NCBI GenBank assembly: GCA_965234725.1
Contig: CBDDUX010000025.1
Span: 1-26,433 of the forward strand
Direction of reading: 5' to 3'
Length of the DNA: 26,433 nucleotides
Source of the DNA: Thermoplasmatota archaeon
GTDB lineage: Archaea; Thermoplasmatota; Penumbrarchaeia; Penumbrarchaeales; Penumbrarchaeaceae
Each line of letters starts with the position of its first letter. Position 1 is the stretch's first letter. A model generated the notes under the pieces. The model did not search any database. It was not told the origin of the DNA and saw only the letters and a program-made list of their open reading frames with translations. The translations under genes were made by a program, and so were the position numbers. Of the stretch, positions 1 through 26,433 are shown one piece after another.

Positions 1-177
1 TAGTACTTACGGTACCTGGGCTCAAAAAGTCATCATTACTCAGACAGACTCTACAGATTTTTTTAAAAATATATCTACTTATTGAAAATATTTATATTCT
101 AATAAAATTCATATATAAATTGACGAAGGAAATGAATTCATATTTTATAAGGAAGTTATACAAAGGCGAACAAACTA

Positions 178-185
178 TTTATAAG
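178..185 (+). promoter_or_regulatory. Putative TATA box for the TFB paralog (implies a ~90-100 nt leader)
   Basis: TTTATAAG preceded by an A-rich BRE-like GAACAAAC, ~115 nt upstream of the ORF. The region is AT-rich, so other TATA-like words exist. Confidence 0.4.
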
Positions 186-220
186 ATAATTCTGTATTTT
201 GTGTGTTCAGTATATTTGGG

Positions 221-250
221 TGTGACTAATTGGCGATGAGATTGGTCATA
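221..250 (+). promoter_or_regulatory. Leader hairpin with TGGCGATGAG loop (upstream of tfb)
   Basis: TGTGACTAAT (221-230) pairs with ATTGGTCATA (241-250), 10 bp including 2 G-U pairs. The loop TGGCGATGAG shares GGCGATG with the hairpins at 2192-2211 and 9263-9287. Confidence 0.45.
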
Positions 251-300
251 TCTCGCTAGGATTCGATTAGCTTCAACTTTGAAACCGAATTTACTCATGC

Positions 301-1188
301 GTGATAGCAATGGAAAGCATATTAGAGATAACTGAATGTCCCAACTGTGGTTCATCTGATACTGAAAATGATGTGGGAAGAGGGGAACACTTTTGCAGAA
401 AGTGTGGCATTATTATAAAAAACAATATAGTTCTCTCCGAACAAAATAAAAAACCATATAAAGAAATATTTTGGAAAAAGCAAACTGATCCACCAGGAGG
501 AATGACAACAATAGGATTTGAAAATCAGGATGTTTTTGGAAACCAATTATCTCAGAGGGATATTACAAAATTGAATCGTTTGAGAAGATGGCAAAATAGG
601 TATAGCAAATTTCAAGAAACAAGGAAATCATCATATGCAATTAAAAAAATCAGAAACACTATAGAAAATATGGATCTGCCAAAAAATGTTGGTTTCCTAT
701 CTTCTGATTTATTTTTCTCGCTGAACAAGAATCAAATTGTTGATAAATGGGGTAGGGATTGCATCATCTATGCTTGTATTCTTTTAACTTGTAGAAAATT
801 AAAGATCCCTATTACCATTAAGCAACTTTCCAGATATAGCGGAATAGATAGGAAGTTTATTGGAAGAGCATATAAGAAAATTATAAATTACAAAGGTGAT
901 ACCATACCCCTTCAAAATCCTAAGGATTTTCTCGAATTGTATTCTAGGAAACTAAAATTAAATATTGAAACAAAAGATGAAACCTCTAAAATCCTGGATA
1001 TCATAGTAAAATGTGGTGAGATGTCAGGAAAGGAGCCATCTAGTATTGTAGCCTCAGCAATATATCTCGCATGTAAAAAAAGTAATCAATACAGAACACA
1101 AAATGAGATTTCAAAGGCAACTGGGGTTTCCGAGATAACTATTAGGAGACGTTATAAGGAGATCATTCCCCTCCTAAAAAAAATGTAA
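301..1188 (+). CDS. tfb: Transcription initiation factor B (TFB/TFIIB family), divergent paralog
   Basis: N-terminal Zn ribbon CPNC...CRKCG, linker DVFGNQL...RLRRWQ, two cyclin-fold repeats, and C-terminal HTH SGKEPSSIVASAIYLAC...RTQNEISKATGVSEITIRRRYKEI. The start may be ATG 310. Confidence 0.95.
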   Translation: MIAMESILEITECPNCGSSDTENDVGRGEHFCRKCGIIIKNNIVLSEQNKKPYKEIFWKKQTDPPGGMTTIGFENQDVFGNQLSQRDITKLNRLRRWQNRYSKFQETRKSSYAIKKIRNTIENMDLPKNVGFLSSDLFFSLNKNQIVDKWGRDCIIYACILLTCRKLKIPITIKQLSRYSGIDRKFIGRAYKKIINYKGDTIPLQNPKDFLELYSRKLKLNIETKDETSKILDIIVKCGEMSGKEPSSIVASAIYLACKKSNQYRTQNEISKATGVSEITIRRRYKEIIPLLKKM

Positions 1189-1832
1189 CATATTTCAATA
1201 TCTTGTTATCATCCCCCTTAATAGTATTCACCCCACTATACTTTCTATATAGTGGATCCTTTCATTAGAACACAAAAATTCATATACTGAGCATCCCTTT
1301 TATAAAAAAAAAAGGGTCCATTCTTGTTCAAAATCATTCAATTATTCCTATCTCTGGGATGGAGTCCTTTTATCAACTATAAAGAAAGAAAAGTGTTCCT
1401 AACCAATATTGGTATCAGTCCTATTTTTTTATTTCCCATTTATGATTAAATCACTCTTTAAATGATTGATAAAATTTTATTAATATCTTAAGATTTAGAT
1501 TATTCGACATAGGTCCTGAGTCCCCTCTAATGTTAAGAACTGAAAAAAAATTTAAAAAATTATGATTCTTCTCCCAATTTAGGGAGGACCTCAATAAATG
1601 AAAGCTGATGTGCAAAAAGGCAACTGAAAGCCATGCCAGAAAGGTGTAATATTATTGCCAAACTCCTTGTTTTAAAACTTCATTTCTCAATGGTCATACC
1701 TACTTTGTATAACAGATCATTTAGCAGAAAACTCAAATAGATAATTAATAGAGTTGATATCATAAATTATATCATATTAATATCATTTTATATGTCTTTC
1801 ATTATTTTCTATGTCGTTACCTAAATTCGGAG

Positions 1833-1910
1833 AAGAGCCAAAATTATAAAAGTTAATAAAGAAAATTGCCCGTAAAAATAAATCAATCCCTCTGGTGGCT
1901 CTCTTATTTT
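1833..1910 (+). repeat. Hairpin-family element H (copy 1): AAGAGCCA...CTGGTGGCTCT + T-tract
   Basis: AGAGCCA (1834-1840) is complementary to TGGCTCT (1896-1902). The 3' arm matches YGRTGGYTCT at 2795, 3009 and 7449. Confidence 0.35.
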
Positions 1911-2026
1911 GGTAAAATTTCCCAATAATATTTAGAAAGCTTCAATTCTGGTTTTATTGTCACCCAAAAAAATCTGGGAGATCCTATTGTTTATATTTCA
2001 AGAAAGCTAAGAAATTCCTGATGGGA

Positions 2027-2050
2027 TCGTATGGTCATCGTACCATACGA
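2027..2050. promoter_or_regulatory. Perfect 9-6-9 inverted repeat, candidate transcription-factor operator
   Basis: TCGTATGGT-catcgt-ACCATACGA, ~35 bp upstream of the TATA-like TTTATATT at 2084-2091. Confidence 0.45.
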
Positions 2051-2083
2051 CTTAAATAAAAGTACAAGAGGGGTTCCACGCTG

Positions 2084-2091
2084 TTTATATT
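2084..2091 (+). promoter_or_regulatory. Putative TATA box for small-gene module copy 1
   Basis: TTTATATT lies ~20-25 nt before the abrupt switch to GC-rich structured sequence at ~2111. Confidence 0.45.
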
Positions 2092-2134
2092 AATAGAGAA
2101 GCATCTTTTTACCACACCCGAGGCACCTGCGGTT

Positions 2135-2217
2135 GACCCCGGAACCATGTTCCGTTCCATCTGAACAGGTTCCAGAGCTTCCCGACGGAAGCATGGAAGG
2201 CGATGTCCATGGGGGTC
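2135..2217 (+). ncRNA. Candidate structured 5' leader (four-way junction)
   Basis: Closing stem GACCCC 2135-2140/GGGGTC 2212-2217 encloses three hairpins: GGAACC(a)TGTTC/GAACAGGTTCC (2141-2173), GCTTCC-cgac-GGAAGC (2177-2192) and ATGGA-aggcgatg-TCCAT (2193-2210). Confidence 0.5.
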
Positions 2218-2250
2218 CCCGGACAGCTATCTGAGTGAGGAGAGAGTAAA

Positions 2251-2409
2251 GTGAAAAAAGCAGCAGACATTGGAAAGATGAGGACTAAGATCTCATCCAT
2301 ACTGAAGGAATACCCCGAACTGGAGGAGATCGTGGAAGAGGTGAACGAGGAGCTCTGGGCGCTTGAGCTTGCCCTGGAGCTTGAAAACAAGAGGGGTGAT
2401 GAACAATGA
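2251..2409 (+). CDS. Small acidic helical protein A1 (52 aa, not in ORF track), paralog of 9090-9236
   Basis: GTG start after GAGGAG; translates to MKKAADIGKMRTKISSILKEYPELEEIVEEVNEELWALELALELENKRGDEQ. Its stop overlaps the next start (ATGA, 2406-2409). 25/48 identities to A2 by manual alignment. Confidence 0.85.
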   Translation: MKKAADIGKMRTKISSILKEYPELEEIVEEVNEELWALELALELENKRGDEQ

Positions 2410-2690
2410 TCCCCAAGAAGAGAAGATCGGAACCTGCCCTCATGAAGAGGATCAAGCGGGTCATCCACAAGATAAAACCGGACCAACTAGATCTTTCACC
2501 TGCCACTGTATTGGAACTCCTGGAGACCTGCGACAGACAGGACATCGATGTCCTTGAGATAGACTGGGAGGACAATGGAGAGACTACCAAGCATATTTCC
2601 ATAGAGGGGATTCCCATCGTCCTTTCGATCAAGCTGTCACATCTTCAGCACAGGATGGACCTGATAGGAAAAAAGTCAGTGTCCGAATGA
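2406..2690 (+). CDS. Hypothetical protein B1 (94 aa), paralog of 8828-9088
   Basis: RBS AGGGGTGA; translationally coupled to A1; 39/79 identities to B2 by manual alignment (KIxPDxLxLSPxTVxExLE...VLE...EDxGExTKHI...GIPxxLSIKxSH). Confidence 0.88.
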   Translation: MIPKKRRSEPALMKRIKRVIHKIKPDQLDLSPATVLELLETCDRQDIDVLEIDWEDNGETTKHISIEGIPIVLSIKLSHLQHRMDLIGKKSVSE

Positions 2691-2751
2691 ATGGAGCCCT
2701 ATGTCGATAAGAGATGTCGACACCTTGACAAGTATGGCAAGTACATGGATC

Positions 2752-2814
2752 AAGAGCTAATCGGGAGAATTACACATACAGAAAAATTTTTCTCCGGTGG
2801 CTCTTTTTCTTTTC
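2752..2814 (+). terminator. Hairpin-family element H (copy 2), terminator-like
   Basis: AAGAGCTAATCGGGAGAA (2752-2769) pairs imperfectly with TTCTCCGGTGGCTCTT, followed by TTTCTTTTC. It lies downstream of module copy 1. Confidence 0.5.
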
Positions 2815-2876
2815 AATCTTTTCTTATTGATAACTTAAAACAAAAAGTTTGAAAAATCTGCGATTATTCTAAGACC

Positions 2877-2933
2877 ATTTTTATTCTGATTAGAAATACC
2901 ACCCTCGGGATTCGATCCTTATGATTCGACCAT
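2877..2933 (+). repeat. 57-bp direct repeat R57, copy 1
   Basis: ATTTTTATTCTGATTAGAAATACCACCCTCGGGATTCGATCCTTATGATTCGACCAT; 49/57 identical, ungapped, to 7459-7515. Confidence 0.85.
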
Positions 2934-2954
2934 TGGAAAATCAAAGATTTTCCA
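2934..2954. repeat. Perfect 9-bp inverted repeat directly abutting R57
   Basis: TGGAAAATC-aaa-GATTTTCCA. Confidence 0.7.
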
Positions 2955-3270
2955 GACCTCCTCGCCTTAAACTAATTTCACTCAGTTCTTCCGCTCAGAG
3001 GATCTCCCTGGTGGTTCTTTATCTACTCCTTAGCTCGAAAAGATGAGGAGTATATCGGCCCTGGGTAATTTGAACTACCAAGGACCTTGTGACTGCGGGA
3101 CCCAATATTTTATCAATTATTGAAAAACAGATTGATATAAGCTTTACCTCGATTTTGATAGATTTCGAAGGTGTAGAAGTAAATTCCACAGGTGTATTAA
3201 TACAATTTTCACTTTTATTAAAATGCCAATTCACATAGTAGAGGCTATGGGAATTGGTTGAGGTGAATGC

Positions 3271-4569
3271 GTGAAAATGAAAAATGGAATATTATCAATC
3301 TGGCTGGTGGCCGTTCTCTTTATGATCGGCCTTGGAATGTTGATCATCCCATCAAGTGTGGATGCAGCATATACGGGAATAGTGACGATAAATGCCGATG
3401 GAAGCGTAACACCTTCCGATGCACCAATTATTGGTGAAGGAAAGAGCTACAAACTGACGGATGATATCGATGGCATGCTTGTGATTAAGAAGTCCAATAC
3501 GGGCGTTAACGGTATGGGATATGCCATCACAGGAGATGGGACAAATTATGGTATCCATCTTGACAACGTGAAGGGTGTGACTATCAAGAACTTCTACGTC
3601 TACGATGCCAAAGACGGAATATACTTGGAAGCATCCTGTAAATGCACCATCAAGGACAATACGGTAAGCGATTCCATCAGGTTCGGGATAACCGCATGGG
3701 ATGACTCGGATGGTAACACCATCAAGGACAATTATGTGACCGGTAACAACGCTGGAATAGCTTTGATATATGACAGCGACGAGAATGTGGTGAAGGACAA
3801 TACGGTTACCTATAACGGCTATGGCCTGGATACTTACCATTCCGATGAAAACATGTTCAAGGACAATATCGTTACCTATCATTCCATGTGGGGTATCAGT
3901 TTCAGGTTTTCCGGTGACAATGTTGCCAAGGATAATTATGTGGATACATGCAACGGGTTCGGTATCGGCATATATTGGGGGACAGGGGGCCACCTGGCAA
4001 AGAAAAATATTATAAAGAACTGTGGTGGGTCCGGTTTCCAGCTCAACAATGAAGGCGACATATTCGTCATGGAAAATGAGATCTACGACTGCTATATCGG
4101 GATCGGCTCTTGGTATACCTGGGATATTACTCTGAAATACAATTACATCACCGGAAGCTCCGTACCTGGGATATATATCGATACAGCAACTGGACAATAT
4201 GTCAATGGTAATGAGATCGTTGAAAACACATTCGGAATCTATTTCTGGAACAGTGATGAGACGTTGGAGTTTGACAATGTTATTACTTGCAACCTCATAG
4301 AGGGTAATGTTTACGGTATCTATACCGATGATTACACTTTTGGACCCTATATTGCTTACGATTGCGGTGGTAATACCCTGCACCATAACAATATCATCGA
4401 TAACATCTTCCAGGTCTACGAAGGTTTTGATAACATCTGGGATGATGGGAAGGGAGAGGGAAACTACTGGAGCGATTACACGGGTGAGGACACCAATGAT
4501 GATGGAGTCGGTGACACGATGCTTCCACACAATGGTGTAGATAATTATCCCCTTATGGAACAATGTTGA
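3271..4569 (+). CDS. Secreted right-handed parallel beta-helix protein (NosD/CASH-type repeats)
   Basis: RBS GAGGTGA; signal peptide ending VDA; repeated GIxL...NxIxxNxI units; C-terminal WDDGKGEGNYWSDYTGxDxNxDGVGD...DNYPL typical of archaeal NosD-domain proteins. No other nos genes are present. Confidence 0.88.
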   Translation: MKMKNGILSIWLVAVLFMIGLGMLIIPSSVDAAYTGIVTINADGSVTPSDAPIIGEGKSYKLTDDIDGMLVIKKSNTGVNGMGYAITGDGTNYGIHLDNVKGVTIKNFYVYDAKDGIYLEASCKCTIKDNTVSDSIRFGITAWDDSDGNTIKDNYVTGNNAGIALIYDSDENVVKDNTVTYNGYGLDTYHSDENMFKDNIVTYHSMWGISFRFSGDNVAKDNYVDTCNGFGIGIYWGTGGHLAKKNIIKNCGGSGFQLNNEGDIFVMENEIYDCYIGIGSWYTWDITLKYNYITGSSVPGIYIDTATGQYVNGNEIVENTFGIYFWNSDETLEFDNVITCNLIEGNVYGIYTDDYTFGPYIAYDCGGNTLHHNNIIDNIFQVYEGFDNIWDDGKGEGNYWSDYTGEDTNDDGVGDTMLPHNGVDNYPLMEQC

Positions 4570-4589
4570 GATCTTAGAAATTTGAACAT

Positions 4590-4620
4590 GGGCCCATAAT
4601 ATGGGCCCTTTTTATTTTTT
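4590..4620 (+). terminator. Hairpin plus T-tract terminator
   Basis: GGGCCCAT-aat-ATGGGCCC followed by TTTTTATTTTTT, 20 nt after the stop codon. Confidence 0.7.
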
Positions 4621-4786
4621 AATAATCAAGTATAATCTCTCAAGTAGGATCCAAAAAGTTTTAAAATTTACAGTATTGTTTTTGGGATCTTAGATGTTAT
4701 CACCTCCAAGGTGAGAAAGATCTCGGGTATGAGAGATCGTTGAAAGATCAGAGAACCAAATTTTCAAAGTTCCTATTTGGTTGACC

Positions 4787-6880
4787 CTATACCTGATCGA
4801 CTTGAAAGTCCAATTCCAGTTCCACTCCCTCATATTCTATCAAGATCCTATCCGAGTCAAACGGTGTTGTTGAATATGGATTGTCCCATCTCGGATAATC
4901 TCTCAGGGATATCTCCTCATTATTCACCTTCAAAGGTCCTGTCCAACCAAACTCTATCTTGCCTATTCCATCTGCATGAAATTCGATTTCCAGGTCATCA
5001 ACTTTCAACTTGGACCCTGATACATTCTCGATAAAATTACTGAAGTCACCATCGACCTCCTTTCTTCCCATGTGACAGACCCAGATATTCTCCCTTCCAA
5101 GTGCAACTATCTCCTGATCTGCATCGATACCTTCCGTCTGCCATTCATAAGGAAGGTGGGAATATAGAGCCACATAACCCTCATCTTTCCTCCCGAATAT
5201 CCATCCCCCACCGTCATCCGAAGGAACCTCTCTTACCTCATCGAAGGCCCATTTGGGGAAATATGCATGGGTGAAAGCATAATGCCTTGATTCCAGGATA
5301 TCTATGGATCTGTCTATCTTGTGAATAGCTATCAGTGTATTGTTAAACTGAGCTGTCCGTGGCATGCGGCCGTTGGAGAGCCAATACCCTGGCTTGTCCT
5401 TTTCATTCATTGAATCAGGATTGGTTACGTACACAACAGCATAAGGACCCAGAGTAGCCTGCCAAATATGCTGCTGGTAGCCTTTTTCCCCTTTTCTCCA
5501 TTCCTGAGCATTGCTCAGCATATAATCAGGAGTTCGATATGTTATCTTGTTTACCTCCGATAACAATACACCGTTTGAATCCGAACCAAGAGAAGCGCTT
5601 GCTTCTTCGAGGAGATCTAGTGCTTGAAGGACCTTACCGAGAGATTTGAAATCCTTGAAATCCGGATAATGCCACATCTTCCAATCATCCGCTCTTGTCA
5701 AGGTTTCATCAATTACAAGTGGATGGGTGAAACAACCCATTCCCCACCAAACAACGATATCATCAGATGATGAAAGACTCAGGTTCCTCTTCTTTGCTTC
5801 AGATTCGGTCATAGGTATTGAATGCCTTTCCCTGTTTATCATGACATCCGGCATGTCCAGAGCGATATTCTCGATTACTGGAGGAAGCGTATAATTGGAC
5901 AATGCCAGTGATATGACACCCATGCTTGTCTTGGAGTGGAATCTTCCCACCCCCCACATCAAGGCCTGAATGGACACCACAGGATCACTCCCAGAACTCT
6001 GGACGTTCTTTGCGGTTGATCTACCATGAGAAGTACCATAAATACCGTAGAAGGAATCGACTGCCATATCGAACATGATGAGGTCTATAATCGTTGATGC
6101 CTTTGCTGAAAGGTTCCTCGAGAAGTCCACAAGGTTGAGAAGTGCTGCAATATCCTCCGGATAATATGTGTTGGAATCCCATTCTGCAAATCCTATCTTG
6201 AACCTCCATTCTATCCATCTGAGGATCATCGGAAATGCATGTTCCATTCTCTCTATACCTGACATCCCGTTGTTTGTGAATATCTCGTTGGGGAACAGCT
6301 GTCCTGCAAGATATTCCGATGAGAATACCAGTATTTGATGATTCTCAGTCCACAGTTCCATGGCGCTTTTATTGGGATTTGGCTCGTCGAGCCAGTACTG
6401 GAATCCAAGTATAGCCTCCTTCACCGAATCCATTTGCGTTTGGGTGAGAACATCTCTGAAAGAGTAATACAAGCGAATCAGACCGGCCAATGTGAAATCG
6501 GCACAATCGTGTCTTTCCTTGACAAAGGTTGTCAGGTAATCCAGGGTATCAACAGGAAATTGGTCCTTACCGTTCTCGATCTTTGCAAGTTCGGTCCATA
6601 TAGAATCTCTGGACCCATTCGGTGTTGACTGGTTTGAAACCCAATCCAGGTATATCTGCTTCCGTCTCGAGAAATTGTTCTCGAAAGGTTGTTTGTGGAA
6701 AACAGGGTCATCGGGAGAAGGTCTGATGGGTTGTTGATCCCCGATCCTTGCGGATGGGAATTCGGGTTCCACATAGAAACTCTTCTTCAGCCTGACTGCA
6801 GCGATGGATGTGATGATTATCAGAACTAAAAATATTGCAAGTAATATCTTGTACTTTTTTTTCAATCTCTTCATCTCCAA
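4787..6880 (-). CDS. Membrane-anchored/secreted hypothetical protein, possibly heparinase II/III-like polysaccharide lyase fold
   Basis: 697-aa ORF (start probably ATG 6874) with a basic N-terminus and hydrophobic anchor. The helical N-half has WTENHQIL, GFAEWDSNTYY and GTSHGR; the C-half is beta-rich. The fold assignment is inference only. Confidence 0.75.
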   Translation of the reverse strand: MEMKRLKKKYKILLAIFLVLIIITSIAAVRLKKSFYVEPEFPSARIGDQQPIRPSPDDPVFHKQPFENNFSRRKQIYLDWVSNQSTPNGSRDSIWTELAKIENGKDQFPVDTLDYLTTFVKERHDCADFTLAGLIRLYYSFRDVLTQTQMDSVKEAILGFQYWLDEPNPNKSAMELWTENHQILVFSSEYLAGQLFPNEIFTNNGMSGIERMEHAFPMILRWIEWRFKIGFAEWDSNTYYPEDIAALLNLVDFSRNLSAKASTIIDLIMFDMAVDSFYGIYGTSHGRSTAKNVQSSGSDPVVSIQALMWGVGRFHSKTSMGVISLALSNYTLPPVIENIALDMPDVMINRERHSIPMTESEAKKRNLSLSSSDDIVVWWGMGCFTHPLVIDETLTRADDWKMWHYPDFKDFKSLGKVLQALDLLEEASASLGSDSNGVLLSEVNKITYRTPDYMLSNAQEWRKGEKGYQQHIWQATLGPYAVVYVTNPDSMNEKDKPGYWLSNGRMPRTAQFNNTLIAIHKIDRSIDILESRHYAFTHAYFPKWAFDEVREVPSDDGGGWIFGRKDEGYVALYSHLPYEWQTEGIDADQEIVALGRENIWVCHMGRKEVDGDFSNFIENVSGSKLKVDDLEIEFHADGIGKIEFGWTGPLKVNNEEISLRDYPRWDNPYSTTPFDSDRILIEYEGVELELDFQVDQV

Positions 6881-7084
6881 TATATAAACTGAAATTCGTG
6901 ATATTTGAAATTTTGCCTCCTTGACCGAAGATCCGGGGAGAATATGATATCAAAAGACCGATAAGATAGAGGAGAAACACTATCAATGAAGGCACAAATC
7001 CGATTTTGATCTATTTGTTCTCTATGAGCCATTCCAATATGGAAAATCTGATCTTGTACAACACTTTGACCATCAGGTCGACCT

Positions 7085-7108
7085 CTGTTTCAACTTTTTT
7101 TGAAACAG
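7085..7108. promoter_or_regulatory. Perfect 9-6-9 inverted repeat in a divergent intergenic region
   Basis: CTGTTTCAA-cttttt-TTGAAACAG, between the divergently transcribed 697-aa gene and the MFS gene. Confidence 0.35.
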
Positions 7109-7425
7109 TATAATGCTGATGATCATAAGAGTATCGGTTTCATAACTATTTTAAACCGTTATAAATCCATGGTCAACAAGAATACTACCTGAAGTTCCTA
7201 CCTGTCAATATTGTCTTACTAGCCACTATGCTTTATATTCGCCATTTCCAATTTTCATGGGTAAATGCGACCCTTGAGATATTGCTTGATTTGATCCACC
7301 AATGCTATGATTTTTTTATCGAATCTTAGACCTTATTGGTAAGCCATTTCTCATAAAATGAAAAATCTATAATTAATTAAAAATATTTTATTATATATTT
7401 TAATTGATCTATATTACATTTTCAC

Positions 7426-7464
7426 GGGCTAATCGACCGAGGCAATTCTGATGGCTCTATTTTT
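7426..7464 (+). repeat. Hairpin-family element H (copy 3)
   Basis: GGGCTAATCG...TGATGGCTCT followed by ATTTTT. The 5' arm GCTAATCG is identical to 2756-2763. Confidence 0.45.
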
Positions 7465-7515
7465 ATTCTGGTTAGAAACACCACCTTCGGAATTCGATCC
7501 TTCGGATCCGATCAT
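7459..7515 (+). repeat. 57-bp direct repeat R57, copy 2
   Basis: ATTTTTATTCTGGTTAGAAACACCACCTTCGGAATTCGATCCTTCGGATCCGATCAT; 49/57 identical to 2877-2933. Confidence 0.85.
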
Positions 7516-7592
7516 AAGGGGTTCGAAGGAAGAAACGGATAAATACATTCTCGGAATTATTGAACAAAATGATAGGAAGACGCTTCAACTCA

Positions 7593-8807
7593 ATGAGTGA
7601 GATCAAGAAACAGGCTTTCTTACTCATCATTCTCTTCGGGATAATCAGTCTCCTCGGAGACATTATCTACGAGGGAGCAAGAAGCGTAAACGGACCTTAT
7701 CTCGATACATTGGGTGCCAGTGCTGCCGCTGTAGGCCTTATTGTCGGAATTGGAGAGCTCCTTGGATATGCGATCCGTTTGATATCCGGATATTTTTCCG
7801 ACCGGACAAAAGCACATTGGTTCTTCACGATATTCGGATATGGTCTTCTCATCTCCGTTCCCTTGCTTGCATTTTCAGATCTCTGGCAGGTTGCCGCGAT
7901 TTTCATCGTCCTTGAAAGGATCGGTAAGGGAATAAGAAGCCCTGCAAGAGATACTTTAGTGTCATACGCTGCAAAACGGGTAGGCACCGGATTTGGGTTC
8001 GGCATTTCAGAATTCCTGGACCAGATCGGTGCATTCATAGGTCCTCTGATCTTCACGGTCTTCTTCGTACTGTTAGGATCTGCCGAAAAGTCTATCGGGG
8101 ATTATCAGAAAGGCTATGCACTTTTATGGTTTCCATTCCTGATCTTGATGATGGTATTGTTCGTGGCCTTTTATCGGGTAAAGGACCCGAAAAGACTTGA
8201 AAATACTCAAACAGAAAACAAACAAGAAGGAATACCAAGGATATTCTGGTTTTATTCGATATTTTCATTTGCTACCACTGTCGGTTTCATCAATTTTGCC
8301 ATAATCGGATATCATATGAAGGTCTCAGGCCTCCTTTCAGATGCACAGATACCTCTCCTATATGCTCTGGCAATGATAGTCGATGCAATTTTCGGCATCA
8401 TCATCGGAAAATTATATGACGGGATCAAGAAAAGAAAAAATGATGAACATTCAGGATTGTTGATACTGATCATTCTACCGATAACCACCGCATTGATATT
8501 GCCGTTCATTTTTTCACATACAATAATTGCGATCCTTCTCGGGGCCTTCCTTTGGGGAATGGTGATGGGATCCCATGAAACGATCATGAAAGCGGGAATA
8601 GCTGACCTTACTGCCACAACCAAACGGGGAACCGCTTACGGTGCTTTCAATGTGGTATATGGGTTGGCTTTGTTCCTGGGAAGTGTAATTTCCGGATTCC
8701 TATACGAGATCTCCATTACACTTATGATATTAACTCTGGTGATCATTCAGATCTTCTCCATCATTTTGTTTTTTGTAATGAGGAAGGAGATCGGTCCTGC
8801 CAGGTGA
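7593..8807 (+). CDS. MFS transporter
   Basis: About 12 hydrophobic segments; motif A-like GYFSDRTK and GKLYDGIK; ERIGKGIRSPARD; RGTAYGAFN. ATG 7593 is preferred over TTG 7560. Confidence 0.92.
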   Translation: MSEIKKQAFLLIILFGIISLLGDIIYEGARSVNGPYLDTLGASAAAVGLIVGIGELLGYAIRLISGYFSDRTKAHWFFTIFGYGLLISVPLLAFSDLWQVAAIFIVLERIGKGIRSPARDTLVSYAAKRVGTGFGFGISEFLDQIGAFIGPLIFTVFFVLLGSAEKSIGDYQKGYALLWFPFLILMMVLFVAFYRVKDPKRLENTQTENKQEGIPRIFWFYSIFSFATTVGFINFAIIGYHMKVSGLLSDAQIPLLYALAMIVDAIFGIIIGKLYDGIKKRKNDEHSGLLILIILPITTALILPFIFSHTIIAILLGAFLWGMVMGSHETIMKAGIADLTATTKRGTAYGAFNVVYGLALFLGSVISGFLYEISITLMILTLVIIQIFSIILFFVMRKEIGPAR

Positions 8808-8827
8808 CCAGCAACGTGGTGAAAGTC

Positions 8828-9088
8828 TCAAGCGAATGCGAGTTTCCTCATATTGTGTGAGAACTTGATAGATAATATTACAGGGATGCCCTTGAAACAG
8901 ATGTGCTTGGTGATCTCTCCGTCATCTTCCATCTCGAGTTCCAATACCTCGATTTCTTCTTCCTCCGCCTCCTCTAGGATCTCCATCACAGTGATGGGGG
9001 ATAGCTTCAGCTCGTCCGGATGGATCTTGTCGAGAACCTTCCTCATTTTCCTGACGAGTCTATCATTTTTTTTCATCTTAGCTATCAT
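8828..9088 (-). CDS. Hypothetical protein B2 (86 aa), paralog of 2406-2690
   Basis: Starts MIAKMKK at ATG 9088, 1 nt after the A2 stop, with RBS GGAGGT. The track's 20-aa N-terminal extension overlaps A2 in another frame and is rejected. Confidence 0.88.
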   Translation of the reverse strand: MIAKMKKNDRLVRKMRKVLDKIHPDELKLSPITVMEILEEAEEEEIEVLELEMEDDGEITKHICFKGIPVILSIKFSHNMRKLAFA

Positions 9089-9089
9089 C

Positions 9090-9236
9090 TCAATCAACCT
9101 CCTCCATCTCCAAAATAAGTTCGATCGCCCACAGTTCCTCATTCGCATCTTCCACGAACTCCTCGAGTTCGGGATGATCCGTTATCAGGGCAGAGAGTTC
9201 TGCCCTCATCGCTCCAATGTTCTTTGCTGAACTCAT
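9090..9236 (-). CDS. Small acidic helical protein A2 (48 aa, not in ORF track), paralog of 2251-2409
   Basis: RBS GAGGTGA; translates to MSSAKNIGAMRAELSALITDHPELEEFVEDANEELWAIELILEMEEVD. Shares PELEExVExxNEELWAxEL with A1. Confidence 0.87.
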   Translation of the reverse strand: MSSAKNIGAMRAELSALITDHPELEEFVEDANEELWAIELILEMEEVD

Positions 9237-9262
9237 CTTACTCACCTCTTTACGGGAAATAG

Positions 9263-9289
9263 GCAATTCCTCATCGCCAAGGAATGCTT
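9263..9289 (-). promoter_or_regulatory. Leader hairpin with TGGCGATG loop (module copy 2)
   Basis: Minus strand reads AAGCATTCCT-TGGCGATG-AGGAATTGC, homologous to AAGCATGGA-AGGCGATG-TCCATG at 2189-2211 with compensatory stem changes. Confidence 0.6.
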
Positions 9290-9574
9290 TTTTTCAGGTG
9301 ATTATAATATTGTATTGATATTATTAAATAAGTAGTAATAATTATACTTCAAAAATATCATTTATAATTCAGAAAAAAACTACATCAATAGTCTAAATAT
9401 TTTATTCGATAATTATATTAATTATTAATATCCGATCATTTGCCAGTTTCTTGACCTTCTCTATGCCAAAATTGAAAGATCATAGGCTAGATATTCTCTC
9501 ATATAGGAAAAATTCCTCAATTGAATAAGAAAGAAGTTGATAACTATTAAAACAATAATGATTCATAATAAATT

Positions 9575-9602
9575 TAATAGGCCCGGCTTAGCGGGCCTAT
9601 TA
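9575..9602 (-). terminator. Terminator-like hairpin downstream of the FG-GAP gene
   Basis: TAATAGGCCCG-gcttag-CGGGCCTATTA (11-bp stem), 28 nt after the stop and followed by AT-rich sequence. Confidence 0.65.
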
Positions 9603-9630
9603 TAATAGGATTGGAAAGGGTCTATCCGAC

Positions 9631-12600
9631 CTATTCTTCAATCTTCTCCAGTTCCTTGATGGTTTCTCCGATATACTTCTTTAGCTCACCCCTTGTCATT
9701 CCTTCCTCCGAACTGGAAGGGTCCTTTGTTCCATAGAGGTCCTCATAACCAAGCACTCTATGTGCTTTCTGGTCTCCGAGATGGGCTTCCTCAGCCGAGA
9801 TGGTCACATGGCAGTATCTCGATGATACCGATTCGAAGGTGGCCTCTTCCTCTTTTGGAGATACCTGGGATTCCTTCACTTCATCACCGTCGACCTTTCT
9901 TTTCTTTCTCATAACAACAACGGATAAGACGGCGATGGTCAAAAGAAGCACCGTTCCTGCGGATATACCAATGATGAATACCGAACCAGAAGCTCCGCCA
10001 CCGGATTCCATCGAATCCACTTCTATCATGAAAGATGTTTGAGTCATCTCGGTCCCGTCAGTAACTCCCACCACGACCTTGTGCATCATCTCCTGACCCT
10101 TGGTGGGAGTCCAGCAGATCGATCCGGATGCTGGGTCAATTCCCATTCCCTCTGGTCCTTGTATCAAAGAGAAACAAAGATCTATCTCATCCTTATCATC
10201 CGGGTCAGCTGCTTTCAGATATATCCTCAACTTCTCACCTACAATTGCCTTTTGCATTGGGACCTCTTCAATTTTCGGAGCACCGTTAAGGGTGAAGGAC
10301 CAGATCCCCGAATCACATTTTCCCCTGCTGCACCCATCATTGGGTATCACTGTCCAGAAATATGTCTTCCCTCCCTTGAATCCATCAAGTTCGATCTCGT
10401 TTGATCCGTATTCCGAAACGAGGAGTGTATTCTCCTTCAAGGCCATAACGAAGGCTTTCGTCTCACTCAGATAGACATCGTATGTGATCTGATTATCCTC
10501 AGGATCCGTTCCTTTCCACTTAAGGATGTTACCGATCATTGGGACCTTCAGTCCATTGGAAGGTTCTATCAGTTCCGTTTTAGGGGGATTCGAGGCTTCC
10601 ACTATGATGTCGAATTGTAAGGAATCAGTATACTGTCCATCGGACACCTTAAGGGTCACCTTCATTCTGTATGGTTCCTTCTCAAAGTAATGTACGGACG
10701 CTCTCCAGAGGACCTCACCTGTGTCTTTGTCAATGTTCATTTGACAAGGAGGATTTGTGGATATCGAGTATGTAAGCCTATCTCCAATGTCTGGATCGGT
10801 TGCATTTATATCCAATCTGAATAGGTCTCCGTGGTCAATGCGATATGATTCCGGATAGCTCTGAAATTCAGGAGGATCGTTCACATTATTTACCGTAACA
10901 GTGAATTCTCTCCTGTCCAAAAGACCTCTGGAATCTGTGAGGGTAACCTTCACATCGAAAACACCAATGTTCCCTGGTCCAGGCCTCCCGGAAAGTATCC
11001 CGGAAAGCGGATCAATGGTTAGCCAGGTCGCATCGGTCTCCAGTGCCCAATAATGTTCTTCATCCATATCCAGATCGGAAAAGGAGTATTCGGTTTTGTA
11101 TAACCGATCCTGGTCGATCGATTTTCTGTCATCATTCAATATATGGGGAGGATCGTTCACATCTTCCACAATAATCTCAAAATTATGTCTGTCATACCCA
11201 CCGTTCCCGTCTTCTACCCACAAAGATACATCGAACTTACCGGTCTGAGAGTGGTCTGGAGTCCCAAAAAGCTCTCCTGTTTCGGGGTCATGGTTCAACC
11301 AGTCCGAGTCTGTTGTAATATGCCAGAGTATGGGCCCCTGTCCATCCTCATTAGAATCATAATCCACGTAATATACTTCATCCTGAACCGCGTGAAGGAC
11401 ATCCGTAGTAATTATTTCGGGGTCCTTGTTGATGACATCAATAGTGAATTCCCTGGTTATGGACCTGCCTTCGGCACAGGACAGTGTGATATCCACTTCC
11501 CATTCTCCGACATGCGAATTATCGGGGGATCCGTGAAGATTTCCTTCATTAATGGACAACCAATCAGCATCTGTTGATAGGTCCCAAATTATTGAGGTCG
11601 AATACCCCAGGTTTTCAAAATCCTGCTCGTAATCCTGCCCCTCGATGACCTGGGATTGGATCATGTCAGGTCCCATGATCACTGCTGTATGAACCGAAAG
11701 TGTTTCCATGTAACTTTCGTCAACTGCAGATGTGATTTCAATCGTGGACGGGTAAGGGGCTGTGGAAGGTACTATCGTCCATCCCCTGTAGGTCCCGCTG
11801 TCGATATCCGTCTCCCTTAGATTTACCTGGTTATTAAGGTTGGGATTCCAAGAGTAGCTGATGTTGACCCTGGTGGAATCCATATGGGTCCTATTGCAAT
11901 CCTCCCCTTTGATTTCAATGAACATCCCATTCCCTCTCTCAAGATGTTCAGGGACTTCTGAATATCCGGGATCTGAAAAAAGTGAGATCGAGTGGATTTC
12001 GATGGGTTCGAAATTAATGACGCCATCAATGAAATAAACAATACCTCTATTCTCTCCATTGTGCATCCCAAAAGAAGCACCTATCATGATATCATCTCCT
12101 CCCTGGGAACTGAACTGACCCGCTCCCGATACAGAGCATCCGAATTGTTCAAAATTTTTATACCCAATGAAGGAGGCATCGGTTTCGTTGATGCTGACAT
12201 TTGTATCGAAATGGCCTCCTTTTCCTAGTATGAGGTAGACCTTTCCAACAGTATCTCCATCGATCTTGTAAGATGGTGCCGAGATGAGAAGATCATCCAG
12301 GCCGTCAGCATTATAATCTCCCATTATGCTGACTGACATTCCCAGATAATCACCGATATTCTCTGCCACCCAGGATCCGTCTGCTTCTTTAAGGGATACA
12401 TTGGCCTCGAATCCATGGTTCATTCCCAATATCAGGTAAACCTTACCTGTTCTATTGGTTCCAGAATTTAAGAATGGGCAGGAGATTATCATATCTGAAA
12501 GGCCGTCACCGTTCATATCTCCTCCCATGAAGATCTTACGACCGCTCAAACTGTTTGGTATTTCGCCTATCCAAGAACCATCGGCACAGTATGCATTCAC

Positions 12601-13515
12601 GATTTCCCCAAAACCGGCGCTGGAACCCATGAAAAGATAGGTCTTTCCCTCGGTCCCAACCCCACAGTTAGCTCTGTAAGCGGATATGATGATGTCATCG
12701 AAACCGTCCCCATTCACATCACCACCTCCTGATACGGAATAACCGAAATAATCGCTGCTTTCCGAGGATTGGAATATCGTATCTGCATCAGAGGACATTA
12801 TTAGGGATTGCCATCCTGAACTTTTTCCCATGATCAGAAAGGCCTCGGACCTGGCCGAGCCAATGATGAGGTCGTCAATAGAGTCACCGTTGACATCACC
12901 GGCTTTGGAAATTACAATTCCAAGATACTGGCCTGAATTATCACCGATTATCTTCACATCAGCATCATCAATGGAAATGTTACCCTCCAATCCTGTCGTT
13001 GACCCGAAGAAGATGAAAACCCCTCCCACCGACCAATTCGAACCGTGATCAAGATAGGGGGAAGACATGATTATATCATCCAGGCCATCGCCGTTCAGAT
13101 CTGCAGGTCTCGCCAGGGCTGTCCCTAACAGGCTATTGCTACCGGGAGCGAAGAATGTGATATCGGATTCGGAGAGGCTTTGGTTTCCGGTTATGCCACC
13201 TTTTCCTCCAAAGACCACATCGACCCTTCCGCCGTCGGTGGTCTCGACTCCCCCATATATAGACCCAATTGCAATATCGGGATTTCCATCACCGTTCACA
13301 TCGCCTATGCTAGCGACCGACCAACCCGTTCTTCCGGCTATATCTGCTCCATAAAGGTAGCCGGACATTGCCTCGGTTATATTCTGGTCCTTTATCATAT
13401 CCTCATAGTCAGACATGAAAATCAATCCGCTTTCAGAGAGATCCATCCCCTCCGAATATGTTGTCATCATTGAAGATCCAATGATGACCATTAGCACTAA
13501 AGCTGCATACTTCAT
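9631..13515 (-). CDS. Cell-surface FG-GAP (integrin-alpha-like beta-propeller) protein with cadherin-like/putative Ig repeats and C-terminal TM anchor
   Basis: Signal peptide; seven blades with GDVNGDG, ADLNGDG, GDVNGDS, GDVNGDG, GDMNGDG, GDYNADG and a degenerate GQFSSQGGDD; repeats ending VxxVNDPP with WLxIDPxSGxLSGxP; TM near the C-terminus followed by RKKRK; RBS GAGGTG. Confidence 0.9.
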   Translation of the reverse strand: MKYAALVLMVIIGSSMMTTYSEGMDLSESGLIFMSDYEDMIKDQNITEAMSGYLYGADIAGRTGWSVASIGDVNGDGNPDIAIGSIYGGVETTDGGRVDVVFGGKGGITGNQSLSESDITFFAPGSNSLLGTALARPADLNGDGLDDIIMSSPYLDHGSNWSVGGVFIFFGSTTGLEGNISIDDADVKIIGDNSGQYLGIVISKAGDVNGDSIDDLIIGSARSEAFLIMGKSSGWQSLIMSSDADTIFQSSESSDYFGYSVSGGGDVNGDGFDDIIISAYRANCGVGTEGKTYLFMGSSAGFGEIVNAYCADGSWIGEIPNSLSGRKIFMGGDMNGDGLSDMIISCPFLNSGTNRTGKVYLILGMNHGFEANVSLKEADGSWVAENIGDYLGMSVSIMGDYNADGLDDLLISAPSYKIDGDTVGKVYLILGKGGHFDTNVSINETDASFIGYKNFEQFGCSVSGAGQFSSQGGDDIMIGASFGMHNGENRGIVYFIDGVINFEPIEIHSISLFSDPGYSEVPEHLERGNGMFIEIKGEDCNRTHMDSTRVNISYSWNPNLNNQVNLRETDIDSGTYRGWTIVPSTAPYPSTIEITSAVDESYMETLSVHTAVIMGPDMIQSQVIEGQDYEQDFENLGYSTSIIWDLSTDADWLSINEGNLHGSPDNSHVGEWEVDITLSCAEGRSITREFTIDVINKDPEIITTDVLHAVQDEVYYVDYDSNEDGQGPILWHITTDSDWLNHDPETGELFGTPDHSQTGKFDVSLWVEDGNGGYDRHNFEIIVEDVNDPPHILNDDRKSIDQDRLYKTEYSFSDLDMDEEHYWALETDATWLTIDPLSGILSGRPGPGNIGVFDVKVTLTDSRGLLDRREFTVTVNNVNDPPEFQSYPESYRIDHGDLFRLDINATDPDIGDRLTYSISTNPPCQMNIDKDTGEVLWRASVHYFEKEPYRMKVTLKVSDGQYTDSLQFDIIVEASNPPKTELIEPSNGLKVPMIGNILKWKGTDPEDNQITYDVYLSETKAFVMALKENTLLVSEYGSNEIELDGFKGGKTYFWTVIPNDGCSRGKCDSGIWSFTLNGAPKIEEVPMQKAIVGEKLRIYLKAADPDDKDEIDLCFSLIQGPEGMGIDPASGSICWTPTKGQEMMHKVVVGVTDGTEMTQTSFMIEVDSMESGGGASGSVFIIGISAGTVLLLTIAVLSVVVMRKKRKVDGDEVKESQVSPKEEEATFESVSSRYCHVTISAEEAHLGDQKAHRVLGYEDLYGTKDPSSSEEGMTRGELKKYIGETIKELEKIEE

Positions 13516-13660
13516 TCTAATACACCTCTCATACGCATCCCTTGGTCCGATGCGGGTAGACGCTCATCGACGTTGGATCGACCTACCCACTCTGAAGGAG
13601 CGGGAAACGGTGGATAAAACTCTAAGGATATTGGTTTCTTCCATCGTTGGATGCATGTGA
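13516..13660 (-). ncRNA. Candidate structured 5' leader of the FG-GAP gene
   Basis: GC-rich island between a TATA-like TTTATATA (13679-13686, minus) and the RBS, containing three overlapping hairpins (13586-13604, 13554-13588, 13534-13554). Confidence 0.4.
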
Positions 13661-13952
13661 ATGTTCATTTATTTTAGGTATATAAATCAGTTAACTGTAA
13701 TCTTATATCTGATATATTCAGATAATTTACTGCAATTATTATTACAAAATAATGAAACAGTTAAAGACTCGAATAACGACTCAACTAGATGTGTTTTGAC
13801 ATTTGATATAAAAATTGCTCGTGTTGAATTATCAGATATATTTTTTCTAAAAAGGATGATAACAGGTTCACTGGCCATATTAAAAAACTATCAATTATGT
13901 CAAATAACTCTAATTCTCGATACGGATCCATGTTCATTAGGGGTCTGAAAAT

Positions 13953-16900
13953 TCACTCTTCAAAGGAGTCATCCTTGGATCTACTGGCAATAAGAAAAGA
14001 TATTAGTAAAACGACCAAAACAGAAATGGAGATCATGACTATGATCAACCAAATGGAAAGACTGGGATCCTTTCCACTGTTTTCTTTTTCAAGATCATCA
14101 TCTTCATTATTTTCATCATTATCATCCATTTGTTCGGATGGTATGACGATCGAGATATCGAAGGATGGTTCACTATCTTCGAATCCGTTATACGCTACTA
14201 CCCGGTATAGATATTCGTTACCAGGAGAGAGATTTTCATCGAAGAAATGGATATCGGAGGTATTTCCGATCTCTTCCCAACCAGGTCCTCCTGATTTCCT
14301 TTCGATGCGATAACCAATGATCGGTTGATCTCCTGTATTTGCAGGTTCTGACCATTGCAGCAAAACACCTTTAGCCACAAGAGTCGTGGTCAGATCCAGT
14401 GGCATATCCGGTGGCGAACCAGTAACAGTGAAATTGAAGGTGATATCATCTCCTAACATATTTCCAGCGAGGTCGCAGAGGGTTCCATGGATCCTAACAT
14501 GGTATTCCAAGTAACCTTCCAACGGGAATAGGATATCCACCCTGGCAGTGTATTTCATTTCAATACTCACTTCTACATCCTTTCCAGATGTATCCTTAAC
14601 CTCGACCTGGAGGGTCTCTTTATCGATCCTCTCGCTGAAGAACAAACTGACAGTATTGTTCTTGTCAACCGTTTCTCCATTTTCGGGTGAGCTCCCTAAG
14701 AAAATCGGAGCAGTCGCATCCAGTTCAATGACGGATGGTTCACTCAATATTCCAATGTTACCAGCTTTGTCTTTGATCTGAAGGTAGATCTCCTTGTGAC
14801 CGTCATCATCATCAATGTTGAAAATATGAGTTGTGTTGTATTCTATCCATTCTCCCCATTCGAATCCGTCCCTGCTAAAACACATTGAATCAATACCAGA
14901 GATCGGATCCTGTGCATTTATTGAAAGGACAATCTCGCTTCTGTTGGTGATTAGAAGATTATCCTCAATAGTCATATTGTGAATTTCTGGATCTGTCCTG
15001 TCAATGTTCAATGTGATCTCATTAGTTGTACCAACATTACCCAGATCATCTATGCCATAATATTGGAAAGAAAAGGTGCCGTCCTCGAAGATGTACATAA
15101 TATCTTCGAATATCTCCCAGTCTCCCTGATCATTCCTGACCATTATATTTGAAATGTCATTATCGATGGAATAAAAACTGATAGCAACATCGGTTATATA
15201 CCATCCATTTTCACCTGTATGACCAAGAACATCTGTCCATATCCGGGGTCCTGTTTGGTCGATCTTGATCGAACGATGATCCGTCACATAATTGCCAACT
15301 GCATCCCTGACCTTCAGAAGAACGGTTTTCCACCCATCTCCCTGTCCCAATTCCCAGTATTTTTGATTCTTGCACTCTTCCCAATCAGACCAGTTCTGAC
15401 CGTCATTCGAGAAGCACATCCCATCCAGACCGGAGAGATCATCCGATAGATCCATCTCAAGAAGAACTGTGGCATTATTGGTTATTGTTTCCCCGCCATT
15501 TATAGTGAAATCAAGGATCTCCGGTATTGTGCTTTCGATATAGATCCTGTCCGATCCGCTCATCCTGCTCTGACCGTATCCGTTTCGTGTGAACACCTGG
15601 ACCTCAAGGATACCGTCGATCGGATCGATGGTAAGGATCGTTGAGGAATTGAAGGGCATCCAACCTACCTGATGGCCTTGGTATTCGAACATCATCTCCA
15701 AGGCCCCTTCTGATTCAATCGTTACATTGATGGTATTATCCGATATGAACCTGGATCCTTCCTCTATATCCACTCTGGGATCCTTCGGGAAATGATCCAC
15801 CCTTATGAAAGGGTCTCCGAATAGGACCTCGTCCTCTATCCACATCTTTTCACCTAAAGGATGGGGTTCGCTCATCCTTAACTCCTTATCATAACCCACA
15901 TCTTTGTAATGAAAATACCCCATTCCGAGATAGCTTCCATCCTTCCAATCATGATATACAGTATTGAAAGTAGTCCCGTATGACCTTGTGCAACCCAGAG
16001 CTGCCAGTCCATAATCGGTATTGAATGCATAGTTCACGACCAGATTCTCGGTCTTGCTTGCGGAGAGCCAGTAAGAGCTGCCTGCGAAGTCACCGGCATG
16101 GCATCCCCATATCAGTGTGACCACACTTCCTTTGGTGTCCTTGATCATATAACTATTTGCTCCTGTTACCTCCGCACCTGAATCAGGATCTACCTGGAAC
16201 TGATGATTTCCTCCACCTGAATGGGACCATATTGAGGTTATCTCGTGTCCCTTATCGAGGTATTCGATATATTCCGTGGCATTGGTAGTAGCTTCCCCAC
16301 CTCCACAATCAAGATGGTCGCCGTATAATGGTTTGAGATTATCCTTTTTAATAGATCCCATCATGTTAGACTGGAGCCCGTAACAGTAGTCCATGAACAG
16401 GAGTCCCTCTTCAGGATGATCCATCTCTCCCGTATGATAGCTATGGTCTTTTTCAAACCACTTGTTAAGCATATCGCCAACAAGTGTAGGGGATCTCCAG
16501 CAGAGTCGGATATATCCCTTATTATCACCCCATCCGTTCTCCCTGTATGATACCTTGATATCATGCCATCCTTTCGTAAGGTCGATATTTATTCTTTCTG
16601 ATTTCTGACTCCATGGAGGTGATGTAGCATCGTTAAAGAGCTTATCACCATCGACCTCGATGATGACCCCTCCTCCGTACAAGATCTCCAATATGTAACT
16701 ATCATCTCTGTCAATTAGGACCTGCCCTTCCCATTTGATGGAGAAAAAGTCATCGGGGACAGGTGATGGAGGGTCCTTAAGAGTAAAATAATATTCGATC
16801 GTCTCCCCTGTCCTTGTCAATACCTGGTTCTGGAAATTATTATCTCCATAGAACGTGGCCCTTAACCCGCCTGAGGAACTGGATCCGGATGGTCGAAGAT

Positions 16901-17861
16901 GGTCCGTTGGAATTGTTTCAGAGGGTGGTGAGAGAAAGCTTGACCAGATCTCGGGTCCGTCATTCTCTCCCCAGTAGTGGTAATTGTAGAATCCGTTGGT
17001 ATCGTTATCCTCGAAAACAGCGTCAAGGTCCTCGTAGAATATCGGAATGGGTGCAGGTTCAATGGATCCATCGGTATGGATAATCTCCCACATTGCAAAG
17101 GGGAGATCTCCTACCAGAATAGCTCCTATTATACTCTCATTCTCCCAAAGAGAGATGAGGTCCTGCCTAACCGCCTCTGGAGTGTTCCATGAATCTGATA
17201 TCTCGATGAACTCCACTTCGTTTTCTGCCTGGATGTCCGAGTAATACCTGTCCAGATTATTCCTCACGATGGACAACACATTATCATCTACGAGAACTGC
17301 GACCTTTGATTCAATGTATACCTTTGTCCATAATTGGAAATCAAGAGAATTCCCATTTTCGTCTTGTCCTTGGATGTTAATCCTAAGTAGGACACCATCA
17401 TCCCCGTTCATGAATGCGGTTTTGGCCATATCCTTGGATATCTCGATGGATAACTGACCTTCGGCCTTCTCACCACCAGCTACTTTGACTTTACTGAAGT
17501 CAGGATATTCCGTACCATAGATGATCTCCCTGCACAGAGAATAATAGGTCACCGAAGTCGAAACCAATGAAACGTCGATCCCGACGAATTCTTCTACTGA
17601 AAAATTGAATTGAAAATAACCCCCAGGGGAGCAGGAATGTTCATCTCCAAAATCCTTGATATCGATCACAGCCTCATCGACTGATCTTCGATAAGGAATC
17701 CTGGATGCCCCAATAGCCGTGCTTGTTGAATCCACATATCCGTTACTTCCAATTCCACTAGCTCTAATTTCGGAGATAACAGAATAGGAGGAAAAAACAA
17801 TAAGAATAAGGAGCCAGATTGAAAGCAATTTTGATGCGGCCTCGAATATGTTTCTCCTCAT
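13953..17861 (-). CDS. Membrane-anchored C25 (gingipain-like) cysteine peptidase with inserted PA14 domain, Ig-like repeats, SbsA-type Ig and Fn3
   Basis: Signal peptide; GAILVGDLP, FYEDLD and PEIW; His (WSHSG) and Cys (IWGCHAG); LFGDP; PA14-like GLRATFY...FSIKWEG...GWHDIKVSYRE...IRLCW; FSxDGxxWxxW Ig repeats; Fn3 LQWSEPxxxGDQPIIGYRIER...YLYRVVAYN; C-terminal TM. Confidence 0.8.
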   Translation of the reverse strand: MRRNIFEAASKLLSIWLLILIVFSSYSVISEIRASGIGSNGYVDSTSTAIGASRIPYRRSVDEAVIDIKDFGDEHSCSPGGYFQFNFSVEEFVGIDVSLVSTSVTYYSLCREIIYGTEYPDFSKVKVAGGEKAEGQLSIEISKDMAKTAFMNGDDGVLLRINIQGQDENGNSLDFQLWTKVYIESKVAVLVDDNVLSIVRNNLDRYYSDIQAENEVEFIEISDSWNTPEAVRQDLISLWENESIIGAILVGDLPFAMWEIIHTDGSIEPAPIPIFYEDLDAVFEDNDTNGFYNYHYWGENDGPEIWSSFLSPPSETIPTDHLRPSGSSSSGGLRATFYGDNNFQNQVLTRTGETIEYYFTLKDPPSPVPDDFFSIKWEGQVLIDRDDSYILEILYGGGVIIEVDGDKLFNDATSPPWSQKSERINIDLTKGWHDIKVSYRENGWGDNKGYIRLCWRSPTLVGDMLNKWFEKDHSYHTGEMDHPEEGLLFMDYCYGLQSNMMGSIKKDNLKPLYGDHLDCGGGEATTNATEYIEYLDKGHEITSIWSHSGGGNHQFQVDPDSGAEVTGANSYMIKDTKGSVVTLIWGCHAGDFAGSSYWLSASKTENLVVNYAFNTDYGLAALGCTRSYGTTFNTVYHDWKDGSYLGMGYFHYKDVGYDKELRMSEPHPLGEKMWIEDEVLFGDPFIRVDHFPKDPRVDIEEGSRFISDNTINVTIESEGALEMMFEYQGHQVGWMPFNSSTILTIDPIDGILEVQVFTRNGYGQSRMSGSDRIYIESTIPEILDFTINGGETITNNATVLLEMDLSDDLSGLDGMCFSNDGQNWSDWEECKNQKYWELGQGDGWKTVLLKVRDAVGNYVTDHRSIKIDQTGPRIWTDVLGHTGENGWYITDVAISFYSIDNDISNIMVRNDQGDWEIFEDIMYIFEDGTFSFQYYGIDDLGNVGTTNEITLNIDRTDPEIHNMTIEDNLLITNRSEIVLSINAQDPISGIDSMCFSRDGFEWGEWIEYNTTHIFNIDDDDGHKEIYLQIKDKAGNIGILSEPSVIELDATAPIFLGSSPENGETVDKNNTVSLFFSERIDKETLQVEVKDTSGKDVEVSIEMKYTARVDILFPLEGYLEYHVRIHGTLCDLAGNMLGDDITFNFTVTGSPPDMPLDLTTTLVAKGVLLQWSEPANTGDQPIIGYRIERKSGGPGWEEIGNTSDIHFFDENLSPGNEYLYRVVAYNGFEDSEPSFDISIVIPSEQMDDNDENNEDDDLEKENSGKDPSLSIWLIIVMISISVLVVLLISFLIASRSKDDSFEE

Positions 17862-18038
17862 AACGATAAAAAATTGCGTTATTTGATATTTATATATTTT
17901 AGTGTAGATATGTAATGACCTGATTTGATATATTTATCTTCTAAATTGAGATGTATGGCAGATAATAGAAATATGGGAAAGACTTAAATACTTCTTTTCC
18001 AAAAAATTTTATGTTCAAATAGTTAATATGAAATAATC

Positions 18039-18854
18039 TTACATTAGCTCCCCTTTCAGAGAAACCATCTCCTTGATCAAAGGGACCTCCTTACCGGACA
18101 GCTTGATGGCCTCTTCCGCGATCCTTAACATTCCCCCGCAACATGGTACCTCCATAATTGCAACAGTTAGTGATTTGATCCTGTTCTGCTTCAGGATCTC
18201 CGAGAGCTTTTCAATGTAAGCTCCGGCATCATCCAGTTTAGGACATCCCATGGCAACTGTCTTTCCGTGGATCAATTGTGAATGGAGGTTGGGATTTGCT
18301 GCTGCAACACAATCCGCAAGCAGAAGAAGATGAGAATTATCGAAAAATGGGGCTTTGGGATGGAGAAGATGTATCTGGACAGGCCATTGTCTGAGCTCTG
18401 TTGTCCTGATCCCATTTCCTGAAGATCCAGCATCCGAGTCCTCTATCTCCAGCTTCTTCATCTCTGTTCCAGGACATCCGCATGGAAGGTTCTCTTCGAT
18501 CTCAGGGACCTCGATCTTATTATCCTTCAGGACCTCAACAGCTTCATTGAAATATTTCGTCTGGCCATGGTCCTTGAGATGTTTCAAATGGGCTTTAATA
18601 ACATTTGGTCCACCTTTGATGATATTCTCCATTGTCAGTTTCTCGCTGTACTCCTGTCCTTCCCTCTCGATTGTTGAGATCGCACCCTCAGGACAGGTCC
18701 CGATACAGGCTCCCAGACCGTCGCAGAAAATGTCAGAGATGAGATGGGCCTTACCATCGATTATCTGAAGGGCTCCTTCGGGACAGTCAGGGATGCAGAT
18801 ACCGCAGCCGTTACACTTTTCGTGGTCGATATTGATTATCTGTCTCAGGACCAT
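18039..18854 (-). CDS. 2x[4Fe-4S] ferredoxin-domain iron-sulfur protein
   Basis: CNGCGICIPDCP and CDGLGACIGTCP, plus CGCPG, WPVQIHL, ADCVA, GCPKLD and MEVPCCGG, typical of a widespread anaerobe Fe-S protein family; RBS AAGGTG. Confidence 0.9.
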   Translation of the reverse strand: MVLRQIINIDHEKCNGCGICIPDCPEGALQIIDGKAHLISDIFCDGLGACIGTCPEGAISTIEREGQEYSEKLTMENIIKGGPNVIKAHLKHLKDHGQTKYFNEAVEVLKDNKIEVPEIEENLPCGCPGTEMKKLEIEDSDAGSSGNGIRTTELRQWPVQIHLLHPKAPFFDNSHLLLLADCVAAANPNLHSQLIHGKTVAMGCPKLDDAGAYIEKLSEILKQNRIKSLTVAIMEVPCCGGMLRIAEEAIKLSGKEVPLIKEMVSLKGELM

Positions 18855-18910
18855 ATGAACACCTTGCTATCTTTTAGATACCAAGTGATTCTTGATATTA
18901 ATAGTAGGAA

Positions 18911-18926
18911 GTATCCAAATGGATAC
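18911..18926. promoter_or_regulatory. Palindromic operator upstream of the Fe-S gene promoter
   Basis: GTATCCA-aa-TGGATAC, just upstream (minus sense) of the TATA-like TATTAATA at ~18897-18904. Confidence 0.5.
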
Positions 18927-18984
18927 CTGTCCTTAATTAGAAAAAAAACTACACTTATTGGAATTTAAGACCTATCCGATCATA

Positions 18985-20688
18985 TCAAGACATGTTCGAG
19001 CCGTTTCCAGGAAAGAAGACCATTATCATTGTTCCTTCCTTGTAGTTACCCTTCATGCGGTCCTCGAACCAGATCCTTCCCCCGTATCTCTCTATGATGC
19101 CCTTTACCAGAGAAAGACCCAATCCCTTTCCAGGTACACATTCTGTATCGTTCGTCTTCCCACCCAGGACCCTTTCCTTTAGGTCATCAGGTACTCCCTT
19201 TCCATTATCGGTCATTTTCAGCAGGTAACCAGCATTCTCATCGAACTTCCAGTTACTTATCTCAAGTTGTATCTCTACAGTTGGAAGGTCTCCACCAGAA
19301 ATGCTGTTCCTGAAGAGGTTTGTCAGAAGTTCGTCTATCAGCTCATCACATTTGACCAGAACGGGTCCTTCCCTTGCTTCAAGTTCCATTTTCACCATTT
19401 TATGGGGGAACTCACGTTTCACATCATCGAAATTGGAATTGATCCTCTCCTTTAGGTCTGCCATACTGAGATCTTCTTCTGACCTCTGGACCCTGGAGAG
19501 GCCTTTTACCTTCTTGATCATCTGATTGGACCTATCTATAGCATCTTTACTTCTCTTCACAAAATCTCTGAGTGGATCGTTTTCCTTCATCCTGTCATCG
19601 AGTATACTCAAAAATCCCATGATGGCCGTATTGATGTTAGCAATATCATGAGAAAGGACATCCATGTAAAGATCGGTCTCCGCCTTTGACTTCTTCAGTT
19701 TCTCTTCCAGATTGAGACGTGATGTGATATCCCTTCTTACACCCTTCACTCCTTTGATCTTGTTATCCTTGGAAATCAGGACCATGGATACCTCGTAAAG
19801 TTTTTCCTCTTCCCCGATCCATCTTCTTTCCACCCCCATTACGGATCCGCTCCGAAGGACCTCCTTTAACATTCTGAATAGCTGGATGTCCTCGAAGCTC
19901 TTCTGCATCGGTAACCCGATCTCCACATTGTTTCCGGACTGTCTTTGGAAACTGGGATTTATAAGGGATAATCTGGCGTTCTGATAGAAGACCACTGTAA
20001 GGCCCTCAAGATCTCTTGACTTCTCTATGGGTTCTGGCAGGTCTGCCTGGAAGATCCCCTCATCCACATTTTCCAAGATATCCAGTGTCCTCTCCCTTTC
20101 CTGACTGATCTCATGGTTAAGGAATGAGTTTACGATCGCCAGTGAGATATTGGCCCCCATGAACTCGAGAAGCTTCAGGTCCCTCTCAGAGAAATGTCCT
20201 GGATTCTCACTTATTAGGGCGATAATTCCTACAACCTCACCTTCAGCGGTCACGGGAGTCACAGCAGCACTACGGTATCTCAGGATCTGGACCACCCCTT
20301 TGGTGGACCTCTGGTCCTGAACGGAGTCCCGTATTATCATTCCTTCACCTGTCTCCGCAACCACACCAGTGACATGGGATCCAAGGTGGATCTTCTGGTA
20401 CTTGATAGCATATGATCTATCAAGGTTATAAGTAGCCCGCAGAGTGATCTCCTTGGACTCCTTTTCCATGAAATATATGGCTCCCCCATCAGCTCCGAAA
20501 CCGTCACATAGTACATTCAGGACATTCGGCATTAGATCGTCTGGAGAAGTAAAGGAGCTGACAACCCTGGCAAGTTCTGTTCTTATCCTTAACTCCTGCC
20601 TTAGCCTGGATACCTCTTTCATGAGGTCAGTGACCTTTTTCTCCTCCATATTGGATTCGATCTCGGTCCCTTCGCCGTCACCTGTCAA
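18985..20688 (-). CDS. Cytoplasmic GAF-PAS sensor histidine kinase
   Basis: GAF (FGADGGAIY...HVTGVVAETGE...GEVVGII...FSERDLKLLE), PAS/PAC (GVRRDIT), H-box LSHDIAN, N-box LLTNLFRNS, G1 DNGKGV and G2 GKGLGLSLVK. Alternative start ATG 20649. Confidence 0.92.
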   Translation of the reverse strand: MTGDGEGTEIESNMEEKKVTDLMKEVSRLRQELRIRTELARVVSSFTSPDDLMPNVLNVLCDGFGADGGAIYFMEKESKEITLRATYNLDRSYAIKYQKIHLGSHVTGVVAETGEGMIIRDSVQDQRSTKGVVQILRYRSAAVTPVTAEGEVVGIIALISENPGHFSERDLKLLEFMGANISLAIVNSFLNHEISQERERTLDILENVDEGIFQADLPEPIEKSRDLEGLTVVFYQNARLSLINPSFQRQSGNNVEIGLPMQKSFEDIQLFRMLKEVLRSGSVMGVERRWIGEEEKLYEVSMVLISKDNKIKGVKGVRRDITSRLNLEEKLKKSKAETDLYMDVLSHDIANINTAIMGFLSILDDRMKENDPLRDFVKRSKDAIDRSNQMIKKVKGLSRVQRSEEDLSMADLKERINSNFDDVKREFPHKMVKMELEAREGPVLVKCDELIDELLTNLFRNSISGGDLPTVEIQLEISNWKFDENAGYLLKMTDNGKGVPDDLKERVLGGKTNDTECVPGKGLGLSLVKGIIERYGGRIWFEDRMKGNYKEGTMIMVFFPGNGSNMS

Positions 20689-20804
20689 GTAATCGAAGAG
20701 AGAACAACTATTACTTAATAATAATCCAATATGGATTGCAATCGATTAGTTTGTGTTCACAGTTCAACCAAAAACGATTAAACCATCCCCGACAATTATG
20801 TCCC

Positions 20805-22850
20805 ATGGAGCCGAAGGACTGGTTATCTTCGAGAAGGAGCAAAATGATAATTGCTGTAGCATTTGCCGCTCTTTTTATCGGAGCGGGGGGATTATTCCTC
20901 TTATTGAGGGGACCTCCTGCACGGAAGGGTGTCGTTTATGACCCGAGCATAGAGCTTCCCGCTGAATATGGAATCCTGGTGGAGCAGCCAGACGATAATG
21001 AGACAATGATGTTCTCAGCGATGCTTTCATCCCTTGCGGTAGATTCCCATGGCTCCTATCATCCGATGTTCATCCTCACGGAGGATGGATTCCTTGATGA
21101 GCACCAGCTGGATTCTATCGATAAAATGGGTATGGCTGATCTTCCATTCCTTCTTTTCACCGAAGATCCGTCAACTGAACCCCCTGCAGCCAGGCAGGTA
21201 AATAGGATCAGTGGGATCTATCCGATCAACGGGGAAATCCTTGCTGAGTTCATGGGTTTTTCCGATGTATTAACAGTTGCAACCTACGAAGAAGCACTGT
21301 GGGCATCTACCATAGCCAAGAAGGAGAACAAGGTTCTGGTCGAAGGACCCCAAACATACAGAAGCCAGGAGGATGCATGGTCTCATCTGAGATCCCTAGG
21401 TGTTCCTTTCGATTATGTTATGGTGGTGAATCCTCTCGATTACTCGGTGGAAGCGCTCGGAAGCTCACCTGGATATGATAGATTCGATGACCAGTTCCAC
21501 ATACCTGCCCTTTCTGCAGTTGCTGGTGAGGTCGCTGCTTACAGAGACGCATATGTTATGACCACATATACTCCTTCTCAGGAAGATATTGGTGATATGG
21601 ACCTTGTTTTAAATCAAAGGGCCATTGGATATCTACAGGAGCTAAGATCAAAGGTCGAGACATACGGGATCCCATCTTATGTTACACTTGTAGGCTCTGC
21701 ATCAGCTGTTCCACAGTTCCAACTTCCGGATCAGACGAATTCTGATCCAAACAATGTGGAAGGGGATCTCCTGGTTAGCTCAGATGTTGCTTACGGATTC
21801 CTCACCGATGACCTGTATTATATGGATTCTGCGGTAGGAAGGTTAGTAAACTTGAATGTCCAGGGTATGTCCAATCAGATCGTCAGGACATTCCTCTACA
21901 ACGATCATGAGGATGTAGTGTCAATTGATTACACAACTGGAACACAGCAGGTAGAATGGATGAACCACGGCACTTCCTTTTCTGGTTACGAGATCACATA
22001 TGAGAGAGGACAGGTAACTCCTGCAAGGTTCTGGTGCAAGGATGCAGTTGATGAGGGAATGACCTATGATTATATCGGACCCTCGAATTTCGGAAGGGAT
22101 ATCCTCCTGGGTGATGGTGTCGATCCAAAGGGACAAGAGGATATGAACAAAGCGTTGGAAGCTTCAGGTTTCATTGCTTATAGAGGACATGGCTCCGAGT
22201 ACGGATCACTGTACATGGTGCCCTATGTGGCTGGAGATGAAAGGGCCGTTCTTAGAGGCGAGGAGGTCGCAGGTCTCTTCCTTCCACCTCAGGTAGGTTT
22301 CTGGGTTGCTTGCATGAATGCAAAGATCCATGGTGCAGGTTGGTGGAAACCTGCAGAGCCCATAGAGGTAGAGAAGACCTTTGCCCTGAACTATCTTTAC
22401 GGTGGAGCTGTGATAGCTGGCGGAGCTACTGAAGTGAGCTTTTCCAATATCGCTCAGGATGCAACATCCGCTCCGGAAGAGTTCCTTCCTGGTTTGATCA
22501 ACCCTAATTGGGGTGATGATAATTACGAATGGGACTTGAACGATGCATGGTTCGCCTTCTTTTGGGATGGTCTGCTCAATAATGAGGAACTTTACGGAAC
22601 TGCAGGTGAAGCATTGAGGTGGGCCGAGAACCGATATATCCATAACCCCATAAGAGACACACCAGTGAGTCCTTTCGTTCAGGACCTGGACAATCCGGAT
22701 TGGCAGGGAGGTCTTCTGGGAGCTCACTGGAAAGAAGTATCCATGTTCGCCATGTATGGTGACCCGGCATTTTCACCTGCGGCCAATAGACCTGGTGAGA
22801 ACTCTTACAGACCTTGGACAAATGGTCCAGATGATACAGGAAACGCTTGA
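20805..22850 (+). CDS. N-terminally anchored C25 (gingipain-like) cysteine peptidase
   Basis: Signal-anchor IIAVAFAALFIGAGGLFLLL; YVTLVGS, SDVAYG and AVGRL; catalytic-type YRGHG (His) and WVACMN (Cys); GGAVIAGGAT; MYGDPA. ATG 20805 is preferred over TTG 20736. Confidence 0.82.
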   Translation: MEPKDWLSSRRSKMIIAVAFAALFIGAGGLFLLLRGPPARKGVVYDPSIELPAEYGILVEQPDDNETMMFSAMLSSLAVDSHGSYHPMFILTEDGFLDEHQLDSIDKMGMADLPFLLFTEDPSTEPPAARQVNRISGIYPINGEILAEFMGFSDVLTVATYEEALWASTIAKKENKVLVEGPQTYRSQEDAWSHLRSLGVPFDYVMVVNPLDYSVEALGSSPGYDRFDDQFHIPALSAVAGEVAAYRDAYVMTTYTPSQEDIGDMDLVLNQRAIGYLQELRSKVETYGIPSYVTLVGSASAVPQFQLPDQTNSDPNNVEGDLLVSSDVAYGFLTDDLYYMDSAVGRLVNLNVQGMSNQIVRTFLYNDHEDVVSIDYTTGTQQVEWMNHGTSFSGYEITYERGQVTPARFWCKDAVDEGMTYDYIGPSNFGRDILLGDGVDPKGQEDMNKALEASGFIAYRGHGSEYGSLYMVPYVAGDERAVLRGEEVAGLFLPPQVGFWVACMNAKIHGAGWWKPAEPIEVEKTFALNYLYGGAVIAGGATEVSFSNIAQDATSAPEEFLPGLINPNWGDDNYEWDLNDAWFAFFWDGLLNNEELYGTAGEALRWAENRYIHNPIRDTPVSPFVQDLDNPDWQGGLLGAHWKEVSMFAMYGDPAFSPAANRPGENSYRPWTNGPDDTGNA

Positions 22851-22863
22851 AAGTTTGAATACA

Positions 22864-23286
22864 TCATGGTTCCTTCAATTCAAGATGACCTTTCTCCCTT
22901 ACAAGTATAACAGGGATACCTTTCTCCAGCAGTTTGTTCCTTAATCGCTTATCATTCGTTACAACAGGCCATCCTTTGCTCAGTGCCAGGTTGAAGATTG
23001 GAGCATCTCCTCTTCCCTTGATATCCACGTTTACATACCGCCGCGAAAGTTCAAGGGCTGCTTTTATCCTCCAATCATTCCCCTTCCTGGAAAGAAGTTC
23101 AAGCTCCCTTACCACGGAGGTTGGAACAACAGGTTGTCTCTCCGGAACAACAATCGATAGTTCATGATCTAGATTCATACCCACCTGGAAAGGTGCCATC
23201 AATGCATTTACATCCAGTATGGCCGGTGAGAAATCTACCTCATCGGGTGACATGACCGACGGGGTTGATTTACCTCGTCCTTTCAT
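22864..23286 (-). CDS. PIN-domain ribonuclease (Fcf1/Utp24-like archaeal family)
   Basis: ILDVNAL, VVRELE, GDAPI and VVTNDKRL acidic tetrad; conserved position after eif2g. ATG 23286 with RBS AGGTG is preferred over TTG 23301. Confidence 0.88.
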   Translation of the reverse strand: MKGRGKSTPSVMSPDEVDFSPAILDVNALMAPFQVGMNLDHELSIVVPERQPVVPTSVVRELELLSRKGNDWRIKAALELSRRYVNVDIKGRGDAPIFNLALSKGWPVVTNDKRLRNKLLEKGIPVILVREKGHLELKEP

Positions 23287-23297
23287 TTGAACACCTA

Positions 23298-24536
23298 TCA
23301 ATCGATGATCCCGTAGCCTATCAACCTGAACTTGTTGCCTACTCTTCTGCTTATGGCAACCCTCTGTCCTTTATCAGCGCATACGGGCATCTTGAGGTTC
23401 ATTTCAACCCTGTTTCCCTGCGGAGAGGTGACTATACCAACAGTGGTTGCAGTCCCAATATTGAGCATAAGGACCTCATTGGTTCTGATCTTTTCGACCT
23501 TGACCTCTTTATCTAAACCCGCAAGGAAGTCCATTAAATTCGTTTCAAGGGTCAGTTTCTCAACGACCTCAGGTAATGTTCCTGGAAGCCCCACAACAGC
23601 TCCTATCAGGGAATCCGATTTCGTCAAATTGGGATCAAGGTTCGTCCCAACAGCGGCAAGGCCCCCGGGTTTTAGGACATCTCTAACCATCCCACCGGCC
23701 ATAATGGATGTTACCGTGGTTTTTATTGGAGTGAATATAAATTTGGAAGAACCCTTCTCCTCTGTCTTTATCCCGGGTCTGATCTCTATCTCTGTTCCCT
23801 TTTCTACACTACCCTGAAGAAGACTTCCACCAAGGACACCGCCATTGAGCTCCTTGTAATTGGTTCCTGGTCTATTGACATCAAAGGACCTGGCTATATA
23901 CATTCTGAGGGGGAGTTCCATCCGCTCATGCTTGCTCTTTATCCTTTCTTGAATAACTCCAATAAGCATATCCAAGTTTGCTCCATGGTGTGCGGATACT
24001 GGTATTATTGGAGCATTCTCAGCTACTGTCCCCTTGACAAAGTCCTTGATCTGTTGATAGTTCTTCATGGCACCTTCGCTTGTAACGAGATCGATCTTTG
24101 TCTGGACAATTATCACATTATCGATCCCGATGAAATCAAGTGCCATCAGGTGTTCCCTGGTTTGAGGTTGAGGGCACTTCTCGTTGGCAGCGATCAGCAG
24201 GAGTGCTCCGTCCATTATCGCGGCACCGGAAAGCATTGTTGCCATCAACGTCTCATGCCCTGGTGCATCAACGAATGATACGGATCGAACATATTCGCAT
24301 TTTCCTCCGCATTTGGAGCATTTGGTTGATGTCGAGAAACATGCTGGCTCTTCGCAACTGGTGCATTTGAAGATCTCAGCATCGGCGTAACCCAGCTTTA
24401 TTGTTATACCTCTCTTTATCTCCTCAGAATGGGTATCAGCCCATACTCCGGATAATGCCTCTGTGAGTGTAGTCTTTCCATGGTCAACATGTCCTACTAG
24501 TCCGATGTTCACCTCTGGCTGGGTCTTGACCTTCAT
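23298..24536 (-). CDS. eif2g: Translation initiation factor 2 gamma subunit
   Basis: [28 protein letters not shown], Zn knuckle [42 protein letters not shown] and RLIGYG. Confidence 0.99.
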
Positions 24537-24928
24537 TTGGTTTCCTCTTCCTGTTTAAGCTGCTCTTCGATTGCCCTGGGGCCGTAAGAGGTCACCTTCA
24601 TATTGATTTGGACAATATCTGCGGATATTGTATTGCCTCTTACGAATTTCCTTCTTCTCTGGCCATCTGTCTTCGGGTGGAATCCTATCCCACCTGAAAG
24701 GACTATTTTCTTTCTCAATTGACCAGGAAGGTCCCGTCTCATCGGAAATCCATCCTTGTCCGCTCCACCTGTGATCTTCAGCTTGTAACCCGGAAGTGTG
24801 ACGAAGAGGCCATCGAACTCATCCCCTATTCTCATTCCGAGAAGTCTGTTGGCATGCTGACCGCCCACAACAGTATTGTAACTCTTTCCATTCTTGATAT
24901 CAGCGATCACGGCCTTGAACTCTACCAT
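24533..24928 (-). CDS. rps6e: 30S ribosomal protein S6e
   Basis: [28 protein letters not shown] and [11 protein letters not shown]; directly upstream of eif2g with a 4-nt overlap; RBS GAGGTGA. Confidence 0.98.
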
Positions 24929-24960
24929 TGGTTCTCACCTCTCCCTATCATCCAAAGAGA

Positions 24961-25191
24961 TCAGATCTCTAGGATATTCTTTGCAATTTCCTTTCTTACT
25001 TCATCGTCCATAGGGATGGTAACCGAGTTCTTGTATCTCTTGTTATCATCATTGGTGAAATATCCTCTGGAAATTGATATGAATTCCGTCTGGCCACCAT
25101 TACCCAGGACCGCTCTTTTCCTAGCTATCTCAATGAAGTTATTCTTCCCAAAGGGAACGTTCTTAAACTCGATGGTTTCAAAATCAACCAT
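24961..25191 (-). CDS. Small hypothetical protein (76 aa), possibly PC4/PUR-like nucleic-acid-binding fold
   Basis: RBS GGAGG; first gene of the rps6e run; beta-rich pattern NNFIEIARK...EFISISRGYF...RYKNSVTIP followed by a C-terminal helix. Confidence 0.75.
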   Translation of the reverse strand: MVDFETIEFKNVPFGKNNFIEIARKRAVLGNGGQTEFISISRGYFTNDDNKRYKNSVTIPMDDEVRKEIAKNILEI

Positions 25192-25428
25192 TATCTTTCC
25201 TCCAGCGAAGTGAGGGGAGTATCAAGTTTCCCTATATAACATTTTGTTCCAACCAACTATTGACTATGAAAGTTCTTGAGCCTACCCATCGTTGTAACCT
25301 GTCCAACAATGTTTATATCTGGATGCTACTTTCCACCCTGCAACTTAGACTCGGCGCAGGTGGGGGAAAGAATAATCTAGGTTGCAATGATACATGTATC
25401 AGTTAGTTTCCCATCAGGGGTGAACGGT

Positions 25429-26433
25429 ATGAAATGGAGTGATCACACCCGAATCATGACAATGGCAGTGACATTGATACTGATATCTTCAGGTCTATTA
25501 CTGCTTGTGAGCAACACAAAGGCAATCACATTCAGCGGAAACCATGCGGTTGTCAATGATAATAGAGACCAGGATAGAATGGATATCGCTGCATGGGGGA
25601 CAGGAGATACCGCGGAAGTCTACATCGCATACGAGGATTACTCCGCAGGACCAAGTAATCCACACATCTTCTTCCAGAGGTCCATCAACGCAGGGAACGG
25701 ATTCCAGGCAGCTCAGGACCTTCTGGTAGATCCGGACGGTGATGATAAACAGCTGTATCCTGCACTCGATGTATACACATACAACGATTCCAGAACCATT
25801 GCACTCGCATACCTGGACAACTCACCGGGAACAACCTCTATCGAGTTCTACATCATGGTCCAAACATCAACAGATGGAGGTAGCACCTGGACTGCAGCGG
25901 TGCAGGTCACAGATGATGCACACGCCGGATACCCCAACAACAAAATGAATAACATCGACATCGCTTATGACCACAATGGCAACATCTTCCTCGTTTGGCT
26001 CGAATCTGGTACAGCTATGATGGCCTATTCGACAGATGGTGGCTCTACATGGTCTGCACCACAGCAGGTCAAGGACCACCCAAGCCCGGAAAACCCTAGC
26101 TATTCTCAATACCGCCCAACAGTGGCAGCAGATGGGGATGATGTGATGATAGCATGGGATACAGATGTGCATTTCAAGAATGATGTTTACCTCACAAGAG
26201 CTTCAACTTCAAGCCTCTCTGGATATCCGGCACTCAGCTTCGAAACACCACAGAGAATGCCCAAGCCCATCGTTTACCCTATGTACAGAACATATTCTCC
26301 CAGACTAATAGCACAGGAAAATGTGGCTTACATCGTATGGTGGGACTTCTCTACAGACTCTAACGGAAACGACAACGGGGATACTTCCATTGACAGACCA
26401 TGCATCAAATTCTCCAAATCAACCAACGGAGGA
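25429..26433 (+). CDS. Secreted BNR/Asp-box (sialidase-like beta-propeller) protein, 3'-truncated by the window; not in ORF track
   Basis: RBS GGGGTGA, then ATG 25429 opens 335 codons to the window end; signal peptide MKWSDHTRIMTMAVTLILISSGLLLLVSNTKA; Asp-boxes RSINAGNGF, TSTDGGSTW, YSTDGGSTW and KSTNGG. Confidence 0.88.
   Translation, partial: MKWSDHTRIMTMAVTLILISSGLLLLVSNTKAITFSGNHAVVNDNRDQDRMDIAAWGTGDTAEVYIAYEDYSAGPSNPHIFFQRSINAGNGFQAAQDLLVDPDGDDKQLYPALDVYTYNDSRTIALAYLDNSPGTTSIEFYIMVQTSTDGGSTWTAAVQVTDDAHAGYPNNKMNNIDIAYDHNGNIFLVWLESGTAMMAYSTDGGSTWSAPQQVKDHPSPENPSYSQYRPTVAADGDDVMIAWDTDVHFKNDVYLTRASTSSLSGYPALSFETPQRMPKPIVYPMYRTYSPRLIAQENVAYIVWWDFSTDSNGNDNGDTSIDRPCIKFSKSTNGG

Follow-up and report, generated by a model that had tools for sequence, protein, structure and literature searches.

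A leader hairpin with an invariant GGCGAUG loop and a covarying stem upstream of a two-gene module in uncultured Thermoplasmatota

To our knowledge, few cis-regulatory RNA elements are known from archaea, and almost none from uncultured Thermoplasmatota. The hairpin described here lies upstream of a small operon of two genes, A and B. In phage lambda, the arginine-rich helix of the N protein reportedly reads the GNRA fold of the boxB hairpin, a finding attributed to Legault et al. in 1998. Like the boxB elements of lambda and P22, our hairpin is short, has a stem whose sequence is free to vary, and carries a purine-rich loop, which in boxB adopts and here is able to adopt a GNRA fold. The bases of the boxB loop are recognised specifically, as is proposed for the loop described here. 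The reader in lambda N is an arginine-rich alpha-helix of about 20 residues, and the B protein starts with a predicted helix of this kind (8-10 lysine and arginine residues in 22), for which RNA binding is putative. The systems differ in that boxB is a pentaloop that operates on a nascent phage transcript in antitermination, whereas the loop described here has 8 nt (or is a tetraloop on two non-canonical pairs) and belongs to the predicted leader of an archaeal mRNA, with a start codon 33-54 nt further on. There is no sequence similarity between the two.

The coat-protein operators of MS2 and PP7 and the iron-responsive elements combine an invariant apical loop with a paired stem whose sequence drifts, and they exert translational control from the 5ˊ region. 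Our element likewise has an invariant loop on a stem that keeps its pairing while its sequence drifts. However, those elements come from other domains of life and have other loops, and the MS2 hairpin contains the regulated start codon, whereas the AUG in the loop described here is not the annotated start of gene A. Ribosomal-protein leaders that imitate sites in rRNA are similar in being cis-regulatory leader structures bound by a product of the operon, although in our case this binding is putative, the A/B operon encodes no ribosomal protein, and the loop word is absent from the 16S and 23S rRNAs. In gene organization, the module resembles type II toxin-antitoxin systems, with two small overlapping genes, the first acidic and the second basic, a patchy distribution, at most two copies per genome and presumed autoregulation. 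Classical systems of this type are autoregulated at a DNA operator via the antitoxin rather than through an RNA hairpin, and searches of Pfam, NCBIfam, PHROGs and PADLOC yielded no toxin-antitoxin or defence homology of A or B above cut-off.

Among archaea, L7Ae is reported (PMC6298567) to repress translation of its own mRNA, in which a folded leader stem-loop comes to cover the ribosome binding site. That system shares with ours an archaeal 5ˊ-leader stem-loop near the ribosome binding site and the same proposed logic. It differs in that our element includes no k-turn, its stems are plain Watson-Crick helices, and the downstream genes do not encode L7Ae. In a k-turn, a three-nucleotide bulge is followed by tandem sheared G.A/A.G pairs between two helices. 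A k-turn or L7Ae-binding leader was rejected as an identity for our hairpin, whose invariant part holds a single GA with no second conserved GA opposite, whose flanks are Watson-Crick paired and variable, and whose downstream genes belong to no known family.

The window, meaning the whole stretch of 26,433 nucleotides that was analysed, belongs to a metagenome-assembled genome of 3.5 Mb in 114 contigs (completeness 97.65%) and holds two A/B modules, module 1 on the + strand and module 2 on the - strand. The impression that the hairpin matches no known motif was upheld by Rfam 15, which has no match at gathering thresholds anywhere in the 26.4-kb window. With E values up to 10, the two leaders gave only noise of at most 16.5 bits. 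The latter score belongs to the best match of module 2 to a C/D box sRNA, a class in which box C (RUGAUGA) is paired with box D (CUGA). This class was also rejected, since the match falls far below the gathering score of 35 and there is none on module 1. The faint C/D matches on module 2 stem from the string GCGATGA, and GAUGA is found in only five of the 10 modules that carry the loop word, its final A being a position of the variable stem. Searches of the literature on archaeal and Thermoplasmatota leader RNA motifs, and on GGCGAUG itself, found no description of the element among the papers listed, judged by titles and abstracts, which is not proof that it is unpublished. The hairpin is thus an RNA motif found neither in Rfam nor in these literature searches.

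Both rRNA genes (16S and 23S) are assembled in the source genome and contain neither GGCGATG nor its complement, and neither has a match to our covariance model of the element (R1, built from the 36 alignment columns introduced below). An rRNA mimic, or pairing with rRNA through the whole loop, was rejected on this basis.

Modules and leaders in the window

The two modules have homologous genes in the same order (Table 1), and their products had been put at about 50% identity in an earlier note on this DNA. The alignments agree, with 25 of 45 residues identical between A1 and A2 (56%) and 39 of 79 between B1 and B2 (49%). Across all modules collected, gene A encodes a very acidic protein of 48-57 amino acids and gene B a protein of 86-97 amino acids with a strongly basic N-terminal helix. 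The net charge of A ranges from -11 to -18 in eight of 10 hairpin-bearing modules, and is -6 in locus L001 and -1 in L008. Neither protein has a match above cut-off in Pfam, NCBIfam, PHROGs or PADLOC, and B carries no RNA-binding domain that is recognisable with Pfam or NCBIfam. A HMMER profile of nine B sequences, searched against 1.84 billion representative proteins, produced only four matches at E <= 0.001, of which three had E <= 1e-10, and a word-index protein search found two relatives. The AlphaFold2 model of B is of moderate quality (pLDDT 67.1) and places a helix at residues 11-23, within a block of pLDDT 83-85 that spans residues 11-30. Foldseek comparison of this model with the PDB gave no match at E <= 0.001, and the best ESM Atlas score of 0.82 provided no lead. 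Prediction of an A-B complex from the B and A alignments scored 0.02, which lends no support to pairing of the two proteins and is no verdict on it either way.

Table 1. Features of the two A/B modules in the window
Feature	Position	Strand	Remarks
Module 1 proximal TATA-like box, ATTAATAG	2089..2096	+	Putative promoter role, judged from geometry
Module 1 box, CACACCCGAG	2113..2122	+	Probable transcription start region; resembles the 16S rRNA 3ˊ end (anti-Shine-Dalgarno-like)
Module 1 leader hairpin	2192..2211	+	6-bp stem CATGGA (2192-2197)/TCCATG (2206-2211), 8-nt loop; R1 36.0 bits; RNAfold closing-pair probability 0.94
Module 1 loop, AGGCGATG	2198..2205	+	GGCGATG invariant; readable as A.G + G.U + GCGA tetraloop
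Module 1 purine-rich Shine-Dalgarno, GAGGAGAGAG	2237..2246	+	Precedes GTG at 2251; complementary to the 16S 3ˊ end
Gene A1	2251..2409	+	52 aa, acidic; GTG start at 2251; no known family
Gene B1	2406..2690	+	94 aa with a basic N-terminal helix; belongs to no known family; ATGA overlap with A1
Module 2 proximal TATA-like box, TTTAATAA	9321..9328	-	Putative promoter role
Module 2 box, TCACCTGA	9294..9301	-	Probable region of transcription initiation; together with the A before it reads AUCACCU, as in the 16S 3ˊ end
Module 2 leader hairpin	9263..9287	-	Stem GCATTCCT/AGGAATTGC with one bulged T, 8-nt loop; R1 34.7 bits; closing-pair probability 0.95
Module 2 loop, TGGCGATG	9272..9279	-	8 nt
Module 2 Shine-Dalgarno, GAGGTGAG	9241..9248	-	Precedes ATG at 9236
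Gene A2	9090..9236	-	48 aa, net charge -12; ATG at 9236
Gene B2	8828..9088	-	86 aa; start one base past the A2 stop

The leader of module 1 contains the string AAGCAT-GGA-AGGCGATG-TCC-ATG (2189-2211, + strand), in which the true stem is 6 bp, and that of module 2 contains AAGCAT-TCCT-TGGCGATG-AGGA-ATTGC (9289-9263, - strand). The start codons lie 45 nt (module 1) and 35 nt (module 2) past the end of the loop. These strings and distances are exactly those first noted, and the three loop-closing pairs are indeed swapped on both strands between the two modules. Other features that had been singled out as retained did not survive comparison with the homologues. The AAGCAT at the 5ˊ side is replaced by AAGCCT, AAGTCT, AAGCCC, GAACCG and other words, and is merely stem plus flank, whereas the GAGTAA before the start codon is lost, with only a purine-rich Shine-Dalgarno sequence kept in its place. 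The description of the leaders as otherwise unalignable was partly right, the exception being two upstream blocks shared by both modules, one a TATA-like box and the other of the form CAC(A)CCYGA.

The shared blocks extend to other modules. In eight loci (L001, L002, L003, L004, L005, L006, L012 and L013), a TTAATA(N) word precedes the first letter of the CAC(A)CCYGA box by 23-27 nt, and the geometry of archaeal promoters presumably places the transcription start within this box. By this promoter spacing, the hairpin would lie inside the 5ˊ leader, downstream of the transcription start. The distance from the box to the loop varies about fourfold, from ~22 to 86 nt, while that from the loop to the start codon stays within 33-54 nt. 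Thus, the hairpin is positioned by the translation start and not by the promoter, which argues for action on the RNA, inside the predicted transcript. A terminator of the upstream gene was rejected as an identity for the element, which sits downstream of the promoter-like block.

Leaders fall into a short group (L002, L003, L004, L005 and L012) and a long one that includes L006, L013 and L001, the longest. The 16S rRNA of the same genome ends in ...GGATCACCTCCT at its 3ˊ terminus, and the CAC(A)CCYGA box resembles this end. In the short leaders, the box can pair with the Shine-Dalgarno sequence AGGTG(A) to give one long hairpin of ~65 nt with the conserved loop at its tip, and the minimum free energy fold of module 2 indeed pairs UCACCU with AGGUGA. 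The basal CACCU/AGGUG helix is invariant in the five short leaders, so covariation neither supports nor refutes it, and its prediction depends on the exact 5ˊ end. In the long leaders, the same helix is predicted inconsistently, and four of them (L001, L006, L008 and L013) have predicted multi-branch folds around the hairpin. Outside the loop, only the 5ˊ box and the Shine-Dalgarno sequence are conserved between long and short leaders. A riboswitch, whose aptamer would comprise several helices with conserved nucleotides in junctions or internal loops, was rejected as an identity for the element, given that the short leaders amount to a single hairpin of ~65 nt and that the invariant letters beyond the 5ˊ box and Shine-Dalgarno sequence are the seven of the loop.

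Invariant loop and covarying stem

The leaders of the 10 carriers were aligned without gaps over 36 columns, anchored on the loop. All seven letters of GGCGATG are invariant in all 10. The stem around them occurs in six versions, namely TGGA/TCCA, TCCT/AGGA (shared by four related loci), CCC/GGG, CGGA/TCCG, CGGT/ACCG and CGAA/TTCG. The apical stem is composed of Watson-Crick pairs only, and the three loop-closing pairs are of this kind in nine of 10 carriers. At every one of the four inner pairs, both sides are changed in four sequences. The single exception to stem formation is L015, which keeps the loop word and has an A-rich sequence in place of the 5ˊ stem strand.

These changes are far from what shuffled alignments produce. 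Paired cells make up 76.7% of the total, compared with 44.8 +/- 5.2 in shuffles, and none of 500 shuffles is as high. The covariation score of 0.763, which rests on only about six independent stem variants, exceeds the 0.240 +/- 0.066 of shuffles and is reached by none of 500, in a control that ignores relatedness. Sliding the stem partners by 1-3 columns lowers the score to 0.333 or less. RNAalifold, run unprompted, proposes the same four pairs, and RNAfold assigns the closing pair a probability of 0.62-1.00 in nine of 10 full-length leaders. Whole-leader folding energies are ordinary, with z from -0.59 to -1.17, which is not significant.

The earlier note had proposed selection on structure together with loop sequence, and had named significant covariation around a fixed GGCGAUG loop in homologous leaders as what would support it. 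The comparison of homologous leaders bears this out, with a fixed loop word, a stem that covaries beyond all 500 shuffles, agreement from RNAalifold and no sign of a freely varying loop. The alignment therefore exhibits the hallmark of an operator hairpin, which is a set of invariant loop letters on a covarying stem, and we regard the element as very probably a real, selected structured RNA. With its length of 20-25 nt, a sharply delimited invariant loop, evident compensatory changes and a link to one tiny operon of two orphan proteins, it offers a tractable system.

Chance occurrence of the hairpin pair in the window is excluded. The word WGGCGATG has 183 sites on the two strands of the 3.5-Mb genome, and a stem of at least 6 bp is present at the two module sites only. 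Nine further sites have some stem, with 3-4 pairs including G.U, which equals the rate observed for 30 shuffled loop words.

The GCGA at loop positions 3-6 fits the G-N-R-A pattern in all 10 carriers. For the variants with U at the first loop position, RNAfold extends the stem into the loop through G2.U7 and U1.G8 pairs, leaving GCGA at the tip; the letters involved never vary, so covariation is silent on these pairs. Position 1 is A in three of 10 carriers, which would give A.G instead. The loop W-GGCGAUG can accordingly be read, in terms of the modelled folds, as a possible GCGA (GNRA-type) tetraloop placed on a G.U pair, below which comes U.G or A.G.

The last three letters of the loop are AUG, and in the five long leaders this AUG is in frame with the start of gene A (at distances of 45, 54, 51, 51 and 51 nt). 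In L006, L013 and L015, no stop codon separates it from A, and in L001 and L008 a TGA closes the frame. Among the short leaders, the AUG of L002, L003 and L005 opens a frame of 10 codons that ends in the Shine-Dalgarno word AGGTGA. Compared with L003, the frame of L012 is displaced by an indel of one base. A conserved leader peptide or uORF with its own ribosome binding site does not describe these frames, which are either 6-11 codons long or fused to A, encode unrelated peptides, and follow a variable stem strand.

Distribution of modules and hairpin

A search for B in 81 genomes, consisting of the source genome and 80 relatives, found matches in eight, all within the taxonomic family of the source genome. 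The module is present in seven of the 23 other genomes of this family, in at most two copies each, and in none from the other families sampled. One scan of metagenome contigs, with the A alignment as protein query, recovered seven loci, among them four distinct new modules. The seven loci from a scan of genome contigs were all duplicates of known ones, and a scan of viral contigs returned no relative of the module. The resulting sample comprises 14 distinct A/B modules, all from one family of uncultured Thermoplasmatota. It leaves out L017 and L018, which are unrelated ORFs that share a stretch of 19-27 residues only, L014, which has the same leader as L013, and L011/L025, a leaderless fragment at the end of a contig in which the C-terminal half of A is joined to a different ORF. 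Genes neighbouring the modules encode TFB, a NosD-like protein, an MFS transporter, a permease, a GNAT acetyltransferase and a cation-efflux protein.

The word GGCGATG is found in 10 of the 14 modules, 33-54 nt upstream of the start of A. The expectation that homologous modules carry the hairpin thus holds for most of the sample, with the loop word in 10 of 14, and fails for the four modules of a sister subfamily, which have no such element, and in part for L015, whose loop word has no adjacent stem. In a tree of A and B combined, the nine hairpin-bearing modules with complete genes split from the four without a hairpin (L007, L010, L016 and L009), on a branch whose support is weak (76/81). 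This split makes the hairpin a trait of one subfamily. Leaders of the hairpin-less subfamily are of another kind, with GGAGCG...CGCUCC as the closing helix, and one genome (G008) has both kinds, the hairpin-bearing L008 and the hairpin-less L010.

Scanning for a regulon had also been suggested, and the results speak against one, as in the source genome, in 24 genomes of the family and in a phylum sample of 151 genomes the element precedes nothing but A/B modules. In the source genome, R1 detects the two module copies with the scores given in Table 1, and the next match has 17.0 bits (E 0.17). Across the 24 family genomes, all seven matches of at least 30 bits are known A/B modules. We inspected 13 weaker matches (up to 26.1 bits), each of which lies under an open frame of at least 206 amino acids and has no A-like gene downstream. 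In the phylum sample, none of the 135 genomes outside the family has a match of 30 bits, the best having 27.7 bits, and the four extra-family matches that we inspected lie under open frames of at least 344 amino acids. A regulon was rejected because R1 matches of at least 30 bits are restricted to A/B modules in the genomes scanned. Since the element is tied to one operon, autoregulation fits better than a global factor. The narrow range of the element, with 10 carriers in one family, limits its general impact.

Possible readers of the loop

The explanation that we favour, tentatively and with a confidence slightly short of even, is that the selected leader stem-loop is a sequence-specific operator, read by the B protein through its Arg/Lys-rich N-terminal helix and acting on the mRNA of its own operon. 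A protein would read the bases of the loop, for which the N-terminal helix of B is the best candidate, and the binding of B would stabilise the fold of the leader. In the short leaders, the stabilised fold would be the long hairpin, in which the 5ˊ-terminal CACCU pairs with the Shine-Dalgarno sequence AGGUG. As a consequence, binding would lower the translation, or alter the stability, of the operon's own mRNA. We infer the transcription of the hairpin, the identity of its binder and the sign of the effect. Autoregulation is the simplest arrangement because the element is present before one operon only.

The charge of B offers a further clue. In the nine hairpin-bearing modules with complete B, the 22 residues before a conserved proline always contain 8-10 lysines and arginines and have a net charge of +7 to +9. 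In all four hairpin-less modules, the same segment contains 3-6 such residues and has a net charge of +2 to +3. Since one change on the A+B tree suffices to explain where the hairpin is present, this link counts as one contrast and not as 13. The tracking of hairpin presence by N-terminal charge, a pattern in the predicted proteins, is suggestive of B as the reader and no more than that.

A more elaborate version, modelled on phage lambda N and unlikely in our view, would have the B helix read the GNRA-type hairpin and shut off translation, with the acidic A protein serving as a nucleic-acid mimic that titrates B away. Antagonism between A and B is speculation. If this version were true, the module would be an RNA-level, ratio-sensing autoregulatory circuit with toxin-antitoxin-like logic, an archaeal counterpart of N/boxB built from two protein families and one RNA family, all of them new. 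More broadly, assigning the binder could give a first function to two orphan protein families and reveal a new case of RNA-peptide recognition. Should B be the reader, hairpin and protein together could be put to use as a compact orthogonal RNA tag; otherwise, the element points to a new RNA-binding factor in this lineage.

The operator might instead be recognised by a partner encoded elsewhere, be it an RNA-binding protein of the host, a nuclease or a small RNA able to pair with the loop. Conservation of structure and loop is silent on the identity of the binder, neither A nor B has a known nucleic-acid-binding domain, and both types of leader coexist in the cell represented by G008, all of which would be compatible with such a factor. 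However, none of the 24 family genomes has the element anywhere other than before A/B modules, so that a dedicated factor would serve a single small operon. An RNA partner faces the added difficulty that neither strand of the source genome has a hairpin with the complementary loop word beyond the modules themselves, and that GGCGATG and its complement are missing from both rRNAs. We judge a factor acting in trans to be improbable. A distinctly improbable case can be made for a structural module without a dedicated binder, either a stable GNRA-capped stem-loop at the 5ˊ end that protects the mRNA from decay or a tetraloop that docks within a larger fold, for example that of a riboswitch or thermosensor. 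The agreement of GCGA with the GNRA pattern in every carrier and the multi-branch folds predicted for L001, L006, L008 and L013 are in line with this idea. Yet a plain GNRA loop tolerates changes at N, at R and in the closing pair, whereas here seven letters are fixed on a stem saturated with changes. Moreover, the ~65-nt hairpins of the short leaders leave no room for a receptor or aptamer, and beyond the loop the long and short leaders have only the 5ˊ box and the Shine-Dalgarno sequence in common.

It is very unlikely that the AUG of the loop is a functional start codon, whether of a short uORF or of a long form of A, through which expression of A and B is controlled. This AUG is invariant in all 10 carriers, is in frame with A in every one of the five long leaders (with the frame open in three), and in L002, L003 and L005 starts a frame whose end in the Shine-Dalgarno word could couple termination to re-initiation. 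The in-frame arrangement is statistically weak, as it involves three distinct long-leader spacings only. The encoded peptides are not conserved, their lengths of 6-11 codons or fusion to A differ among leaders, and their frames are shifted in L012 relative to L003 and interrupted by TGA in L001 and L008. In addition, no Shine-Dalgarno-like word is found at a fixed upstream distance, the 5ˊ stem strand being free to vary, and a start codon leaves unexplained both the invariant GGCG before the AUG and the covariation of the stem. A role at the DNA level, as a transcription-factor operator or as a mobile-element structure (cruciform or single-strand hairpin) close behind the promoter, is barely plausible. 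It would suit the exclusively Watson-Crick apical stem, which either strand could form, the proximity to a conserved promoter and the patchy occurrence of the module (seven of 23 other family genomes, up to two copies). Double-strand operators conserve their half-sites, however, whereas here the arms vary and remain complementary around a fixed asymmetric centre, and the distance to the promoter changes about fourfold. The flanks of the modules contain no transposase, integrase or other mobile-element gene, viral contigs yielded no relative, and L003, L006 and L013 have downstream neighbours in common across genera. Finally, three short leaders use a U.G pair in the extended stem, which on the other strand would be an A.C mismatch.

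Flanks of module 1

The TFB gene is separated from module 1 by an AT-rich gap of approximately 0.9 kb, which contains no ORF of at least 80 amino acids and yields no match in Rfam or tRNA searches. Immediately beyond this gap, the proximal TATA-like box of module 1 is preceded by a second conserved block, which is also found upstream of five A/B module loci in related genomes or metagenomes (L003, L005, L006, L012 and L013). The distal part of this block contains a word resembling CTTAAATAA; after it come GTA(A/T)AAGA and GG(G/T)(T)(A/C)CC, the latter similar to a palindrome. The block may represent a DNA-level operator or BRE.

On the other side of the module, a short ORF starts immediately 3′ of the B1 stop codon. 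This ORF lacks a family match and has no counterpart behind B2 or behind the B gene in other loci. Farther downstream, a segment of 4.5 kb that carries two ORFs is flanked by both copies of a direct repeat. Only these two copies are present genome-wide, and an insertion or duplication may have left the pair behind.

Features flanking module 1 and the near-motif hairpin (window coordinates unless a locus is named)
Feature	Position	Strand	Remarks
TFB gene	301-1188		upstream of module 1
AT-rich gap	1189-2050		between TFB gene and module 1
Second conserved block	2051-2079		precedes proximal TATA-like box
ORF, 53 aa	2691-2852	+	directly after B1
Direct repeat, 57 nt	2877-2933 and 7459-7515	+	copies 86% identical
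NosD-like beta-helix protein	3271-4569		between repeats
Orphan ORF, 697 aa	4787-6880	-	between repeats
Perfect 8-bp hairpin, loop AAGCGATG	L039 1501-1536 (G013:C63:5497-5532)		26.1 bits with covariance model R1

Leaders without the motif and a near-motif hairpin

Modules of the hairpin-less A/B subfamily carry a distinct leader approximately 100 nt upstream of gene A (L007, L010 and L016), in which a GGAGCG...CGCUCC closing helix surrounds a variable interior. The remaining member, L009, retains a CACCTAAGAAAAA box and has a hairpin of another kind. The hairpin at L039, whose loop differs from that of the motif by one letter, is located within an open frame of 840 amino acids and is probably a chance occurrence.

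A fused A fragment at a contig end

At the contig-end locus L011/L025, a larger ORF continues in frame into an A sequence, of which only the C-terminal half is present. The larger ORF may resemble DUF835-type proteins. The translated A tail and the start of B are the same as those of L006, a locus from another genome.
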